Translations under genes and position numbers: made by a program | Assembly: GCA_035687145.1 (NCBI GenBank) | Contig: DASRYM010000013.1 | Coordinates: forward strand, 11,677-75,676 | Direction: 5' to 3' | Length of the DNA stretch: 64,000 bases | DNA from: Candidatus Zixiibacteriota bacterium | Lineage (GTDB): Bacteria > Chloroflexota > Limnocylindria > QHBO01 | Shown: positions 1-64,000 of the stretch, piece after piece | How the letters are laid out: every line of letters starts with the position of its first letter | Numbering within the stretch: position 1 is the stretch's first letter | The notes under the pieces: generated by a model | What the model was told of the DNA's origin: nothing | The model's database searches: none | The model's input: only the letters and a program-made list of their open reading frames with translations

Positions 1-1151
1 AGGAGGGCGCCTACCTCCTGGCCGGCTATCCCGGACCGGGATTCCCGCCGGTGACCGATCCGGCCGACCCGAAGCTCCAGGTCGCCGCCCTGCTCGGCAA
101 TGACTCGGCCATGGTGGTCGGCAACTTCCGCGACGCCTTCCAGGTCGGCGACCGGATCCTGCTTGCCGTCTACAACGGCACGGTGATGCAGATCCCGGAC
201 TTCGCCCTCTCGCCGCCGACGGCCATCGAGGTGCCGTCCACCACCACCTCCCCGGTGAACGGGCCGAACTTCCAGGTCACGCGCAACGACGCGTTCAACA
301 GCACCGTGACCCTGCACCTGCACGGTGACGAGCAGGCGGCGGACATCGGGCACCCGGAATGGGACCTCGTCCCTGACCCCGCGGTCTCCCCGCCCGCGGC
401 GGGAGACATGAACGAGCCGACCTGGTCGACCAACGTCTTCATCCCGGCCAGGAACGGCACCACCGTGTCGATGCGCGGGATCCAGACCAACGCAATCCCG
501 GCCGGCATCTACACCGTCTGGCTGGAGGGCCACTCGGGCGACCCCTACTTCCAGACCCGGCGCGTCCCGGTGTCGGTCAAGGTGGGGGGCGCCACCCGGG
601 ACTTCAGCCTGGCCAACAGCACCACCCGGGCGGCCATCGCCAGCATGGGCGGCTCGGCGGTGCTGCCCATCTTCGTCTCGACCACGAACGCCAGCGGGAC
701 GAAGTGGAGCAACGGCACGGTGAACAACCCGGTGACGCTGTCCATCGACGAGGACTCGTTCACCGATTGCTCGCTGGACCCGGCGACCATCGGTCCCGGA
801 CAGCTGACGCTGGACCAGACGACCCTGACGCCCTCGTCGTCCGGGAGTGGCGCCCAGGCCAACCTGACCGTCAGCTCGGTCGGCCTGACGCCGGGGTGCT
901 ACCGGTTCAACCTGCGCGCCTACGGGATCAACGGCGACGGGCAGCCGGTGGTGCACATCCAGCCGATCACCTTCACGGTGGCGACCACCTCCTCGGACGG
1001 CGTCTACGTGGACATCATCGGCTTCGCCGTCTTCCAGGTGACCGATATCACCGCCAACTCGATCTTCGGCCGCGCCGTCACCGGCGCGTATGCCGACCCC
1101 AATGACCTCGCACTGCGACGAGCCCAGGTGGCTCGCCTGATGCCCTGGTAA
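1..1151 (+). CDS. Hypothetical secreted/surface protein, probably 5'-partial, upstream of a cpaB-like gene
   Basis: The ORF track starts at GTG 51, but the frame has no stop back to nt 3, so the gene likely begins upstream of the window. Codon third positions are GC-rich. The sequence is Thr/Ser/Asn-rich and no family was recognised. It ends 22 nt before the CpaB-like gene. Confidence 0.5.
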   Translation, partial: EGAYLLAGYPGPGFPPVTDPADPKLQVAALLGNDSAMVVGNFRDAFQVGDRILLAVYNGTVMQIPDFALSPPTAIEVPSTTTSPVNGPNFQVTRNDAFNSTVTLHLHGDEQAADIGHPEWDLVPDPAVSPPAAGDMNEPTWSTNVFIPARNGTTVSMRGIQTNAIPAGIYTVWLEGHSGDPYFQTRRVPVSVKVGGATRDFSLANSTTRAAIASMGGSAVLPIFVSTTNASGTKWSNGTVNNPVTLSIDEDSFTDCSLDPATIGPGQLTLDQTTLTPSSSGSGAQANLTVSSVGLTPGCYRFNLRAYGINGDGQPVVHIQPITFTVATTSSDGVYVDIIGFAVFQVTDITANSIFGRAVTGAYADPNDLALRRAQVARLMPW

Positions 1152-1173
1152 CCCCCCGAGGAGAACGCACCCC

Positions 1174-1995
1174 GTGGAACTCGAGTACACCGACAAGAAC
1201 AGCAGACGTTCCAAGCTGTACATCGCGGTGGGCCTGATCATGGCCCTCGGCGTGGCGGCCATGGTCTACGTCGCCCTGCAGTTCAGCGGCCTCACCCGCA
1301 AGGAAGAGGCGGTGATGCGCGAGGTGGTCGTCGCGGTGCGCGACATCCCGAGCCGCAAGCCGATCGAGGAGGGGGACGTAAGCATGGCCACCGTGGTCGC
1401 CGACCAGACCAACGCCACGGCCTTCACCCGCATCGACGAGGTGCTGGGCCGCATCTCCGGCGTCCCGATCCTCACCGGCCAGATGGTCACCCAGAACGTG
1501 CTGGCCTCCACCACGAGCGGCCAGTCGTTCTCAATCCTGGAGCCGGGCGAGGAGTTCGACCCGTCGGGGCCGGACTACCGGGCGGTGAGCATCTCGGTGC
1601 CCGATGACCGGGCCGTGGCCGGCACCCTGCAGCCGGGCCAAATCGTGGACCTGATCGTGACCATGGCCATCAACCCGGAGGTGGGCCAGACGCCCGAGGA
1701 GGCCGAGGCGACGACCGCGCAGTTCCTGCCGGGCCCGTCCACCAAGGTCACGCTCCAGTCGCTGACCATCCTGGCGCGGAACGGGAGCCTGTACATCATG
1801 CGCACCGACCTGGCCACGGCCGAGAAGATCATCGAGCTCAGCGCGGCCGGTGGGCAGTTCTCGTTCGTGCTGCGCCCGGAGATCGACGACCGCGTGGCCA
1901 CCACCGAGGGATCGACCATCGACCGCCTCATCGAGGAGTACGGCTTCCCGGTCCCGCTGCCGCCGGAGTTCGAGACCGAGAACGCCGGCCGCTAG
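1174..1995 (+). CDS. cpaB: Flp/Tad pilus assembly protein CpaB-like (TM helix + SAF-like domain)
   Basis: 273 aa. The GTG start is preceded by GAGGAG. An N-terminal TM helix (LYIAVGLIMALGVAAMVYVAL) is followed by VVVAVRDIPSRKPIEEGDV, which is typical of the CpaB SAF segment. The call is from motif memory only. Confidence 0.6.
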   Translation: MELEYTDKNSRRSKLYIAVGLIMALGVAAMVYVALQFSGLTRKEEAVMREVVVAVRDIPSRKPIEEGDVSMATVVADQTNATAFTRIDEVLGRISGVPILTGQMVTQNVLASTTSGQSFSILEPGEEFDPSGPDYRAVSISVPDDRAVAGTLQPGQIVDLIVTMAINPEVGQTPEEAEATTAQFLPGPSTKVTLQSLTILARNGSLYIMRTDLATAEKIIELSAAGGQFSFVLRPEIDDRVATTEGSTIDRLIEEYGFPVPLPPEFETENAGR

Positions 1996-2579
1996 GGAGC
2001 AGGCTCGGGTTCCTCCACCAGGGCGCGGTAGGCCGCCTCGACCTGGCGACGCGTTTCCTCGAGGGGCGCGGACCCGTCGATCACCACGTCGGCGGCGGCC
2101 ACCTTCTCCTCCTGCGGCGACTGGCTGGCCAGACGGGCGCGCGCCTGGTCCTCGGTCATGCCGCGGGTGGCCATCACCCGTTGCAGGGCATCGGCCTGGT
2201 CGCAGCGCACGACCCACGTCTGGTCACAGCGGTCGTGGAGCGGCGACTCCAGCAGCTTGATGGCCTCGATGCAGGCCACCGTCGCGCCCGCCGCCTCCAG
2301 CTCCGCCAGGCGGGCGCGGGTCTCGTTGCGCACCAGCGGGTGGAGGATCGCCTCCAGGTCCCTGAGGGCCTGCGCATCCGCGAAGACGACCGATGCCAGC
2401 TTCCCGGCGTCGATGGTCCCGAAGCGCGCCTCGATCCGGCGCCGCGCCTCGGCGTCGTTGTTCCGGATCTGGCGGGCCACGGCGTCAAGGTCGATGACCG
2501 CCACGCCCAGGTCGGCCAGCATGGCGGCGACCGTGCTCTTGCCGCAGCCGATGTTGCCGGTCAGCCCGATGACCTTCAC
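1992..2579 (-). CDS. coaE: Dephospho-CoA kinase
   Basis: 195 aa taken from internal GTG 2579 of the 504-aa ORF 1992..3506. It has VKVIGLTGNIGCGKST (P-loop) and CoaE-like downstream sequence. There is a 4-nt overlap with the fpg stop. Its stop overlaps the cpaB stop in a CTAG. Confidence 0.85.
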   Translation of the reverse strand: MKVIGLTGNIGCGKSTVAAMLADLGVAVIDLDAVARQIRNNDAEARRRIEARFGTIDAGKLASVVFADAQALRDLEAILHPLVRNETRARLAELEAAGATVACIEAIKLLESPLHDRCDQTWVVRCDQADALQRVMATRGMTEDQARARLASQSPQEEKVAAADVVIDGSAPLEETRRQVEAAYRALVEEPEPAP

Positions 2580-3487
2580 GCCGCCTCGCCCTCCCTGGAC
2601 GGCTCCGGCTGGCAGCGAGGGCAGAAGTGCGTCGAGCGCTGCCCGACCACGATGCGCTGGATCGGCCGCCCGCAGCGGGGGCAGGGCTGGCCGGTGCGCC
2701 GGTAGACGAAGAGGCGCTCCGCGTTGGCCCCCGGCTCGCCGTCCAGGCCCACGTAGTCGCTGAAGCTGGCCCCGCGGTTGGCGATCCCCTGCCGCAGCAC
2801 GGCCCGCACGGCCCGGTGCAGGCGCCGCACCTCGTCGTCGGTCAGGGTGTCGGCGCGCCGCAGCGGATGGAGGCGCGCCCGCCACAGCGCCTCGTCGGCG
2901 TAGATGTTCCCCACTCCCGCCACGAACGACTGGTCCAGGAGCAGGGACTTCAGCCGCGCGGACCGTCCCCGCAGGCGCTCGGCAAGGCGGACGGCGCTGA
3001 AGGAGCGTGACAGCGGCTCCGGCCCGTGGCGCCCGAAGACGTCGCCGACGCGCAGCACCCGGCGGCGCTCGCCGATCCCGCGCTTGCGCCGCGCGGCCGC
3101 CCAGCGGCGGCGCAGCCCGCCGCCCTCCCACAGCCCGATGCGGCCGAACTTGCGCACGTCGCGGTAGCGCAGCTGTCGCCCATCGGCCAGGTGGAAGACC
3201 ACGCGCGCGTACGGGTCCGGCGGCGTGCCGGGAGCGGCCACGATCAGGGCCCCCGTCATGCGCAGCGCCACGGTCATCACCCGCCCGTCTGCCAGGTGGA
3301 TGAGCACCGACTTCGCGCGGCGCCCGACGCTGCTGATCCGCGCGCCGCGAACCTCGGCCACGAACTGCTCCGGCGCCGGGCTGGTGATGGTCCGCGGCCA
3401 GAGCACCTCGGCATCCGCGATCTCGGCGCCGGTCACCCAGCGCTGGAGGTCGCGGGCCACGGTCTCGACTTCGGGGAGCTCCGGCAC
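2576..3487 (-). CDS. mutM: Formamidopyrimidine-DNA glycosylase (Fpg/MutM)
   Basis: 303 aa. It has the N-terminal PELPEVET, an H2TH region (LLLDQSFVAGVGNIYADEALW) and a C-terminal zinc finger (CPRCGRPIQRIVVGQRSTHFCPRCQ). The start codon is GTG. Confidence 0.9.
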   Translation of the reverse strand: MPELPEVETVARDLQRWVTGAEIADAEVLWPRTITSPAPEQFVAEVRGARISSVGRRAKSVLIHLADGRVMTVALRMTGALIVAAPGTPPDPYARVVFHLADGRQLRYRDVRKFGRIGLWEGGGLRRRWAAARRKRGIGERRRVLRVGDVFGRHGPEPLSRSFSAVRLAERLRGRSARLKSLLLDQSFVAGVGNIYADEALWRARLHPLRRADTLTDDEVRRLHRAVRAVLRQGIANRGASFSDYVGLDGEPGANAERLFVYRRTGQPCPRCGRPIQRIVVGQRSTHFCPRCQPEPSREGEAA

Positions 3488-3584
3488 GGAGCGTAGTGTG
3501 CCGCAAGGGCCGCCCGTGTTGCCGTGTCGTCAGCCGCTCGCCAGCGGAGCCGATGACGCCGAATAGCGCCGCCCGGTGGCTCCC

Positions 3585-6470
3585 TCATCCCACCAGGGCG
3601 GCGACCGCGACCTCCTCCTCGGCCTCCTCGCGGGCCACCTCGACGGCCGACTTCGGAATGCGCCGCCAGGTCCCGTCCTCGCGGACGAATCGGTCCATGT
3701 TCTCCCAGTCGGCGCCGACCTTGAGCTCCACCTCCAGCGGCGGGTCCAGGGGCAGGGCGCCCTCCATGATCTCTTTGGCCAGCTCGGCCAGGGTGGTGAG
3801 CTCCTCCTCATCGGTCTCGAAGACGAGCTCGTCGTGCACCTGGAGCAGCATCCGCGACCGGAGGCCGCGCTCGCGCATGGCCGCGTCCAGCCGGACCATG
3901 GCGATCTTCATCCCGTCCGCCGCCGTGCCCTGGATGGGCATGTTGATCGCCATCCGCTCCCCCGCCGAGCGCAGCGCCGAGTTCCGCGCGGTGAGCTCCG
4001 GCAGGTAGCGGCGCCGGCCGAGCAGCGTCGTCACGAACCCCTGGTCGCGGGCCAGCATGCGGATCTCGATCGTGTAGCGGCGGATCCCCGGGTAGGCGGC
4101 GAAGTAGTCGGCGATGTAGCGCTGCGCCTCCTCGCGCGGGATCTTCAGCCGGTCCGCCAGCCCGAAGTCGCTCAACCCGTAGGCGATCCCGTAGTTGATC
4201 ATCTTGGCGATGCTGCGCTCGCGCGGGCCGACCTGATCCGGCGCCAGCCCCAGGACGCGGGCGGCGGCGGCCAGGTGGATGTCCTCGTGCTTCGCGAAGT
4301 CCGCCTTCAGCCCCTCGTCGCCCGAAACGTGGGCCAGGATGCGCAGCTCCTGCTGCGAGTAGTCCGCGCCCAGCAGGAGCTTCCCGGGTGACGCGACGAA
4401 CGCGCGCCGGATGCGCCGTCCCATGGCGGTGCGGATCGGGATGTTCTGCAGGTTCGGGTCGGTGCTCGACAGCCGCCCGGTGGCGGCCACCGCCTGCTGG
4501 TAGGTGGTGTGCAGCCGACCATCCGGGCCCACCAGCGAGGGCAGGGCGTCCACGTAGGTGCCCTTCAGCTTCGAGATCTGGCGGTGCTCCAGGATGAGGG
4601 ACACCACCTCGTGCTTGTCGCGCAGCTCCTCCAGGACCGATGCATCGGTCGAGTACCCGGTGCGGGTCCGCTTGGTGGCCGGCAGGCCCAGCTCGTGGAA
4701 GAGCACCTGCTCCAGCTGCTTGGGTGAGCCGATGTTGAACGGGTGGCCCACCAGGTGGTGGATCCGAGCCTCGAGGTCGGCCAGCTGCTGCCCGAACTCC
4801 ACGCTCATGGCGGTCAGCGCCTCGCGGTCGATGACCACCCCGGCGAGCTCCATCCGTGCCAGGACGGGGAGGAGCGGCATCTCCACCTCGCGGTACAGGT
4901 TGATGAGCGCGGCATCGGCCAGGTCCTTCTCGAGCAGCGGGCGCACCAATAGGCTGGTGAGCGCCTCGGCGGCGGCCCTGCGCGCGGTGACCACCTCCTC
5001 GGCGCCGGTCTCGGCCGAGACCGGCTGCTCGGGGAGCTGCGCCCCGAAGCGGTTGGCGGCCAGGTCGTCCAGGGTCTGCGCCCGCAACGAGGGGTTGACC
5101 ATGTAGCTGGCCACCAGCGTGTCGTCTGCCGGCCCCTCGAGCGTCACCCCACGCACGGCCAGCATCGTCACCAGCTGCTTGAGGTCATGACCGATGAGCG
5201 GGCGGTCGGCGCGCCTGAACCATGCGGGCAGCCGGCGGTCGTCGCTCCACGGCAGGTACCAGGTTGAGCCATCGGTGCCCGCCAGCGCGATGCCCAGCAG
5301 CGGCCGCTCCAGCGGGCGCCCCCCGCCCGCGGCCCAGCCCAGGCCCACGGCGTCGGCATGCGCCGTCAGCCAGGAGTCCAGGGCGGCGAGGTCCTCGTCC
5401 GAGCGGACGATGCGCGGGTCGACATGCTCGATGGCCCCACCCGGGTCGCGGACCGCATCGGGCTGGGCCCGTGGCGCCTCCACCGGCGCGGCAGCGCCCT
5501 CCCCCTCCTTCGGCGCCCCGCCGCCCAGCAGGTCCAGCGACAGCTGCAGCCCGCCGCCGGTCTCCTGCTCGGACGGCCCGTACCCGGTGGGGGCGATGCT
5601 CGACGGCGGGAGCCGGTCGATCAGCGAGCGGAACTCGAGCTCGCGGAAGCGCTGGGCCACGGCACGGCGGTCGTATCGGCCCGTCCGCGCCTCCTCCAGG
5701 CGCAGCTCGACCGGGAGGTTGGTGATGATCCGGCCCACCTCGCGCGACATGAAGGCCGATTCGCGGTGCTCGGCCAGCCGGTCGCGCAGCTTGCCCTTGA
5801 CCTGGTCCAGGTTCTCGTAGATGGCGTCCAGCGACCCGAACTGCTGGAGGAGCTGGATCGCCGTCTTCTCCCCCACCCCCGGCACGCCCGGGATGTTGTC
5901 CGAGGTGTCGCCCTTGAGGGCCTTGTAGTCGAGCATCTGGTCCGGGCGCAGGCCATAGCGCTCCATGACCTTGGCCTCGTCGTAGATGACGGTGGCGGCC
6001 ACGCCCATCCTGGTGGTGAGCAGCTTCACGTGGTCGTTGACCAGCTGCAGCCCGTCCAGGTCCCCGGAGACGATGTACGTCTCGACCCCCGCCTTCTTCG
6101 CCTCCTGCACCAGCGAGCCGATGACGTCGTCCGCCTCGTACCCCTCCAGCTCCCGGATCGGGATGTTCATCATCTGGCAGATCTCGCGCACGATCGGAAA
6201 CTGGGCGCGCAGGTCGTCGGGCATCGACGGGCGCCCGGCCTTGTACTCCGGGTGCGCGTCGAAGCGGAACTGCGGCCTGCCGAGGTCGAAGGCGACCATG
6301 GCGTAGTCCGGCTTCAGGTCCTGCATGCCGCGCAGCACAATCTGCAGGAACCCGAAGGCGGCGTTGGTCAGGGTCCCGTCCGACGTCGTAAGGGGCGGCA
6401 GCGCGAAGTAGCCGCGGTAGACGAGGCTCGGCCCGTCGATGAGCATGAGGATGGGTCTGCGCTCGGCCAT
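3585..6470 (-). CDS. polA: DNA polymerase I
   Basis: 961 aa from ATG 6470 (MAERRPILMLIDGPSLVYRGYFA, the 5' nuclease N-terminus). Family A polymerase motifs are present (DYSQQELRILAH, QVHDELVFE). The upstream 54 codons of ORF 3585..6632 look non-coding. Confidence 0.95.
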   Translation of the reverse strand: MAERRPILMLIDGPSLVYRGYFALPPLTTSDGTLTNAAFGFLQIVLRGMQDLKPDYAMVAFDLGRPQFRFDAHPEYKAGRPSMPDDLRAQFPIVREICQMMNIPIRELEGYEADDVIGSLVQEAKKAGVETYIVSGDLDGLQLVNDHVKLLTTRMGVAATVIYDEAKVMERYGLRPDQMLDYKALKGDTSDNIPGVPGVGEKTAIQLLQQFGSLDAIYENLDQVKGKLRDRLAEHRESAFMSREVGRIITNLPVELRLEEARTGRYDRRAVAQRFRELEFRSLIDRLPPSSIAPTGYGPSEQETGGGLQLSLDLLGGGAPKEGEGAAAPVEAPRAQPDAVRDPGGAIEHVDPRIVRSDEDLAALDSWLTAHADAVGLGWAAGGGRPLERPLLGIALAGTDGSTWYLPWSDDRRLPAWFRRADRPLIGHDLKQLVTMLAVRGVTLEGPADDTLVASYMVNPSLRAQTLDDLAANRFGAQLPEQPVSAETGAEEVVTARRAAAEALTSLLVRPLLEKDLADAALINLYREVEMPLLPVLARMELAGVVIDREALTAMSVEFGQQLADLEARIHHLVGHPFNIGSPKQLEQVLFHELGLPATKRTRTGYSTDASVLEELRDKHEVVSLILEHRQISKLKGTYVDALPSLVGPDGRLHTTYQQAVAATGRLSSTDPNLQNIPIRTAMGRRIRRAFVASPGKLLLGADYSQQELRILAHVSGDEGLKADFAKHEDIHLAAAARVLGLAPDQVGPRERSIAKMINYGIAYGLSDFGLADRLKIPREEAQRYIADYFAAYPGIRRYTIEIRMLARDQGFVTTLLGRRRYLPELTARNSALRSAGERMAINMPIQGTAADGMKIAMVRLDAAMRERGLRSRMLLQVHDELVFETDEEELTTLAELAKEIMEGALPLDPPLEVELKVGADWENMDRFVREDGTWRRIPKSAVEVAREEAEEEVAVAALVG

Positions 6471-6534
6471 GGGCGACCCCAGTCTAGCCCGATGCCGCCG
6501 GCCTGACCCCGTTCCGCGCCGTACAATCGGCGCC

Positions 6535-7047
6535 ATGGCGGACCGCCCGGTGCTCGACCCGTACGCCGTGCTGGGGGTTCCGCGCGATGCCACGCCGCTG
6601 CAGGTCGCGCGCGCCCATCGACGCCTCGCCAAGCGCTACCACCCGGACCTGCACCCCGGCCAGGACATGTCGGAGCGGATGCGGCGCATCAACGAGGCGT
6701 ACCGCCTGCTGGCCTCGTCCGAGCGGCGGGCGGCATTCGACCGCGACAACCCGGCAGCCGGCACGCCGGCCTCCGGGCACTGGGCGGCGTCGCGCCGCCC
6801 CATCCGTCCGCCCCAGCCGACCACCGCGCGGACCTGGGCGGCGTGGCGGACCACCGCCGACGAGGTGCGCGCCGCCCCCCGCGTGCGCCGCGCGCCGGGC
6901 GAGGTCCAGATCCCGATCACGCGCCGGCCGCCGCGCTTGGAGCCGATGGAGCGGACGTTCCGCGACTCGGCCTGGGCGGCGGTGCTGGTGGCGGCCGTCT
7001 GCCTGGCGCTGCTGGCGACCGCGGTGGTGGCCGGACGGCTGACGTAG
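6535..7047 (+). CDS. J-domain protein with C-terminal TM anchor
   Basis: 170 aa from ATG 6535. The J domain (DPYAVLGVPRDATPLQVARAHRRLAKRYHPD...INEAYRLL) has an intact HPD motif. There is a C-terminal TM helix (AWAAVLVAAVCLALLATAVVAG). TACAAT lies 7 nt upstream of the ATG. Confidence 0.7.
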   Translation: MADRPVLDPYAVLGVPRDATPLQVARAHRRLAKRYHPDLHPGQDMSERMRRINEAYRLLASSERRAAFDRDNPAAGTPASGHWAASRRPIRPPQPTTARTWAAWRTTADEVRAAPRVRRAPGEVQIPITRRPPRLEPMERTFRDSAWAAVLVAAVCLALLATAVVAGRLT

Positions 7048-7067
7048 CCCCTCGCCGGACGCGGCCG

Positions 7068-7793
7068 TCAGCCGGCTCGCGGTTGAAGCCCGAAGCGCAG
7101 GAAGAGCCCGACGGCCATGAGGCCGACGCCGACGACGACGGCCGCCAGCCACCCCGCCTCCAGGTCGGGTCCGGCTGATCGGCTGCTCACGGTCGGTGGC
7201 GCGGCCTCGGCGTCCTCGGTCGCATCCGGCACGGCCACGTCGCCGCGGGGTCCGCGAGGCGCCATCTCGTTGCTGGGCTCGGCCAGGAGCGTTGGCTGCT
7301 GCCCGTTGGCCGTCTCCGGGTTCCCTCCGGGCGAAGAGAAATGATCCTCCGCCGTCACGTCGGACCCCGGGACGGCGGTCTGCCCTGCGGCTCCCCCGCC
7401 GATGGCCGCCTCCTCCTGTGGAGCCCCGCCGCTGGCGGCGAAGAACGTGCCCTGGTCCACGAATCCGGAGAGACCGACCGCACCCACCAGCGCCAGCCCG
7501 GCGCCGACCGCCATGACCGGCGCCCACAGTCGCCGCAGCCGGCCGCCACCGGGCGCTCCGGTCCGGACAGGCTCTGGGACCGGCGGAAGCAGCTGGATCG
7601 GGCGGGACGGGACGAGGTCCGGCAGCTCGGCCAGCGCGGCCTGCAGACGTGCCAGGTCGGCCACCATCGGTCCGCATCGGTCGCAGGAGTCCACGTGCGC
7701 GCGCAACACCGCATCGCCGGCAACGTCGGGGTCGTTGCCGGCCAGCGCCGCCAGGCGCTCGTCGTGCGGATGAACGTCGTGCTGCATCGTCAT
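7068..7793 (-). CDS. Anti-sigma factor (zf-HC2 type, membrane-spanning)
   Basis: 241 aa from ATG 7793, 15 nt downstream of the sigma gene stop. It has an HVDSCDRCGPMVADL zinc-binding motif, one central and one C-terminal TM helix, and a Pro/Gly/Ala-rich extracytoplasmic part. Confidence 0.65.
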   Translation of the reverse strand: MTMQHDVHPHDERLAALAGNDPDVAGDAVLRAHVDSCDRCGPMVADLARLQAALAELPDLVPSRPIQLLPPVPEPVRTGAPGGGRLRRLWAPVMAVGAGLALVGAVGLSGFVDQGTFFAASGGAPQEEAAIGGGAAGQTAVPGSDVTAEDHFSSPGGNPETANGQQPTLLAEPSNEMAPRGPRGDVAVPDATEDAEAAPPTVSSRSAGPDLEAGWLAAVVVGVGLMAVGLFLRFGLQPRAG

Positions 7794-7807
7794 CGGTCCA
7801 GACGCCC

Positions 7808-8434
7808 TCAGCCCTCGAAGAGTTCCCGATGGTCGGCCAACAGCTCGCGCAGGCGCAGCCGGCCACGGTGGATGCGGGACTTCACCGTGCCCAGCGCGGA
7901 CCGGGTGAAGGCTGCCACCTCGTTGTAGTCCATCCCGTAGACGTCGCACAGGACCACGGCGATCCGCTGATCCTCCGGGAGGCGGCGCAGCGCTAGGTCG
8001 AGGTGGCGGTAGAGCTCCGTGCGTCCCGCCTCGGTCACCGGATTCGGGGCCGCGCTGTCCGGCAGCTCCGCCTCGCCCTCATCCGTGTCGGGCAGCGTCG
8101 TTGCCGGACGACGCTGAGTGCGGCGCAGGATGTCGTAGCTGGCGTTGGCCGTGATGCGCAGCAGCCAAGAGCGGAAGATGCCGCCGCGGAATCGGCCGAT
8201 GGCCTCGTAGGCGTGGACGAACGCGTCCTGCGTGGCGTCCGCAGCCAGGTCCGGGTCGCCGATCAGCCGGTACGCCAGGCCGTAGCACGCCGACTGGTGG
8301 TGCTCCATGAGCCGGGCGAAAGCGGTGCGGTCGCCGGATCTGGCGCGCTCCACCATGGCCGCTTCGTCCGGGAGCAGCCTGGTGCGACGTGGTTGGACCT
8401 GCCTGCTCGGGTCAGCCGGTGTCATGGGCTGCAA
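7808..8434 (-). CDS. ECF-type RNA polymerase sigma factor (sigma-70 family)
   Basis: 208 aa. Region 2 (DATQDAFVHAYEAIGRFRGGIFRSWLLRITANASYDILR) and region 4 (EVAAFTRSALGTVKSRIHRGRLRLRELL) are present. It is co-oriented with the downstream anti-sigma gene. Confidence 0.85.
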   Translation of the reverse strand: MQPMTPADPSRQVQPRRTRLLPDEAAMVERARSGDRTAFARLMEHHQSACYGLAYRLIGDPDLAADATQDAFVHAYEAIGRFRGGIFRSWLLRITANASYDILRRTQRRPATTLPDTDEGEAELPDSAAPNPVTEAGRTELYRHLDLALRRLPEDQRIAVVLCDVYGMDYNEVAAFTRSALGTVKSRIHRGRLRLRELLADHRELFEG

Positions 8435-8488
8435 TGTTCACACCTTCCGAGCCCGCCTTGCCCGGTGTCGACCGCCGGAAGCGAGGTG

Positions 8489-8517
8489 ATGACAGCGACA
8501 TGACGCTCGGACATAAT
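8489..8517 (+). promoter_or_regulatory. Candidate promoter for the DUF11/CWB2 gene (ATGACA-17 nt-CATAAT)
   Basis: ATGACA at 8489-8494, a 17-nt spacer, then CATAAT at 8512-8517. This would place the transcription start near 8524 and so favour ATG 8539 over ATG 8500. It rests on sequence pattern only. Confidence 0.3.
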
Positions 8518-8538
8518 CCGCCGCGTCGACACATCCAC

Positions 8539-10044
8539 ATGCTGCGGTGGTCCATCGTGAACGCGCGTGCCCACGCCTCGTCCCTTCCCCTCCTTCGCCT
8601 CGCCCTGGCCGCCGGATCCGTGGCGCTCGTCGGGTTGTGCCTGTTGCTATCCGCCTCGCTGGTCCAGGCGACCCATGGCCCGGACATGACGATCGCCAAG
8701 ACGGCATCCGTTACGAGCATCCCTGCGGGCGGCAGCTACAGCTACACGATGACCATCACCAACACGGGCCACTCGACGGCGACGTCGGTCGTGCTCACCG
8801 ACAGCACCATCGAGCCCGACGTCGAGATCGACTTCGGGTCCCTTGAGCTGTCGCCCTCGGGCATCGGCTCGTGCACGTGGAAGCTGTTTCAGGGAGATCC
8901 GAACAACCTGATGTGCAGCTTTCCGACGATCGCCACGGGCGCCTCGATCACCGTGACCTTCGACGTGACCGCACCGGCCGTGACCTGCCCCCGGGTGCGG
9001 AACACTGCGACGGTGACGGCCGCAAATGAGCCTTCGGGTAACACCGGGAACAACACGGCGATCGTGAACGTGAACATGACCGGCTGCCCGTCAGCCACGC
9101 CGACGCCGACCGGATCGCCGACGCCGCAGCCCTCGCCGCCGACCGTCTCGCGCATCTTCGGGGCTGATCGGTATGCGACGGCCGTGGAGCTGTCGAAGCG
9201 CCTCACGCCTTCGCCGGGCACGGGCGTCAGCTCGGTGTACGTGGCGACCGGCGAGAACTTCCCTGACGCCCTGGCCGGTGCTCCCGCCGCCGCGAAGCGG
9301 AACACCTCCATCCTGCTGGTGCGCCGCACGTCGGTGCCGACGGTGACGCGAACCGAGCTGCTGCGGCTCAAGCCACAGACCATCTTCGTGCTGGGCGGCA
9401 CGAGCGTGATCTCGGACGCGGTGGCCGCGGAGCTGAGCATGCTGACGCGTGACGGAGCCGGGACCGTGACCCGGCTGGCGGGCAGTGACCGCTACGCCAC
9501 CGCCGGCCAGGTGGTGGGCAACGCGTTCACCTCAGCCGAGGCGCTGATCGTGGCCACCGGCGAGAACTTCCCTGACGCGCTCGCTGGCAGCGCGGCGGCA
9601 TCCGACGAGGGCATGCCCATCCTGCTGGTGAAGCGCGACAACATCCCGCCGGCCACTGTCGCCCAGCTGAACAACCTCGATCCGGCACGCATCTTCGTGC
9701 TGGGCGGCACCTCGGTGGTGAGCCAGGCCGTGGAGGACGCGCTGCGGTCCTTTGCCCCATCGGTCACCAGGATCGCCGGCGATGATCGGTACCTCACGGC
9801 CGTCGGTGTGACGAAGGCCTTCTATCCGCCGAACGTGGCCCACCTGTTCGTTGCCACCGGCATCAACTTCCCGGACGCGCTGGTGGCCGGGCCGCACGGT
9901 GACCCCGTGCTTCTGACCGCGCCGGGTGCCCTGCCGTCCGCGGTTGCCGGCGAGGCATCGCGCCTGAACCCGCCGAGCATCCACGTCCTGGGCGGCCCCG
10001 GCGTGGTGAGCGAAACGGTGCTGAACCAGCTCAGGGCAACCTGA
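8539..10044 (+). CDS. Secreted protein: DUF11-like repeat domain + three cell-wall-binding (CWB2-like) repeats
   Basis: Signal-like N-terminus (LLRLALAAGSVALVGLCLLLSASLVQA). The DUF11-like segment reads TIAKTASVTSIPAGGSYSYTMTITNTGHSTATSVVLTD. A Pro/Thr linker follows. Then three repeats of the form R(I/L)(F/A)G.DRY.TA ... VATGENFPDALAG ... ILLV ... IFVLGGTSV. An alternative start is at 8500. Confidence 0.75.
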   Translation: MLRWSIVNARAHASSLPLLRLALAAGSVALVGLCLLLSASLVQATHGPDMTIAKTASVTSIPAGGSYSYTMTITNTGHSTATSVVLTDSTIEPDVEIDFGSLELSPSGIGSCTWKLFQGDPNNLMCSFPTIATGASITVTFDVTAPAVTCPRVRNTATVTAANEPSGNTGNNTAIVNVNMTGCPSATPTPTGSPTPQPSPPTVSRIFGADRYATAVELSKRLTPSPGTGVSSVYVATGENFPDALAGAPAAAKRNTSILLVRRTSVPTVTRTELLRLKPQTIFVLGGTSVISDAVAAELSMLTRDGAGTVTRLAGSDRYATAGQVVGNAFTSAEALIVATGENFPDALAGSAAASDEGMPILLVKRDNIPPATVAQLNNLDPARIFVLGGTSVVSQAVEDALRSFAPSVTRIAGDDRYLTAVGVTKAFYPPNVAHLFVATGINFPDALVAGPHGDPVLLTAPGALPSAVAGEASRLNPPSIHVLGGPGVVSETVLNQLRAT

Positions 10045-10097
10045 GGCGGCGAACCCCGGAGCCGGGTGTCGCGGGGGCTCAGCCTATACTTGCTCCG

Positions 10098-10418
10098 TCA
10101 CCCCACCGACGCCGGAGTGGCGGAATCGGCAGACGCGTCGGTCTCAAACACCGATGCCCGCGAGGGCGTGTGGGTTCGACCCCCACCTCCGGCACCATGC
10201 GCATCGTCGTCGGCCAGGAGCCGCAGCAGCGCGAGCGCCGTCGCGAGCGTGGGCGCCCGCTCACCCTGCGCCAGGCGGCATACGGTCGTGTGATCCAGCC
10301 CGGTCCGCAGGGCAACCATGCGGAAACTGAGACCACGAGCGGCAACCGCGTCGCGCAGCCATCCGGCGAAGTCCCCCGCAAGGATGCGAGGCGGAATGTT
10401 GACCTCTTGATTGAGCAC
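10098..10418 (-). CDS. XRE-family HTH protein whose 3' tail runs antisense through the tRNA-Leu gene
   Basis: 106 aa with a GTG start. The HTH core is GLSFRMVALRTGLDHTTVCRLAQGERAPTLATALALL. TACCGT lies 6 nt upstream of the GTG. The last 33 codons are the reverse complement of the tRNA, so the functional protein is probably the first ~70 aa plus a fortuitous tail. Confidence 0.5.
   Translation of the reverse strand: MLNQEVNIPPRILAGDFAGWLRDAVAARGLSFRMVALRTGLDHTTVCRLAQGERAPTLATALALLRLLADDDAHGAGGGGRTHTPSRASVFETDASADSATPASVG
10111..10197 (+). tRNA. tRNA-Leu (anticodon CAA), class II with long variable arm, CCA encoded
   Basis: Acceptor stem GCCGGAG/CTCCGGC. Anticodon stem TCGGT/ACCGA with loop CTCAAAC. 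Variable arm TGCCCGCGAGGGCGTG. T arm GTGGG-TTCGACC-CCCAC. Discriminator A plus CCA. Folded by hand. Confidence 0.9.
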
Positions 10419-10476
10419 GAGCGCACGGTACCTCGTCCACCTTGCCGTGGACCTTGCGCCGGTCGCTTCGGGACGC

Positions 10477-10560
10477 CTAGAAGACGGTCGACAGGCAGGA
10501 GACCAGCAGCCAAATCACCAGGATGACTCCGATGATCACGCCGATCAGGATGCGGCCCAC
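10477..10560 (-). CDS. Possible 27-aa hydrophobic peptide
   Basis: GTG 10560 is preceded by AGGAG with a 5-nt spacer. It encodes MGRILIGVIIGVILVIWLLVSCLSTVF, a single TM helix. The longer version from ATG 10605 lacks a ribosome-binding site. Confidence 0.4.
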   Translation of the reverse strand: MGRILIGVIIGVILVIWLLVSCLSTVF

Positions 10561-10722
10561 GTTCACTCCTTCTGCGGTACGGAACTTCGGCTGGCCGGCG
10601 AGCATCGCGCTCGCCGGGCAGGCGTAATGCAAGGCGTGTGCCGCCGCCTCTGCCGCCCCCGACCGCGGCCGACGCGTGGAATCGGTCCGTGACGGACGCA
10701 CCGCGTGCTAGGCTCCCGCCCG

Positions 10723-11421
10723 ATGACCGGCGATACCGTCGAGTGCTTCAACTGCGGCCGCGCCAACCCCTCCTGGGCCCAGGTCTGCCGCTCCTGTGGC
10801 GTCCCGATCTCAGCGGCCACGTCGCGCACCCTGCCATCCGGCCCGGTGCCGACTGACCGCGAGTCGCTCATCTCCATGGGCTCGGCGCTGGGAGCCGTGG
10901 TGCTGGCCATCGTCGTGGGCGTCATCGTGTCGGGCATGATCCCGCCGGCCGCGCCGCCGCCAGTGGAGACCCCGACCCCGGAGCCGACGCCCAGCGTGCT
11001 GCCCTCGCCGAGCCTTGATGCCTCGGCGCCCGTCGGAGAGGGCTCGGCGGAGCCCACCGTCCTGCTGCCCGGGACGGTGGCCTTCGGGACGGGGCTGAAC
11101 AACTCCACGAACGAGGTCACCGACCCGACCGACACGTTCACGCCGGGCAGCAGGTTCTGCCACTCGATCAGCCTGACTGAGCCGTTCGGCGCCCCGCAGG
11201 TGCTCGAGGAGGTCCTGAAGATCGAGGAGAACGGCGAGCTGACCGTGGTCCAGGAACGCGCCCCGCTGACGGTGGATCAGACGGCGACGGTGGCCGGCTT
11301 CTGCACCGACGCCAGTGGCCTGATCGACGCCTGGGGCGTCGGCCAGTTCCTGATCCGGGACTACCGACCGGGTGACGAGCCAGTCCTCCTCGCCGAGGGA
11401 CGCTTCACCCTGGCCCAATAG
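10723..11421 (+). CDS. Zinc-ribbon membrane protein, hypothetical
   Basis: 232 aa from ATG 10723, with TAGGCT 8 nt upstream. The N-terminal CxxC...CxxC ribbon is CFNCGRANPSWAQVCRSCG. One TM helix (LGAVVLAIVVGVIVSGMI), a Pro-rich linker and a C-terminal globular part follow. Confidence 0.6.
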   Translation: MTGDTVECFNCGRANPSWAQVCRSCGVPISAATSRTLPSGPVPTDRESLISMGSALGAVVLAIVVGVIVSGMIPPAAPPPVETPTPEPTPSVLPSPSLDASAPVGEGSAEPTVLLPGTVAFGTGLNNSTNEVTDPTDTFTPGSRFCHSISLTEPFGAPQVLEEVLKIEENGELTVVQERAPLTVDQTATVAGFCTDASGLIDAWGVGQFLIRDYRPGDEPVLLAEGRFTLAQ

Positions 11422-11430
11422 GCCCGGGCC

Positions 11431-12297
11431 TCAGTCCAGCGGGGGCTCCCCGTCGGCCGCCGCGATCTCCGACCAGGCGTCCGCGTAGAGGCGGGCCCGG
11501 ATCGGCAGGTAGCCGGGATACGCGACCCGCGCCCTGCGGATGACGGCCGCGTCCAGGGTGACCAGTGCCAGGCGGTCGGTCGTCTCGACCAGCACCTCGC
11601 CGTCCGGTCCAACCGCGACCGATGGACCGCCGATCAGCACCCCGTCCTCGGGGTGCGGCCGGTTGACGCTCAGCACGTAGCAGCAGCCGGTCAGCGCGAT
11701 GGCCCGGAACACCACCTTCCAGCGCGGATAGGTCCGCTCCTCGGTGGCCCGTGGCGCCAGGATCGCCATGCTCCCCTGCGCCGCCAGGAGGAGCGATCCC
11801 TGCGGACGGTTGATGTCCGAGCAGACCTGGAGACCGACGGGCAGGCCGAAGGCGTCGATCCGGCGCGGCGGCTCGCTCCCCGGCTCGTAGTGGCTCGTCT
11901 CCCAGAAGCCCGGCTCCTCCGGGAGGTGGAGCTTCTCGTACGTCGCAGCCACGTTGCCGGCGCGGTCGAAGGCCAGGGCGCGGCTCGTCCGGCGCCCGGT
12001 CGCGCCATCGCGGTGGATGATCCCCCCGATAAGGCCGATGCCGGCCTCGGCGGCCGCCTCGGCCTGGGCAGTCATCCGCGGTCCACCCATCGGCTCGGCG
12101 TCCTCGTCGCGCGCCTCCTTCGTGGACGGCCGCCACGGGTTGAGCGGGAGCTCGGGGAGGAGCACCAGGTCGGCGCCGCGCTCCACGGCCTCCGCCAGGC
12201 GCTCGCGCAACCGCTCATGGCCGTCCGGCTCCCAGAAGACCTCGGAGATCAGCGCGACGGTCAGCCTCCCGTTCGCACGCGGGATTGCCTCGCTCAT
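11431..12297 (-). CDS. Carbon-nitrogen hydrolase (nitrilase superfamily)
   Basis: 288 aa from ATG 12297, with TAGGCT 7 nt upstream. It has ADLVLLPELPLNPW (catalytic Glu region) and VCSDINRP (catalytic Cys region). Confidence 0.8.
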   Translation of the reverse strand: MSEAIPRANGRLTVALISEVFWEPDGHERLRERLAEAVERGADLVLLPELPLNPWRPSTKEARDEDAEPMGGPRMTAQAEAAAEAGIGLIGGIIHRDGATGRRTSRALAFDRAGNVAATYEKLHLPEEPGFWETSHYEPGSEPPRRIDAFGLPVGLQVCSDINRPQGSLLLAAQGSMAILAPRATEERTYPRWKVVFRAIALTGCCYVLSVNRPHPEDGVLIGGPSVAVGPDGEVLVETTDRLALVTLDAAVIRRARVAYPGYLPIRARLYADAWSEIAAADGEPPLD

Positions 12298-12437
12298 GCC
12301 GCGAAGCCTACACACTGGCGTGGGTGCCGGAGCTCTCGCCGAGATGTGAGGAAACCAGGCTCTTGGTGGGGCCGCAGTTCAGACGTCCCTGCTCCTGGGG
12401 TTTCTCGTCGTTCGCGGGCCTGCCGAACCGCCAGCCT

Positions 12438-12695
12438 TCAGCTCATCCCTTGCCCGTCCCCCCGGCCAGCGATCCAGAACAACAAGCCAACCACCGCAGC
12501 CGTCGCCCCTCCGGCGGCGAGGCTCCATCCGGCATCGCACGGCACGGTGTAGCCGAACACGGAGGAACACTCAGGAGGCTCGGTCGTGATCCCGCTCGCC
12601 GGGAAGAGGAGCACAAGCACGACGAGCCCCACGAGCGATGCGATCGCGATCTTCGCCAGAGGCCACGAGCGGCCTTGGCGGTCCGTCTGATTCAT
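12438..12695 (-). CDS. Small membrane protein, hypothetical (2 TM)
   Basis: 85 aa. The ATG is preceded by GGAGGGA. There are two hydrophobic helices (IAIASLVGLVVLVLLF and AAVVGLLFWIA). Confidence 0.5.
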   Translation of the reverse strand: MNQTDRQGRSWPLAKIAIASLVGLVVLVLLFPASGITTEPPECSSVFGYTVPCDAGWSLAAGGATAAVVGLLFWIAGRGDGQGMS

Positions 12696-12902
12696 GGTGG
12701 TCCCTCCGCGTGGCAGTTTCGGCTGCCGAGTGGGTGGCTATCACGAGACGCCAATGAGCGTCTCCGGGTTGCAGAGGCCGCCGACACCTGGGCCGACTGC
12801 GACACGTACACGCCGTCAACGAACCGGGCGCCGCCGATCGGCGGCTACCTGTCCCTCGTGCCCACTGTGAGCCGGGCCTTGCTGACCAATACCGGCATCG
12901 CC

Positions 12903-13082
12903 ATGCCGCCGCTCACGCTCGAGGTCTACCAGTATCCGGTTGGCCTCCTGCTGTGGATCGGGGCTGCCGTCATGGACCTCGGTCTCGTTGCGCTGATCTG
13001 GCCGACACGTTCCAACCCGTCGATTGTCGAGGGCCCGCGTCGGTCGATGGACCAGGTGGAGGTGTCGCCGCAGCCTCGATGA
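12903..13082 (+). CDS. Possible small membrane protein
   Basis: 59 aa from ATG 12903, with one TM helix (VGLLLWIGAAVMDLGLVALIW). Third codon positions are mostly G/C. No ribosome-binding site or family was recognised. Confidence 0.25.
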   Translation: MPPLTLEVYQYPVGLLLWIGAAVMDLGLVALIWPTRSNPSIVEGPRRSMDQVEVSPQPR

Positions 13083-13173
13083 ACTGCGCTGGAGACGCTC
13101 CGGCTAAGCCGCGGCTTGGCTCTGAACGAGCCGACACGGTTTCTTCTTGCGTCGCTTCAGGTTCGCGCACTTG

Positions 13174-13202
13174 GCGCAGCCGGTGTGAATTGCGACAGTT
13201 CG
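13174..13202 (+). repeat. Family-A repeat, solo arm (GCGCAGCCGGTGTGAATTGCGACAGTTCG)
   Basis: Matches the consensus GCGCACCTGGTGTGAAT-ACGACC-NN-TCG, which is seen about 10 times in the window. Confidence 0.6.
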
Positions 13203-13254
13203 TCCGCTGCCAGCGTGGTCGGCTCGCCGCGTGGCTCTACGCGTCAGCGGCTCC

Positions 13255-13396
13255 ACGGGTCGCATCACATGGAGTGACCGTTGAGCGCCCGACAGCCGCC
13301 TCGAACGGTCCCAACTCACGCCAGACGGGCGCTTGCGACGCTCCAACGGCCTTCCGCTGCGCTCATTGCGCGCCTGGTGTGAATCACGACCGCTCG
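13255..13396 (+). mobile_element. Family-A hairpin element (~142 bp, MITE-like), copy 1
   Basis: A degenerate left arm (ACGGGTCGCATCACATGGAGTGAC) is inverted relative to the right arm (GCGCGCCTGGTGTGAATCACGACCGCTCG). The interior aligns with copy 18219..18359 (AACTCACGCC, CTCCAACGGCC, CATTG). Confidence 0.6.
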
Positions 13397-13464
13397 TTGG
13401 ACCGAGCTCCGCCGATAAGGGTGCGGTAAGCCGAAGGTAAGGTGCTGCGGGGCATCATCGGTCC

Positions 13465-14196
13465 GTGTACACCAACCTTCCGCGCGCGGTCCGCTTTCTC
13501 CGTCTGCGGAAAGGTTGGTCGCAGGCCGTCCTGGCGACCCGTGCAGGCGTCTCCCGGGAGCTGGTGTCGCGGATCGAGCGCGATCGCGTGGCCGGTATCA
13601 CCTTCGGCGGAGTGGACCGGGTCCTCGCGGCACTGGACGCCAACCTGCGCGCGATGGCGGCATGGCAGGGGGAGCAGCTCGACCGTCTCATGGACGCGGG
13701 TCATGCGGCACTCCAGCAGGTCGTTGCCGAGATGCTCGCCACGCTCGGCTGGAGCGTCCGGGCCGAGGTCAGCTTCAACCGCTACGGCGACCGCGGGCGC
13801 GTGGACCTCGTTGCGTTCCATCCGATTCCGCGCGTCGTGCTGCTGGTCGAGGTCAAGACCGCGCTGGGCGACCTGCAGGAGACCCTGGGCCGCCTCGATG
13901 TGAAGGCGCGGATCGGCCGTCCACTCGCGCAGGACCTCGGATGGACCGGTGTCCTGGCCGTCATCCCGGTACTGGTCATCGCCGATGCGCGTCCGGCACG
14001 CAGGGTGGTGGCGAGCCATTCGGCGCTCTTCAGCCGGTTCTCACTCCGCGGCCGTCAGGCGATGGCGTGGCTCCGGCGGCCGGTCCAGCCACCGCCGACC
14101 GGCATCCTCTGGTTCGCGAACCGACCCGATTCACATGAGGTGACCATTGCGCGCCGCAAACGGGCGCCCAAGCGTCTCAACTCAGACGTGGCGTGA
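13465..14196 (+). CDS. XRE-HTH fused to a PD-(D/E)xK-like (YraN/Hjc-like) nuclease fold; function unknown
   Basis: 243 aa with a GTG start; CATCAT lies 6 nt upstream. The N-terminal HTH is LRKGWSQAVLATRAGVSRELVSRIERDR. The central segment GDRGRVDLVAFHPIPRVVLLVEVKT matches the D...(E/D)xK motif. Family-A repeats flank it on both sides, and its stop TGA lies inside one repeat core. Confidence 0.65.
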   Translation: MYTNLPRAVRFLRLRKGWSQAVLATRAGVSRELVSRIERDRVAGITFGGVDRVLAALDANLRAMAAWQGEQLDRLMDAGHAALQQVVAEMLATLGWSVRAEVSFNRYGDRGRVDLVAFHPIPRVVLLVEVKTALGDLQETLGRLDVKARIGRPLAQDLGWTGVLAVIPVLVIADARPARRVVASHSALFSRFSLRGRQAMAWLRRPVQPPPTGILWFANRPDSHEVTIARRKRAPKRLNSDVA

Positions 14197-14210
14197 ATTG
14201 AAACCGCTCG
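14188..14210 (+). repeat. Family-A repeat, degenerate solo arm overlapping the stop codon of the HTH-nuclease gene
   Basis: GTGGCGTGAATTGAAACCGCTCG. The upstream TCTCAACTCAGACG resembles the interior TCCCAACTCACGCCAGACG of copy 1. Confidence 0.5.
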
Positions 14211-14232
14211 ACCCCGGTCGCCCGGCGTCAAT

Positions 14233-14261
14233 GCGCACCTGGTGTGAATGACGACCGTTCG
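14233..14261 (+). repeat. Family-A repeat, solo arm (GCGCACCTGGTGTGAATGACGACCGTTCG)
   Basis: Near-consensus copy lying between the convergent HTH-nuclease and Rieske oxygenase genes. Confidence 0.65.
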
Positions 14262-14271
14262 CGGGGGGCGG

Positions 14272-15372
14272 TCACTCGGCGAGGAACTCCCTCACCAGGT
14301 TCTGGAAGTGGTAGACGCCGTTCTCGCGCTTGGCGCTGAACCGCCCGGTGTCGTAGGCCCGCGAGCGCAACCCGCGCTGCACCTGCTCGCAGATGACGAT
14401 GTCCTCCTGCTGGATCTCGTCGCTGAAGGCGATCGTCTGCTGCATCGACTCCCACCCCGGCCCGGTGCCCGGCTCGGCGAAGAACCACTCGAAGATCGTC
14501 AGCGTCCGCTCGTGGCCGAGGGGCAGGATGACGTTGGAGGACATGTTGTCCTGGTAGATGTTGAACATCGTGTTCGGGAAGATCCAGTAGTAGAGGGCGT
14601 CCTCCTCGGCCCCGGGCTGGCGGAGGTAGCGCCGGTCGACTCCGAGCTGCTCCCCGGGCTTCAGTTCCCGGATCGGCGCGTGCTGCTTGGAGTAGTAGCG
14701 GAACTCCTCAACGCGGTAGGCGTCATAGTCCAGCTCCCTGTAGAGCTGCGGGTGCGCGATCGGCAGGTGGTAGCCCTCCAGGTAGTTGTCGACGTACACC
14801 TTCCAGTTGCACTCGATCACGTAGTCCCGCCGCTCCACCAGGCGCATGCGGTCCACGTCGTAGCCGGCGGCGGCCACCTCCTCGGGGATGGCACCCATGA
14901 CCTCCTGCAGGCTGGGGGCATCATCGGAGAGGCAGACGAACACGAACGGACCCCAGGTGTCGACCCGCACCGGGACCAGTCCGAAGTCCTCCTTGCGGAA
15001 GTTCTCGGTCTCCTCCATCTCGGGAGCGGCGCGCAGGCAGCCGTCCAGCCCGTAGGTCCAGCCGTGGTAGCGGCACTGCAGCGACTTGCGGTTCCCCTTG
15101 GTCAGGGCCACCTGGCCGGCCCGGTGACGGCAGACGTTGTAGAAGGCGCGCAGCTCGCCGTTCAGGTCGCGGGTGATCACCACCGGCTCGTCGACCACGG
15201 TCACCGGGACGAAGTCGCCCACGCGCTGGAGGTCATCGGTCCGGGCCACCAGCTGCCAGGTGCGGGCGAAGATGCGCTCCTTCTCGAGCTCAAGGTAGTG
15301 CGGATCCAGGTAATAGCGAGCCGGCAGCGTCTCGGCCCGGCTCAGCGGGGTGGTCACGCGGGAGGTCGTCAT
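14272..15372 (-). CDS. Rieske [2Fe-2S] non-heme iron oxygenase, alpha-subunit type
   Basis: 366 aa. The Rieske motif is CRHRAGQV...CRYHGWTY, followed by a C-terminal catalytic domain. TACACT lies 7 nt upstream of the ATG. The substrate is unknown. Confidence 0.85.
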   Translation of the reverse strand: MTTSRVTTPLSRAETLPARYYLDPHYLELEKERIFARTWQLVARTDDLQRVGDFVPVTVVDEPVVITRDLNGELRAFYNVCRHRAGQVALTKGNRKSLQCRYHGWTYGLDGCLRAAPEMEETENFRKEDFGLVPVRVDTWGPFVFVCLSDDAPSLQEVMGAIPEEVAAAGYDVDRMRLVERRDYVIECNWKVYVDNYLEGYHLPIAHPQLYRELDYDAYRVEEFRYYSKQHAPIRELKPGEQLGVDRRYLRQPGAEEDALYYWIFPNTMFNIYQDNMSSNVILPLGHERTLTIFEWFFAEPGTGPGWESMQQTIAFSDEIQQEDIVICEQVQRGLRSRAYDTGRFSAKRENGVYHFQNLVREFLAE

Positions 15373-15499
15373 GGTCGGGAGTGTAGCCCTGCCGTACTGC
15401 GAAATCGCCTTGCCGCGGCGACCCGCGAAGTGCTACAACGGCGCTCCCAAGCGGGTTCCGAGACCGCGGGACGCCGCGGCATGTACCGGAGGAGTTCGA

Positions 15500-16411
15500 A
15501 TGCGCACTTGGCGACGTTTCGCGGTGTTGCCGATCGCCGCCCTGCTCCTGGCAGCGTGCCAGGCAGAGGCCGAGAACATCGAGTCGCTGGACGACCTCGC
15601 CGGCAAGACGGTGTGCGCCGGCGAGTCGACGACCTACGTCTTCTGGATCCAGGGCACCCTCACCCTGCCGGAGGGATCCGGCGAGATCGCCGAGGTCCCC
15701 GAGGGCATGCAGGTGACCACGCTTCCCACCGACATCGACTGCGCGGAGGCCTGGCGCTCCGGCCGGACCGATGAGTTCCAGGGCTGGCTGACCGCGCTGC
15801 CCACGGCCCAGGGCGCCATCGACGAGGGCTACCCCGTCAAGCTCGTCGGTGACCCGGTCTTCTACGAGCCGCTGGCCGTTGCCTTCGACAAGTCCGTCGA
15901 GAACAACGACTCCCTGGTCGAGGCGGTCGACGCGATCATCAGCCAGATGCACGCCGACGGCACGCTCAGCGAGCTGTCCGAGACGTGGTACGACGGCACC
16001 GACCTCACCAGGCAGGAGGGCGTCGAGCCCCCCGAGCCCGAGGAGGGGCCGACCTGCGACTCCGGTGACGTGGACGGCCACCTGGCCGATATCTGCGAGG
16101 CCGGCACCATCGTGGTCTCGACCGACCCGGCCTACCCGCCCCAGTCCTTCCTCAACGAGGAGACCGGCGAGTACGAGGGCTTCGACATCGACGTGGCCAA
16201 GGAGATCGCCGAGCGGCTGGGCGTGGACATCGAGTTCACCGACCCGACCTTCGACGCGGTGGTGGCCGGCAACTGGGGCGGCCGCTGGGACATGAGCGTG
16301 GGATCGGTCACCGTGACCGCCGAGCGCCAGGAGGTCCTCGACTTCACGCGGCCCTACTACTTCACCCCGGCCCAGATGGCGGCCTACGACCCGGAAGCCG
16401 CCGCGGACTAG
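15500..16411 (+). CDS. ABC transporter substrate-binding lipoprotein (polar amino acid, family-3 type)
   Basis: 303 aa from ATG 15500, with GGAGG 7 nt upstream. Lipobox LLLAAC. SBP_bac_3-like segments include [38 protein letters not shown]. Confidence 0.85.
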
Positions 16412-16431
16412 GAGGCTGAGCAGGAAGACCA

Positions 16432-16460
16432 GAGGGCGGGGCCACACCGGCCCCGCCCTC
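16432..16460 (+). terminator. Intra-operon hairpin after the binding-protein gene (attenuator/terminator)
   Basis: A perfect 12-bp stem (GAGGGCGGGGCC / GGCCCCGCCCTC) with a 5-nt loop, followed by GTGTCTTTCGG. It lies between the stop at 16411 and the permease start at 16480. Confidence 0.5.
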
Positions 16461-16479
16461 GTGTCTTTCGGGAGCAGCA

Positions 16480-17301
16480 ATGACCGGAATCACCGGAGGC
16501 CTCGGGACCGAGGCGCACAGGACCACGGTTCTGGCGCAGATCGAGCTGGCGCACGGCCGGTCGCGCCGGCGCTTCAGCGCGACCTTCGTCGCCACCTGGA
16601 TCGCACTGGTCCTCCTGTTCGGCGGCGGCGCGTGGCTGGCGTCCGGTGCCGACATCAACTTCGTCTTCACCTCTGGTCCGGTGATCCTGAGCGGAGCGGG
16701 CATGACCATCCTGGTCTCCGCCCTGTCGATCACCTTCGCCACCGGACTGGCGCTGCTGGGCGCCATGGCCCGCCTCAGCACACACCCGATCCCGAACGGC
16801 GTCGGATCGTTCTACGTGTCCCTCTTTCGCGGGACGCCGCTGCTGCTGCAGATCATCTTCATGTACTACGCCCTGCCGTACGTGGGCATCAGGCTCCCCG
16901 CGCTCGCCGCCGGCGTGCTGGCGCTGTCCCTCAACTACGGCGCCTACATGACCGAGATCTTCCGGGCCGGCATCCAGGCCGTGCCACGGAGCCAGCGGGA
17001 GGCGGGGCGCGCGCTCGGGATGCCGGAACGGCTCGTCATGCGGCGCATCGTGATGCCGCAGGCGGTGCGGATCGTGATCCCCGCGGTGGGCAACGAGTTC
17101 ATCGCGATGATCAAGGACTCGTCGCTGGTGTCGGTCATCACCATCCACGAGACCCTGTTCCTCGCCCAGCGCATCGGGCGCAGCGCCTTCGAGCCGGTCG
17201 CTGCCCTGCTGGTGGCCGGCGCGGTGTACTGGACGCTGACGATCATCTTCAGCCTGTTCCAGGACCGCCTGGAGCGGCGCCTGGCCAGGAGCGACCGATG
17301 A
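16480..17301 (+). CDS. Amino acid ABC transporter permease
   Basis: 273 aa with multiple TM helices. An EAA-like loop reads [26 protein letters not shown]. The stop overlaps the ATPase start. Confidence 0.85.
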
Positions 17302-18176
17302 GCGTCGACGCAGCCAACCCCGAGCACACCCACGAGCAGGAGCACCGGCTCGGCCGACCAGCTCCGCCCGGCAGCGGGTATCCGGTCGGCAGCCCGATGC
17401 CCGACCACCTCGGCGATGTGATCGTCCGGACCACCGGCCTGGAGAAGTACTTCGGCACGAACCACGTCCTGCGCGGCGTCGACATGGAAGTGCGCCAGCG
17501 GGAGGCGGTGATGATCATCGGCCGTTCGGGGAGCGGGAAGACGACCTTCCTGCGATGCCTGAACTTCCTGGAGGAGCCCACCATCGGCTGGATCGAGATC
17601 GACGGCGTCCGGGTCGAGGCCGATCCGCTGCGCGCGCGCAGCCGCGCGCACCAGGAGCAGATCCGTCAGATCCGGCTGCGCGCCGGGATGGTGTTCCAGG
17701 ACTTCGCCCTCTTCCCGCACATGACGGCGCTCGAGAACTGCATCGAGGCGCCGGTCCGCGTGCGCGGTCTGCCCGAGGAACAGGCGGTGGCCCTGGCCGA
17801 GAAGTTCCTGGACAAGGTGGGGCTGCTGGAGAAGCGCGACGAGTACCCGTCGCGGCTGTCCGGCGGGCAGAAGCAGCGGGTGGCCATCGCCCGCGCGCTG
17901 TGCATGGAGCCCAAGGTGCTGCTCTTCGACGAGCCCACCTCGGCGCTCGACCCTGAGCTCATCGGCGAGGTGCTCAACGTCATGGAGGAGCTGGCCCACG
18001 AGGGCACGACCATGATCGTGGTCACCCACGAGATGCATTTCGCGCGCGAGGCGGCCGACCGCGTCGTCTTCATGGACCAGGGCGTCATCGCCGAGCAGGG
18101 ACCCCCGGAGCAGATCCTGGAGGCGCCGACCCAGGAGGCGACGAAGCGGTTCCTGCGCCGGTTCCTGCTCACCTAG
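17298..18176 (+). CDS. Amino acid ABC transporter ATP-binding protein
   Basis: 292 aa from ATG 17298. Walker [10 protein letters not shown], signature [15 protein letters not shown], Walker [13 protein letters not shown] ~45-aa N-terminal extension precedes the ATPase core. Confidence 0.9.
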
Positions 18177-18218
18177 CCCCGACGGGCGGCCTGCTCCTCC
18201 GGCCTCACGAGCCGGCGC

Positions 18219-18359
18219 CGTCGCAAATTCACATCAGGTGCACATTGAGCGGCGAGAGGGGCCGTTGAAGGGTCGTAACTCACGCCCGGTGCGCGGTACG
18301 CACCTCCAACGGCCGATCCGGGCACCCATTGGTCAGCAGGTGTGAACCACGACCATTCG
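18219..18359 (+). mobile_element. Family-A hairpin element (~141 bp, MITE-like), copy 2
   Basis: The left arm CGTCGCAAATTCACATCAGGTGCAC is inverted relative to the right arm CAGCAGGTGTGAACCACGACCATTCG. The interior is homologous to copy 13255..13396. It is intergenic, after the ABC ATPase gene. Confidence 0.6.
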
Positions 18360-18502
18360 ACTGTGCCGAGCCGGCCGACGGCCGACGCCCCCGAACGCAA
18401 CCAAACCGCACCCCGGTGCGTCTGAGCAGCAGGACGGGCACGGCGATTGCTGGTACCGACCCGCGCCGGGCGAATCCGCCCACACCATGGAGGGGAGAAC
18501 CA

Positions 18503-18691
18503 ATGGTCACTCGGGTATGCACCCACTGCGAGGCGGAGATCGAGGTCCCGGCGGAGGACCACGTCATGTGCCCCGTCTGCGGGCTGGACCCGGACCTGCC
18601 GCCGCTCAGCTTCCGATTCGAGGACGCCCCGGCCTTCTTCCTGGGTGGCGACCCGCGCCTGGCTCCCGCCGAGGTCCGCGTCCGCTACTAG
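18503..18691 (+). CDS. Small zinc-ribbon protein, hypothetical
   Basis: 62 aa. The ATG is preceded by GGAGGGGA. CTHCEAEIEVPAEDHVMCPVCG forms a CxxC...CxxC ribbon. Confidence 0.5.
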   Translation: MVTRVCTHCEAEIEVPAEDHVMCPVCGLDPDLPPLSFRFEDAPAFFLGGDPRLAPAEVRVRY

Positions 18692-18704
18692 GGTCCGCGT
18701 CCGC

Positions 18705-19208
18705 CTAGCTCTTGACCCCGTAGACCTGCGACCGCGGCAGCCGTGCCGCCTCGTCCGCCGGGCGCACCATGGCCTGCGCCGGCTTCAGCGCCACCGGCGT
18801 GTCCGATGGCCTGCCGCCCTCCCGCGCGATCAACCAGCGCAGCCCCTTCTCGGTGAGCGTCGCACCGCCCGCCGTGCCGGGCTCGATGAAGGGCAGCACC
18901 ACCATTCCCCGCCGCCCGAGCCGCTCCACGACCAGCTGGATGCGGTAGGGATTCACGCTCAGCTCCTCGGCCAGCGGCACGAGGTCCACGGTCCGGTTCG
19001 GATGCGCCCGCAGCAGCCGCAGGATGGCCAGGGTCAGCTGATCATCACTGATCGGCGCCTCGGTGGCGGGCGGAACGGTGGCGGTCGCCGCCGTCTGACG
19101 GCGGGACGGGGTGACGGTGCTTCCCGGGTCGCCGAGGCGATCGGTCCGGCGGCGCCGCACGGCGCGGGCAGCCCCGGAACGGGCACCGGAGGACTGTCGT
19201 TCGGTCAC
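18705..19208 (-). CDS. Winged-helix (MarR-like) DNA-binding protein, hypothetical
   Basis: 167 aa with a GTG start; TATCCT lies 7 nt upstream, immediately after the dnaE stop. The wHTH-like core is LTLAILRLLRAHPNRTVDLVPLAEELSVNPYRIQLVVERLGRRGMV. The N-terminus is basic and disordered. Confidence 0.55.
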   Translation of the reverse strand: MTERQSSGARSGAARAVRRRRTDRLGDPGSTVTPSRRQTAATATVPPATEAPISDDQLTLAILRLLRAHPNRTVDLVPLAEELSVNPYRIQLVVERLGRRGMVVLPFIEPGTAGGATLTEKGLRWLIAREGGRPSDTPVALKPAQAMVRPADEAARLPRSQVYGVKS

Positions 19209-19227
19209 GAGCGCGAGGATACCAGCG

Positions 19228-22200
19228 TCACTCGGGCGAGACCTGCCGCAGCTCCACCGCCACCGGCAGCCCGGCCGCCCGGCGGACCTGCTCGGCCAGC
19301 CGCTCGTCCCACTCGGCGCGGTCGGGCAGGCGCACCTGGCGCGTGGCGCCGGCCACCGGGATGTTGATCACCACCGGCACGTCGCCGGGGCGGTTGCGGA
19401 TGGCCTGCGTGATCGACTCGATGGCCGGCAGCAGGCGGTCCACCGCGACCGACTCGTCGAAGCCGATGGAGATGACCCCCGCGACCGGCGGCGAGACTTT
19501 CAGGGGGACCGCGTTGGCCGGCGGCGGCGCCTCGTCGGCCTCCGACTCCGACTCCGACTCCGCCACCGCCACGCCCGCCCGGACGGGAGAGACGACCGGC
19601 ACCTGGGCCACGGCCGCCCCGCCACCGCCACCGTTCCCGTTGCGGTAGCCGTTGCCCGCCGGCCGGCCGCGGGCGCGGAGCAATCGGTCGCGCTCGGCTG
19701 AGAAGGCCGCCGGCCCCATGCGCACGGCATCGTCCCAGGCGCGCACCGCCTCGCACAGGATCTGGGCCGAGTCGTCGCGGTGGTCGACCCTGCCGGTGAC
19801 GAGGACGACGGAGTCATCGGTCCAGGCGTTGGCAGTCTCGGCGAAGACCTTGGGGAAGACCACCACCTCCACGGCGCCGGTGAGGTCCTCCAGGGTGGCC
19901 ACCAGCATGGTCGACCCGGCGCGGGTGATGACCCGGCGCGAGGACTGGATGATGCCGCCCACCGTGACCTTGGCCTGGTCCGACTCCTCGGCCAGGTCGC
20001 CCACGTAGGCGGTCACGTACTCCGGCAGCTGGGCCTCGATGTCGCTCAGCGGGTGCTCGGACAGGTACAGCCCCAGCAGCTCCTTCTCCCAGCGCAGGCG
20101 CTCGCGGCGCGGCGGCTCGTGGTCGTCCGGCGGCGCGCCGTTCACCTCCGGCCCGGGACCGATGGGCGCCAGCGAGGCCGATGGCGCCGGCTCCACCGGC
20201 ATGGCGAACAAATCGAACAGGGTCCCCTGCCCCGCCGCCACGTCGCGCTGGTGACGCTGCCCCGCCTCGAGGGCCAGGTCCAGGCGCGCCAGCAGCGCCC
20301 CGGGCGTGCCCAGCGAGGCGAGGGCGCCGGCCTTGATCAGCGACTCGACCACGCGCTTGTTCACCGTCCGCAGGTCCACGCGGCGGCAGAAGTCGTCCAG
20401 CGAGGTGAACGGACCGGCGACGTCCGAGACCTCCGACCGCCCCTCGCGGGCGGCCACGATGGCCTCGATGGCTCCCTCGCCCACGTTCTTGATCGCCGCC
20501 AGGCCGAAGCGGATGGCGGAGGTGCCGTCGGCATCGGTCTCCACGCTGAACAGCGCGCCGGAGCGCTGCACGTCCGGCGGCCGCACCTCGATCCCCAGGC
20601 GCCGGCACTCGGCGACCACCACGGCCACCTTCTCGGCCCGCTCCCGGAAGCCGTTCAGCACGGCCGTCATGAACTCCACCGGGTAGTTGGCCTTGAGGTA
20701 GGCGGTCTGGTAGGCGATCAGCCCGTAGCAGGTGGCGTGGGCCTTGTTGAACCCGTAGCGGGCGAACGGCTCGAAGGCGGCGAAGACCTGGTCCACCACC
20801 GAGGGCGGGATCCCCTTCTTCTTGGCCCCCGCCTTGAACTTCGCCTCGTGCTCGCGCAGGACCGATTCCTTCTTCTTGCGGATCGCGTAGCACAGGTTGT
20901 CCGCCTCGGGGCCGGTGTAGTCGGCCATGGCGATGGCGGCCGTCATGATGTCTTCCTGGTAGACGAAGATGCCGTAGGTGTCCCTGAGGGCCGGCTCCAG
21001 CGACGGGTGCAGGTACGTGACCGGCTCCTCGCCGTGCTTGCGGCGGATGTAGGCCGGGATGTTGGCCATCGGTCCCGGGCGGAAGAGGGCGACCATGGCC
21101 GCCAGGTCGCGGACCTCGGTGGGCTTCAGCTCCTTGACGTAGCGGCGCATCCCCGAGCCCTCCAGCTGGAAGACGCCGGTCGTCTCGCCGGTCGAGAGCA
21201 GCTCGAAGGTCTTCCGGTCGTCGAGGGGGATGGCGTCGACGTCGATCTCCACGCCGCGGTGGCGGCGGATCAGCTCCACGGCATCGGCCAGGATGCTGAG
21301 GTTGATCAGGCCCAGGAAGTCGAACTTCAGCAGGCCCAGCGCCTCGCAGGCGTGCATCTCGTACTGGGTCATGGTGGTCCGGCCGTCGGTGGCCCGCTGG
21401 AGCGGCATGATCTCGGTCAGCGGCTCGCGGCTGATGACGATGCCCGCCGCGTGGGTCGACGCGTGGCGCGCCACGCCCTCCAGCTGCTTGGCGATCCCGA
21501 TCAGCTTCTCCACCCGCTCGTCGGAGGCCATCAGCTCGCGGAGCTGCGGCGAGGTCTCCACGGCACGGTCGAGGGAGATGTTCAGCTCGTTGGGCACCGC
21601 CTTGGCCACCCGGTCCGCCTCGGCGTAGGTGAGGCCCATGGCGCGCCCCACGTCGCGGATGGCGGCCTTGGCGCCCAGCGTCCCGAAGGTGATGATCTGC
21701 GCCACCCGGTCGTCGCCGTACTTGCGGGTGACGTACTCGATCACCTCGTCGCGTCGCGAGTCCTGGAAGTCGATGTCGATGTCCGGCATCGTCACCCGGT
21801 CCGGGTTGAGGAAGCGCTCGAAGGGCAGCCCGTACTCCAGCGGGTCGACCGGCGTGATGCCCAGCGAGTAGGTCACGATGCTGCCCGGCGCGCTGCCGCG
21901 GCAGGTGGTCATGATCCCCTGCTGCCTGGCGAAGCGGGTGAAGTCGGCCACGATCAGGAAGTAGGCCGAGTATCCCATCCGGTCGATGATCCCCAGCTCG
22001 TAGTCCAGCCGGTGGCGGATCTCGTCGGTGATGACCGGGTAGCGCTCGCGGAGGCCCCTCTCGCACTCCCTGCGCAGCCACGAGCCGGGCGTCTCGCCCT
22101 CCGGCACCGGGAAGTGCGGCAGCCGCAGCTGGTCGAACTCCAGCCTGAGGTCCACCATCTCGGCCACGCGCAGGGTGTTGTCCATGGCGTCCGGCAGCTC

Positions 22201-23001
22201 GCCGTTGAAGAGGGCACGCATCTGCTGCGGCGGCTTCAGGTAGAACTCGTTGGTCTCGAAGCGCAGGCGCCCCGGCGTGTCCAGGTTGGACCCGGTGCCG
22301 ATGCACAGCAGCAGGTCGTGCGCCTCGTGCTGCTCGGGCACGGTGTAGTGCGTGTCGTTGGTGGCCAGCAGCGGGATGTTCATGTCCCGCGCCAGCTCCA
22401 CCAGCTGCGGGTGCAGGCGCGCCTGCTCCGGCAGGCCGTGGTCCTGCACCTCGATGAAGAAGTTCTCCGCGCCCAGGATGGACCGATAGTCGTCCGCCGC
22501 CTGGCGGGCTCCGCGCTCGTCCCCCTGCGCCAGCCTGCGCAGCACCTCACCGCCCAGGCAGGCCGATGTCCCGATGAGGCCCTCGGCATGCCGGCTGAGC
22601 AGCTCCTTGTCGATGCGCGGCTTGTAGTAGTAGCCGTCCAGGTGGGCCGCCGTGGTCAGCTTGAGGAGGTTGCGATACCCGACCTCGTTCCTCGCCAGCA
22701 GAAGCAGGTGGTGGTAGTCCGCGTCGGCCTTGCCCTCCTTGTCGCGCATGCCGCGCGGGGCGACGTACTGCTCGATGCCGATGATCGGCTTGATGCCGGC
22801 CGCCTCCGCCGCGCGGTAGAACTCGATGGCCCCGTACATCGCGCCGTGGTCGGTCACGGCCAGGGCCTTCATCCCCAGCTCGGCGGCGCGCTGCGTCAGC
22901 TCGCGGGTGCGGGAGAGGCCGTCGAGGAGGGAGAACTCGGAGTGGACGTGGAGGTGGACGAAGTCGCCGTTCCGGCTCGGCCCGGGGGAACGCTGGGTCA
23001 C
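19228..23001 (-). CDS. dnaE: DNA polymerase III alpha subunit
   Basis: 1257 aa. The PHP domain starts [15 protein letters not shown], followed by polymerase core and OB-fold regions and a long C-terminal extension containing ESESESE. The start overlaps the upstream gene's stop by 4 nt. Confidence 0.95.
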
Positions 23002-23642
23002 CCCGCCATGGTGCCAGATGCGCTATCGGCCAGGATGGGTTGGTAGACGACGAGGACGTTGCCCGATCCCTCGAAGGTCCGCGAGGAGAGCAGCCTGAGC
23101 GACACCGGCGGCCGCCCGGTGAAAAGCGGGACGCCCTCACCGCCGATGACCGGGAAGATGGTGATGTGCAGCTCGTCCACCATGCCGTGGAGGAGGAGCT
23201 CGTTCCACAGCCGCCGGCTCATCAGGACGACGATGTCCCGGCCGGGCATCGCCTTGAGCGCAGTGATCTCGGTGAGCAGCTCCGGCCCGCGAACGATCCG
23301 CGTGGTGCGGTCCCACGGCGCCAGGTCATCGGGCTGGAGGGTATTCGAGACGACGACCTTCTCGATGCTGGCGATCAGGTCGGCGAACTCGCGGCGCACA
23401 TCGGTCGCGTTCGGGTCCGAGGGCACACCCGTCCAGTACTCCTTGTTGCCCAAAAACGACGTGCGTCCGCTCAGGATCAGGGTGTCCGCACCGCGCAGCA
23501 GGTCCCGGTTGTAGACGTCGAACGCCTCGTTGCGCCCGTACTCGGGCAGGAAGTAGTCGAAGAACCGATGGAACGTCTTGTCCTTCGACTCGTAGTAGCC
23601 GTCGAGCGTCTGGAAGTTGCTGACCAGCAGCCTGCGCGTCAT
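22998..23642 (-). CDS. Dihydrofolate reductase-family protein (RibD C-terminal domain type)
   Basis: 214 aa from ATG 23642 within ORF 22998..24197. The N-terminus is [13 protein letters not shown] and the C-terminus is [13 protein letters not shown]...LVVYQP. It has 4-nt overlaps with both neighbouring genes. Confidence 0.8.
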
Positions 23643-24223
23643 GCGTTCCTCCGTGGCGCCTCGGCCTGGAACTCGCCGTACCAGTAGCCGCGCACCACGT
23701 CGTGGGTCGCGATCAGGCGGTACCCGGCCTCGGTCATCTCTCGTTGCACCTTCCGCGGGTGCGTGGCGTGCGGTGCCAGGAACCGGGCGAGCAGCCCTTC
23801 CCGGCGGGATTCCAGGATCACCACCCGGCCTCCCGGCTTCAGGCGGGAGCGCGCCTCGGCGAAATAGCGCGGCGGCTCCGGCAGGTGGTGGTAGGTGGCG
23901 GACACGAACACCAGGTCGGCCGGCTGCGGGATCGCGAGCCGATGGCGGCTGACGGCCACCGGCCGCAGGGTCGTGATCCCGCGCGCCGCCGCCTCGGCCT
24001 CCAGCTCCTCGAGCGTGCGCCGGCTGATGTCCAGGGCGTAGACGACCCCGTCCGGCTCGACCGCGCGGGCCATGCGCAGCGTGAAGTGGCCCGCGCCGGG
24101 ACCCAGGTCGGCGACCACCATGCCGGGACGCAGGTTCAAAACCGCCACCACGGCATCGGGATCGCGCAGGCGATCCGAGCGCACCCCGGCGGCGCACAGC
24201 CAGCGGCGGGCGCGATTCAGCAT
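23639..24223 (-). CDS. Class I SAM-dependent methyltransferase
   Basis: 194 aa. Motif I is [13 protein letters not shown], with a post-I acidic residue (YALDIS) and LKPGGRVVI. Confidence 0.8.
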
Positions 24224-24239
24224 CGGCTCTGGATGCGCA

Positions 24240-24680
24240 TCAGTCGCGAATGCCGTCTCGGGCCTCGACGGCCATCATGGTCGCGGTCAGGAGCGCGATC
24301 AGCTTCTCCTCGCCGCCGGACACGGCGAACACCTCCGACTGGGCGACGGTCAGCGTCCGGCCCGCCTTGACGACGCGGCCGCGAGCGATGATCCGGTCCC
24401 CGCTCGCCGGCGCCAGGAGGTTGATCTTGAACTCGGTGCTGAGGACGCCGGCATCGGGCGGCATGAGGCTCAGCGCCGCGTAGCCGGCGGCCGAGTCGGC
24501 GATGGCCGCCACCGCTCCCGCATGGACGAAGCCGTGCTGCTGCGAGATCGCCGGGCTCGGACGAAGTGAGATCTCGACGGCGCCGACGGAGACTGACTCC
24601 AACGTGGCGCCCAGCGTGGCCATGAGGCCCTGCCGCGCGAAGCTGGACCGGATGCGCTCCTCGACGTCAGTCACGGCCAC
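24240..24680 (-). CDS. PaaI-family hotdog-fold thioesterase
   Basis: About 146 aa from GTG 24680, chosen to avoid overlap with the upstream stop at 24689. It has HGFVHAGAVAAIADSAAGYAA and GRVVKAGRTLTVAQSEVF. Confidence 0.75.
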   Translation of the reverse strand: MAVTDVEERIRSSFARQGLMATLGATLESVSVGAVEISLRPSPAISQQHGFVHAGAVAAIADSAAGYAALSLMPPDAGVLSTEFKINLLAPASGDRIIARGRVVKAGRTLTVAQSEVFAVSGGEEKLIALLTATMMAVEARDGIRD

Positions 24681-24688
24681 CGGCAGCG

Positions 24689-25357
24689 TCAGCCCTGGGT
24701 CGCCGGGTTCGCCGGTGGGGCGCCATCCGGCCAGGCAGCGATGCACACCTTGTTGCCGGCTCGATCGGCCAAGATCCAGGACGCCGGCGCCTCAGACTGG
24801 TCCACGATCCGGCCACCGGCGGCGACCGCGGCCGCCAGGCGCTGCTCGGCCACCTCGCGCGCCACCGAGACGTCCACGTGCATGGCGTGGCGCAGCGGCT
24901 TCTCCGGGTTGAGCTCCTGCATCCAGACCGTGGATCCCTGGCCGAGCGGGTCGATAGCGTTGTCCTCCTGCATCGGCGCGTAGCCCAGGACCGCGCGCCA
25001 GAAGGGCAGGTCGATCTCGTCCGGCCTGGCCGCCACCGCCAGCTGGACCTCCTGGACGGCGGCCCGGTCGGGGGTGGCGCCGCGCTCGCGCGCGACGGCG
25101 GAGATGGCCCGCGCGACCTCGACATGGCGCGCCTCGGTGGCCCACAGCTCGCGGGTCAGCTTCACGACGAGGCGGTCGCGGCCCACGGTCATGATCGTCC
25201 GCTCCTCCAGGCCCGGGACGGTGGCCACCGCCGCGGCCAGCTCCGCGGCCTGCCGGAGCGACCCGACCTTGAACACCGCGGTCGGGCCGCCGTGGAGGAC
25301 CACCCAGTCTTCGACTCCCTGGGCGCTGAGGAAATCGCGCCAACCCTGCTCGCTCAT
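24689..25357 (-). CDS. Two-domain protein: pterin-4a-carbinolamine dehydratase-like N-terminus + VOC/glyoxalase-like C-terminus
   Basis: 222 aa. TATCGT lies 6 nt upstream of the ATG. It is a paralog of 32831..33517, sharing LPFWRAVLGY / MPFWQAALGY and a C-terminal ...ILADRAGN / ...TLADAAGN. Confidence 0.7.
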   Translation of the reverse strand: MSEQGWRDFLSAQGVEDWVVLHGGPTAVFKVGSLRQAAELAAAVATVPGLEERTIMTVGRDRLVVKLTRELWATEARHVEVARAISAVARERGATPDRAAVQEVQLAVAARPDEIDLPFWRAVLGYAPMQEDNAIDPLGQGSTVWMQELNPEKPLRHAMHVDVSVAREVAEQRLAAAVAAGGRIVDQSEAPASWILADRAGNKVCIAAWPDGAPPANPATQG

Positions 25358-25533
25358 GCGGCCACGATAGCCGCTCGGTGCGTTTCAGCGCTGGTCAATC
25401 GGGCTGGCGAGTGGCCCAGAACCTTCACAAGCCTGTGCCGCGACCGGCGGGCGACGGACGGGCGGCTCCACGCCTTCGTCCTGGGGACGTCCGCCGAGGC
25501 CCTGGCATGCATCATGAGGGCGTGGCTCAGCTG

Positions 25534-26064
25534 ATGGAGATGCGAAACGTGATGAGATGGGGCCGATGGGTCCTCCTCACCGCGGCGCTGCTGGCGGTCC
25601 CGGCCCTGGCCATGGCCCTGAACGTGGGCGACGTCGAGTGGGGAGCCCTGGACTTCGCCGTGGCCGGGGTGCTGCTGCTGGCCGCCGGCCTGCTCTTCGA
25701 GTACGCCGCCTCGCGTTCGATGAGCATCGTACAGCGGCTCGCGATCGCGATCGCCGTCCTGGCCGCCCTGGGCCTGATGTGGATCAACCTGGCGGTCGGG
25801 ATGATGGAGGTCGAGGCCGGCAACGCGATGTACCTGCTCGTGGTGCTGGTCGGCCTGGTCGGCACGGCGATCGGCCGCTTCGAGCCGCGCGAAGCCTCGA
25901 TGGTCCTGTTCGCCACGGCCGCGACCCAGGTCGTGGTGGCGGTGGTCGGGCTGGCTACCGGCCTGGGCCCGACGCTCCCGGCGGACGTGGCCTTCGTGCT
26001 GGCGTGGGGCGCGTCGGGCCTGCTGTTCCGGCAGGCGAGCCTGGAGACGGCGCCGGAGGCCTGA
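25534..26064 (+). CDS. Integral membrane protein, hypothetical
   Basis: About 176 aa with 5-6 hydrophobic helices. The start is uncertain (ATG 25507, 25534, 25540 or 25552). Confidence 0.55.
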   Translation: MEMRNVMRWGRWVLLTAALLAVPALAMALNVGDVEWGALDFAVAGVLLLAAGLLFEYAASRSMSIVQRLAIAIAVLAALGLMWINLAVGMMEVEAGNAMYLLVVLVGLVGTAIGRFEPREASMVLFATAATQVVVAVVGLATGLGPTLPADVAFVLAWGASGLLFRQASLETAPEA

Positions 26065-26446
26065 TGCCCAGCGCCGCCAGATCGGCCGCCGCGCGGACGT
26101 AGCGCGCCAGCACGGCGGCTGGGATCGGCTCGCCCGGCCGAAACGTGACGAAGCGCACCCTCTTCAGGTCGAGGTGCGCGCCCTCCAGGATGCCGTCCGG
26201 GTCGGGCATCCAGAACCCGACTGCAAACCCAAGATGGGCGTGCTCGCGCTCCGGCCACACACAGGCGAAGTAGCGCGTGCGGCGCCCGACGGGAACGTCG
26301 TAACCGATCAGCCGCCACCCCGGGCGCACCCGCTCGATCGCGTCCGGCACCGCCTCGCGCACGATCTCGCGCAGTCGCTCGGCGATGGCCTGGATCTCCG
26401 GTGGGTAGTCGGCGAGCAGGATCTCCGGCGGGATGGGGTCGGCCAT
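25955..26446 (-). CDS. DUF1801 (YdhG-like) domain protein
   Basis: 163 aa with AIAERLREIVREAVPDAIERVRPGW...YFACVWPEREHAHLGF. The start is 4 nt after the upstream stop. A low-complexity Pro/Ala tail overlaps the convergent gene by 110 nt. Confidence 0.7.
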   Translation of the reverse strand: MADPIPPEILLADYPPEIQAIAERLREIVREAVPDAIERVRPGWRLIGYDVPVGRRTRYFACVWPEREHAHLGFAVGFWMPDPDGILEGAHLDLKRVRFVTFRPGEPIPAAVLARYVRAAADLAALGIRPPAPSPGSPAGTAGPTRPTPARRPRPPGASGPGR

Positions 26447-26449
26447 CAG

Positions 26450-27487
26450 CTACGCGGTCCAGCGCACGGTCGCGGGGGCGGTGACCTCGGGCAGGGGCAG
26501 GGAGGCGGCCTCGCGCTCGACGGCGCGACGCTCGTCGTCAGACAGCCGCCGCCAGGGCGAGGCCTCGACCACGTTCTTCGCTCGCCGCCAGGTGCCGGCC
26601 ACCTCACCCCGGACGAGCAGCGCGCCGGGCCAGACGCGCGAGGTCCAGAGCTCGTCCCGGCGCCGTGCGTCTGGCACCAGCAGGTCGCGGTCGGCGCCCC
26701 ACAGCAGGTAGTACGGGTCGCCGCTGGGCAGCAGGCGGGCGTCGGCCGGCGGGGCCGCCGGGGCGGCGCGGAAGGCCGGCTCGTCCTCGGCCAGGATCCA
26801 GCACTCGCCCAGCAGCGGCGTGCGCACCGCCAGCAGCTCGAGCGCCAGGGCGGCGAAGGCGGCCGCCGCTCGCGCGCGATCGACCCCGCCCCAGCGGGCG
26901 AAGGTGTCGACCGTCGACGGACCCAGGAAGTGCAGGTGGCGCCGGACGAGCTGTTGGAGCGCCTCGGCCGGCGACAGCCGGGCACGTGGGACCGTCCGCA
27001 GGGTGGCCTGGCGGGCGCCGTCCCAGCGGATGAGGACCGTGCCGGTCAGCGACGCGTAGCGCAGCGCGTTGGGGTGCACGCCCAGCGCCTCGCCGACCGC
27101 ATCCATGGGCAGCCGGCGGCCGGCGAGATGCGCCTCCATGCGGCGGGCCAGATCCTCGGCGCGCGCGCGGATGCGCCCCGTCTCCGGCAGCCGGCCGAGG
27201 GTGAAGGGCAGGTGCTCACCCTCCGGCACGACGTAGGCCACGTGGCGCGGCCCCCAGACCTGCACCAGGGACGGATCCTCCCAGGCGTCCGGCGCGACGT
27301 CTTGCACCCGGGCGTGGAGCGCGTGCAGCGCCGACCGGGGGACGCTGTCCTGCAGCCCGGGAGCGGCCGCACGGCGCAGCGAGTCCTGTCCCGGCGACAG
27401 GCGCCGGTCGAGCGCCTGGACCTGTCGGCGATGGGCGAGGATCTGGTCCCGCGTCAGCTCGAGCGGGTGGCGCCCGTCGGCCACCAC
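26450..27487 (-). CDS. Winged-helix protein of the YcaQ/AlkZ-like (HTH_42/DUF1006) family
   Basis: 345 aa with LTRDQILAHRRQVQAL..., GLQDSVPRSALHALHAR and LVQVWGPRHVAYVV, resembling the family pattern GxQxQ / LVRtwamRgTlH. It lies 5 nt downstream of the uvrA-like stop. Confidence 0.65.
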   Translation of the reverse strand: MVADGRHPLELTRDQILAHRRQVQALDRRLSPGQDSLRRAAAPGLQDSVPRSALHALHARVQDVAPDAWEDPSLVQVWGPRHVAYVVPEGEHLPFTLGRLPETGRIRARAEDLARRMEAHLAGRRLPMDAVGEALGVHPNALRYASLTGTVLIRWDGARQATLRTVPRARLSPAEALQQLVRRHLHFLGPSTVDTFARWGGVDRARAAAAFAALALELLAVRTPLLGECWILAEDEPAFRAAPAAPPADARLLPSGDPYYLLWGADRDLLVPDARRRDELWTSRVWPGALLVRGEVAGTWRRAKNVVEASPWRRLSDDERRAVEREAASLPLPEVTAPATVRWTA

Positions 27488-27492
27488 GGGGC

Positions 27493-29847
27493 TCAGGCCA
27501 CCTCGGCGGCCGGCACCCGGCGGCGCAGGTGCTCGCCGGTGAGCGAGCCCGGCGCGTTGACCAGCTCGCCCGGCGGCCCCTCGAACACGATCCGGCCCCC
27601 TTCGTGCCCCGCGCCCGGCCCCAGGTCGATCACCCAGTCGGCGCGAGCCACCACGTCCAGGTTGTGCTCGACGACGATCACCGTGCGCCCGCTCTCCACC
27701 AGCCGGTCGAGCAGGCCGATCAGGTTGTCCACGTCGTTCATGTGCAGGCCGGAGGTCGGCTCATCCAGGACGTAGACCTGGGCGTCGCCGCTCATCTCGA
27801 TCGCCAGCTTCAACCGCTGCCGCTCCCCGCCGGAGAGAGTGTACAGCATCTGGCCCAGGGTGATGTAGCCCAGTCCCACATCCGAAAGGCGGTCGAGCAT
27901 GACGCGCACGGCACGCTCCTCGGTGAAGAAGGCGCCGGCCTCCTCCACCGACATGTCCAGCACCTCGGCGACGTTGCGGCCGCGTAGCCGGTACCCGAGC
28001 ACCTCGTCGCTGAAGCGGCGGCCCTCACACACCTCGCAGACGCTCACCACGCCGGCCATGAACGCGAGGTCGGTGTAGATCAGGCCCAGGCCCCGGCACT
28101 CGGGGCAGGCGCCCTCCGAGTTGGCGCTGAACAGGGCCGGCTTCACCCCGTTGGCCGATGCGAAGGCCTTGCGGATCGGGTCCAGGATGCCGGTGTAGGT
28201 GGCCGGGTTCGACCGGCGTGAGCCGCGGATCACCGACTGGTCGATGAGCGTCACCGGCGGGTCGTGGCGCGGCATGCATCCGTGGATGAGGGAGCTCTTC
28301 CCTGATCCGGCGACGCCGGTCACCGCCACCAGCACGCCCAGCGGCACGTCCACCGAGACGTCCTGGAGGTTGTGGAGCCGCGCGTTGCGGATCGGGATCG
28401 ATCCCTGCGGCTGCCGGACGCGCTCCTTCAACGTCTGGCGCACCTCCAGGTGCCGTCCGGTCAGGGTGCCCGATGCGCGCAGACCTTCGTAGGAGCCCTG
28501 GTAAACGATCTCTCCGCCGTGTGTCCCGGCGCCGGGCCCCAGGTCCACGACGTGGTCGGCGATGCGGATGACATCGGGCTCGTGCTCCACCACCAGCACC
28601 GTGTTGCCCTTGTCCCGCAGCCGCTCCAGGATGCGGTTCATGCGCTCCACGTCGTGCGGATGGAGGCCGACGGTCGGCTCATCGAAGACGTAGGTCACAT
28701 CGGTCAGGCTGGAGCCGAGGTGGCGCACCATCCGGGTCCGCTGCGACTCGCCGCCGGACAGGGTGGAGGTCGCGCGGTCCAGGCTCAGGTAGCCGAGGCC
28801 GATCTCGACGAAGTGGCCGAGCACTGCGGTCAGCTGCTCCAGGATGGGGGCCACCTGTGGCGCGTCGATGGCCTGCACGAACGCCAGCAGGTCGGTGATC
28901 TGCATCGCCGCGCAGTCGGCGATGCTCCTGCCGTTGACCAGCGACGAGCGGGCGAGGGCGTTGAGCCTGGTCCCGTCGCAGGCCGGGCAGGCGGTGAAGG
29001 TGGCGGCCCGCTCCACCGCGGCGCGCAGGTGGGGCCGCAGTGACTCCGGGTCCTTGACCAGGTAGAGGCGCCGGATGCGGTCGACCAGGCCCACGTAGGT
29101 GATGTTGATGTTGAGGCCCTTGCTGTTGACCTTCTGGTCCGGGCCGTACAGGAAGCGCTCCCACTCGGCATCGGTGTAGTCGCGCAGCTTCTTGTCCGGA
29201 TCGAAGAAGCCGGACTCCAGGAAGACGCGGTGGTACCAGGTCCCCGGCTGGAAGTTCGGGAAGGTGATGGCGCCCTCGTTCAGGCTGCGGTCCCGGTCGA
29301 CCAGCGCATCCACGTCCACGGTGGAGATGCGGCCCAGGCCCTCGCATTCGGCGCACATCCCCCCGGCGAGCCGGAGCTCGCGCTCCTCGTGCTCGCCGCG
29401 TGCGCCCCGCAAGAGGTCCACCTCGCCCAGCAGCGTCCCGGCCGGCATGTTGAAGCTGAAGGCGCTGGCCGGGCCGACGTGCGGCTGGCCCAGGCGGCTG
29501 AACAGGATGCGCAGCATGGCGTGGGCGTCCGTGGCCGTGCCGACCGTCGAGCGCGGGTTGGCCCCCATCGGCTCCTGGTCCACGATGATCGCCGCCGTCA
29601 GGCCCTCCAGCGAGTCGACGTCTGGCCGCGGCGGAGTGGCCATGAAGCCCTGGATGAACGCCGTGTAGGTCTCGTTGATCAGGCGGCGCGACTCGGCCGC
29701 GATGGTGTCGAAGACCAGCGAGCTCTTCCCCGAGCCCGATACGCCGGTGAAGACCGTCAGCTTCCGCTTCGGGATGTCGAGGCTGACGTTGCGCAGGTTG
29801 TTCTCACGCGCGCCGCGGATCCGGATGGCGCCCCAGGGTTGGGTCAT
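27493..29847 (-). CDS. UvrA-like ABC ATPase, short class-II form (no UvrB-binding insert)
   Basis: 784 aa, against about 950 for canonical UvrA. It has IRIRGARENNLRNVSLDIPKRKLTVFTGVSGSGKSSL, two ABC modules and zinc modules (CAECEGLG, CPACDGTR, CPECRGLG, CEVCEGRRF). GAGGAGG lies upstream of the ATG. Confidence 0.9.
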   Translation of the reverse strand: MTQPWGAIRIRGARENNLRNVSLDIPKRKLTVFTGVSGSGKSSLVFDTIAAESRRLINETYTAFIQGFMATPPRPDVDSLEGLTAAIIVDQEPMGANPRSTVGTATDAHAMLRILFSRLGQPHVGPASAFSFNMPAGTLLGEVDLLRGARGEHEERELRLAGGMCAECEGLGRISTVDVDALVDRDRSLNEGAITFPNFQPGTWYHRVFLESGFFDPDKKLRDYTDAEWERFLYGPDQKVNSKGLNINITYVGLVDRIRRLYLVKDPESLRPHLRAAVERAATFTACPACDGTRLNALARSSLVNGRSIADCAAMQITDLLAFVQAIDAPQVAPILEQLTAVLGHFVEIGLGYLSLDRATSTLSGGESQRTRMVRHLGSSLTDVTYVFDEPTVGLHPHDVERMNRILERLRDKGNTVLVVEHEPDVIRIADHVVDLGPGAGTHGGEIVYQGSYEGLRASGTLTGRHLEVRQTLKERVRQPQGSIPIRNARLHNLQDVSVDVPLGVLVAVTGVAGSGKSSLIHGCMPRHDPPVTLIDQSVIRGSRRSNPATYTGILDPIRKAFASANGVKPALFSANSEGACPECRGLGLIYTDLAFMAGVVSVCEVCEGRRFSDEVLGYRLRGRNVAEVLDMSVEEAGAFFTEERAVRVMLDRLSDVGLGYITLGQMLYTLSGGERQRLKLAIEMSGDAQVYVLDEPTSGLHMNDVDNLIGLLDRLVESGRTVIVVEHNLDVVARADWVIDLGPGAGHEGGRIVFEGPPGELVNAPGSLTGEHLRRRVPAAEVA

Positions 29848-29884
29848 GCACCTCCTCGTGCTGCGCGTGGTGGATTCTGCCGCA

Positions 29885-30385
29885 TCAGGCCACGACGACG
29901 GCGTCGGCCGCGCGCTCGACCTCGGCGATATCGATCTTGCCCATCTTCAGCATGGCCTCCATCGCGCGTCGCGCGCGCTCCGGGTCGGGATCCTCCATCA
30001 GCTCATTCAGGCGCCTGGGAACGATCTGCCACGAGAGCCCCCAGCGATCCTTGAGCCAGCCGCACGGGCCCGGCTCGCCGCCGTCGGCGGTCAGCGCATC
30101 CCACAGCCGATCGGTCTCGGCCTGGTCGTCGGTCTCGATCACGATCGAGAGCGACTCGTTGAACGTGAAGCCCGGTTCGGGGCCGCCGGCCAGGATCTGG
30201 AGCTTCTGGCCGGCCAGCGTGAAGTCGACCAGCAGGACCATGCCCGCCGGGCCGCTGGGTGTGTCGGCCGGCGAGCGGGTCACCTTGTCCACCCGGCTGT
30301 CCGGCAGCAGGCCGGTGTAGAAGGCCGCGGCCTCTTCGGCGTCGCGCTCGAACCAGAGGCATGGGTAGACCTTGGGGTTCGCCAT
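29885..30385 (-). CDS. VOC-family protein (PhnB / 3-demethylubiquinone methyltransferase-like fold)
   Basis: 166 aa from ATG 30385, with AAGGAG 9 nt upstream. It has VYPCLWFERDAEEAAAFY and DRWGLSWQIVP. Confidence 0.8.
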   Translation of the reverse strand: MANPKVYPCLWFERDAEEAAAFYTGLLPDSRVDKVTRSPADTPSGPAGMVLLVDFTLAGQKLQILAGGPEPGFTFNESLSIVIETDDQAETDRLWDALTADGGEPGPCGWLKDRWGLSWQIVPRRLNELMEDPDPERARRAMEAMLKMGKIDIAEVERAADAVVVA

Positions 30386-30463
30386 CGGAGTCATCTCCTT
30401 TCGGGTTGGTGCTGGTTCGACTGAAGGTCGCGCGCCGACTCATCGGTCCACCGGTCACGCGGG

Positions 30464-30497
30464 TTGACGAAGCCTATCATACAACCGTATGGTTGTA
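30464..30497 (+). promoter_or_regulatory. Candidate arsR promoter (TTGACG-18 nt-TATGGT) with overlapping 7-4-7 inverted repeat operator
   Basis: TTGACG at 30464-30469 and TATGGT at 30488-30493, with ATG 30501 seven nt downstream. The inverted repeat TACAACC-GTAT-GGTTGTA (30480-30497) overlaps the -10. Confidence 0.45.
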
Positions 30498-30500
30498 CCA

Positions 30501-30842
30501 ATGCAGATGCTCCCCGACCACGACCGCCTCTTCGGCGCGCTGGCCGACGCCACGCGGCGCGACATCGTGCGCCGCGCGATCGGCGGCGAGGAGGGCATCG
30601 CCGAGCTGGCCTCCCACTACCCGATGAGCTTCGCGGCCGTGCAGAAGCACGTGGCGATCCTCGAGCGCGCCGGGCTGGTCAGCAAGCACCGCGTCGGGCG
30701 GCGGAAGGTCGTCCGCACCAACCTGCAGGCGCTCGACGTGGCGCGGCGCCTCCTGGACCAGTACGAGGAGCTGTGGCGCCAGCGCGTGGAGCGCATGACC
30801 CGGATCCTCAGCCAGCCCCCCACTGAAGGAGATGACCGATGA
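30501..30842 (+). CDS. ArsR/SmtB-family transcriptional regulator
   Basis: 113 aa from ATG 30501 (leaderless geometry). It has LFGALADATRRDIVRRA...ELASHYPMSFAAVQKHVAILERAGLV. There is a 4-nt overlap with the next gene. Confidence 0.8.
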   Translation: MQMLPDHDRLFGALADATRRDIVRRAIGGEEGIAELASHYPMSFAAVQKHVAILERAGLVSKHRVGRRKVVRTNLQALDVARRLLDQYEELWRQRVERMTRILSQPPTEGDDR

Positions 30843-31369
30843 CCGTGACCGCCATGCGGAAGGATCCCGCCGCCCGGACCATGACCCTGGAGGCCGAGTT
30901 CGACGCCTCCCCGGAGCGGGTCTGGCAGCTGTGGGCCGACCCCCGCCAGCTCGAGCGCTGGTGGGGCCCGCCCAGCTATCCGGCGACCGTCACCCGCCAC
31001 GAGCTGCGGCCCGGCGGCAGGGTCGAGTATCACATGACCGGCCCGGAGGGCGACCAGCCGCGGGGCTACTGGGAGGTCGACGAGGTCGAGCCACCCCATC
31101 GGCTGGTTTACCGCGACGGCTTCGCCAACGCCGACGGCACGCCGAACGCGCAGCTGCCGATGGTGACCGGTCGGGTGACGATCGAGGAGATCGGCCCGGG
31201 CCGCACGCGGATGTCGATCGAGAGCGAGTTCCCGACCGTCGAGGCCATGGAGCAGCTGGCGGCCATGGGCATGGAGGAAGGCCTGAAGCAGGCGGTCGGC
31301 CAGATCGACGCCATGTTGACCGAGGAGGCGGTGGCCGGGCGCGGGGCGGGCCCGGTCGGCGACCGATGA
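30839..31369 (+). CDS. SRPBCC/AHSA1-like domain protein
   Basis: 176 aa with VWQLWADPRQLERWWGP. This is the common ArsR + AHSA1-like gene pair. Confidence 0.8.
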   Translation: MTVTAMRKDPAARTMTLEAEFDASPERVWQLWADPRQLERWWGPPSYPATVTRHELRPGGRVEYHMTGPEGDQPRGYWEVDEVEPPHRLVYRDGFANADGTPNAQLPMVTGRVTIEEIGPGRTRMSIESEFPTVEAMEQLAAMGMEEGLKQAVGQIDAMLTEEAVAGRGAGPVGDR

Positions 31370-31424
31370 AGTCTGGCCGGGACGCCCGTCTGATCAGCAG
31401 CACCCGCAGGCGAGAGAGGGCACC

Positions 31425-32294
31425 ATGACGCTGACCGAGACGACGACCCGCACCCTGGAGGTGCCGGGCGCCACCCTGACCTACGACGTGCGGCCCGGGC
31501 CGGGCGACGCGGTTCCCCTGTTCCTGGTGGGGCTGCCGATGGCCGCCGCCGGCTTCGGCACCCTGGCCGGCCACTTCCCGGACCGTACGGTGGTGACCCA
31601 CGACCCGCGCGGGTCGGAGCGGAGCACGAAGGCCGATCCGACGGCCCGGGTCACCGTCGACACCCACGCCGATGACCTCCATCGGCTCATCCAGGAGCTC
31701 GATGCGGGGCCGGTGGACCTGTTCGGCAGCAGCGGTGGAGCCGCCGTGGGGCTGGCACTGGTCGCCGCGCACCCCGAGGATGTGCGCACGCTGGTCGCCC
31801 ACGAGCCACCGCTGGCCTCGATCCTTCCCGACCGCGAGAACGCGCTGGCGGCTTCCCGCGCCGTCGGCGAGACGTACGAGGCCAAAGGCTTCGGTGCCGG
31901 CATGGCGCACTTCATCGCGGTGGTCAGCCACCGCGGCGAGTTCCCGGACGGCTGGGCCGACCAGCCGGCACCGGACCCGGCGCTGTTCGGCCTGCCGGCG
32001 GAGGACGACGGGTCCCGCAACGACCCGCTGATGGGCTCTGGCAACATGCTCATCACCCCCGCCTACGAGCCGGACGTCGAGGCGCTGCGCCGGGCATCGA
32101 CCCGGATCGTGCCGGCCGCCGGCAACGAGGTGGGGACCATGGCCAATCGCGCGGCCCACGCCCTCGCCGAGCGGCTGGGGCTCCAGGTGGTCGTCTTCCC
32201 CGGCGGTCACGGCGGGTTCCTGGGCGGCGAGTACGGTCAGATGGGCGAGCCGGACGCCTTCGCCGCGAAGCTCCGCGACGTGCTGGAGGCCTGA
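31425..32294 (+). CDS. Alpha/beta hydrolase
   Basis: 289 aa. GAGAGGG lies upstream. The nucleophile elbow is GSSGGA and the C-terminus has GGHGGF. Confidence 0.8.
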
Positions 32295-32299
32295 AGGGA

Positions 32300-32512
32300 A
32301 TGCAGCTGACATCCACCCTGTTCCTCTCGATCGACGGGGTCCACCAGGGCCCCGGCGGCCCGACCGAGGACACGACCGACGGCTTCGATCGCGGCGGCTG
32401 GACCGTCCCCCTCTTCGACCAGGCCACCGGCGAGTTCATGGACTCGGGGGTGACGATCTCGGTCTACCGGCCGACCGGCCGGCCGGCGTACGGCGAGGCC
32501 GAGATCAGCTAG
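32300..32512 (+). pseudogene. Internally deleted DHFR-family (RibD_C-type) gene remnant
   Basis: 70 aa. A typical N-terminus ([21 protein letters not shown]...GGWTVPLFD) is joined directly to a typical C-terminal end ([10 protein letters not shown]). About 120 aa of the usual ~190 are missing. Confidence 0.5.
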
Positions 32513-32585
32513 ACGGACGGTCGGCCGTCGCGCGCCCGGGCTCTGCGCTCGCAGGCGGCCATCAGGGGGTCATGGGCCTCGGCGA

Positions 32586-32834
32586 TCAGCGGCATGACGT
32601 GTCGGGGCCGTCAGGCAGGCGTTCGGTGCTCATCGGCCCAGCCGGGATCCTGCATGGCAACCCGCCTCGACGCCACACAGGTCGATTCGCGGCAGGCCGT
32701 GCATCCCCCAGCTCCTGCGCTGCTCGACGATGGTCGCGGTGGTCTCCCAGCTGCTCGTCGGTGAGACCGGCCACCACGTCGCGCAGCCGCCGGTCGTGCT
32801 GCGGCCACATGTCGTGGGCCGCGCGGATGGTCAT
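32586..32834 (-). CDS. Short ORF translationally coupled to the upstream gene; possible DinB-like N-terminal fragment
   Basis: It has an ATGA start/stop overlap with 32831..33517. The first ~30 aa (MTIRAAHDMWPQHDRRLRDVVAGLTDEQL) look DinB-like, and the rest is low-complexity. Confidence 0.3.
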   Translation of the reverse strand: MTIRAAHDMWPQHDRRLRDVVAGLTDEQLGDHRDHRRAAQELGDARPAANRPVWRRGGLPCRIPAGPMSTERLPDGPDTSCR

Positions 32835-33517
32835 CCCTCGCGCCCCGAGATGGTGGCGATGTCGAGCTCGTTGCCGGCCGCGTCGGCCAGTGTCCACCAG
32901 GCGGGGGCATAGGCGTCGCGCACCAACCGCCCGCCGGCGGCAAGGGCGGCCTGGACCCGGGCCTCGGCCTGCGCACGGGGGACCCAGACTGCCAGGTGGA
33001 TGGCACCGCCCCCGTCGGTGCGCGGCTCCTCCATCTGCTCGAACCAGAACCCTGGACCGCGGTCCTGCGGGTCCACCAGGTCCTCCCCCGGGCTGTCCGG
33101 CCGCGGCCGGTAGCCGAGCGCCGCCTGCCAGAAGGGCATCACCTGCCGGATCTCCGGCGCGCCCGGGATGACGAGCAGGTACTGCAGTCGCGTGGGATCC
33201 GGGCTCAAGCCCAGCGCCCGCGCCGCCTCCGAGATCCGGCGCGCCAGATCCACGTCGCGCTTGGTCATGCCCATGTAGTCGGGCACGAGGGTCACCAGGC
33301 GCACGGTGACGCCGCCCACGCGGATGTCGACCGCCGGTGGGTGGTCCCCTACGCCGGGCAGCTCGGCGATGGCCTGCACCAGGCGGGCGCTCGCCGCGAA
33401 CGAGCTGCTGGCGAAGAACGCGTTCGCCCCGTCACCCAGGACGCGCCAGTCTCCGGTGCCTTCGGCCTCCTGGAACTCGCGGGGCGTGATACGGTCGTTT
33501 CCGGCGGTCGAGGTCAT
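32831..33517 (-). CDS. PCD-like + VOC-like two-domain protein (paralog of 24689..25357)
   Basis: 228 aa from ATG 33517 within ORF 32831..33928. The domain order and motifs match the paralog. Confidence 0.7.
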   Translation of the reverse strand: MTSTAGNDRITPREFQEAEGTGDWRVLGDGANAFFASSSFAASARLVQAIAELPGVGDHPPAVDIRVGGVTVRLVTLVPDYMGMTKRDVDLARRISEAARALGLSPDPTRLQYLLVIPGAPEIRQVMPFWQAALGYRPRPDSPGEDLVDPQDRGPGFWFEQMEEPRTDGGGAIHLAVWVPRAQAEARVQAALAAGGRLVRDAYAPAWWTLADAAGNELDIATISGREG

Positions 33518-34019
33518 CAGTCCCCTCTCACTGCGGCGATGATGTGCGGGAGCGTTCTGAGGTGGGCCCGCTCGTGCGACGCCAGCCAGGACCCGTAGTA
33601 GCGGGCGCTGTAGTGGAAGGTCTTGTTCGGCGGGACCGATACCGTGGCGGTCCGCTCCTCGCAGGCGCTCGGCGGGACGCCGTCCAGCGCGGCGCCAGCA
33701 GCTTGGCGCGCTGCGCGGTGAACGCCTCGAAGGCCTCCCGGAACGTCCAGTCGTGGTACCCGGATCTCGCCTGCCAGGTGCGCGGTGACATGCCCCTCCA
33801 GGCCGGACCGTCCTCGTCGAGGATCCGCCGAACGTTGCCCCCCAGCACGTCGTTGCAGGCGCGCAGGTGGGCGAGGACGTCGTTGACCGACCACGCTCCG
33901 GGCTCCGGGGCCGCATGGAGCTGCGCATCGGTCAGCCCATCGGTCAGTGAGGACAGGCGGCCCGGCGTCTCGGGCAGGATCGCCATGATCTCCTCTACGG
34001 TCAGCTCGCGGCTTGCCAC
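33517..34019 (-). pseudogene. DinB-family gene with a 1-nt frameshift near 33690
   Basis: The N-terminal 109 aa are in the frame of ORF 33528..34019 (…SVNDVLAHLRACNDVL…). The C-terminal ~55 aa are in the frame of ORF 33517..34137 (ALDGVPPSA…SHERAHLRTLPHI). The second frame ends in an ATGA overlap with the next gene. Confidence 0.6.
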
Positions 34020-34151
34020 GGTACCTCACTTGCTGCGAGTCCGCGCACAAGCATAGGCACCGATTCCTGACACGATCGGTCAGGTTCCTGCCCGCAGCTG
34101 TCAGGAATACGGTCGAACATGGGTCCGGAACTCGCACTCCGAAGGAGCCAC

Positions 34152-34868
34152 ATGGCGGAGTATCCGATCATCCTGGTGCCCGGCTTCTGGCTGGGTGCCT
34201 GGGCCTGGGACGAGGTCGCGGAAATCCTCCGCGCCGAGGGCCACGACGTCACCGCGTTGACCCTCCCCGGTCTGGAGGCGCCCGATTCCGACCGGTCCGC
34301 GATCACGGCCGAGGATCACGTGCAGGCCATCTGCGAGGCCGTCGAGGCGGCCGGACGCCCGGTGGTGCTGGTCGTCCACAGCGGTGCCGGCTTCAGCGGT
34401 TACGCGGCCAGCGACCGCTGCCCGGACCGGATCGCGGCCATGGTCTACGTCGACACCGGCCCGGGCATCGGCGCCATGGACCCCGAATTCGAGGGCGTCG
34501 AGAAGCCGATGGTCTGGTCCGAGCTCGAGGAGACCGAGAACCTGGAGGGGATCAGCGAGCAGCAGAAGGCCGTCTGGCGGCAGCGCGCCGTCCCACAGCC
34601 CGGCGGCGTCATCCGCGGTTCCGTACCGCTGACGAATGACGCGCGGCTGGACATTCCGAGCACGGTGATCGCCACCGCATTCCCGAGCACCGACTACCAG
34701 GAGTTCCTGCGGGCGGAGAACCCGGCATTCCTGGCCGGGCTCAATGAGCTGCGCAACGTGACGTGGGTCGACCTTCCCACCAGCCACTGGCCGATGTGGT
34801 CGCGCCCACGCGACCTGGCGCGGATCATCGGCGAGATCGCCAGCGTGCCGGCGGGCGCTCGAGCCTGA
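34152..34868 (+). CDS. Alpha/beta hydrolase
   Basis: 238 aa from ATG 34152, with GAAGGAG upstream. It has ILVPGFWLGAWAW and the elbow VHSGAG. Confidence 0.8.
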   Translation: MAEYPIILVPGFWLGAWAWDEVAEILRAEGHDVTALTLPGLEAPDSDRSAITAEDHVQAICEAVEAAGRPVVLVVHSGAGFSGYAASDRCPDRIAAMVYVDTGPGIGAMDPEFEGVEKPMVWSELEETENLEGISEQQKAVWRQRAVPQPGGVIRGSVPLTNDARLDIPSTVIATAFPSTDYQEFLRAENPAFLAGLNELRNVTWVDLPTSHWPMWSRPRDLARIIGEIASVPAGARA

Positions 34869-34924
34869 TGTCGCCGCGCCGCTGCCGTGTCAGGGTGGGG
34901 TGCGGTGCCAAGCCTGGTGCGCGG

Positions 34925-35018
34925 CGAAACGTCGTCATTCACACCAGGTGCGCCTTATCCATGAATCGAGGCCGCTGAAGGCACCTAACGGTCACCTGGT
35001 GTGAATTACGACCACTCG
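34925..35018 (+). mobile_element. Family-A hairpin element (short, 94 bp), copy 3
   Basis: The left arm CGAAACGTCGTCATTCACACCAGGTGCGC is inverted relative to the right arm GGTCACCTGGTGTGAATTACGACCACTCG. The interior GAGGCCGCTGAAGGCACCTAAC matches copy 2. Confidence 0.65.
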
Positions 35019-35036
35019 CTGGGGCATCGGCGCCAA

Positions 35037-35069
35037 TAACGGTCACCTGGTGTGAATTACGACCACTCG
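35037..35069 (+). repeat. Family-A right arm duplicated in tandem (51-bp period)
   Basis: TAACGGTCACCTGGTGTGAATTACGACCACTCGC at 35037 is identical over 34 nt to the copy at 34986. The sequences diverge after that. Confidence 0.7.
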
Positions 35070-35157
35070 CGGGACGGAGACGACGCCCGGGGAGCCCCGG
35101 CATCGGTCCCTCGAGCGCCGTGTCAGTCTCCAGGGATTGAACCGCGCGCCGTCGCGG

Positions 35158-35451
35158 TCAGAGGCCGTCGCCCGCCGGTTCGTTGTGGTCGTGGACGTGC
35201 GCCTCCTTGGCGTGGTCGTCCGCCTCCTGCCCCGGATCGTGCTCGTGGGCATGGATCAGCGGCGCGTGGTTGTGCTCGTGGCTGTGGTAGTGGGCGCGGT
35301 GCTCGAACTCGCCGAGCAGCCCGCCGGTGTGGTGGTGGGTGACGTGGTAGTGGTCGTGGGTATGCACGTCGGCCGGATGCGCATGCTCCTGCCGCCGTGC
35401 TTCCTCACCCACCGTGGTCTGCGCGGTCTGGCCGCTCGTCTGGTAGGTCAT
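35158..35451 (-). CDS. Histidine-rich small protein (22 His in 97 aa)
   Basis: From ATG 35451 within ORF 35158..35853. It contains HAHPADVHTHDHYHVTHHH...HRAHYHSHEHNHAPLIHAHEHD...HVHDHN. It is the last gene of the PadR operon. Confidence 0.6.
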   Translation of the reverse strand: MTYQTSGQTAQTTVGEEARRQEHAHPADVHTHDHYHVTHHHTGGLLGEFEHRAHYHSHEHNHAPLIHAHEHDPGQEADDHAKEAHVHDHNEPAGDGL

Positions 35452-35501
35452 GGTCAGCGAGCGCTGCAGACACCGTACCTCTTCCCGGCATCGCGCCGGC
35501 C

Positions 35502-36506
35502 TCAGGCCGACCCGCTGGTGACGGGGCGGCCGTCCGAGGCTGCCGAGCGACCGGCACGGCGGAAGACCGCCACGATCTCCCAGGCGGTGATGCCCACCAC
35601 GGCGGCGGCCAGCAGGAGCATCGCCGGGCCGGTGCCGTCGGCCAGCGCGGGCCAGCCGAGCGCCTCGGCGAAAGCGGGGTTGATCAGGGCGCCGCTCAGC
35701 GCCAGCCAGGCGACCGGCACCGCGAAGGCGACCTGCAGGATGGCGTGGACGAAGGCCAGGACGGCGTTCCACCGCCCCACGACGAACGCCATGACCTGGA
35801 GGGCGGCCAGCGCCACCAGGACCGCGATCAGGATCGGCAGCCACCCGTCCCACAGCCCCGGGTTGAAGAGCGGGATGGAGTCGCCGCGCTCATCGGTGAA
35901 CCACGCGGGCTGCTGCAGGAACAGGATGCCACCGATGGTCAGCGAGGTCGTCACGAGCTCCCCCACCATCTCGCCCGCGCCGACACGGACGTTCGGCAGT
36001 GCCGGCAGCATGTCCACCGTCCACTGGCGGCTGGCCTTCTGGACCTCGTCCCTCGCGCCGCGCATCGCGTCGGCGCGCTCCACCACCGCGAAGGTGGCCG
36101 TCACCCAGAAGACCATGTGCACGGCGGCATTCCACGCCCCACCGACGCCAGCGGCCAGGGCATCCCAGTAGTCTCCGCCGCCGGCGAGCTTCAGCGCCGC
36201 CACCACCAGGCCCACGATCGGCACACCGGTGGCCAGCAGCATCACCAGGATGTGGCGGTAGACCAGGAACAGGTCCGGACCGATGAGGTGGAAGGGCCGC
36301 CCGGCCAGATCCGCGGCGAGGCGTGATGGCTCGCCCATCGCCTCCAGGACGGCCTTCTCGGCGGCCAGGCGTTCCTCTCCCGCCGCGGTGCGGTCCTGGA
36401 CAGCCTCCTCGATCGATGAGCGGAACTCGCGCTCAACGTCGGCGCGCTGACGCTCGGGGATGCCGCGCAGGACGGCGGCCAGGTATCGGTCAGTCAGCGA
36501 GGTCAT
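35502..36506 (-). CDS. PadR-associated polytopic membrane protein (HAAS / permease-prefix-domain-like N-terminus)
   Basis: About 334 aa from ATG 36506. The cytoplasmic helical N-terminus is LTDRYLAAVLRGIPERQRADVEREFRSSIEEAV, followed by at least 6 TM helices. The start overlaps the PadR 3' end by 17 nt. Confidence 0.7.
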   Translation of the reverse strand: MTSLTDRYLAAVLRGIPERQRADVEREFRSSIEEAVQDRTAAGEERLAAEKAVLEAMGEPSRLAADLAGRPFHLIGPDLFLVYRHILVMLLATGVPIVGLVVAALKLAGGGDYWDALAAGVGGAWNAAVHMVFWVTATFAVVERADAMRGARDEVQKASRQWTVDMLPALPNVRVGAGEMVGELVTTSLTIGGILFLQQPAWFTDERGDSIPLFNPGLWDGWLPILIAVLVALAALQVMAFVVGRWNAVLAFVHAILQVAFAVPVAWLALSGALINPAFAEALGWPALADGTGPAMLLLAAAVVGITAWEIVAVFRRAGRSAASDGRPVTSGSA

Positions 36507-36843
36507 GGGGGGTGCCTCCATTCAGGGCGTGCAGCGACGCCGTCAGGTCGTTCATCTCGGCCAGCAGCCGATCAGCTAGCGCCGCGCCCTGCGGGCTGGT
36601 GCGGTAGAACTTCCGCGGTCGCGACTCGTCGGTGTTCCACACGCTGACCAGCAGCCCGCGCTCCTCCAGCCGGCGCAGCAGCGGATAGATGGTGTTCGCG
36701 TCGCTCGGGATGCCGGCCGTCTCCAGCGTCTTCAACAGGCCGTAGCCGTAGCCCGGGGTGCGGAGGGCGAGGAGGCAGGCAAGCACCACCGTCCCCCGAC
36801 GGAGCTCCTGCCGATGTCCCGCGACCAGGTCCTCATCTATCAT
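36490..36843 (-). CDS. PadR-family transcriptional regulator
   Basis: 117 aa with LACLLALRTPGYGYGLLKTLETAGIPSDANTIYPLLRRLEERGLLVSVW...RKFYRTSPQG. Confidence 0.9.
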   Translation of the reverse strand: MIDEDLVAGHRQELRRGTVVLACLLALRTPGYGYGLLKTLETAGIPSDANTIYPLLRRLEERGLLVSVWNTDESRPRKFYRTSPQGAALADRLLAEMNDLTASLHALNGGTPHDLAD

Positions 36844-36850
36844 GGCTGCG

Positions 36851-36880
36851 ACAATAGTGTGTGACGCACAATAGTGTCAA
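36851..36880 (-). promoter_or_regulatory. PadR operon promoter TTGACA-18 nt-TATTGT with two 10-bp direct repeats (ACACTATTGT) over -35 and -10
   Basis: The minus strand reads TTGACACTATTGTGCGTCACACACTATTGTCGCAGCC-ATG. The ATG is 7 nt after the -10 (leaderless geometry). This is the most AT-rich spot in the neighbourhood. Confidence 0.5.
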
Positions 36881-36916
36881 GCCTGGGCGCCAGGGCAGGC
36901 CCCGATGGCTCAGGCC

Positions 36917-37082
36917 GCCCCGACTGCTGGCGCCGAATCACCACCTGTTGGTGGTAAAGGCGAGGAACCTGCCGCTTCGTCGCGAATCCACCAGCCGGTG
37001 ACCACTGCGGACGAGAAAGGGGCCTGATTTCGGGTCCAGCGCTCGGGAACGTCGCCTTTACCACCAGCCAGTGGTGACTCGG
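36917..37082 (+). mobile_element. Family-B element (~166 bp, MITE-like), copy 1
   Basis: Terminal inverted repeats are CGAATCACCACCTGTTGGTGGTAAAGGCGA and TCGCCTTTACCACCAGCCAGTGGTGACTCGG. There is a central GC hairpin. It ends 12 nt from the SRPBCC stop codon. Confidence 0.65.
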
Positions 37083-37093
37083 ACCGGGAAGGT

Positions 37094-37552
37094 TCAGCCG
37101 GTGGGAGCGCGCCCCTCCATCATCGCGACGGCGCGGGCCATGGCGCGTCGCATAGAGCTGCGCAGGTTGCGCTCGATCATCGGCGCCATGAACCCCATCA
37201 GCCGCGGGTGCTTGAGCTCGAGGGTGTTCGTTTGCGTCCAGTGGGTCCCGTCGCCGTTGGACTCGTAGGCCCACGATCCCCCGCCACCGCCGACCCACGA
37301 CGAGTCGACGTCCACGAACGCCGCGCTCGTCCGCTCACCTCGGCGGAAGAGCTGGTACTCCAGCGTCATGCGGCCGACGGACCTGATCTCGAGCCGGACG
37401 CGAAGCGGCTCGTCGGAGAGAACCTCGGCCGACACGACGGAGTCGTCCCACTCGGCGCGGTGCGCGTAGTCCTGGGTGAAATCGAAGACGGCGACCCGGT
37501 CGCGCGCGACATCGACCGTCTCGGAGACGGTCACCGTGCGTCGAGTTGCCAT
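37094..37552 (-). CDS. SRPBCC (START/polyketide cyclase-like) family protein
   Basis: 152 aa with VDVARDRVAVFDFTQDYAHRAEWD. Family-B elements flank it on both sides. Confidence 0.75.
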   Translation of the reverse strand: MATRRTVTVSETVDVARDRVAVFDFTQDYAHRAEWDDSVVSAEVLSDEPLRVRLEIRSVGRMTLEYQLFRRGERTSAAFVDVDSSWVGGGGGSWAYESNGDGTHWTQTNTLELKHPRLMGFMAPMIERNLRSSMRRAMARAVAMMEGRAPTG

Positions 37553-37622
37553 GCCGCGACGGTATCGCGGCGGCGCCGCGGGTCGAATCCGACGAAGGAC
37601 GTATCGCCGGCCCGACGGACGG

Positions 37623-37791
37623 CCGTCTGCTGGCGTTGGTGCCGATTCACCAGCAGGTGGTGGTAAAGGCGAGGAACCAGCCAGTTCGTCGCGAATTCAC
37701 CAGCCGGTGACCTCTTCCGACCAAGAAGGGGCCCGGATTCGGCCCCCGCGCTCGGGATCGTCGCCTTTACCACCAGGTGGTGGTGACTTCG
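37623..37791 (+). mobile_element. Family-B element, copy 2
   Basis: Same architecture and orientation as copy 1, but more diverged (GATTCACCAGCAGGTGGTGGTAAAGGCGA ... TCGCCTTTACCACCAGGTGGTGGTGACTTCG). Confidence 0.65.
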
Positions 37792-37805
37792 TCACCCTCC
37801 GGGTC

Positions 37806-37973
37806 GCCCCCGACTGCTGGCGTCGAATCACCACCTGTTGGTGGTAAAGGCGAGGAACCTGCCACTTCGTCGCGAATCCACCAGCCGGGGACCACTAGGG
37901 GCGACGATTGGGGCTCGAATTCGGCCCCAGCGCCCAGGATCGTCTCCTTTACCACCAGCTGGTGGTGACTCGG
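37806..37973 (+). mobile_element. Family-B element, copy 3
   Basis: It lies 14 nt after copy 2. It is nearly identical to copy 1 in its first ~85 nt and its last ~35 nt, and differs in the centre. Confidence 0.65.
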
Positions 37974-37997
37974 TGGCGTCCGGAGCGGCCGAAGCGG

Positions 37998-38381
37998 CTA
38001 CGGCTGCTCCCCGGGAGCCGGCATCGGGCTCATCAGCTGGAAGTAGTTGCCGTCGGGATCCGCGAAGGTGGCGATCAGCCCGTCCTCGCCCTCGAAGCCG
38101 TACGGCTCGCGAAGGACGATGGCGCCGGCCGCCTTGAACCGTTCGAAGTCGGACCGCACGTCGGTCGATTCCACGTTCCAGATGATCCGCCCGGGATGCA
38201 CGCTCTTCCCGGTGACCTCGCTGTGCGGACCGATGGTGACCGCCCCGCCACCGAGGAGCCAGCCCGTGTAGCCGCCGTCCTTCCACCCCGGCTCGCCGAA
38301 GAGCCGCGTGTAGTAGTCGACCAGCGCGTCCGGGTTCTCGGAGCCGATGAGGATGCTGTTGAAGGTCAGGGTGCTGTTCAT
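37998..38381 (-). CDS. VOC-family (glyoxalase/bleomycin-resistance fold) protein
   Basis: 127 aa from ATG 38381 with ATFADPDGNYFQLM. Confidence 0.8.
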   Translation of the reverse strand: MNSTLTFNSILIGSENPDALVDYYTRLFGEPGWKDGGYTGWLLGGGAVTIGPHSEVTGKSVHPGRIIWNVESTDVRSDFERFKAAGAIVLREPYGFEGEDGLIATFADPDGNYFQLMSPMPAPGEQP

Positions 38382-38506
38382 GTTCCTGTGACCGATGCTG
38401 CCGCAGGAACTCATCGGCCTGCAGCAGTTCATGCCGCGGGCCCTCCCGCGCGAGTCTGGCACGCATTCCGCATATGCCATGGGCAGGACCACACCCACCG
38501 GAGCGC

Positions 38507-38716
38507 ATGGTGGCAGGCAGGAACCGGCACGGCGAGAGCTTCGAGCAGCTCTTCCTGCTGCGCCTGTGCTACCCGTACCGCAGCGATTACGACGCGCGCG
38601 GCACCATGACCGTGGACGAGACCATCGCCTACGCCGAGCATCTGCTGCGCATGGCCCGCATCCGCGAGCAGTGGACGGGCTGGGGTGAGCGCGGCCCGGC
38701 CCCGCGTACCGCCTGA
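38507..38716 (+). CDS. Possible small hypothetical protein
   Basis: 69 aa from ATG 38507. No family or convincing ribosome-binding site was recognised. Confidence 0.25.
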   Translation: MVAGRNRHGESFEQLFLLRLCYPYRSDYDARGTMTVDETIAYAEHLLRMARIREQWTGWGERGPAPRTA

Positions 38717-38798
38717 CCTACCCGGCATCTTCCCGGACGTACCAGTTTGGTCCTATCGGGCCATAGGAGCCGGAACCCCCACGTCGCACACTCCGGGC

Positions 38799-39272
38799 AT
38801 GACCGATCGCGTGAGCCGGCGCGACAAGCTCACCGGGCTGCCCAACCTGGCGGCCTGGACCGACGCGCTCGCGAGCGAGCGGACGCGCCGATCCCGGTAC
38901 CGGCGGCCGGTGGTGATCATGAACGTGGATGTCGTCGGCACCGAGCGTACCAACCGCCGCTTCGGCCGAGCGGCCGGCGACGAGTTGCTGCTGGCGGCCG
39001 CGCGCCTGCTGCGCTCGAGCCTGCGCGACGCGGACCTGGTGGCGCGCATCGGTCCTGACGAGTTCGGCGTGCTGATGCCGGAGACGCACCCGGAGGCCAT
39101 GGAGCCGATCGTGGCCCGCCTGCACGAGGCCGCCGCCAGCTGGCGCTTCTCGCGCCCCGAGCTGAGGCTGGAGCTCGCCATCGGCTGGGCGGCGCCCGAG
39201 CCCTTCGGCGGGCTGGAACGGGCGCGGCACGAGGCGTTGGCGCGCATTCGACTGGCCAGGCCCGGCGCCTGA
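38799..39272 (+). CDS. Stand-alone GGDEF-domain protein with a degenerate active site (GPDEF)
   Basis: 157 aa from ATG 38799 with RDKLTGLPN ... FGRAAGDELL ... ARIGPDEFGVLM. There is no sensor domain. Confidence 0.7.
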   Translation: MTDRVSRRDKLTGLPNLAAWTDALASERTRRSRYRRPVVIMNVDVVGTERTNRRFGRAAGDELLLAAARLLRSSLRDADLVARIGPDEFGVLMPETHPEAMEPIVARLHEAAASWRFSRPELRLELAIGWAAPEPFGGLERARHEALARIRLARPGA

Positions 39273-39297
39273 CGCGGGCAGCGGCTACCATGCCGCC

Positions 39298-41289
39298 GTG
39301 CTCTACGACTACGGGCAGGTGACGCCCCAGACCGTCACCGCCGAGGCCGAGGCTGCCCTGCGCCGCGCGGATGAGCTGGTCGACCGTGCGGTCTCGCCGC
39401 CGTCGCTGACCTTCGACGACACCCTCGCGCTCGTGGAGCTGGCCGCCGGCGAGATCGCCATCGGCTACGGGCGGTCGGCGTTCATGGCCCACGTGCATCC
39501 CGACGCGGCCGTTCGCGATGCGGGCCAGGCCGCCGAGGAGCAGCTCCACAAGTGGGGCGTGAGCATCACCTTCCGCGAGGACCTGTACCGCGTCATCCGC
39601 AGCTTCAGCCAGACCGATGAGGCGGCCGCCCTGGAGGGCGAGCGGCGCCGGCTGCTGGAGCATTGGCTGCGCGACTTCCGGCGCGCCGGCCACGAGCTGG
39701 CTCGCGAGCAGCGCAGCGAGCTCGAGGCCCTGCGACGGCGGGTGGTGGAGCTGGAGGTCGCCTTCCGGCGCAACGTCGCCGAGCACCGGGACTGGATCGA
39801 GGTCACGCGCGAGGAGCTGGACGGGCTGCCGGAGACCTACATCCAGGGCCTCAAGCCGGGTGCGGCGCCGGGGACCTACCGCGTGAGCCTGGATTATCCC
39901 GAGTACAACCCGTTCATCGAGCAGGCGCGCAGCCGGCCGCACCGCGAGGCGCTGTTCCGCAAGGAGTGGAACGAGGCGGCCAAGCTCAACCGTCCGCTGC
40001 TGGCGGAGGCGCTCGACGTGCGCCGCCGAATCGCGGCGCTGCTGGGCTACCCGACCTGGGCGCACTACGCCATGGAGGTCCAGATGGCCGGCAACCCGGA
40101 GCGGGTCCGCGCCTTCTACGACGACCTGCGGCCGCCCCTCGAGGCCGCAGCCCGGCGCGAGGCGGAGGCCCTGCGGGGCCTGCACGCCGCGGCCGGCCAC
40201 GACGACGAGCTGCAGCCCTGGGACTGGCGCTTCTACGACACGCAGCAGGCCCGCGAGGATCACGGCGTCGACCAGAACGAGGTCAGCGCCTACCTGCCGC
40301 TCGACCAGGTGCTGGACGGCATGTTCGCCCTGACCGGTGACGTGTTCGGGCTGGAGTACTGCCCCGTCCCCGAGGCCCGCGCCTGGCACCCATCGGTGCA
40401 GCTGTTCGAGGTCCGCGACCGCGAGAGCGGCGAGACGCTCGCCCACTTCTACACCGACCTCTTCCCGCGGGAGGGCAAGTACGGGCATGCCGCCGCCTTC
40501 CCGCTGGTGGTCGGCCACGAGGGGGCCGATGGCACCTACGTCAGGCCGGTGAGCGCCATCGTGGCCAACTTCACTCGGCCGTCCGGGGACCGGCCCAGCC
40601 TGCTGACCCACGGCCCGCACGGGGAGATCGAGACCCTGTTCCACGAGTTCGGGCACATCCTGCACATGAGCCTGACCCGCGCGCGTTTCACGCGCTTCAG
40701 CGCGGCGGAGACCGAGCGCGACTTCGTGGAGGCACCGTCGCAGATCATGGAGCACTGGGTCTGGGAGCCATCGATCCTGCAGCGCTTCGCGAAGCACTTC
40801 CGCACCGGGCAGCCGATCCCGCGCGAGCTGGTGGAACGCATGGTCGGCGCCCGGTTCCTGAACGTCGGCACCCGCGCGGTCCGCCAGGTGTTCTTCGGCA
40901 CCCTGGATCTTGCCCTGCACGCCACCCCCGAGCCGCCCGACCTCGACGCCGCGATCCGCGAGGCATGGGCGATCACCGGCCTGCCGTACCCGGAAGGGAC
41001 CTTCATGCTGGCCGGCTTCGGGCACCTGATGGGCGGCTACGACGCCGGCTACTACGGCTACCTGTGGGCCGAGGTCATCGGCGACGACATGTGGAGCCGC
41101 TTCGCCGCCGAGGGCATCACCTCCCCGGACGTGGGCCGCCAGTACCGGCGGGCGGTGCTGGAGCCGAACGGGTCGCGTTCCGGTGACGAGCTGGTCGAGG
41201 CCTTCCTGGGACGGCCCGTCTCGTCCCGGAGCTTCCTGCGCCTTCGCGGCATGGCCGACAGCCCAGGAAGCCCGGCGCCAGGCGGCTGA
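39298..41289 (+). CDS. M3-family zinc metallopeptidase (oligopeptidase / Dcp-like)
   Basis: 663 aa with a GTG start; TACCAT lies 6 nt upstream. The zinc motif is LFHEFGHILH, with GGYDAGYYGYLW further downstream. Confidence 0.9.
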   Translation: MLYDYGQVTPQTVTAEAEAALRRADELVDRAVSPPSLTFDDTLALVELAAGEIAIGYGRSAFMAHVHPDAAVRDAGQAAEEQLHKWGVSITFREDLYRVIRSFSQTDEAAALEGERRRLLEHWLRDFRRAGHELAREQRSELEALRRRVVELEVAFRRNVAEHRDWIEVTREELDGLPETYIQGLKPGAAPGTYRVSLDYPEYNPFIEQARSRPHREALFRKEWNEAAKLNRPLLAEALDVRRRIAALLGYPTWAHYAMEVQMAGNPERVRAFYDDLRPPLEAAARREAEALRGLHAAAGHDDELQPWDWRFYDTQQAREDHGVDQNEVSAYLPLDQVLDGMFALTGDVFGLEYCPVPEARAWHPSVQLFEVRDRESGETLAHFYTDLFPREGKYGHAAAFPLVVGHEGADGTYVRPVSAIVANFTRPSGDRPSLLTHGPHGEIETLFHEFGHILHMSLTRARFTRFSAAETERDFVEAPSQIMEHWVWEPSILQRFAKHFRTGQPIPRELVERMVGARFLNVGTRAVRQVFFGTLDLALHATPEPPDLDAAIREAWAITGLPYPEGTFMLAGFGHLMGGYDAGYYGYLWAEVIGDDMWSRFAAEGITSPDVGRQYRRAVLEPNGSRSGDELVEAFLGRPVSSRSFLRLRGMADSPGSPAPGG

Positions 41290-41475
41290 AGGCCTCCGGG
41301 GAATCGGTCCATGGTGGTCGGTCCGAGCGTGACGGGGAGCAAATTCCTCCCCCAGCCCGGGACCCATGTACTGGCCGCAGCCCCGAGCGCCACGCGCAGA
41401 CTTGCGTTGTCATACATGGGCGCCGATGCGCCCGCTCCACCTTCATCTGGTTTCATCGGGAGGAACGTATCGATC

Positions 41476-42051
41476 ATGCGCAGGCTGCGAACGCATGTGC
41501 TTGCCCTCGTGGCGGCCACCATGTTGGTCGCCATGTCCATCACGGCGGCGTTCGGCGCCCGTCCCTGGGAGACGGTGGACGGCGAGACCGCCCCGAACCG
41601 CGGCCTCCAGGTGGCCGCCTTCGTCCACGGCCTGATCTCCGGGGACGAGGAGGGCGACCAGGAGCAGGCCGAGGAGGACACCACCGAGGACGAGCAGACC
41701 GAGGAATCCGAGGAGGAGGCCGAGTCCGAGGAAGCCGGGAACCACGGCCAGTGCGTCAGCGAGTGGGCGCGCGGCGACGAGGTCGGCGGCCCGAACCAGA
41801 ACCATGGCTTCGTGGTGAGCCACGCGGCCCGCGTGCTGTGCTGGGAAGACAGCCAGGCGGCCGAGGACACCGACGACACTCAGTCCGACGAGGCGACCGA
41901 GAGCGAGAGCGAGCTCCAGGAGGCTGGCCCCGGGAACTCGGCTGCGGCTCACGCCCGCAACGCCGAGCGCAAGGCGGCCCACGCCGAGGCGAAGGCGGCC
42001 AAGGTCAAGGGTGGCCGGGGGCACGCCTTCGGACGTGCCGGACGGCCCTGA
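41476..42051 (+). CDS. Secreted acidic protein, hypothetical
   Basis: 191 aa from ATG 41476, with GGGAGGA upstream. The signal peptide is MRRLRTHVLALVAATMLVAMSITAAFG. It has Asp/Glu-rich tracts and a duplicated NHGxxVSxxAR motif. Confidence 0.55.
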   Translation: MRRLRTHVLALVAATMLVAMSITAAFGARPWETVDGETAPNRGLQVAAFVHGLISGDEEGDQEQAEEDTTEDEQTEESEEEAESEEAGNHGQCVSEWARGDEVGGPNQNHGFVVSHAARVLCWEDSQAAEDTDDTQSDEATESESELQEAGPGNSAAAHARNAERKAAHAEAKAAKVKGGRGHAFGRAGRP

Positions 42052-42078
42052 CCTCCGTCCTCCAGGCACCCTCAGACA

Positions 42079-42108
42079 CGAGAGCCCGGACGCAGCGCCG
42101 GGCTCTCG
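42079..42108 (+). terminator. Hairpin terminator candidate
   Basis: A perfect 11-bp stem (CGAGAGCCCGG / CCGGGCTCTCG) with an 8-nt loop, 28 nt after the stop. The tail (TCATCTCC) is T-poor. Confidence 0.5.
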
Positions 42109-42159
42109 TCATCTCCGACGTGCCTGCGCGCGCTTGTCCCGCCGTGAGATAAACCGGGC

Positions 42160-43161
42160 ATGCGACGGCGGCTGGTGCGCCTGGCGATCGCGGTCCTGGG
42201 CGGGATCCTCCTGGGGGCCGGTGGCCTCGTGGCCTTCCTGGTCCTCAGCAACCCGGGCCCGCGCTTCACCGAGGACTGGGAGCTCATGACCTCCATGCCG
42301 GACGCCCGGGGTGAGACGGCGGTGGCGGTGATCCCGCCGCATGCCTACGTCATCGGCGGCCTCACCGGGCTCACGCCCAGCGCGACCGCCGCGGTGGACG
42401 TGTACGACGCCAGGCAGGACGCCTGGAGCCAGGCCCCCGACCTGCCGCAGCCGCGGCACCACGCCGGAGCCGCCGCACTGAACGGGATCCTCTACGTCTC
42501 CGGAGGCGGCCCGAGCGCCACCGACTGGACGCCCCAGCCCACGATGTGGGCCCTGGACCCGGGCGCCGACGCCTGGCGCGAGGTGGCACCCATGCCGGAG
42601 GGGCGGCTGGGGCATCGCATGCTGGCGGTCGGCGACCGGCTCTACGTGGTCGGTGGCGTCAGCGGCAGCGCCTACGTCCTCATCTACGACGCGGGGGCCG
42701 ACGCCTGGTCGTTGGGCGCGCCGCTGGCGGTCCCGCGCGATCACCTGGCGGCCGTGGCGGTCGGCACCGAGATCTGGGCCATCGGCGGGCGGTCGAGCCG
42801 CGGCAACCACGCGAACGTGGACATCTACGACACCGTGGCCGACGCCTGGCGCGCCGGGCCGCCGCTCCCCGAGCCGACGAGCGGGGCCGCGGAGGCGGCC
42901 GTCGGGACCCTGATCTACGTGTCCGGCGGGGAGGACCCGAGCGGCAGCGGTGGGATCATCAACCGCCACTGGCAGCTGGACACGACGGCCGGGGACCGGG
43001 CCGCCTGGGCGCCGCTCACGCCCCCGCCGCTGACGGTCCACGGGGCGCAGGGGGCGGTGGTCGACGGGCGCTTCCTGATCATCGGTGGGGCGCTGCGGCA
43101 GGGCGCCTTCTCATCGGTCTCCTGGACGTCGGCGACCCAGGCCTACCCGTCGCGTCAGTAG
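42160..43161 (+). CDS. Kelch-repeat protein with N-terminal TM anchor
   Basis: 333 aa with TM helix [22 protein letters not shown]. There are about six repeats of the type ...YV(I/V)GG...W...P(L/M)P..R. Confidence 0.75.
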
Positions 43162-43361
43162 TAGTCGGAGCAGGACAAGTAGTAGCCACACCCCCGGCAG
43201 ATCAGCTTGCACTGGCGCTCCTCCATGGCCGAGCCACAGTTCAGGCAGGTGCGCATCAGCTCACCGGGGTCATCGGAATGTCCGTCCGCCTGTCGCTGGA
43301 CCGATAGCGCCGCCGAGGGCGGCGCGAGATCCTGGGGCGTGATGTTGGAGAGCCGCTCCAT
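43155..43361 (-). CDS. Small zinc-ribbon protein, hypothetical
   Basis: 68 aa from ATG 43361, with TATTGT 7 nt upstream. The C-terminus is [30 protein letters not shown]. Confidence 0.55.
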
Positions 43362-43485
43362 CGGTGCGACAATAGCCACCAGCGACGCAACCCGGGGCGC
43401 GTTCCTTGCAAGAGCCGGGAAGCGCGCCCGTGCACCGTTGCCGTGTGTGGGCTGGCGCCGAGCCGAGCCGAGAGGACGAGCATGC

Positions 43486-43986
43486 ATGATCGAGAACGAC
43501 CTCTACCGCATCCTGCAGGTGGCCCCGGACTGCGATCCGGAGGTGATCGAGGCGGCGTATCGCGCGCTGCGTGCCAAGCTGGATCCGGCGCATGACGTGA
43601 CCGGGGTGCACGAGGTCCGCCAGAAGGAGCTGGACCGTGCCTACAGGATCCTCGGTGATCCGGGGCAGCGCCGCGCCTACGACGGGCGGCGGGCGGCCGG
43701 CATGGTGGCCGTGGGACCCGGGCCGGACGAACCTGGCGCCGTGAGCGTCACCCTCTCCGATCGCCTGGCGGCGAGCGCCATCGATCGCCAGGAGGCGGGG
43801 CACATGACCATCGACTTCGGCCGCTACGCCGGCTGGAGGCTGGCCGACCTGGTGCAGGTGGACCCCGACTACCTGCGCTGGCTGAGCCGGCACTCGTCCG
43901 GGATCCGCTACCGGGGCGCCATCCTGCGCCTGCTGGCCGATCGCGACGAGCATCGCACCCGCCTGCGGGTGCCCAGCGAGCGCTAG
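43486..43986 (+). CDS. J-like domain (HPD replaced by DPA) + DUF3820-like C-terminal domain
   Basis: 166 aa from ATG 43486, with GAGAGGA upstream. The N-terminus is [32 protein letters not shown] and the C-terminus is [31 protein letters not shown]. Confidence 0.65.
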
Positions 43987-44020
43987 GCGGCCCGCCGCGG
44001 CGCGCTAGGCTTGCGCCCGC

Positions 44021-44488
44021 ATGGAGGGAGAGCGGCGCGATCCGTACCGGATCCTGAACGTCATCCCGGGCGCCGACCCGGACGTCATCAAGGCTGCCTA
44101 CCGGGTGCTCGCCCGCAAGCTGCACCCGGACGCCGGCGCCGCCATGGACGAGGCGACCGCGCGCCGCATGGTGGACCTCAACTGGGCGTACGCCCAGATC
44201 CGCGACGCGGCCGCGCGGCAGCGCTGGGAGACCGAGCGCAAGGCACCCCCGCCGCCGACCGCCGCGGGACCGCGAACGCATGGCGCGGGCTGGACCCCGG
44301 AGGACCCCACCGCGGTGGTGCTGGACTTCGGGCGCTACCGAGGCTGGACCCTGCGCGAGATCGCGCGTCGTGACCTCGAGTACCTGTCCTGGCTGCGGCG
44401 TCACGCGTCCGGCGCACGGTTCCGCGGCGCCATCGACCAGCTGCTCCGCGAGGGGCGGGGACGCTCGGGCGGCACCGCCCGGCGCTGA
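44021..44488 (+). CDS. J-domain (intact HPD) + DUF3820-like C-terminal domain
   Basis: 155 aa with PYRILNVIPGADPDVIKAAYRVLARKLHPD and LDFGRYRGWTLREIARRDLEYLSWLRRHASG. It is a tandem paralog of the previous gene. Confidence 0.7.
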   Translation: MEGERRDPYRILNVIPGADPDVIKAAYRVLARKLHPDAGAAMDEATARRMVDLNWAYAQIRDAAARQRWETERKAPPPPTAAGPRTHGAGWTPEDPTAVVLDFGRYRGWTLREIARRDLEYLSWLRRHASGARFRGAIDQLLREGRGRSGGTARR

Positions 44489-44584
44489 GCGGGTCACTCA
44501 GCCCGTAACTGCGGGCCGGACGGCCCTGCCGCCGGCCCGCGCATCGGTCCTCAATGAGCCAACGCATTGACCCGAGGTGAACCG

Positions 44585-45001
44585 ATGACCGTGCAGCTCG
44601 ATTCGCTGATGGTGGCCGACGTGATGAGCGTCGACCCGATCACCGTCTCCGTGGACCAGACCATCGAGGAGGCGCAGGAGCTCCTGCGCCTGAACCACAT
44701 CACCGGGCTGCCGGTCGTGGATGGCGATGGCCGGCTGGTGGGCGTGCTCAGCCAGTCGGACCTGGTATGGGGGCCGGGCCTGCACGTCGCCACCCTGCTG
44801 CGCCGGAAGCCGAGCGGCCTGCGCGTCGGCGAGCTGATGACCTCCCCGGCGCTGACGGTGCGCATGGACACGCCGATCGTCGAGGCGGCGCGGCGCATGA
44901 TCGCGGCCCGCGTCCACCGGCTGGTGGCCGTGGACCGAGTGGGACGGCCGGTGGGCGTCCTGTCGGCGACTGACTTCGTGGCCCTGGCGGCCGAGGGCTG
45001 A
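44585..45001 (+). CDS. CBS-pair domain protein
   Basis: 138 aa from ATG 44585, with GAGGTGA upstream. There are two CBS motifs (VADVMSVDPITV...HITGLPVVD and VGELMTSPALTV...VHRLVAVD). Confidence 0.8.
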   Translation: MTVQLDSLMVADVMSVDPITVSVDQTIEEAQELLRLNHITGLPVVDGDGRLVGVLSQSDLVWGPGLHVATLLRRKPSGLRVGELMTSPALTVRMDTPIVEAARRMIAARVHRLVAVDRVGRPVGVLSATDFVALAAEG

Positions 45002-45010
45002 TCGCGGGGC

Positions 45011-46480
45011 CTACTCGCTCAGGCGGCGGCGCAGCTCCTCGTTGACCAGCCTGGCATCGGCCCGCCCGGCGGTGCGCTTCATGACCTGTCCGACCAGGAA
45101 GCCGTAGATCTGCTGCTTTCCGGCGCGGTACTCGGCGACCTGGGTCGGGAACTCGTTCAGCACCGCCTCCACCTCGCGACCGATGAGCCCCGGGTCGCTG
45201 ACCTGCAGCAGCCCCCCGGCCTCGATCACCGCCCGCGGCGACTCCCCCGACTCGAAGGTGCGGGCCAGCACCTCCTTGGCGTTCGTGGCCGACACGCGTC
45301 CGGCCTCCACCTCGGCGATGAGCTCGGCCAGGCCCTCCGGCTTCAGCGCCACCCCCGACGCCCGCAGGCCATCGGCCGCGTGCCGGTTCAGCAGGCGGCT
45401 GAACTCGCCGGTCACCCAGTTGGCGGCGACCTTCGGACCGATGCCGGTGGCGACCACGGCGTCGAAGTAGTCGGCCAGCGCGACATCGGCAGTCAGGACC
45501 CTGGCGTCGTACTCCGAGAGGCCGAGCTGGTCGGTGTAGCGGGCGCGGCGCGCGGCGGGCAGCTCCGGCAGCCGCTGCCGCAGGGTTTCCACCCACTCCG
45601 GCGAGGGGCGCAGCGGCGGCAGGTCCGGTTCCGGGAAGTAGCGGTAGTCGTTCGCCTCCTCCTTGGTGCGCTGCGGGACGGTGCGGCCGCTGTTCTCGTC
45701 CCAGCCGCGGGTCTCCTGGACCAGCGGCTCGCCCTTCTCCAGCGCCTCCGTGTGGCGGGCGACCTCGTACTCCATGGCTCGCTCCAGCGAGCGGAAGCTG
45801 TTCAGGTTCTTGACCTCGACCTTGGTGCCGAAGCCGTCCGACCCGGCCGGACGGAGGCTGATGTTGCCCTCGATCCGCATCGAGCCGGTCTCCATGTCGC
45901 CGTCCGAGGCGCCGATGTAGCGCAGGATGTCGCGCAGCGTCTCGCCGTAGGCCCGGGCCTGGGCCGGCGAGCGGATGTCCGGCTCGGTGACGATCTCCAT
46001 CAGCGGCACGCCGGCGCGGTTGAAGTCCACCAGGGTGTGCCCGCGCCCGCCGTGCAGCAGCCGGGCCGTGTCCTCCTCCAGGTGGGCGCGGGTGATGCCG
46101 ACCCGGACATCGGTCCCCTCGGCGGCGACCGGCACGCGCAGGCTGCCGTTGGCGGTCAGGGGCAGCGCGTACTGGCTGATCTGGTAGCCCTTGGGCAGGT
46201 CCGGGTAGAAGTAGTTCTTGCGCTCGAAGCGCACCGCGGCGGTCTGCACCTCGGCCCCCAGCGCCAGGCCGGTCAGGATGACGAGCTCCACCGCGCGGCG
46301 GTTGATGACCGGCAACGTGCCGGGCATGCCCAGGCAGACGGGGCAGACCCGGGTGTTGGGCAGGTCCGGCTCTCCCGGCGGCGGCGCCGTGGGACAGGCG
46401 CAGAACATCTTCGACGCGGTCTTCAGCTGGGCGTGGACCTCGATGCCGATCACCGTCTCGTAGCGCGTCTCGACCGCCAT
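45011..46480 (-). CDS. gatB: Asp/Glu-tRNA(Asn/Gln) amidotransferase subunit B
   Basis: 489 aa from ATG 46480 with [21 protein letters not shown] and a GatB/YqeY C-terminal domain. TAGAAT lies 7 nt upstream of the ATG. Confidence 0.95.
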
Positions 46481-46487
46481 GCGCCCG

Positions 46488-46493
46488 ATTCTA
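46488..46493 (-). promoter_or_regulatory. -10 box TAGAAT for leaderless gatB
   Basis: The minus strand reads TAGAAT-CGGGCGC-ATG. Confidence 0.4.
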
Positions 46494-46535
46494 GGAGGTC
46501 GCCGCCGAACCGGCCGCCTGCTACTCTCCGCGGCA

Positions 46536-46955
46536 GTGAAGATCGGCGAGTGGGAGAACCTGGGGCCGGCGCGCGGCCTCGTCCAGCGCCAGCTGGGCGA
46601 GCTGGGCGCGGACGAGTACGCCGCGCACGTCACCCTCAACCCGGAGAACGGGCGGCTGCGGATCCTGGTGGCCACCGACATCGGCCTCCTGGACTACGGC
46701 TACGCCCCGGCCGGGGCCGACCCGGAGGGCGCCTGGATGCTGCGCGGCCAGCTGCACCGATGGCCCAGCGTACGCGGTCTGCGCCTGCAGACGGATGCCC
46801 AGATCAACGAGGACTCCGGCGAGGTGCGCTCCATCTGGCGCCTGGTGGCCGAGGATCCCAAGATCGAGCTCGTCGCCGACTCGACCGGTGACGTGGAGCG
46901 CTCGCCGGCCGCCATGCTCCCGTTCGCGCGGGCCTGCATCGCGCACGCCGGCTGA
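46536..46955 (+). CDS. Hypothetical protein
   Basis: 139 aa from GTG 46536, with TACTCT 8 nt upstream. Third codon positions are GC-rich. No family was recognised. Confidence 0.45.
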
Positions 46956-46977
46956 CCCGCCGGCCACCCGTTCGTCG

Positions 46978-48207
46978 TCAGCTGCGGCGCCGTTCGACGA
47001 ACCGCTCGATGCGGTCCATGGCCTCCTCGATCTGCTCGTAGGCGGTGGCGTAGCACATCCGCACGTAGCCGGCCCCCGACGGCCCGAAGGCCCGGCCGGG
47101 AACCACGGCCACGTGCTCTTCGGCCAGCAGCCGGTGGGCGAACTCCTCGTCGTCCAGGCCGGTGGCGCGGCTCACGTTCGGGAAGCAGTAGAAGGCGCCC
47201 TTCGGCTCGAAGCAGTCCAGGCCGATCTCGTTCAGGCGCCGCGTCATCAGCTGCCGGCGGCGGTCGTACTCGGCCCGCATCTCCTCCACGAACGGCTCGC
47301 CGTGCTCCAGGGCCTCGATGGCGGCGTGCTGCGCGGGCGTGGGCGCGCACATGATCCCGTACTGGTGGACCTTGGCGATCCCCGCCAGCAGCGGCGCGGG
47401 CGCCGCCACGTAGCCGATCCGCCAGCCGGTCATGGCGTAGCTCTTCGAGAAGCCGCCGATGTGCACCGTGCGCTCCCACATCCCCGGGAGCGACGCGATC
47501 GCCACGTGACGGTGGTCGGCATAGACCAGGCGCTCGTAGATCTCGTCGGTGATGGCCAGCAGGTCGTGGCGCGTCACGACGTCGGCGATGGCCTCCAGCT
47601 CCCCGGGGCTCAGGACGGCGCCGGTCGGGTTGTTCGGGTAGGCCAGGAAGACGGCCCTGGTGCGCGGGGTGATGGCGGCCTCGACCTGCTCGGCGGTGAC
47701 GCGGAAGTCGGTGGCGTCGGTGGTCGAGAGCGCCACCGGCACGCCGCCGGCCAGCTCGATGCACGGGGCGTAGGCCACGAACGCGGGTTCGTGGTAGATC
47801 ACCTCGTCGCCCGGGTCGCAGACGGCGCGCAGGGTCGCGTCCAGGGCCTCCGAGGCTCCGACCGTGACCACCAGCTCGCTGCGGGGGTCGTAGGTCATGC
47901 CGTGGCGACGCTCGAGGTCGGCCGCGATCAGGCGGCGCAGCTCGATCATGCCGCCGTTGGCGGTGTAGTGCGTCTCCCCCGCCTCCAGGCTGCGGATCGC
48001 GGCGCGGGTCAGCGGCTCCGGGGTGGTGAAGTCCGGCTCGCCGATGGTGAGGCTGATCACCTCCTTCATCTCGGCGAGCATGTCGAAGAAGCGGCGGATG
48101 CCCGACGGGGGCATGCTCCGCACCTTCGCCGACAGGAAGCGGTCCGGTGAGGCGGCCTCGGCTGCCTCGGCCTGCGGGCGTGGTCCGGCGACCGGCTCAC
48201 TGCTCAT
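46978..48207 (-). CDS. Pyridoxal-phosphate-dependent aminotransferase, class I (AspC-like)
   Basis: 409 aa from ATG 48207 with GIRRFFDM...ISLTIGEPDFTTP and SFSKSYAMTGWRIGY (PLP lysine region). Confidence 0.9.
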   Translation of the reverse strand: MSSEPVAGPRPQAEAAEAASPDRFLSAKVRSMPPSGIRRFFDMLAEMKEVISLTIGEPDFTTPEPLTRAAIRSLEAGETHYTANGGMIELRRLIAADLERRHGMTYDPRSELVVTVGASEALDATLRAVCDPGDEVIYHEPAFVAYAPCIELAGGVPVALSTTDATDFRVTAEQVEAAITPRTRAVFLAYPNNPTGAVLSPGELEAIADVVTRHDLLAITDEIYERLVYADHRHVAIASLPGMWERTVHIGGFSKSYAMTGWRIGYVAAPAPLLAGIAKVHQYGIMCAPTPAQHAAIEALEHGEPFVEEMRAEYDRRRQLMTRRLNEIGLDCFEPKGAFYCFPNVSRATGLDDEEFAHRLLAEEHVAVVPGRAFGPSGAGYVRMCYATAYEQIEEAMDRIERFVERRRS

Positions 48208-49030
48208 GGTCGCCAGTGTAGATGAGCTCGCCCGCACGGATGGCCAGGGCCAGCCGGTTCTGCGGCGGCGGCAGCGGGCAGGTGGCGTAGGGCGTGAAGA
48301 CGCAGGGCGGGTTGTAGGCCAGGTTGAAGTCGACCACCACGGTGCCGTCCTCGGCCGGCGGCTCGGTGTACAGGAATCGGCCGCCGCCATAGGTCTCCCG
48401 GCCGTTGGTGGCATCGCCGAAGATGAGCCACAGCTCCCCGTTCTCGCCGCCGGGCAGGGCGTCCAGCCGCCACTCGCGCCCCTCCCGCTCGAAGACGACG
48501 GTCCCCGGCATCGGGTGGTGCTCCACGAGGCCGATGACGTCCACCACCTCCAGCGTCGCTCCCCGCGGCGCAGGCTCGAAGTGGGCGACGACGCGCCACG
48601 AGGCGTCGCACGGGAAGTGACGCATGCCGGGGAAGCGGCGCAGGGCCGGGGCGTCGTGATCGCGGACGCGGAGCCCGAGGCGGCCCCCGCGACGGATCAG
48701 GTACATGCGCAGCGACCCCAGGTCGATGACGGTCGGCTCCCCGGTCGTGTCGTCGGCGAGCGGCGCGTCCAGCGCCGGGGTGCCATCGGGCCGGAGCAGC
48801 ACCGCGGCATCCCCCTCGAGCCGGATCGTTCCGCCGTGCGCGGGGACGTCCCGTCCGCGCAGCACGATCTCGTTGGACGCATCGGTCCCGAAGCGGTTGT
48901 CACCGGGGACCAGCCAGTGCAGGCCGACCAGCGTCAGCCAGCCGTCCGGGTCGCGCAGGCGGGCATCGCGGGCAGCCCGCCAGGTCTCGACTTCCGCGCG
49001 GTGCTCGTTCTCGTCCGGGTGCCGCGTCAT
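48197..49030 (-). CDS. DUF1684 domain protein
   Basis: 277 aa with WRAARDARLRDPDGWLTLVGLHWL and AYNPPCVFTPYATCPLPP. It overlaps the neighbouring genes by 11 nt and 4 nt. Confidence 0.8.
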   Translation of the reverse strand: MTRHPDENEHRAEVETWRAARDARLRDPDGWLTLVGLHWLVPGDNRFGTDASNEIVLRGRDVPAHGGTIRLEGDAAVLLRPDGTPALDAPLADDTTGEPTVIDLGSLRMYLIRRGGRLGLRVRDHDAPALRRFPGMRHFPCDASWRVVAHFEPAPRGATLEVVDVIGLVEHHPMPGTVVFEREGREWRLDALPGGENGELWLIFGDATNGRETYGGGRFLYTEPPAEDGTVVVDFNLAYNPPCVFTPYATCPLPPPQNRLALAIRAGELIYTGDHEQ

Positions 49031-49608
49031 CGGGCCGGGAGGAAGAGCAGGTAGGGTGCCGTCCCGGAACCCAGTCGGACCCAGGTGGCGGGGCCACCGG
49101 TGACCGGGTTGCGCCGCACGGCTCGGCCGGACGCCGTGGTCCCATCCAGTGCCACGGCCACCGGGCCCTCGCCGAAGCGGGCCAAACAGGCGGCCAGGTA
49201 GCCCTCCGTGCTGGGCTCGGCGAGCACCAGCTCGCTGCGGCCCAGGGTGGCGCGGCGGCAGCGGGCGCCGAGGACCTCGTCCTCGCCGGCGTCGTGCCAG
49301 CGCCCGGTCAGGAGCGGCACCAGGTCGCTGGCGGCGCGCTCCGCGTCCACGGTGGCCAGCACCAGGCCGCGCGGGGCCTCCGTCCAGTCGTCGATCGGTC
49401 GCGGGAAGAGCGCGGCGCGCGCCGGGTCCTCAGGCACGTCCAGCCCCAGGACCGAAGCGCCGCGGACCCCCCACCACAGCAGCCGTGGCTCGTCGCCGGG
49501 CTCGGCGTAGAGCCACTGCGGGAAGGCCTGCGCCCCGCCCTCGCGCAGGATCCGGTTGAGCGTCCCCTGCTCGGGCACGGCCAGGCGGACGTGGCTGATC
49601 TCGGCCAT
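49027..49608 (-). CDS. Glyoxalase-like (VOC-like) domain protein, hypothetical
   Basis: 193 aa from ATG 49608, with TACACT 7 nt upstream. It has ATVDAERAASDL...LVLAEPSTEGYLAACLARFGEGPVA. Confidence 0.55.
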   Translation of the reverse strand: MAEISHVRLAVPEQGTLNRILREGGAQAFPQWLYAEPGDEPRLLWWGVRGASVLGLDVPEDPARAALFPRPIDDWTEAPRGLVLATVDAERAASDLVPLLTGRWHDAGEDEVLGARCRRATLGRSELVLAEPSTEGYLAACLARFGEGPVAVALDGTTASGRAVRRNPVTGGPATWVRLGSGTAPYLLFLPAR

Positions 49609-49700
49609 CGACGCCAGTGTACGGCGCCCTCTGGGCGGCACAGCCCGGCCGATCCATCGGACGGATCACCCGGGAAGGCCTGCTCCCGGGGCGCACCGCC

Positions 49701-50144
49701 TCAGGCGCGAGCCGCCGAGGTGCTGCTCTCGCCGCTCAGGACGGCCGCGGCAGCGGCGCAGCAGGCGGCGGTCTCGCCGGCCATCGGCAGCGGCGTCAGG
49801 CTGAGGTGGCGTTCCAGGGCCTCCAGCCGCCCGTCCAGCTCCTGAAGGCCGCGGATCCGCTCGCGCAGCTCCGCGCGCTTGGCGGCGATCACCTGCGGGA
49901 GCTCGGCCGTGGTCTCCGCGCAGTGGCCGGACTGGCACCAACCCGCCAGCCGCGCCGCCTCGTCCAGCGGCAGGTCCAGGCGCCGCAGGTCGAGCAGCAG
50001 CCGCAATCGCTCGATCTCGGCCGGGGTGTACTCCCGGTAGCCGTTCACCTCGCGGGTCGGCGGCGGCAGCAGGCCGCTGCGCTCGTAGAAGCGGATGGTG
50101 TCGGCTGATACGCCCAGTTGGTTGGCGACTTCACCGATGCGCAT
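49701..50144 (-). CDS. MerR-family transcriptional regulator with Cys-rich C-terminal part
   Basis: 147 aa from ATG 50144 with MRIGEVANQLGVSADTIRFYERSGLL. Cysteines occur at GWCQSGHC and ETAACCAAA. Confidence 0.85.
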   Translation of the reverse strand: MRIGEVANQLGVSADTIRFYERSGLLPPPTREVNGYREYTPAEIERLRLLLDLRRLDLPLDEAARLAGWCQSGHCAETTAELPQVIAAKRAELRERIRGLQELDGRLEALERHLSLTPLPMAGETAACCAAAAAVLSGESSTSAARA

Positions 50145-50150
50145 GGCCGG

Positions 50151-50179
50151 AGCGTCCCCTCCGGCCGAGCGGCTGTCAA
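50151..50179 (-). promoter_or_regulatory. Candidate merR promoter TTGACA-17 nt-GACGCT, ATG 6 nt downstream
   Basis: The minus strand reads TTGACAGCCGCTCGGCCGGAGGGGACGCTCCGGCC-ATG. The -35 overlaps the stop of the upstream VOC gene. Confidence 0.4.
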
Positions 50180-50562
50180 GCACCAACGTTCTCGGTCAGC
50201 TCCAGGATGTTGCCCTCGCTGTCCGTGAACCACGCGACGCGGTGGTTGCCGATGGTCATCATCCCGTCGACGGTCTTCAGCTCGCCCCAGTCGTACTCCT
50301 CGAAGACCACGCCACGCGACCGGAGCTCGGCCATCACCGCGGGCAGGTCCTTCACCTCCCAGCCGCCGACGGTGTTCCGAGCCGTGCCGGCGGCATCGGT
50401 CTGGTAGAGGAGGAACCAGGTGTCGCCGGTGCGGTACCACAGCGATATCCCGCCCATCTCCTCGTGCTCCGGCTCCAGGCCCAGCTTCTCCGCGTACCAG
50501 GCTCTCGCGCGACCGATGTCCGACGCCGCGATCCGCGCGGCCATGGGAACGTTGCGCAACAT
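50176..50562 (-). CDS. VOC-family (glyoxalase-fold) protein
   Basis: 128 aa with AAGGAGAG upstream. It has RARAWYAEKLGLEP and AWFTDSEGNILEL. Confidence 0.8.
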   Translation of the reverse strand: MLRNVPMAARIAASDIGRARAWYAEKLGLEPEHEEMGGISLWYRTGDTWFLLYQTDAAGTARNTVGGWEVKDLPAVMAELRSRGVVFEEYDWGELKTVDGMMTIGNHRVAWFTDSEGNILELTENVGA

Positions 50563-50762
50563 CCGCGTGTCTCTCCTTTCGCGCCGTGAACGGTACGGCC
50601 TGGAGCCGCTCCAATGTCAAGGGGGTGGAGGGCTGCGTGCTGCACGGGCGCACGGGCGTACCGGTCCGGCTGACAGCGAGGGCGACCCACCATCGGGCCC
50701 AGCGGGCATCCTGTGCCGCACGGATGCACGCGCGCGCCGCAGACGCGCACCGCACCGCACGC

Positions 50763-52283
50763 TCAGTCGTGGGCGGTCGGTGGACGCAGGGCGGAGAAGC
50801 CGGCCGCGCGCTCGTAGGCGTCTGCCACCCGCAGGACGGTCGCCTCGTCGAAGGCTCGGCCGATCACCTGCAGCCCCACCGGCAGCCCCTCGGAGAGGCC
50901 ACAGGGCACCGAGATCCCGGGCAGCCCGGCGATGTTCACCGGCAGCGTGCAGGCGTCGTTGAGGTACATCAGCAGCGGGTCGTCGACCTTGGCGCCGATC
51001 TTGAAGGCGACGCTCGGCGAGGTCGGGGCCAGCAGGGCGTCGACGTCGGCCAGGACGCGGTCGAACTCGGCCTTGATCAAGGTGCGCACCTGCTGGGCCT
51101 TCACGTAGTAGGCGTCGTAGTAGCCGGCCGACAGGGCGTAGGTCCCGAGCATGATCCGGCGCTTGACCTCCGGCCCGAAGCCGGAGCCGCGGGTGCGCAG
51201 GTAGTTGGCCAGCAGGTCATCCTCGCCGGCCGAGAAGCCGTACTTGATCCCGTCGTAGCGCGCCAGGTTGGCCGATGCCTCCGCCGGGGCGATGATGTAG
51301 TACGTCGCCAGTCCGGCATCGGTGGACGGCAGGCTGACGTCCACCAGCTCGGCGCCCAGGTCACGCAGGACGTCGAACGCGGCGCGCACCGCGGCCTCCA
51401 CGCCGGGCTCCATGCCGGCCACGAAGAACTCGCTCGGGACGCCCAGGCGCAGGCCGCGCACGTCGCCGGTCAGGGCGGCGAGGTAGTCGGGCACGGGGAC
51501 GTCCACCGAGGTCGAGTCGCGCGGGTCGTGGCCGGCCAGGGCGGCCAGCACCAGGGCCACGTCCCGCACCGAGCGGGCGAAGGGGCCGCACTGGTCGAGC
51601 GACGAGGCGAAGGCCACCATCCCGTAGCGGCTGACCCTGCCGTAGGTGGGCTTCATCCCCACGATCCCGGAGAGCGAGGCGGGCTGGCGAATGGAGCCGC
51701 CGGTATCGGTCCCGAGGGCGAAGAAGGCCTGGCCGGCCGCCACCGCCGCCGCCGAGCCGCCTGACGAGCCGCCGGGGACGGTGGTCTCGTCCCACGGGTT
51801 GCGCACCGGGCCGAAGGCCGAGTTCTCGTTCGACGAGCCCATGGCGAACTCGTCGCAGTTGGTCTTGCCCAGCAGGACGGCGCCGGCCAGCGCCAGGCGC
51901 TCCTCGGCATCCGAGGCGTAGGGCGAGAGGTACCCCTCCAGGATCTTCGAGCCGGCCGTGGTCGGCAGGCCGCCGCTCGGGCGTCCGGAGTCGTCCAGGG
52001 CGCGGGTCACGAAGATGTCCTTCAGCGCGTACGGGATGCCGAGCAGCGGACGGACCGATCCCTCCCCGGCCGCGAGGGCCGCGTCCGCCTCGTCGGCGGC
52101 CGCCAGCGCCCGCTCGGCCTGCACCGCCAGGAAGGTGTTCAGCCGCGCCCCGTCGCGCTCGATGCGGGCCAGGCAGGCCTCGGTCAGCTCCCGCGAGGTC
52201 AGCTCGCGGCGGCGCAGCGCATCGGCCACCTCGCCGATCGTCCGGTCGGCGAGGGGCAGGGTGGGAGCCGCGGTATCGGTCAT
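50763..52283 (-). CDS. gatA: Glu-tRNA(Gln) amidotransferase subunit A
   Basis: 506 aa with the amidase signature [14 protein letters not shown] and [11 protein letters not shown]. Confidence 0.95.
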
Positions 52284-52287
52284 GGCC

Positions 52288-52581
52288 TCAGCGGCCCTCC
52301 TCGAGGACCAGCGGCACGCGCAGGTGGTGGCCCTCCCGCATCGGCGCGTTGGCCAGGGTCACCTCGCGGTCCATCCCCGGACGGGCGACGTCGTCGCGCA
52401 TGACGTTCTCCAGCGCGATGACCTGGGCGGTGGGATCCACCGCGCTGGTGTCCACCGACTGCAGGGTGTTGATCGCCTCAAGGATGCGGTTCAGCTGCCC
52501 CTGCATACGGTCGATCTCCTCGTCGGTCAGGCCGAGCCGGGCAAGGGCGGCGACGTGCTCCACGTCTTCGCGGCTGATCAT
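52288..52581 (-). CDS. gatC: Asp/Glu-tRNA amidotransferase subunit C
   Basis: 97 aa with [22 protein letters not shown]. It ends 4 nt before gatA. TAGCAT lies 6 nt upstream of the ATG. Confidence 0.9.
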
Positions 52582-52587
52582 GGACCG

Positions 52588-52593
52588 ATGCTA
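52588..52593 (-). promoter_or_regulatory. -10 box TAGCAT for leaderless gatCA
   Basis: The minus strand reads TAGCAT-CGGTCC-ATG. Confidence 0.4.
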
Positions 52594-52620
52594 CCCGCTT
52601 GTCTGGCACCATGCGCATCC

Positions 52621-53520
52621 ATGGCGGTCGAACGGACTCCCATCTCGGGTGGGGTGATCGAGTCGTACCTGATCCCCGGCGGGCCCGGCGTCCCGCTGTT
52701 GGTGCTGGGCGGCGTGGAGAGCGGCCTGCGGCCGCTGGCCGGCACCGAGCAGGTGCTGCGTCGGCGGTGGGACGGGCGCGCGCGTCGGCGGTCGGTGCTG
52801 GTGGTGGGCCGTCCCATGCCGGACGATCCAGCCGACGCGGACCTCGTCATGCACCCGCGCCTCATCGCCGATGCCGTGGCCACCGCCATCCGCGACGTGG
52901 AGGCCCGCGGCGGGCCGCGGCCGCCCTTCGCGGTCGAGGCTGAGTCGGGCGGGGGTCGCATCTCGCTGTGGCTGGCGGTCGACCATCCGCAGCTGGTGTC
53001 GCGGCTGGTGCTGGCGTCGGTGGCCGCCGAGACGCCGCCCGACTCGCCGATGGCCCCTCGCATGCGCCAGTGGATCGAGCTCGCCGAGCAGGACCGATGG
53101 GCGGAGTTCTTCGGACGCCTGGCGGGTCAGATGCGTCCCGCGCAGGGATCGGCCGGGGCAGACGCGTTCCAGGCCGCGGCGCGGCTGCAGCCGCGACCGA
53201 CCACCCCGGAGCGCTTCCTCGGGGAGCTGCGCACCACCCTGGATCCCTCCTCCTTCGTCACCTCGCGCCTCGGGGAGATCACGGTCCCGGCGCTGGTCCT
53301 GGCCGGCGGGCGCGACCAGGTGGTGCCGGAGGCATCGGTCCGTCTGGTGGCCGAGCGGCTGCCGAACGCGCGCCTGGAGGTGGACCCCGACTGCGGGCAC
53401 ACCGTGCGCGGCGACTTCCGCGGCTACGACGAGCTGGTGGAGGCGTTCCTGGCCGAGGGCGACGCGACGCGCGGCTCAGACGGTCCCGCGCCGGAGCCGG
53501 AGGGCGGGCGGGCGCGCTGA
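52621..53520 (+). CDS. Alpha/beta hydrolase-fold protein
   Basis: 299 aa from ATG 52621 within ORF 51958..53520 with PLLVLGG, an elbow-like ESGGG, and LVLAGGRDQVVP...DCGH. Confidence 0.7.
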   Translation: MAVERTPISGGVIESYLIPGGPGVPLLVLGGVESGLRPLAGTEQVLRRRWDGRARRRSVLVVGRPMPDDPADADLVMHPRLIADAVATAIRDVEARGGPRPPFAVEAESGGGRISLWLAVDHPQLVSRLVLASVAAETPPDSPMAPRMRQWIELAEQDRWAEFFGRLAGQMRPAQGSAGADAFQAAARLQPRPTTPERFLGELRTTLDPSSFVTSRLGEITVPALVLAGGRDQVVPEASVRLVAERLPNARLEVDPDCGHTVRGDFRGYDELVEAFLAEGDATRGSDGPAPEPEGGRAR

Positions 53521-53755
53521 CTGGTCCTCGCCCAGCCTCGCGAAGGCGAAGCCATCGCCCGAAGCAGCGCTCGCGCCAGCTCCTCGGTGTGCGCCGCCGG
53601 GTGGCGGGCCAGCCCGCCACCCACGCTGATGCGGCGCACGCCCAGCCGGGCATCTCGTCCGCCGGGACCACCTCGCCGTCCGGGTAGCCGAGGGCCTCCG
53701 TCCCGCCGCTGGAGGTGGTGATGCCGCAGCCGTGCGGCCTTCTCGGCCAGGGCGC

Positions 53756-56309
<2,554 letters not shown>

Positions 56310-56313
<4 letters not shown>

Positions 56314-56849
56314 GCCTGGTCGACGTCCTCGACGTCCGCGTCCTCGTCGTCGGTCGCGCCCGCATCGCTTCCGGAGAACCAGGCGCGCAGGTCCAGGGTG
56401 TGCTCGCGGTAATGGTCGGTCCCGTCGTCGCGCACGATGGTCTCCAGGCTGTCGCCATACGAGGAGCGCTCCTCCAGCCAGGCCGGATCCAGCGTCTCGA
56501 GCCCGTCGACCAGGGCCTGGTAGGCGGCCGCCTCGCGGCGGCGCACGGTGGCCATGTCCGTCTCCGCGGCCACGCGGGCCACGATCGCGTTGCGCTGGTC
56601 CACGTCCAGCTCGTCCGCGCCGAACTCGTGCAGCCGGCCCTGCGTCGCGTGGTGGACGGCCTCGGCGGCGTGCCCGGCCCAGTAGCCGAGGTGCGCCAGC
56701 AGCTCGCGCGCGCTCCAGTCGCCCACCAGCCCGGGCGTGGTCAGCAGCGCGGGATCGACGTCGTCGAGCGCGGCCAGGAACTCGGTGCGGGCGGCCCGCA
56801 GCTCGTCGAGCAGGGCGCGGACGTCGGAGGCGTCGCGTTCGAGCGTCAT
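56310..56849 (-). CDS. DinB-fold (four-helix-bundle) protein with acidic C-terminal tail
   Basis: 179 aa from ATG 56849 with WSARELLAHLGYWAGHAAEAV and DGTDHYREHTLDL. Confidence 0.7.
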
Positions 56850-56875
56850 CGGACCGATGCTACCGCCCGCCGTCG

Positions 56876-59335
56876 CTACGCGCGCTCCAGGCCGGCGTAG
56901 GCCGCGATCAGCCGCTTCACCCCCTGGCCCACGAAGGCGACCGTCACCTCCTCGTCGCCCTTCACCCACTGGCTGGAGACCACCACGCCCTCCCCGAAGC
57001 GCCGATGCCGCACGCGGTCGCCGGCGCGCCAGGTGAGCTGCCCGGGCTCGGGGGCGGCCGGCCGGCTCACCGTCTCGAAGCCTCCCGAGCCCAGGTCCAC
57101 GTCGCTGCCGGCGTAGCGGGCCGCCCCGATGCGCCCCCGCGCGCGGTCCAGCTCGGCGCCGACCGGCTGCGGCGGGGCGGACATGTCGGGCAGCGAGATC
57201 GGACGCAAAGGCTCGGAGATGCGCCGACGGTTCGGCACGCGGTAGCCGCCCGGGACCCAGCCGGCGTCGTCCACCCCGCGGCGCTCGTCCCAGCCGCCAC
57301 GGCGGAACGGGGTGCCGGTGGTGTTGGCGTCCAGCAGCTCCTCGGGAAGCTCGGCCAGGAAGCGGGACGGCTCGGACACGGCCCCCACGCCCCAGGTGGA
57401 GCGGTGCCGGGCGTGGACCAGGTACAGGCGGTCCCTGGCGCGGGTCATGCCCACGTAGGCGAGGCGCCGCTCCTCCTCCAGCTCGCGCTCGTCCTCCAGG
57501 GCGCGCTTGTGGGGCAGCAGCCCCTCCTCCAGCCCCACGATGAAGACCACCGGGAACTCGAGCCCCTTGGCGGCGTGCAGGGTGATCAGCGTGACCCGGT
57601 CCGGTCGGTCCTCCAGCGTGTCCTGGTCGGAGACCAGCGCCACCTCCTCCAGGAAGCGAGCCAGGCCCTCGGGGACGGCCAGCTCGTCGAACTCGGCGGC
57701 GTGGTTGCGCAGCTCCAGGAGGTTCGTCCAGCGCTCCTCGCCGTCGTCGGTCCCGTCCTGGAGCACCCCGCGCAGGCCGGTCCGCTCGTAGACGGCGTCG
57801 AACAGGGCGGACGGCGGCTCTGTCGCGGCCACGGCCATCAGGCCGCGCATCAGCTCGGCGAAGCCGGCCAGCGCGGTCCGCGCGCGGGGAGCCAGGTTCG
57901 GGTTGGTGCCGGCGGCCTCGACCGCCTCCCACAGCGTCCCGGTCCGCGCCTCGGCCCAGGCGCGCAGCTCGGCGACCGTCTTCTCCCCGATCCCGCGCGC
58001 CGGCACGTTGATGACCCGCTCCAGGGCCACGCGGTCGGCGCTGTTCCGCGCCAGGCGCACGTAGGCCAGCGCGTCCTTCACCTCGCGCCGCTCGTAGAAG
58101 CGGGTGCCGCCCACCAGCTGGTACGGGATGCCGAAGCGCATGAACGCCTCCTCCAGCACCCGGCTCTGAGCGTTGATCCGGTAGCACACCGCGATGTCGC
58201 CGTAGCGCAGCGCGCCGTCCTCGTCATCGGCGCGGCGGGTGAGCAGCCCGGAGAGGCTGCCGGCGCCCGGGCCGCCCACCAGGCGCTCGACCTGGCGCGC
58301 CACGAACTCGGCCTCCTCGTACTCGTTGTAGGCGTCGAAGAGCGTGATCCGGGTGCCGGCACCGCGATCGGTCCACAGGCGCTTGTCCTTGCGCCCCTCG
58401 TTGCGGCTGACGACGGCGTGGGCGGCGTCCAGGATGGTCTGAGTGGAGCGGTAGTTCTGCTCCAGCTTCACCACCTTGGCGTCGGGGTAATCGGTCTCGA
58501 AGTCCAGGATGTTGCGCAGGTTGGCGCCGCGCCAGGAGTAGATGGACTGGTCGTCGTCGCCCACCACCGCCAGGTTGCGGTGCCTGGCGGCCAGCAGCTG
58601 GCAGAGCAGGTACTGCGCGCGGTTGGTGTCCTGGTACTCGTCCACCAGGATCTGCTGCCAGCGCCGCTGGTATCGGGCCAGCACGTCCGGGTTCTGCTCG
58701 AACAGGTGCACGGCGCGCATCAGCAGGTCGTCGAAGTCGACCGCGTCGTCCTCGTGCAGCTGGCGCTGGTAGGCCTCGTAGACGCGGGCCGCGGTCTCGT
58801 CGTAGAAGTTCGCGGCCTGGCGGCGGGCGGTGGCCACGTCGGCCAGCTCGTCCTTGCGCTGCCCGATCCAGGCCAGCATGCCGGCCGGACTGAAGCGCTT
58901 CTCGTCCAGGTCCAACGCGCGCAGCACCTGCTTGACCACCGCCAGCTGGTCGGCACGGTCATAGATCGTGAACGACCGGGTCAGGCCGATGCGTTCGCCG
59001 TCGCGGCGCAGGATGCGCGCGCAGATGGCGTGGAAGGTGCCGATGGTGGCCTCCCGCGCCGCCTCCTGGCCGATGAGCCCGGCGATCCGTTCCCGCATCT
59101 CGTTGGCCGCCTTGTTGGTGAAGGTCACGGCCACGATCTGCCAGGGCTTGGTGCCGGTGGCCACCAGGTAGGCCACCCGGTGGGCGAGCACGCGGGTCTT
59201 GCCGCTCCCCGCCCCGGCCAGGATCAGCAGCGGGCCTGAGCGGTGCTGCACCGCCTCAGCCTGCGGCGGGTTCAGCCGGGCCAGGATCTCGTCGGGAGAG
59301 CGCGGCGCGACGGCGGCCGCGGTGTCGGGGGGCAT
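56876..59335 (-). CDS. pcrA: ATP-dependent DNA helicase PcrA/UvrD family
   Basis: 819 aa from ATG 59335 within ORF 56876..61624 with LNPPQAEAV, GAGSGKTRVL, VDEYQDTN, and a C-terminal RHRRFGEGVV Tudor-like end. Confidence 0.95.
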   Translation of the reverse strand: MPPDTAAAVAPRSPDEILARLNPPQAEAVQHRSGPLLILAGAGSGKTRVLAHRVAYLVATGTKPWQIVAVTFTNKAANEMRERIAGLIGQEAAREATIGTFHAICARILRRDGERIGLTRSFTIYDRADQLAVVKQVLRALDLDEKRFSPAGMLAWIGQRKDELADVATARRQAANFYDETAARVYEAYQRQLHEDDAVDFDDLLMRAVHLFEQNPDVLARYQRRWQQILVDEYQDTNRAQYLLCQLLAARHRNLAVVGDDDQSIYSWRGANLRNILDFETDYPDAKVVKLEQNYRSTQTILDAAHAVVSRNEGRKDKRLWTDRGAGTRITLFDAYNEYEEAEFVARQVERLVGGPGAGSLSGLLTRRADDEDGALRYGDIAVCYRINAQSRVLEEAFMRFGIPYQLVGGTRFYERREVKDALAYVRLARNSADRVALERVINVPARGIGEKTVAELRAWAEARTGTLWEAVEAAGTNPNLAPRARTALAGFAELMRGLMAVAATEPPSALFDAVYERTGLRGVLQDGTDDGEERWTNLLELRNHAAEFDELAVPEGLARFLEEVALVSDQDTLEDRPDRVTLITLHAAKGLEFPVVFIVGLEEGLLPHKRALEDERELEEERRLAYVGMTRARDRLYLVHARHRSTWGVGAVSEPSRFLAELPEELLDANTTGTPFRRGGWDERRGVDDAGWVPGGYRVPNRRRISEPLRPISLPDMSAPPQPVGAELDRARGRIGAARYAGSDVDLGSGGFETVSRPAAPEPGQLTWRAGDRVRHRRFGEGVVVSSQWVKGDEEVTVAFVGQGVKRLIAAYAGLERA

Positions 59336-59343
59336 GGGCCTCG

Positions 59344-59349
59344 ATTGTA
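59344..59349 (-). promoter_or_regulatory. -10 box TACAAT for pcrA (ATG 8 nt downstream)
   Basis: The minus strand reads TCCTACAAT-CGAGGCCC-ATG. It sits directly after a GC hairpin that follows the upstream stop. Confidence 0.4.
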
Positions 59350-59355
59350 GGAGAG

Positions 59356-59372
59356 GCGCGGCCCGGCCGCGC
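59356..59372 (-). terminator. Short GC hairpin after the GSDH/CWB2 gene
   Basis: GCGCGGCC-C-GGCCGCGC, which is effectively a 7-bp stem with a 3-nt loop. It lies 8 nt after stop 59380. There is no U tract. Confidence 0.3.
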
Positions 59373-59379
59373 TCCCCGC

Positions 59380-61458
59380 CTACGGGTCGATGGCCAGGAT
59401 CGCGCGCAGGTGGGAGACCGCGCCGCTGCCCACTGCGGACGCGCCGCCGATGACGGTGACCGCGGTCGGATGCAGCCGGATCATGGCCTCGCCGGTCTCC
59501 ATGGGCACCACGCCGGGGCGGACCAGCAGCAGCGGCACGTCGAGGCGGCCGGCCGCCGTGCCGCCGGCGATGCCGTCCGGGAACGCGGCGCCGGTGGCCA
59601 CCAGGATGCGGTTGGCACGCGGCCACAGGCGCGACACCTCGGCGGCGGTGCCATAGCGGTCGGCACCCGCCAGGCGGCTGACCGGACCGGTGGTGTGAGC
59701 GTCCAGCGCGTTGAGCACCGCGTTCGAGATCGCCGCGGTGCCGCCCAGCACGTAGATCCGTCCCGGCCTGAGGCGCTGCAGCTCGGCGATGGTGGCCGAC
59801 GGCAGCTCGTCGCGCCGGGTGAGGAGCAGCGGTCCGCCCAGGTGGGCGGCCGCCGCCACCCCTGCCAGCGCATCGGCGAACGTCGCTCCGGTGGCGATGA
59901 AGGCCACCGGTACCCCGATCGGGAAGGTGTCCCGGCTGACGTGGGCGGCGGTCTGGTAGCGATCGGCCCCGTCGCGTCGCTCGACGGTGCCAGTCGTGTA
60001 CGCACCAAGGTCGTTCAGCACGCCCTGCGAGATCGCTGCGGTGCCGCCCAGCACCACGATCCGCGCGGGGTTCAGGCGCTCGAGCTCGGCCGCGGTGGCC
60101 GGCGGAATGGCGGTGCGGGTCACCAGCAGCAGCGGCCCGTTCTCGTGGGCGGCCGCCGCCCCGCCGGTCAACGCATCGGCGAAGTCCGCCCCGGTCGCCA
60201 CGTATACCACACCGACGCCGGGCGATGTCGTGCGCTGGCTGACCACGGCGGCGGTGCCGTAGCGGTCGGCGCCAGCCCAGCGGTCGACGAGTGGGGTGGT
60301 GACCGCCACGCGAATGACGCGGTCGTTGCTGCCGTTCGAGGTGGTCAGGTACAGCTGCCCGGCCGGGCCGCGGGCCGCCGCGCGCAGCCGGCCCCAGCTG
60401 CCGTTGAAGTGGACGGCGACCTGGGTGGCCGTGGCCCCGTCGCCCGACATAATGAAGCGGCGCAGGTCGGCCTCCTTGAGCTGCGCCACGAACAGGTGCC
60501 CGTCCCAATCGGCCCACGGGCTGCCGTCGGCGAAGGCCAGGCCGGAGGTGGCGATGGTCGGCACGCCGGAGGTCCAGGCCGGGGTCAGGTACTCCGATGC
60601 CGGCCCGCAGACCGGGTGCGCCAGGCGGGGCACGCCGGCGCCGGTGTAGCACGGCCAGCCGTAGTTCCCGCCGGCCTGGATGCGGTTGATCTCGTCGTCG
60701 CGGTCCGGTCCGTGCTCCGCGGTGTACACGCGGTCGGTCCCTGGCTGGAAGGCGATGCCCTGAGGGTTGCGGTGGCCCATGGAGAAGACCGCGGTCCGCG
60801 CGGATGCGCCCTCCATGATCGGGTTGTCGGACGGGATGCTGCCGTCGCGGTGGATGCGCAGCACCTTGCCGTTCAGGCTGCTCGGGTTCTGCGCCAGGAG
60901 GGCGTCGTTCGCGTCGCCCATGGTGATCCACAGCCGTCCGAAGCGGTCCATCTCCAGGGCACAGCCGTTGTGGATGACGTTGGCCCGCATGCCGGTCAGC
61001 AGGACCCGCCCGTCGGTCCATGACAGGTCGGCGGCGACCCGATAGCGCAGCACCTGGTTGGTCCAGGCTCCGCCCACACTGCGCGAGGCGCAGACGTATA
61101 CGAACCGGTTGGCGGCGAAGCCGACGTCCACCGCGATCCCCATCAGGCCTGCCTCCCCCTCGGCGCGCACGTTCGGGATGGTGATCGTCCGCAGCAGCGG
61201 CGCGCCGGCCGCCCCACTGGCGTAGATGCGGACCCGACCGGGGCGCTCGGTCACCAGCAGGTGGCCATCGGGCGTGAAGGCCACGTCCCAGGGATGGACG
61301 AGCCCGTCCTGCACGACGGTGGGGGTCATGGTGGGAGGGGCGGCTGCGACCGGCGCCGCCGCGGGCCAGCCGGTCGCGAGGATGGCGCCGACCGCGAGCG
61401 CCATCAGGACACGGGTTCGTGCTCCCCGGCCGGACGGCAGCCGGAGTCCGGGATCCAC
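59380..61458 (-). CDS. Secreted PQQ-dependent sugar (glucose/sorbosone) dehydrogenase-like beta-propeller + three CWB2-like cell-wall-binding repeats
   Basis: About 692 aa from GTG 61458, with TACACT 6 nt upstream. This start gives the signal peptide [30 protein letters not shown]. The propeller has [31 protein letters not shown] and GGNYGWP. The C-terminus has three GADRY(G/Q)TAA...ATGA.FADAL repeats. Alternative starts are at 61500 and 61404. Confidence 0.8.
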
Positions 61459-61616
61459 GCGGTGAGTGTATGCGCCCCGCCCGGTGGCAGGGGTGGCCAA
61501 TTCGTCGGCCGCCGCTCGGACAATCGTCCACCCGGTGGGTCCGAGGGATGTCGCGGCGAACTCGGGACATCGGCGCGATGCTCCGCGCGCGACGGCGCGC
61601 GGACCATCTCCGCGTC

Positions 61617-62582
61617 ATGGCCATCGCAACCCGAACCGTTCAGCCGCACTCGAAGTGGGTCGGTCGCCTGCTGATGATCGCGACCATCGTGGCCGGCATC
61701 GGCCTGGGCGCCATGGGAGGCGCCCTGCTGGGTGGCAGCCTGCCGGGCTCGGGAGGCCCAGGCCCGCTGACGCCGGACAACTCCCCCATCCTCGCTCCAG
61801 CCCCGAGCGGGAGCCCGGCCGGGAGCCCGACGCCCGAGCCGACCGCCTCGCCGTCCCCGTCACCCTCGCCGACCGCCAGCCCGACCCCGACGCGGGTCCC
61901 GACCCCGGTCCCCACGCCGGCGCGCAGCCCGCGCCCGACTGTGGCGCCCACTCCGGCGCCGCCGCCATCGGGGCCGCCGGCCTGCCGCTACGACGACGTC
62001 CTGACCTTCCACACGGACCTGGCCAGCTGGCGCATCACGCTGATGGACACCGTCTACATGCTGCCGGGCAGCTACGCACCCGGCGACCTGGTCGACTCCA
62101 GCGTGGCCGGGCTGAACGGCGGCTATCCGATCCGCAGCGTCATCCTCGCCGACCTGTCGGCCATGGTGGCCGATGCGCGGGCCGCCGGCGCACCGCTGGG
62201 CGTCCAGAGCGCGTACCGCAGCTACTCGCAGCAGGCCTCGACCTTCCAGTACTGGGTCAACCTGGTCGGCTACGAGCAGGCCCTGCGCACCAGCGCCCGG
62301 GCCGGGCACAGCGAGCACCAGCTCGGCACGACCCTGGACTTCAAGTCCGCCGGCGGCCCGCCGCCATGGGAGTACGCCGACTGGGCGAGCACACCGGCCG
62401 GCGCCTGGATGAAGGCCAACGCCTGGAAGTACGGCTTCGTGATGAGCTACCCGGCCGGGGCCTTCGCCCACACCTGCTACGACTACGAGCCGTGGCACTA
62501 CCGCTACGTCGGCCGCGAGCTGGCGGCCCGGATCCATGCCAGCGGCCTGACCCCGCGGCAGGTGCTCTGGGCGCTGCAGTAG
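61617..62582 (+). CDS. M15-family D-alanyl-D-alanine carboxypeptidase (VanY-like) with TM anchor and Pro-rich linker
   Basis: About 321 aa, with an uncertain start (61548, 61578 or 61617). TM helix [21 protein letters not shown], a PSPSPSPT linker, then SAYRSYSQQ...[13 protein letters not shown]...EPWHYRYVG. Confidence 0.8.
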
Positions 62583-62698
62583 AGGGTCCGACAGATCGGG
62601 CAAAACCCCGACTGTCCGCGCTCATCGGCGCCCTGCGCCATCCACACCGGTGACGGACCGATGGCGAGGCGAATCGAAACGTCTCTCGCCACGCGAAC

Positions 62699-62727
62699 GG
62701 GCCCCGGCGGGCGAACCGCCGGGGCCC
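62699..62727. terminator. Palindromic GC hairpin between convergent M15 peptidase and groEL genes
   Basis: A perfect 12-bp stem (GGGCCCCGGCGG-GCGAA-CCGCCGGGGCCC), 22 nt downstream of the groEL stop. Confidence 0.5.
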
Positions 62728-62748
62728 ATCGGTCCCGAGGTGTGAGGC

Positions 62749-64000
62749 CTAGTAATCCATGCCACCCGGGGGCATGGGGGCGGCCTTCTCCTTCTCCGGG
62801 ATGTCGGTGATCACCGTCTCGGTGGTCAGCAGCAGCGCAGCGACCGAGGCGGCGTTCTCCAGCGCGGAACGCGTCACCTTGGCCGGGTCGATGATGCCGG
62901 CCGCGAACATGTCGCAGTACTCGCCCTTCTGGGCGTCGTAGCCATGACCCGGCTCCAGCTTGCGCACGGCCTCGACCACCACCGAGCCCTCCATGCCGGC
63001 GTTGTCCGCGATCTGGCGGAGTGGCTCCTCCAGCGCGCGGCGCAGGATCTGCACGCCGATGGCCTCGTCGTTCAGCGCCTCGACCTTGTCGAGCGCCGGA
63101 GCGGCATGGACGAGGACCGAGCCGCCGCCGGCGACCATGCCCTCCTCCACACCGGCGCGGGCCGCCGACAGGGCGTCCTCGATGCGGTGCTTCTTCTCCT
63201 TCAGCTCGACCTCGGTGGCCGCGCCGACCTTGAGCACCGCCACGCCGCCGGAGAGCTTGGCCAGGCGCTCCTGGAGCTTCTCGCGATCGAAGTCACTGGT
63301 GGTGTCCTCGATCTGGAGCTTGATCTGCGACTTGCGGGCCTCGATGGCCTTCGGGTCGCCCTTGCCCTCGACGATGGTGGTGGTGTCCTTGGTGGCCGTC
63401 ACGCGGCGCGCCTGGCCGAGGTCCTCGATCGTCACGCTGTCGAGCTTGCGACCGACCTCCTCGCTGATGACACGGCCGCCGGTCAGGATCGCGATGTCCT
63501 CCAGCATGGCCTTGCGGCGATCGCCGAAGCCCGGGGCCTTGATGGCCAGCACGTTGATGGTGCCGCGCATCTTGTTGACGACCAGGGTCGGGAGCGCCTC
63601 ACCGTCCACGTCCTCGGCCACGATCAGGAGCGGGCGGCTGGTGCTGACCACCTTCTCCAGGGTGGGCAGGATGTCCGCCACGGCGCTGATCTTCTTGTCG
63701 GTGACCAGGATGTAGGGGTTCTCCAGGACGGCCTCCAGCTTGCCGCCCTCGGTGCTGGTCACGAAGTACGGGCTCAGGTAGCCGCGGTCGAGCTGCATGC
63801 CCTCGACGTACTCGACGTCGAGCTTCAGGCCCTGGCTCTCCTCCACGGTCACCACGCCGTCCTTGCCGACCTTTTCCATGACCTCGGAGATCAGGTCGCC
63901 GATCTCCGCGTCACGGGCGCTGATGGCGGCGATGTGGGCGATGTCCTCGCGGGTCTGGACCGGGCGGGCCAGGCGCTTGATCTCCTCGACCACCGCGTCG
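62749..64000 (-). CDS. groEL: Chaperonin GroEL (60 kDa), 5' end outside the window
   Basis: The frame is open to nt 64000. It has [24 protein letters not shown] and [19 protein letters not shown], and the C-terminal tail is MPPGGMDY. Confidence 0.95.

Follow-up and report, generated by a model that had tools for sequence, protein, structure and literature searches.

A repeat unit of ~148 nt, hereinafter E, is fused to the 3' end of a chromosomal gene for a protein that combines an XRE-type HTH domain with a putative PD-(D/E)xK nuclease domain, and gene-free copies of the same unit, with borders exactly at the repeat arms, are present beside the gene and in distant spacers. The gene occupies the same chromosomal site in different Limnocylindria genomes, its paralogs carry arms of their own, and the arm within the coding region co-varies with the one past the stop codon. 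The explanation that we favor, with a probability of roughly 0.45, is a partnership between repeat and enzyme that resembles the REPIN-RAYT systems but involves a different, unrelated enzyme; under this scenario, the protein would bind and cut the arms and would drive the copying of the units.

Repeat unit E and its copies in the window

The sequence-only reading of the window (the whole stretch of DNA that was analysed, 64 kb of the source genome) described five copies of a repeat arm around the nuclease gene. All five were recovered: the four direct copies (13169-13202, 13363-13396, 14177-14210 and 14228-14261) are 65-100% identical to one another and constitute a single family, and the inverted arm at 13255-13278 is indeed degenerate. 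The latter closely matches an inverted arm inside the gene (14116-14150) that had been overlooked, and forms the left boundary of a complete unit. The arms occur far above chance, with 5-7 matches to the core pattern in the window compared to 0-0.4 in shuffled sequences, and correspond to the ends and the centre of E, a unit bounded by terminal inverted repeats (TIRs) of ~30 nt. The size of the unit varies between 145 and 161 nt, with the inverted arms located exactly at the borders; the E-type arm sequence is GCGAACGGTCGTCATTCACACCAGGTGCGC.

A full-unit nhmmer profile identified four full E units in the window, all on the + strand (E-values from 1e-30 to 5e-36), and one fragment. E1 (13255-13398; E-value 1e-30, model positions 7-149) is a gene-free unit upstream of the nuclease gene that consists of an inverted left arm (~13255-13290), a decayed middle arm (~13305-13335) and a right arm (13363-13396). 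E2 (14116-14263; E-value 5e-36) is fused to the 3' end of the nuclease gene, with an inverted, coding left arm (14116-14150), a middle arm (14177-14210) and a non-coding right arm (14228-14263). The two remaining full units, both gene-free, had escaped notice. E3 (34924-35072; E-value 3e-33; left, middle and right arms at 34924-34958, 34985-35019 and 35036-35070, respectively) lies between convergent genes, namely, an alpha/beta hydrolase gene at 34119-34868 (+) and an ORF at 35158-35853 (-), and E4 (18217-18361; E-value 5e-33) lies in the spacer past an ABC-transporter ATPase gene that ends at 18176. E2, E3 and E4 each lie immediately 3' of a gene or ORF on the + strand. The fragment, at 13164-13203 (+), includes the right arm only (model positions 109-148, E-value 5e-4) and belongs to the direct-repeat family D1.

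The units share more than their arms. Translated in frame, E1 is a decayed copy of the C-terminal tail of the nuclease gene product, and E3 reads RRHSHQVRLIHESRPLKAPNGHLV followed by a stop codon, the position of which matches that of the stop codon of the nuclease gene. The arm spacing is 64 + 51 nt in both E2 and E3, and the left arm of E3 is 91% complementary to the right arm of E2 over 33 nt. The gene-free units in the window resemble the gene-linked unit of the same window more than they do 39 other gene-linked units. E4 is closest in sequence to E1, and nearer to it than to E2, which implies that copying need not begin at the gene-linked unit.

Two structural features that had been attributed to this region hold only in part. 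The arms of the 142-bp hairpin proposed for 13255-13396 are real, but the fold itself is weak (z-score of -1.3 relative to shuffled sequence), and in the MFE structure, 13255-13278 is not paired with 13368-13396; a single E arm is not itself a hairpin either. The reported decrease in GC content is marginal, with values of 0.66-0.70 compared to 0.63-0.75 nearby. Neither intrinsic terminator nor sigma-70 promoter patterns were detected within 12900-14500, the promoter test being a weak one for Chloroflexota, and a search of the whole window against Rfam at gathering thresholds yielded a tRNA only. The window additionally contains a second family of ~150-nt palindromic repeats (36925-37975) that is unrelated to E. 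This family was considered as the partner of another paralog of the nuclease gene and rejected, given that it shows no similarity to any gene-linked unit.

The nuclease gene and its fusion to E2

The gene at 13465-14196 (+) encodes a protein of 243 aa that, according to the combined results of Pfam, AF2 and Foldseek, comprises an XRE-type HTH domain (residues ~5-60), a predicted PD-(D/E)xK fold (~66-221) and a disordered basic tail (222-243). The HTH domain is recognized by Pfam (HTH_31, 31.7 bits with a cut-off of 27; HTH_3, 29.7 bits with a cut-off of 23), and residues ~66-221 match no Pfam family. The AF2 model has a pLDDT of 88, with values below 50 in the tail. Foldseek matches include the R2 restriction-like endonuclease domain, BstEII, AF1548, NucS and Upx, a similarity that is limited to the fold level (E-values of about 1e-4, 12-20% identity). 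The residues E101, D114, E129 and K131, which make up an E...D...ExK motif, are invariant in 52 homologs, and this argues for a (predicted) active nuclease. Sequence profile searches of the PDB retrieved matches to the HTH domain only (controller proteins, SinR and HipB); PADLOC, PHROGs and NCBIfam likewise returned generic HTH matches only, along with a sub-threshold hint of YraN, and the NCBIfam matches to transposases did not rise above noise. The earlier statement that no transposase or integrase is present holds, by Pfam, for the nuclease gene and the eight flanking ORFs. The annotation of the protein as a "transcriptional regulator" is incomplete, and the PD-(D/E)xK family to which it is assigned, previously unnamed, is defined here.

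E2 begins right after the last folded residues of the protein, where the folded part ends with ...LWF, and its left arm encodes (A)NRPDSHEVTIA, a part of the disordered tail. The stop codon of the gene (TGA, 14194-14196) lies inside the middle arm of E2, within the GTGAAT core of the copy at 14188, as originally described. A resemblance had also been pointed out between the sequence that precedes the stop codon and the interior of the upstream element; this resemblance proves extensive, with an end-to-end alignment of E1 and the terminal ~80 nt of the gene. The fusion is not confined to the window: in 10 other loci with a profile-detectable gene-linked unit, the unit starts 65-86 nt before the end of the gene. 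The conservation of third positions in the arm codons (216-226) is 0.71, compared to 0.55-0.58 in the gene body; within the arm codons, third positions are conserved as much as first and second ones, and GAT-TCA is retained in these codons despite a genomic GC content of ~68%. Together, these observations indicate that the constraint acts on the DNA.

Chromosomal site, paralog-specific arms and gene-free copies

In the window, the nuclease gene is accompanied by a CN-hydrolase gene, a small ORF of 85 aa and a Rieske dioxygenase gene in convergent orientation. Comparison with relatives, each represented by ~10 kb, identified 30 loci, belonging to different Limnocylindria genomes, in which the ortholog occupies one site, defined by the CN-hydrolase and Rieske dioxygenase genes, with both flanks conserved in 24 of these. 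The synteny of the 30 loci with the window implies vertical inheritance of the gene, and the proposal that 13255-14261 is a mobile element carrying the nuclease gene does not survive this comparison. In two assemblies from other samples that encode an identical protein, the locus is 100% identical, with no strain-level polymorphism. Two further candidate identities were discarded: a type II toxin-antitoxin system with a HipB/HigA-like antitoxin, because the neighbours include no cognate toxin gene, and a homing endonuclease or selfish gene, because of the fixed site, the diverged paralogs and the identical independent assemblies.

The family consists of at least five paralog groups, and the other groups likewise share flanking sequence; paralogs from the same genome are ~40-55% identical, each with a conserved neighbourhood of its own. 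The window contains neither a second paralog gene nor units with the arm types of other paralogs. The five groups differ in their recognition helices and in their arms, which are built on the common frame TAACGC-N~14-(A/T)TGGCAA, and in all five, an inverted repeat with lineage-specific arm sequences spans the stop codon. Arms are thus clearly present at the loci of homologs, which had been one of the points on which the sequence-only reading let the link between repeat and gene depend. The inverted repeat formed by the coding tail and the DNA that follows the gene is significant at p<0.02 in 28 of the 76 loci (~1.5 expected) and non-significant in about 40% of the loci. Coding and downstream arms co-vary: the best partner of the tail arm is the downstream DNA of the same locus in 15 of 78 loci (1 expected), and this DNA ranks within the top 10% of partners in 42 of the 78. 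The suggestion that a MITE family repeatedly hit this spot is accurate insofar as E is a MITE-like unit with TIRs and gene-free copies, but the link with the gene is not one of repeated accidental insertion.

Directly oriented E units lie on either side of the gene body in the window, in L081, L001, L002, L032 and L062, and in other loci; in L081, L001 and L002, the upstream unit is equivalent to E1. A clear upstream copy is found in only 11 of 74 loci, and few loci contain distant copies within 5 kb. Extra copies adjoin the gene in many loci; the one in L062, 161 nt in length, shows 98-99% identity, and its borders coincide exactly with the outer arm ends. In other species (L034, L024, L004, L012 and L020), the orthologous spacer, much shorter and diverged, lacks E4. 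The L062 copy shows neither a target-site duplication nor any insertion signature, and no such duplication was detected at E1-E4, the orthologous spacers being too diverged to serve as empty sites; the 8-nt direct repeat GAGCCGGC at E4 was rejected as a candidate because its copies lie 3 and 8 nt beyond the ends of the unit, without abutting it, and probably occur by chance. The sole arm-bearing gene that was seen has the entire unit at the 3' side, not one end on each side. Metagenome scans with the window-type arms CACCTGGTGTGAATNACGAC and CCTGGTGTGAATNNCGACCNYTCG produced no match.

A proposed repeat-nuclease partnership, its alternatives and known systems

In the partnership that we propose, E would be associated with a chromosomal, vertically inherited XRE-HTH + PD-(D/E)xK gene, with one copy permanently fused to the 3' end of the gene and the others adjoining the gene or residing in distant spacers. 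The HTH domain would recognize the ~30-nt arms, at or near which the nuclease domain would cut; the cutting, followed by host repair or replication, would lead to duplication or homogenization of E units, and the lineage-specific repeat population would stay matched to the cognate gene. That the arms may be binding sites of the HTH domain is consistent with the parallel between the group-specific recognition helices and the group-specific arms. To our knowledge, no PD-(D/E)xK enzyme is known to duplicate a repeat on its own. More tentatively still, Limnocylindria might possess an independently evolved counterpart of REPIN-RAYT, with vertically inherited nucleases that recognize, cut and propagate the units, with a unit fused to every enzyme gene that would lock repeat and enzyme together physically, and with up to five pairs diverging in parallel in a genome. 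The literature that was searched contained nothing on repeats of Limnocylindria or on repeat-tied HTH/PD-(D/E)xK proteins. REPIN-RAYT is the main example so far of bacterial repeat populations that persist vertically with a dedicated, non-jumping enzyme; if the proposal is correct, E would be the second such case, with an unrelated nuclease and in a distant, largely uncultured phylum, which would point to more than one evolutionary origin of such a lifestyle and open a new enzyme chemistry to testing. The fusion of repeat and ORF offers an experimental handle: with the arm known for each paralog, the specificity of binding and cleavage can be predicted. Even if the mechanism is wrong, the repeats in the window stand explained.

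Other readings account for parts of these data. The protein could be an ordinary XRE regulator, with the arms as operators for autoregulation and for a regulon, a nuclease-like domain that oligomerizes or senses, and a spread of E that is independent of the protein. The HTH domain is bona fide and similar to those of controller proteins, SinR and HipB, whose targets are inverted repeats; the window, L081, L001, L002 and other loci have arms upstream of the gene; and differences in the recognition helix from one paralog group to another parallel those in the arms. What is repeated, however, is E in its full extent of ~148 nt, with the spacers, a decayed coding tail and the stop codon of the latter, which goes beyond a binding site, and the most constant position of the arms is the 3' end of the gene rather than a promoter. 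Given also that E3 lies between convergent genes, where a promoter is unexpected, that a sigma-70-like promoter was not detected in E1 (a weak test for this phylum), and that E101, D114, E129 and K131 are invariant, we regard the regulator reading as unlikely. A purely historical connection, in which an ancient MITE that had entered the ancestral gene at its 3' end was retained as tail, stop codon and terminator, and related MITEs are moved by a transposase encoded elsewhere, appears quite unlikely: in five paralog groups and no fewer than 30 orthologs, the gene-linked arms are still recognizable and co-vary with the non-coding arm downstream, too long a persistence for neutral remnants; the gene-free units in the window best match the gene-linked unit of their own genome; and fresh copies beside the gene exist (L062, 98-99% identity). 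The lack of a transposase in the eight flanking ORFs also speaks against this connection, albeit weakly and for those ORFs only. In its favor are the TIRs, the length of about 150 nt, the intergenic location and the lack of coding capacity of E, the similarity of E4 to E1, which exceeds that to the gene-linked E2, and the second, unrelated ~150-nt palindromic family in the window, from which it follows that the genome tolerates such elements.

An improbable alternative is that E acts as RNA, either as a 3'-UTR hairpin that terminates or stabilizes the mRNA or as a small RNA, with the arms maintained for pairing. Such a role would fit the common orientation of the four units in the window, all on the + strand, the position of E2, E3 and E4 directly after the ends of + strand genes or ORFs, and the long hairpin of E3 (z-score of -2.3). 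In contrast, E1 and E2 (-1.3 and -0.8, respectively) fold like shuffled sequence, mismatches between the arms show no G.U-compatible excess (81 in the mRNA sense compared to 98 in the opposite sense) and include 236 transversions among 415, there is no Rfam match or intrinsic-terminator-like site, and the arm ends maintain the specific TAACGC...TGGCAA across the paralogs, beyond what complementarity entails. Finally, the location of the gene body between two direct E units, in the window and several other loci, and the short length (just 1-2.5 kb) of many metagenomic contigs that bear homologs could suggest that 13255-14261 is a mobile or selfish cassette of the homing-endonuclease or IS type, with the nuclease gene between direct repeats. 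This possibility is very hard to reconcile with the shared site and neighbours in 30 loci (both flanks in 24), the within-genome paralogs with ~40-55% identity and neighbourhoods of their own, the absence of the upstream unit from most loci, a GC content that is not foreign, and the 100% identity across the locus of two independent assemblies from other samples.

The system to which we compare E most closely is found in Gammaproteobacteria and other bacteria, where a REPIN is a doublet of REPs; the latter are reportedly short, GC-rich, imperfect palindromes with a conserved GTAG-like tetranucleotide at the 5' end. The RAYT (REP-associated tyrosine transposase), which contains an HUH motif and a catalytic tyrosine and is related to the IS200 TnpA, is encoded by a single-copy, non-jumping gene that is vertically inherited at one extragenic site and flanked by its cognate repeats; a genome can harbor several enzyme/repeat pairs, each with its own repeat sequence (bioRxiv 10.1101/2021.07.10.451892). 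The repeats are about 100-150 nt long, with a spacer of lower conservation enclosed by inverted arms, and form populations of tens to hundreds of extragenic copies that depend on the enzyme (bioRxiv 10.1101/2021.07.10.451892). Similarly, the nuclease gene is single-copy, does not jump and remains at the same site (30 loci, both flanks in 24), is flanked by its cognate repeat (on the 3' side in the window and 10 loci, clearly upstream in only 11 of 74), and is one of multiple enzyme/repeat pairs, with extragenic ~148-nt inverted-arm units elsewhere in the genome. Unlike RAYT, the enzyme here combines XRE-HTH with a putative PD-(D/E)xK domain and is not an HUH/Y1 transposase, as judged by Pfam and Foldseek; the E arms, ~30 nt long and only ~75% self-complementary, are not tight GC-rich REP hairpins and have no GTAG head; E is fused to an ORF, encoding its tail and stop codon; and the apparent copy number is modest, four units in 64 kb.

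Repeats such as Correia (Neisseria), RUP and ERIC/RU are intergenic units of ~150 nt, with TIRs of ~26-30 nt and no transposase of their own, and MITEs of this type are often located at the 3' ends of genes and can extend ORFs or supply their ends. E shares with them the TIRs, the small size, the lack of a transposase gene, the intergenic location, often past the 3' end of a gene, and the ability to supply the end of an ORF; it differs in that neither a matching IS parent nor a target-site duplication was seen in the data covered and in that it is tied, class-wide, to one family of non-transposase genes with which it co-varies. With respect to the protein, residues ~66-221 share their fold with the R2 non-LTR retrotransposon RLE, AF1548, NucS, BstEII and Upx; the reverse transcriptase of R2 is absent here, and the likeness is one of fold only. 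For residues 1-65, the best sequence and structure matches are C.Esp1396I, C.BclI, SinR and HipB. The controller (C) proteins of restriction-modification systems and these other XRE regulators are stand-alone HTH proteins of 70-110 aa, with a fused PD-(D/E)xK domain in none of the matches found, and they bind, as dimers, inverted-repeat operators that, in contrast to E, are not dispersed 150-nt units.

Repeat unit E and its fusion to the nuclease gene

The repeat arms that the sequence-only reading described around the HTH-nuclease gene (13465-14196, + strand) are real: a 24-nt arm consensus has 5 matches in the window with at most 3 mismatches, against none in shuffled sequences, and shorter arm cores have 6-7 matches against 0.01-0.4 expected. 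The four direct arms (13169-13202, 13363-13396, 14177-14210 and 14228-14261) belong to a single family with 65-100% identity, and the TGA stop codon of the gene (14194-14196) indeed lies within the GTGAAT core of the third. The dip in GC content noted for this segment is present in marginal form, and the supposed 142-bp hairpin upstream of the gene folds weakly (z = -1.3).

The arms belong to a larger unit of ~148 nt, denoted E. A profile built from full-length units retrieves four complete copies in the window (E-values of 1e-30 to 5e-36), all four on the + strand: the gene-free E1 (13255-13398), which corresponds to the supposed hairpin; E2 (14116-14263), fused to the 3' end of the HTH-nuclease gene; and the gene-free E4 (18217-18361, 3' of an ABC-transporter gene) and E3 (34924-35072, a three-arm cluster with convergent genes on either side). 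An additional fragment (13164-13203) retains the right arm only. E3, E4 and the inverted arm within the gene (14116-14150) had been overlooked previously. Each unit runs from an inverted left arm through a central element (an arm or a small palindrome) to a direct right arm. Arm spacing is constant, at 64 + 51 nt for E2 and E3 and 115 nt for E1 and E4, and the outer ends form terminal inverted repeats of ~30 nt, GCGAACGGTCGTCATTCACACCAGGTGCGC and its complement.

The 243-aa product combines an N-terminal XRE-type helix-turn-helix domain (Pfam HTH_31 and HTH_3, above cut-offs) with a central domain predicted to adopt the PD-(D/E)xK fold (confident AF2 model, pLDDT 88.4); the top Foldseek match of the model is the restriction-like endonuclease domain of R2 elements, followed by restriction enzymes, AF1548 and NucS, and residues E101, D114, E129 and K131 are invariant among 52 homologs. 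E2 starts directly 3' of the codons that specify the end of the fold (...LWF); the repeat unit thus encodes both the stop codon and the tail, of which residues 222-243 are predicted to be disordered. When read in the frame of the gene, E1 and E3 yield decayed forms of the protein tail with a stop at the matching position (in E3, RRHSHQVRLIHESRPLKAPNGHLV and then the stop). In 23 orthologs, third-position conservation in arm codons 216-226 is 0.71, equal to that of the first and second positions, compared to 0.55-0.58 for third positions in the gene body, and the AT-rich GAT-TCA codons are retained despite a genomic GC content of ~68%; judging from these conservation patterns, the arm codons are constrained as a DNA motif rather than as a peptide.

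A family-wide, co-evolving gene-repeat association

The HTH-nuclease family includes 574 detectable members, most of 241-243 aa with a conserved tail. Scanning one genome per species yielded 167 loci, of which 80 were kept, all from the Chloroflexota class Limnocylindria or from mislabelled bins. The neighbours of the gene in the window, an upstream CN-hydrolase gene and a downstream, convergent Rieske ring-hydroxylating dioxygenase gene, are common to 30 of the 80 loci (both sides in 24). The other loci comprise no fewer than 4 additional paralog groups; of these, at least two (G2 and G3) have their own flanking sequence common across genomes; a single genome encodes up to 4 diverged paralogs. 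At this locus, the window shows 100% identity to two assemblies derived from other samples. Shared neighbours, group-specific flanks and identical independent assemblies effectively rule out the proposal that 13255-14261 is a mobile cassette, a highly improbable explanation in our estimate; by these comparisons, the gene is not mobile.

In the closest relative (L081), the HTH-nuclease gene is 76% identical to that in the window at the nucleotide level and the adjacent dioxygenase gene 88% (L081 328-1153 and 1260-2006, respectively), so the nuclease gene evolves faster than this neighbour. The NCBI source of the identical 243-aa protein is labelled as a 'candidate division Zixibacteria' MAG and several MAGs with homologs as Steroidobacteraceae; synteny and all close relatives point to Limnocylindria, and both labels look wrong.

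The spacer between the CN-hydrolase and HTH-nuclease genes (12310-13465) is ~1150 nt long here compared to 98-634 nt in other species, and contains E1, the partial arm, an ORF for a putative 85-aa membrane protein (12438-12695, - strand) and otherwise unexplained sequence. A block of ~150 + 90 nt is conserved 5' of the gene in many syntenic loci (e.g. L001 624-880, where a 95-aa ORF on the opposite, -, strand overlaps it; L005 4695-4844). The block instead follows the gene in L016, L018, L019 (5975-6249) and L029, suggesting local rearrangement. A tRNA gene (10111-10194; Rfam, 55.5 bits) also keeps its relative position in many syntenic loci.

With the window-type profile, a unit is detected in 10 other loci, its start 65-86 nt short of the gene end, and a profile-free test detects an inverted repeat between the coding tail and the adjacent downstream DNA in 28 of 76 loci (p<0.02), against ~1.5 expected. 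Arm sequences are lineage-specific (GTGAAT, GGGAAT, GGGCAT, ATGAAT, GCAGTT and others) within a common frame, TAACGC-N~14-(A/T)TGGCAA, and between lineages changes in the coding arm track those in the non-coding arm: the best partner of the tail arm is its own downstream region in 15 of 78 loci (1 expected), and this region is among the top tenth of partners in 42 of 78. The recognition helix of the HTH domain is distinct in each of the five paralog groups (SRExxSR, SRGAVSLL, HRSTxSL, ISQxxxSR and VSASLVGLL). At the level of sequence, the gene-repeat link is family-wide and co-evolving.

Gene-free copies and the possible role of the nuclease

Immediately upstream of the gene, 11 of 74 loci carry additional units; several loci have units arrayed in tandem on the downstream side, and in others the additional units are found at a distance of a few kb. 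When compared to 40 units, each of the three gene-free units in the window is closest to the window's own gene-linked unit; the gene-free units also resemble each other (E1 and E4 most closely), and E1 has a counterpart in L081, a relative with 77% identity. E3 and E4 are located 40-57 nt past the ends of ordinary genes, too close to accommodate a decayed nuclease gene, and in five other species the spacer that holds E4 is far shorter and contains no unit. One related locus (L062) carries a 161-nt copy with 98-99% identity to the gene-linked unit that is bordered exactly by the outer ends of both arms, with no visible target-site duplication; an event of another kind, a plain 180-nt tandem duplication, is found in L022. 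By all indications, the gene-free units arose by copying, a process that is still active or was so in the past. Metagenome scans for the arm gave no match. An 8-nt direct repeat, GAGCCGGC, surrounds E4 (18209-18216 and 18368-18375) at 3 nt before and 8 nt after the unit, not abutting its ends, and may be due to chance or a relic of insertion.

The REPIN-RAYT pattern combines a fixed, vertically inherited enzyme gene, always attached to one member of a family of short inverted repeats with further gene-free members, and the parallel divergence of several enzyme/repeat pairs (bioRxiv 10.1101/2021.07.10.451892). The HTH-nuclease gene likewise is fixed, vertically inherited and attached to a member of the E family, which also occurs gene-free, and several pairs diverge in parallel. 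However, the two do not constitute a REPIN-RAYT system: the 243-aa enzyme lacks the HUH/Y1 domain, the defining enzyme feature, and E does not have the REP anatomy. Our preferred, tentative reading (probability of about 0.45) is a system that works like REPIN-RAYT without being one, in which the HTH domain would read the arms, the PD-(D/E)xK domain would cut at them, and the copies would subsequently be produced or homogenised through repair or replication by the host. We found no literature on this nuclease family or on Limnocylindria repeats.

Among the alternatives, the protein, whose N-terminal domain hits controller proteins, SinR and HipB in a PDB profile search, might be an autoregulating XRE regulator with operators that happen to sit inside a repeat, an unlikely reading. 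A purely historical MITE insertion, retained as the gene end while an unseen transposase moves the remaining units, seems rather doubtful. A role of E at the RNA level is improbable given that arm mismatches show no G.U-compatible bias in the mRNA sense (81 vs 98, plus 236 transversions) and that the E1 and E2 RNAs fold no better than shuffled sequences; the same observations favour recognition of the arms as DNA sequence over an RNA hairpin.

Other repeats in the window

A second, unrelated family at 36925-37975 consists of three palindromic units of ~152 nt (36928-37079, 37637-37788 and 37818-37969; 68-84% identity) with arms resembling CCGAATCACCACCTGTTGGTGGTAAAGGCGAGG; it has no similarity to the HTH-nuclease-linked units and no copies in the 80 related loci. 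Two of these units bracket a gene for a 152-aa Polyketide_cyc2 (SRPBCC) protein (37094-37552, - strand). Two sets of three tandem repeats of ~300 nt (periods of 297-309 nt) are located at 59522-60301 and 9233-9887 and, if within coding sequence, could encode repeated protein domains.

Follow-up and report, generated by a model that had tools for sequence, protein, structure and literature searches.

The three near-palindromic elements that surround an SRPBCC gene in the window (the whole stretch of 64,000 nucleotides analysed here) are gene-free members of family B, a dispersed intergenic repeat of about 150 bp. We propose, with a probability of roughly 0.6, that family B forms a REPIN-like population of repeats whose maintenance or spread is due to a partner protein other than RAYT, P0001. 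Genome comparison shows the association of the P0001 gene with its repeats to be conserved, and from this association we infer that P0001 binds, cuts or copies them. REP and REPIN sequences have so far been understood through a single partner, the RAYT tyrosine transposase, mostly in Proteobacteria. What is new here is a REPIN-like anatomy and population behaviour tied to a protein that combines an HTH domain with a nuclease-type fold carrying an ExR motif.

The elements of the window and their neighbours

The window belongs to a Limnocylindria MAG (G000, uncultured Chloroflexota) of 2.3 Mb that is 87% complete, in a group whose assemblies are broken by repeats. The features discussed are collected in Table 1. 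The sequence-only reading had described three same-orientation, non-coding copies with terminal inverted repeats of about 30 bp placed around the SRPBCC gene, and this description was borne out: the copies are 83-88% identical pairwise (blastn E values of 1e-33 to 1e-51), their terminal repeats measure 31-32 nt and are 84-87% complementary, the gene is separated by 12 nt from copy 1 and by 70 nt from copy 2, and none of the called genes overlaps any copy. The closest relative of copy 3 in the whole genome is copy 1.

Table 1. Features of the window and the partner locus on contig C37.
Feature	Position	Strand	Remarks
P0002	13465..14196	+	paralogous XRE-HTH + PD-(D/E)xK gene in the window; flanked by family-A repeat arms, not family B
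PadR regulator gene	36490..36843	-	orthologues in G002 and G063, 77-78% identity
Family-B copy 1	36917..37082	+	core 36933-37082; arms 36933-36963 and 37052-37082 (31 nt, 87% complementary); subfamily-specific 5' extension CCCCGACTGCTGGCG at 36917-36932
P1 palindrome, copy 1	36939..36953	.	CACCA-CCTGT-TGGTG, read from the sequence
P2 site, copy 1	36989-37000		CACC-AGCC-GGTG
P3 site, copy 1	37060-37076		ACCACC-AGCCA-GTGGTG
SRPBCC / polyketide-cyclase-like accessory gene	37094..37552	-	PF10604, E = 1.7e-11; between copy 1 and copies 2-3
Family-B copy 2	37623..37791	+	arms 37647-37678 and 37755-37786 (32 nt, 84% complementary)
Family-B copy 3	37806..37973	+	arms 37824-37853 and 37935-37973
Glyoxalase/VOC gene	37998..38498	-	stop codon 25 nt from copy 3
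P0001	G000:C37:16564-17238	-	outside the window; single copy in G000; XRE-HTH + restriction-endonuclease-type fold

The PadR gene is preceded by a promoter-like site, TTGACA-18-TATTGT, at 36880-36851, and copy 1 starts about 40 nt upstream of its -35 hexamer; the homology of this region with G002 and G063 stops at about 36881. In G002, an orthologue of the VOC gene lies near PadR with a different gene between them, and neither the SRPBCC gene nor B elements are present. G000 contains one copy of the SRPBCC gene; a search of 60 genomes from the family to which G000 belongs gave no match at E <= 1e-10, and an exact-protein look-up returned no record for the gene product. The SRPBCC gene and the G002 layout indicate a variable accessory slot, and the gene together with its flanks was found as a unit nowhere else in G000 or the 60 same-family genomes. 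The three elements and the SRPBCC gene occupy this slot, which lies upstream of the PadR operon, and do not form a local regulatory device; effects of the elements on the PadR, SRPBCC or VOC genes would be hypothetical.

Distribution of family B

An nhmmer search of G000 revealed 26 family-B loci on 17 contigs, about 23 of them full length, which excludes local duplication alone, the outcome that would have removed the case for a dispersed family. All 26 loci are intergenic, none overlapping a called gene, and the 20 sites whose context was classified lie between convergent (9), tandem (10) or divergent (1) genes. The 20 aligned copies are 55-96% identical to one another. Outside local pairs no two copies exceed 86% identity, so that recent spread is not visible, and the nearest neighbour of a copy is often the one physically next to it, part of the pattern being explained by local duplication. 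The window subfamily shares only 55-65% identity with the copies that flank P0001.

Clear B elements occur in 2 of the 176 genomes of the same GTDB family, G000 and G014, and a pattern scan of GTDB from which G000's own genome was left out found true members in G014 only. A similar scan of metagenomes returned three true contigs (L019, L031 and L053); some 35 further matches were rejected as an unrelated low-GC repeat that shares the 28-nt pattern by chance. Copies of G014 stand at sites that are short and intergenic in G000 (C99:6126-6168 and C91:78294-78418). The distribution among relatives is patchy, with syntenic sites filled in one genome and empty in another; at these sites the intergenic DNA of G000 and G014 has diverged too far to show exact insertion boundaries.

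Anatomy of the element

The alignment of the 20 copies spans 155 columns, with gaps in just 7. The element consists of two arms of about 30 nt arranged head to head, each made of a CACCA-N5-TGGTG palindrome followed by TAA-GGCGACGA, and of an inter-arm spacer of about 85 nt and fixed length that holds a third CACC..GGTG site. The conserved blocks are these three palindromes and four GCGACGA/TCGTCGC boxes set at fixed spacings of 17, 35 and 37 nt; conservation reaches 85-95% in the motif blocks against 53-60% in the spacers, the columns of the palindrome arms being invariant or nearly so and those of the loops variable. The third internal site and the four boxes had been missed in the sequence-only reading.

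P0001 and the repeat-gene-repeat module

That reading had also stated that no cognate transposase lies in the window. This is true of the window, but contig C37 carries, between two B copies, a gene of a different type that is a candidate cognate, P0001; the link was found only by synteny comparison of that locus. The two flanking copies, C37b and C37c, are direct repeats with 92% identity over 140 nt, situated at -196..-57 and +1..+140 relative to the gene. The G014 orthologue of P0001 (59-60% identity) has B-type copies on both sides, and the locus of the G009 homologue shows the same repeat-gene-repeat arrangement. Twelve loci were compared, that of P0001 and those of the 11 homologues closest to it: in seven, direct repeats of 126-147 nt flank the gene at the same positions, an eighth (L109) has a 77-nt flanking match, and by eye related elements can be recognised on both sides in 10.

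The module is thus kept in related genera, and the flanking palindrome differs with the protein lineage: the types, for example CACCA..TGGTG versus TGCTCAG..CTGAGCA, follow the protein tree, and each is dispersed only in genomes that contain its lineage, in 3, 3, 4, 15 and at least 26 copies. The palindrome types also track genus boundaries, and co-inheritance of gene and repeat is therefore not by itself a proof of recognition. G145, whose syntenic gap measures 114 nt, and G063 both lack the whole B-P0001-B block at the syntenic position. A direct match of 16/20 positions flanks the block and may be due to chance in GC-rich DNA.

The N-terminal domain of P0001 is of the HTH_31/HTH_3 type. Its C-terminal domain is modelled with a pLDDT of 95 as an alpha-beta-beta-beta-alpha-beta core. 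A fold search with the whole protein was swamped by the HTH domain, and the C-terminal domain alone gave neighbours that are nearly all PD-(D/E)xK nucleases, at weak similarity (best E value 0.013, TM-scores of 0.3-0.45); those at the top, at E values of 0.013 or weaker, are restriction enzymes, Hjc, Bax1, Can2 and the R2 endonuclease. Sequence searches of PDB, PADLOC and NCBIfam returned HTH-level matches only. The residues E114, D127 and E142-T-R144 are invariant in the P0001 lineage, throughout which the canonical lysine of (D/E)xK is an invariant arginine (ExR motif), and consequently the C-terminal domain may not cleave DNA.

Alternative explanations

The conserved parts of the element are inverted repeats of 5+5 bp in which the spacer is free to vary, as is typical at the sites of HTH dimers; they are held at fixed spacing and show no covariation. 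These features, the arginine in place of the catalytic lysine, the public annotation of P0001 as an XRE-family regulator and the position of copy 1 just upstream of the PadR promoter would suit an immobile protein-binding module, in which a regulator of the transcription or nucleoid type, P0001, would have the B elements as its multi-site operators, duplicated and kept by host selection. We nevertheless regard this explanation as unlikely. A gene 3' end adjoins 19 of the 20 sites and only one is a divergent promoter region, which is the wrong place for operators; furthermore, the neighbouring genes are functionally unrelated, related genomes with the same module carry from 3 to at least 26 copies, the occupancy of orthologous intergenic sites differs, and the acidic residues of the nuclease fold, E114, D127 and E142, are invariant.

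An ordinary MITE, which would have arisen by deletion from an insertion sequence and be mobilised in trans by a DDE transposase that the incomplete assembly lacks, would also account for several observations: a length of about 150 bp with 30-nt inverted termini, the patchy presence among relatives, the filled and empty sites, and copies at contig ends in a genome that is 87% complete. According to this reading, the HTH-nuclease-like gene would be one more accessory gene surrounded by elements, like the SRPBCC gene, which is likewise bracketed by B copies. The expectations of a transposon that followed from the earlier description did not find support. No target-site duplication flanks the ends of any of about 20 copies, and a scan of G000 for B ends at insertion-sequence-length spacing yielded no longer parent element. 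A transposase with B-matching ends was not found in G000 or G014, both assemblies being incomplete. An IS30-like rve transposase near the B arrays of G014, the only one seen near B elements, was considered as the parent and rejected, since it interrupts B copies and its own end differs; it was not found in the G000 assembly. Moreover, old and diverged copies keep the exact internal spacing and the third internal site, and the cross-genus module with its co-varying repeat is not what chance insertion beside a passenger gene would give. Taken together, these points make the MITE explanation improbable.

The earlier description had seen in each copy a central hairpin whose stem survives sequence change, and had on this basis considered an RNA. 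Such a hairpin can indeed be formed in each window copy (-11.4, -12.7 and -13.5 kcal/mol); over 20 members, however, its mean z-score against shuffled sequences is -0.55 and several copies have none, so that it is not conserved above chance. Most copies adopt a long rod as their minimum-free-energy fold (-60 to -96 kcal/mol, z-scores as low as -7), and stop codons lie just upstream of most copies, as could be the case if the element were transcribed as a small-RNA family, a 3'-UTR stabiliser or a terminator hairpin. The covariation check was unfavourable: the pairing of the proposed rod amounts to 82.4% against 82.5% in column shuffles, and RNAalifold gave no compensatory pairs (0/16). Pairing without covariation favours sequence recognition over selection for a fold. 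In addition, an Rfam scan of the locus returned no family match other than a chance hit to mir-250 (E = 0.88), no U-tract of a terminator was found, and the elements have no uniform orientation with respect to the flanking genes, the tandem sites comprising 8 antisense and 4 sense cases. A structured RNA is in our opinion very improbable.

Integron-like attC sites capturing accessory genes such as SRPBCC, which the element-gene-element layout, the imperfectly palindromic sites of about 150 bp whose ends are conserved while the centre varies, and the two accessory genes between same-orientation copies bring to mind, can practically be set aside, as no integron integrase scores above the cut-off (generic tyrosine recombinases reach at most 82 bits versus 265 for TIGR02249), the consensus ends have no GTTRRRY/RYYYAAC core sites, and the copies are scattered over 17 contigs with no array.

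Relation to known repeat systems

The REPIN-RAYT system associates REP doublets with the REP-associated tyrosine transposase (Bertels and Rainey, PMC3116915; bioRxiv 10.1101/2021.07.10.451892). Family B resembles it in an architecture of two inverted palindromic units that enclose a less conserved spacer, with a length of 100-150 bp and the capacity to fold into a single long hairpin, in its almost exclusively extragenic copies, in a single-copy partner gene flanked by its own repeats, in the existence of several paralogous partner genes per genome, each with its own repeat type, and in a repeat population whose size varies between related genomes. It differs in its partner, which is an XRE-HTH protein with a restriction-endonuclease fold and not a Y1/HUH transposase, in having no GTAG tag, in its three recognition palindromes at rigid spacing and in its host, a Chloroflexota (Limnocylindria) and not a proteobacterium. 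RAYT (PF01797) was found in neither G000 nor G014 and in 1 of 101 family genomes, the positive controls being matched.

The CGTC REPs form a large class arranged as head-to-head dimers for which no dedicated transposase is known; in these, a stem of 8-9 bp carries a loop of 4-5 nt, the unpaired CGTC directly abuts one end of the stem, and there is a short CCA tail (Di Nocera et al. 2013, PMC3733652). The B arm, 5'-T-CGTC-GCCT-[TTACCACC]-loop 4-5 nt-[GGTGGTGA], likewise has its CGTC on the head side and an 8-bp stem that starts with A/T pairs, its arms are head to head with a structured spacer, and the elements lie mainly between unidirectional and convergent genes. Unlike in the CGTC REPs, the CGTC of B is 4 nt from the stem and does not abut it, the tail is (A)AT/ACT and not CCA, the stem has no sequence relationship with the families described, and the spacer of about 85 nt has a fixed length and a third unit inside. 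With MITEs and ERIC/Correia-type elements, family B shares a small, non-coding and intergenic nature, terminal inverted repeats of about 30 nt and a possible long hairpin; it is distinguished from them by the lack of target-site duplications and of a parent insertion sequence, and by copies that are old and diverged yet invariant in length.

Proposed model

In the model that we favour, a REPIN-like population with P0001 as its partner, the B-P0001-B locus of contig C37 would be the home locus of family B. P0001 would recognise the palindromes as double-stranded sites and would maintain the elements or copy them to further intergenic sites, for the most part downstream of genes. Its action would parallel that of the RAYT transposases on REPINs, the P0001 protein being unrelated to RAYT. 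The pairing has been retained in different genera, and several specific pairs of protein and repeat are present together in one genome; if the protein does act on its repeats, the REPIN life-style would have evolved more than once.

Could this be a general situation in Limnocylindria? We put forward, tentatively and as somewhat less probable than not, a RAYT-independent class in which each XRE-HTH paralogue with a restriction-endonuclease fold would be bracketed by a tripartite palindromic element of its own, about 150 bp in length, would recognise it, and would copy or maintain a gene-free population of it, thereby constituting a second, independent system of the REPIN-RAYT kind. Were the protein to act on its repeats, the correspondence of palindrome and paralogue would provide a simple and testable recognition code, and the fragmentation of Limnocylindria assemblies at such repeats would become easier to explain. 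In the window itself, P0002 aligns colinearly with P0001 at 29% identity; a tblastn search with P0002 yielded two other paralogues, neither of them beside B elements, and a non-significant match to P0001 (E = 0.63). Paralogues of the HTH-nuclease type number several per genome, and at least one is present in 141 of the 176 genomes of the family.

A dispersed extragenic repeat family and its variable slot in the window

Family B is a near-palindromic intergenic repeat of ~150 bp. Three of its copies lie on either side of the SRPBCC gene of the window, which comes from contig C13 of the source assembly G000 (2.34 Mb, 107 contigs, 72% G+C, 87% completeness). They share 83-88% identity, their inverted ends of 31-32 nt are 84-87% complementary, and the distances of 12 and 70 nt that the sequence-only reading gave from the gene to copies 1 and 2 are both right. 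In the comparison with relatives, homology ends at the PadR promoter and picks up again within the VOC gene; the intervening position is occupied by another VOC gene in genome G002, an acetyltransferase gene in G063 and the SRPBCC gene in G000, and a search of 60 related genomes did not find this SRPBCC gene. By these observations the three copies and the gene sit in a variable accessory slot. The slot begins directly upstream of the PadR promoter/operator region, which is conserved in G002 and G063 and includes TTGACA-18-TATTGT and the repeat CAATAGTGTGTGAC..CAATAGTGTCAAG.

Coordinates of the features discussed (L-numbers, loci or contigs; C-numbers, contigs of an assembly)
Feature	Location	Strand or orientation
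PadR regulator gene	window 36490-36843	minus
PadR promoter/operator region	window 36851-36881	
Family-B copy 1	window 36917-37082	same as copies 2, 3
SRPBCC (Polyketide_cyc2) gene	window 37094-37552	minus
Family-B copy 2	window 37623-37791	same as copies 1, 3
Family-B copy 3	window 37806-37973	same as copies 1, 2
Glyoxalase/VOC gene	window 37998-38498	minus
P0002	window 13465-14196	plus
P0001	G000 C37:16564-17238	minus
Further P0002 paralogues	G000 C97:7643-8299; C31:31278-31880	
16/20 flanking match	G000 C37:16330-16345 and 17450-17470 (L088 about 645-665, 1745-1765)	
Shared paralogue leader	upstream of window 13465; G000 C37:17239-17295; C97, C31 paralogues; L107-L113	
Tandem arrays, G014	L012 (G014 C83) 200-290, with reverse complement 60-240; L102:725-1000	
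IS30-like fragments, G014	L011:1-486; L083; L084 (C368, C345, C258)	

Iterated nhmmer searches of G000 recovered 26 loci over 17 contigs, ~23 of them full length, which bears out the earlier claim of a dispersed family; the true number is probably above 26, since several loci fall at contig ends. No called gene is overlapped. The neighbouring genes are convergent at 9 sites, tandem at 10 and divergent at 1; at the tandem sites the element lies nearer the stop codon of the upstream gene, and its orientation relative to the neighbours is mixed. In G000 a copy often resembles most closely the one located next to it (copies C13a and C13c, C37b and C37c at 91%, C107a and C107b at 96%, C31a and C31b), so that local duplication or local copying adds to the pattern.

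Among 176 genomes of the same GTDB family, clear B elements occur only in G000 and in G014, a 'Candidatus Limnocylindria bacterium' MAG, with one weak hit each in G073, G145 and G120. As G014 is the closest relative that bears a name, the source of the window is placed among the uncultured Chloroflexota, in the class Limnocylindria. Elements have been gained or lost between relatives: two syntenic intergenic positions have B copies or arrays in G014 versus a spacer of only 42-124 nt in G000. The B-terminus search pattern also matched ~35 low-GC metagenome contigs (L020-L060, 37-43% G+C) that share CACCACCAGGTGGTGGTAAAGACCATGAAAGACCATTTGCTATTCC.., a separate multi-copy sequence of another organism; a family of paralogous genes might have it as its common 5' end.

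Anatomy of the element

The core of the element is (cg)AATCACCA-N5-TGGTGGTAAaGGCGACGA - N10 - TTCGTCGCC - N4 - ATCACCAGCnGCTGACC - N8 - CGACGAA - N30 (variable) - TCGTCGCCtTTACCACCAG-N3-GTGGTGAat(cg), and comprises three CACC..GGTG palindromes (P1, P2 and P3) and four GCGACGA/TCGTCGC boxes. At the middle site the left arm is repeated directly, in degenerate form in G000 and in full in G014. In the alignment of 20 copies, whose identity is only 55-96%, 155 columns are aligned with gaps in 7, almost every copy keeps box-to-box spacings of 17, 35 and 37 nt, and conservation reaches 85-95% in the motif blocks versus 53-60% in loops and spacers. With its arms invariant, its loops free to vary and its spacing rigid, the element looks like a set of sites that a protein would read as double-stranded sequence, rather than like an RNA. 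In G014, short tandem arrays of 16-20-nt units such as CCCGCTCGTGGCCGGT x5, and five ~48-nt half-element units, adjoin B elements, which therefore form BIME-like mosaic arrays.

The repeat-gene-repeat module

The association of family B with a gene was found through synteny comparison. A 1.15-kb block of G000 separates two genes that stand side by side in G145 (114-nt gap) and G063. It contains a partial B copy, copy C37b, the gene for P0001 (225 aa, XRE-HTH with a putative restriction-endonuclease-type fold, single copy in G000) and copy C37c. A 16/20 direct match, ACGTTCGCGAGCGGCGGCCG versus ACGAACGCGGGCGGCGACCG, flanks the whole block and is present once at the empty site of G145; this may reflect a long target duplication or a coincidence of GC-rich sequence.

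The association is lineage-specific and conserved. In G014, B-type elements lie on either side of the P0001 orthologue (59-60% identity), together with an array of half units. Twelve loci were examined, that of P0001 and those of its 11 closest homologues: direct repeats of 126-147 nt flank the gene at the same positions in seven (upstream roughly -57 to -290, downstream roughly +1 to +170), an eighth (L109) has a 77-nt match, and related elements are recognized by eye on both sides in 10. Their architecture is constant and the palindrome varies by lineage, tracking the protein tree: CACCA..TGGTG in G000, G014 and G009, TGCTC(A/G)G..C(T/C)GAGCA in genus g22 (five genomes), and further types elsewhere. 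The TGCTCAG-type element has 3 copies in G051, 3 in G021 and 15 in G132, with none in G000 or G014, and the variant element of G009 has 4 copies there. Dispersed populations thus differ in size between genomes with the same module (1 to 24 or more), the gene and its two flanking copies being the constant core. Homologues of P0001 are present in 141 of the 176 genomes, often several per genome; in public collections they lie mostly on 1-3-kb contigs and are annotated solely as XRE regulators.

A proposed REPIN-like population with a non-RAYT partner

On the best-supported reading the repeats form a REPIN-like population whose cognate partner gene is not a RAYT: P0001 would bind the palindromes and would copy or maintain the B elements. 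Compared with described families, the element behaves as a head-to-head REP dimer or a REPIN would (PMC3733652; PMC3116915; bioRxiv 10.1101/2021.07.10.451892). Family B differs from the REPIN-RAYT pairing in missing its defining enzyme (PMC3116915; bioRxiv 10.1101/2021.07.10.451892), a Y1/RAYT gene being found in neither G000 nor G014 and in only one of 101 genomes of the GTDB family, and from CGTC-tagged REPs in missing the exact geometry of the tag (PMC3733652). No paper on repeats in Limnocylindria was found.

The elements could instead be MITEs moved by an unseen transposase, but the flanks of the B copies carry no target-site duplications, and no B termini occur at insertion-sequence spacing in G000; a classical MITE was rejected on these grounds. 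An IS30-like insertion sequence was likewise rejected as the parent. Its transposase fragments (rve, PF00665) lie at three contig ends of G014, two inside B-type elements and one beside another hairpin; the G000 assembly yielded no copy. Because the fragments interrupt B copies and their own ends differ from B, the arrays are landing sites for this sequence, not its derivatives. A non-mobile operator or nucleoid module is a further rival to the REPIN-like reading.

A structured RNA is another rival. Most copies can adopt a rod fold (-60 to -96 kcal/mol), but RNAalifold finds no compensatory base pairs in the alignment, and rod pairing (82.4%) shows no excess over column shuffles (82.5%). No Rfam family matches the element and it has no U-tract terminators. 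The conserved central hairpin proposed earlier does not rise above shuffled controls in stability (mean z = -0.55). These results give no support to a selected fold. Sites resembling attC are opposed by the lack of any integron integrase in our searches.

P0001 and its paralogues

The AlphaFold models of P0001 (pLDDT 93 at full length, 95 for the C-terminal domain) place an N-terminal HTH domain (HTH_31/HTH_3) before an alpha-beta-beta-beta-alpha-beta core. When the C-terminal domain is used as a fold query, nearly all hits are PD-(D/E)xK nucleases (R2 endonuclease domain, Bax1, OkrAI, EcoT38I, Can2, Hjc, RecU), with weak scores (best E-value 0.013); sequence searches of PDB, PADLOC and NCBIfam match the HTH domain only. 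In a 40-sequence alignment, E114, D127, E142-T143-R144, D147, Q149, R153, K158 and N177 are invariant. DNA cleavage by this domain is putative, since the P0001 clade has an invariant E-T-R at the motif position where the P0002 clade has E-V-K.

P0002 is the XRE-HTH and PD-(D/E)xK gene of the window, whose flanking family-A arms were confirmed by reading the sequence. Family B is paired with a separate paralogue that is far more divergent: P0001 aligns colinearly with P0002 along 217 residues (29% identity; E = 1e-4 for the two sequences). Two further paralogues, found with P0002 by tblastn on C97 and C31, are each flanked by distinct palindromes (GGCTCC-N4-5-GGAGCC and TTGCCAG..CTGGCAA); no B elements lie near them and blastn finds no dispersed copies of either in G000. 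All the HTH-nuclease paralogues have a common leader, in which two direct GATAAG/GGTAAG boxes ~10 nt apart are followed by ..CATC(A/G)GTC(C/G)(A/G)TG at the start codon, and which could be an autoregulatory operator with a leaderless-type start.
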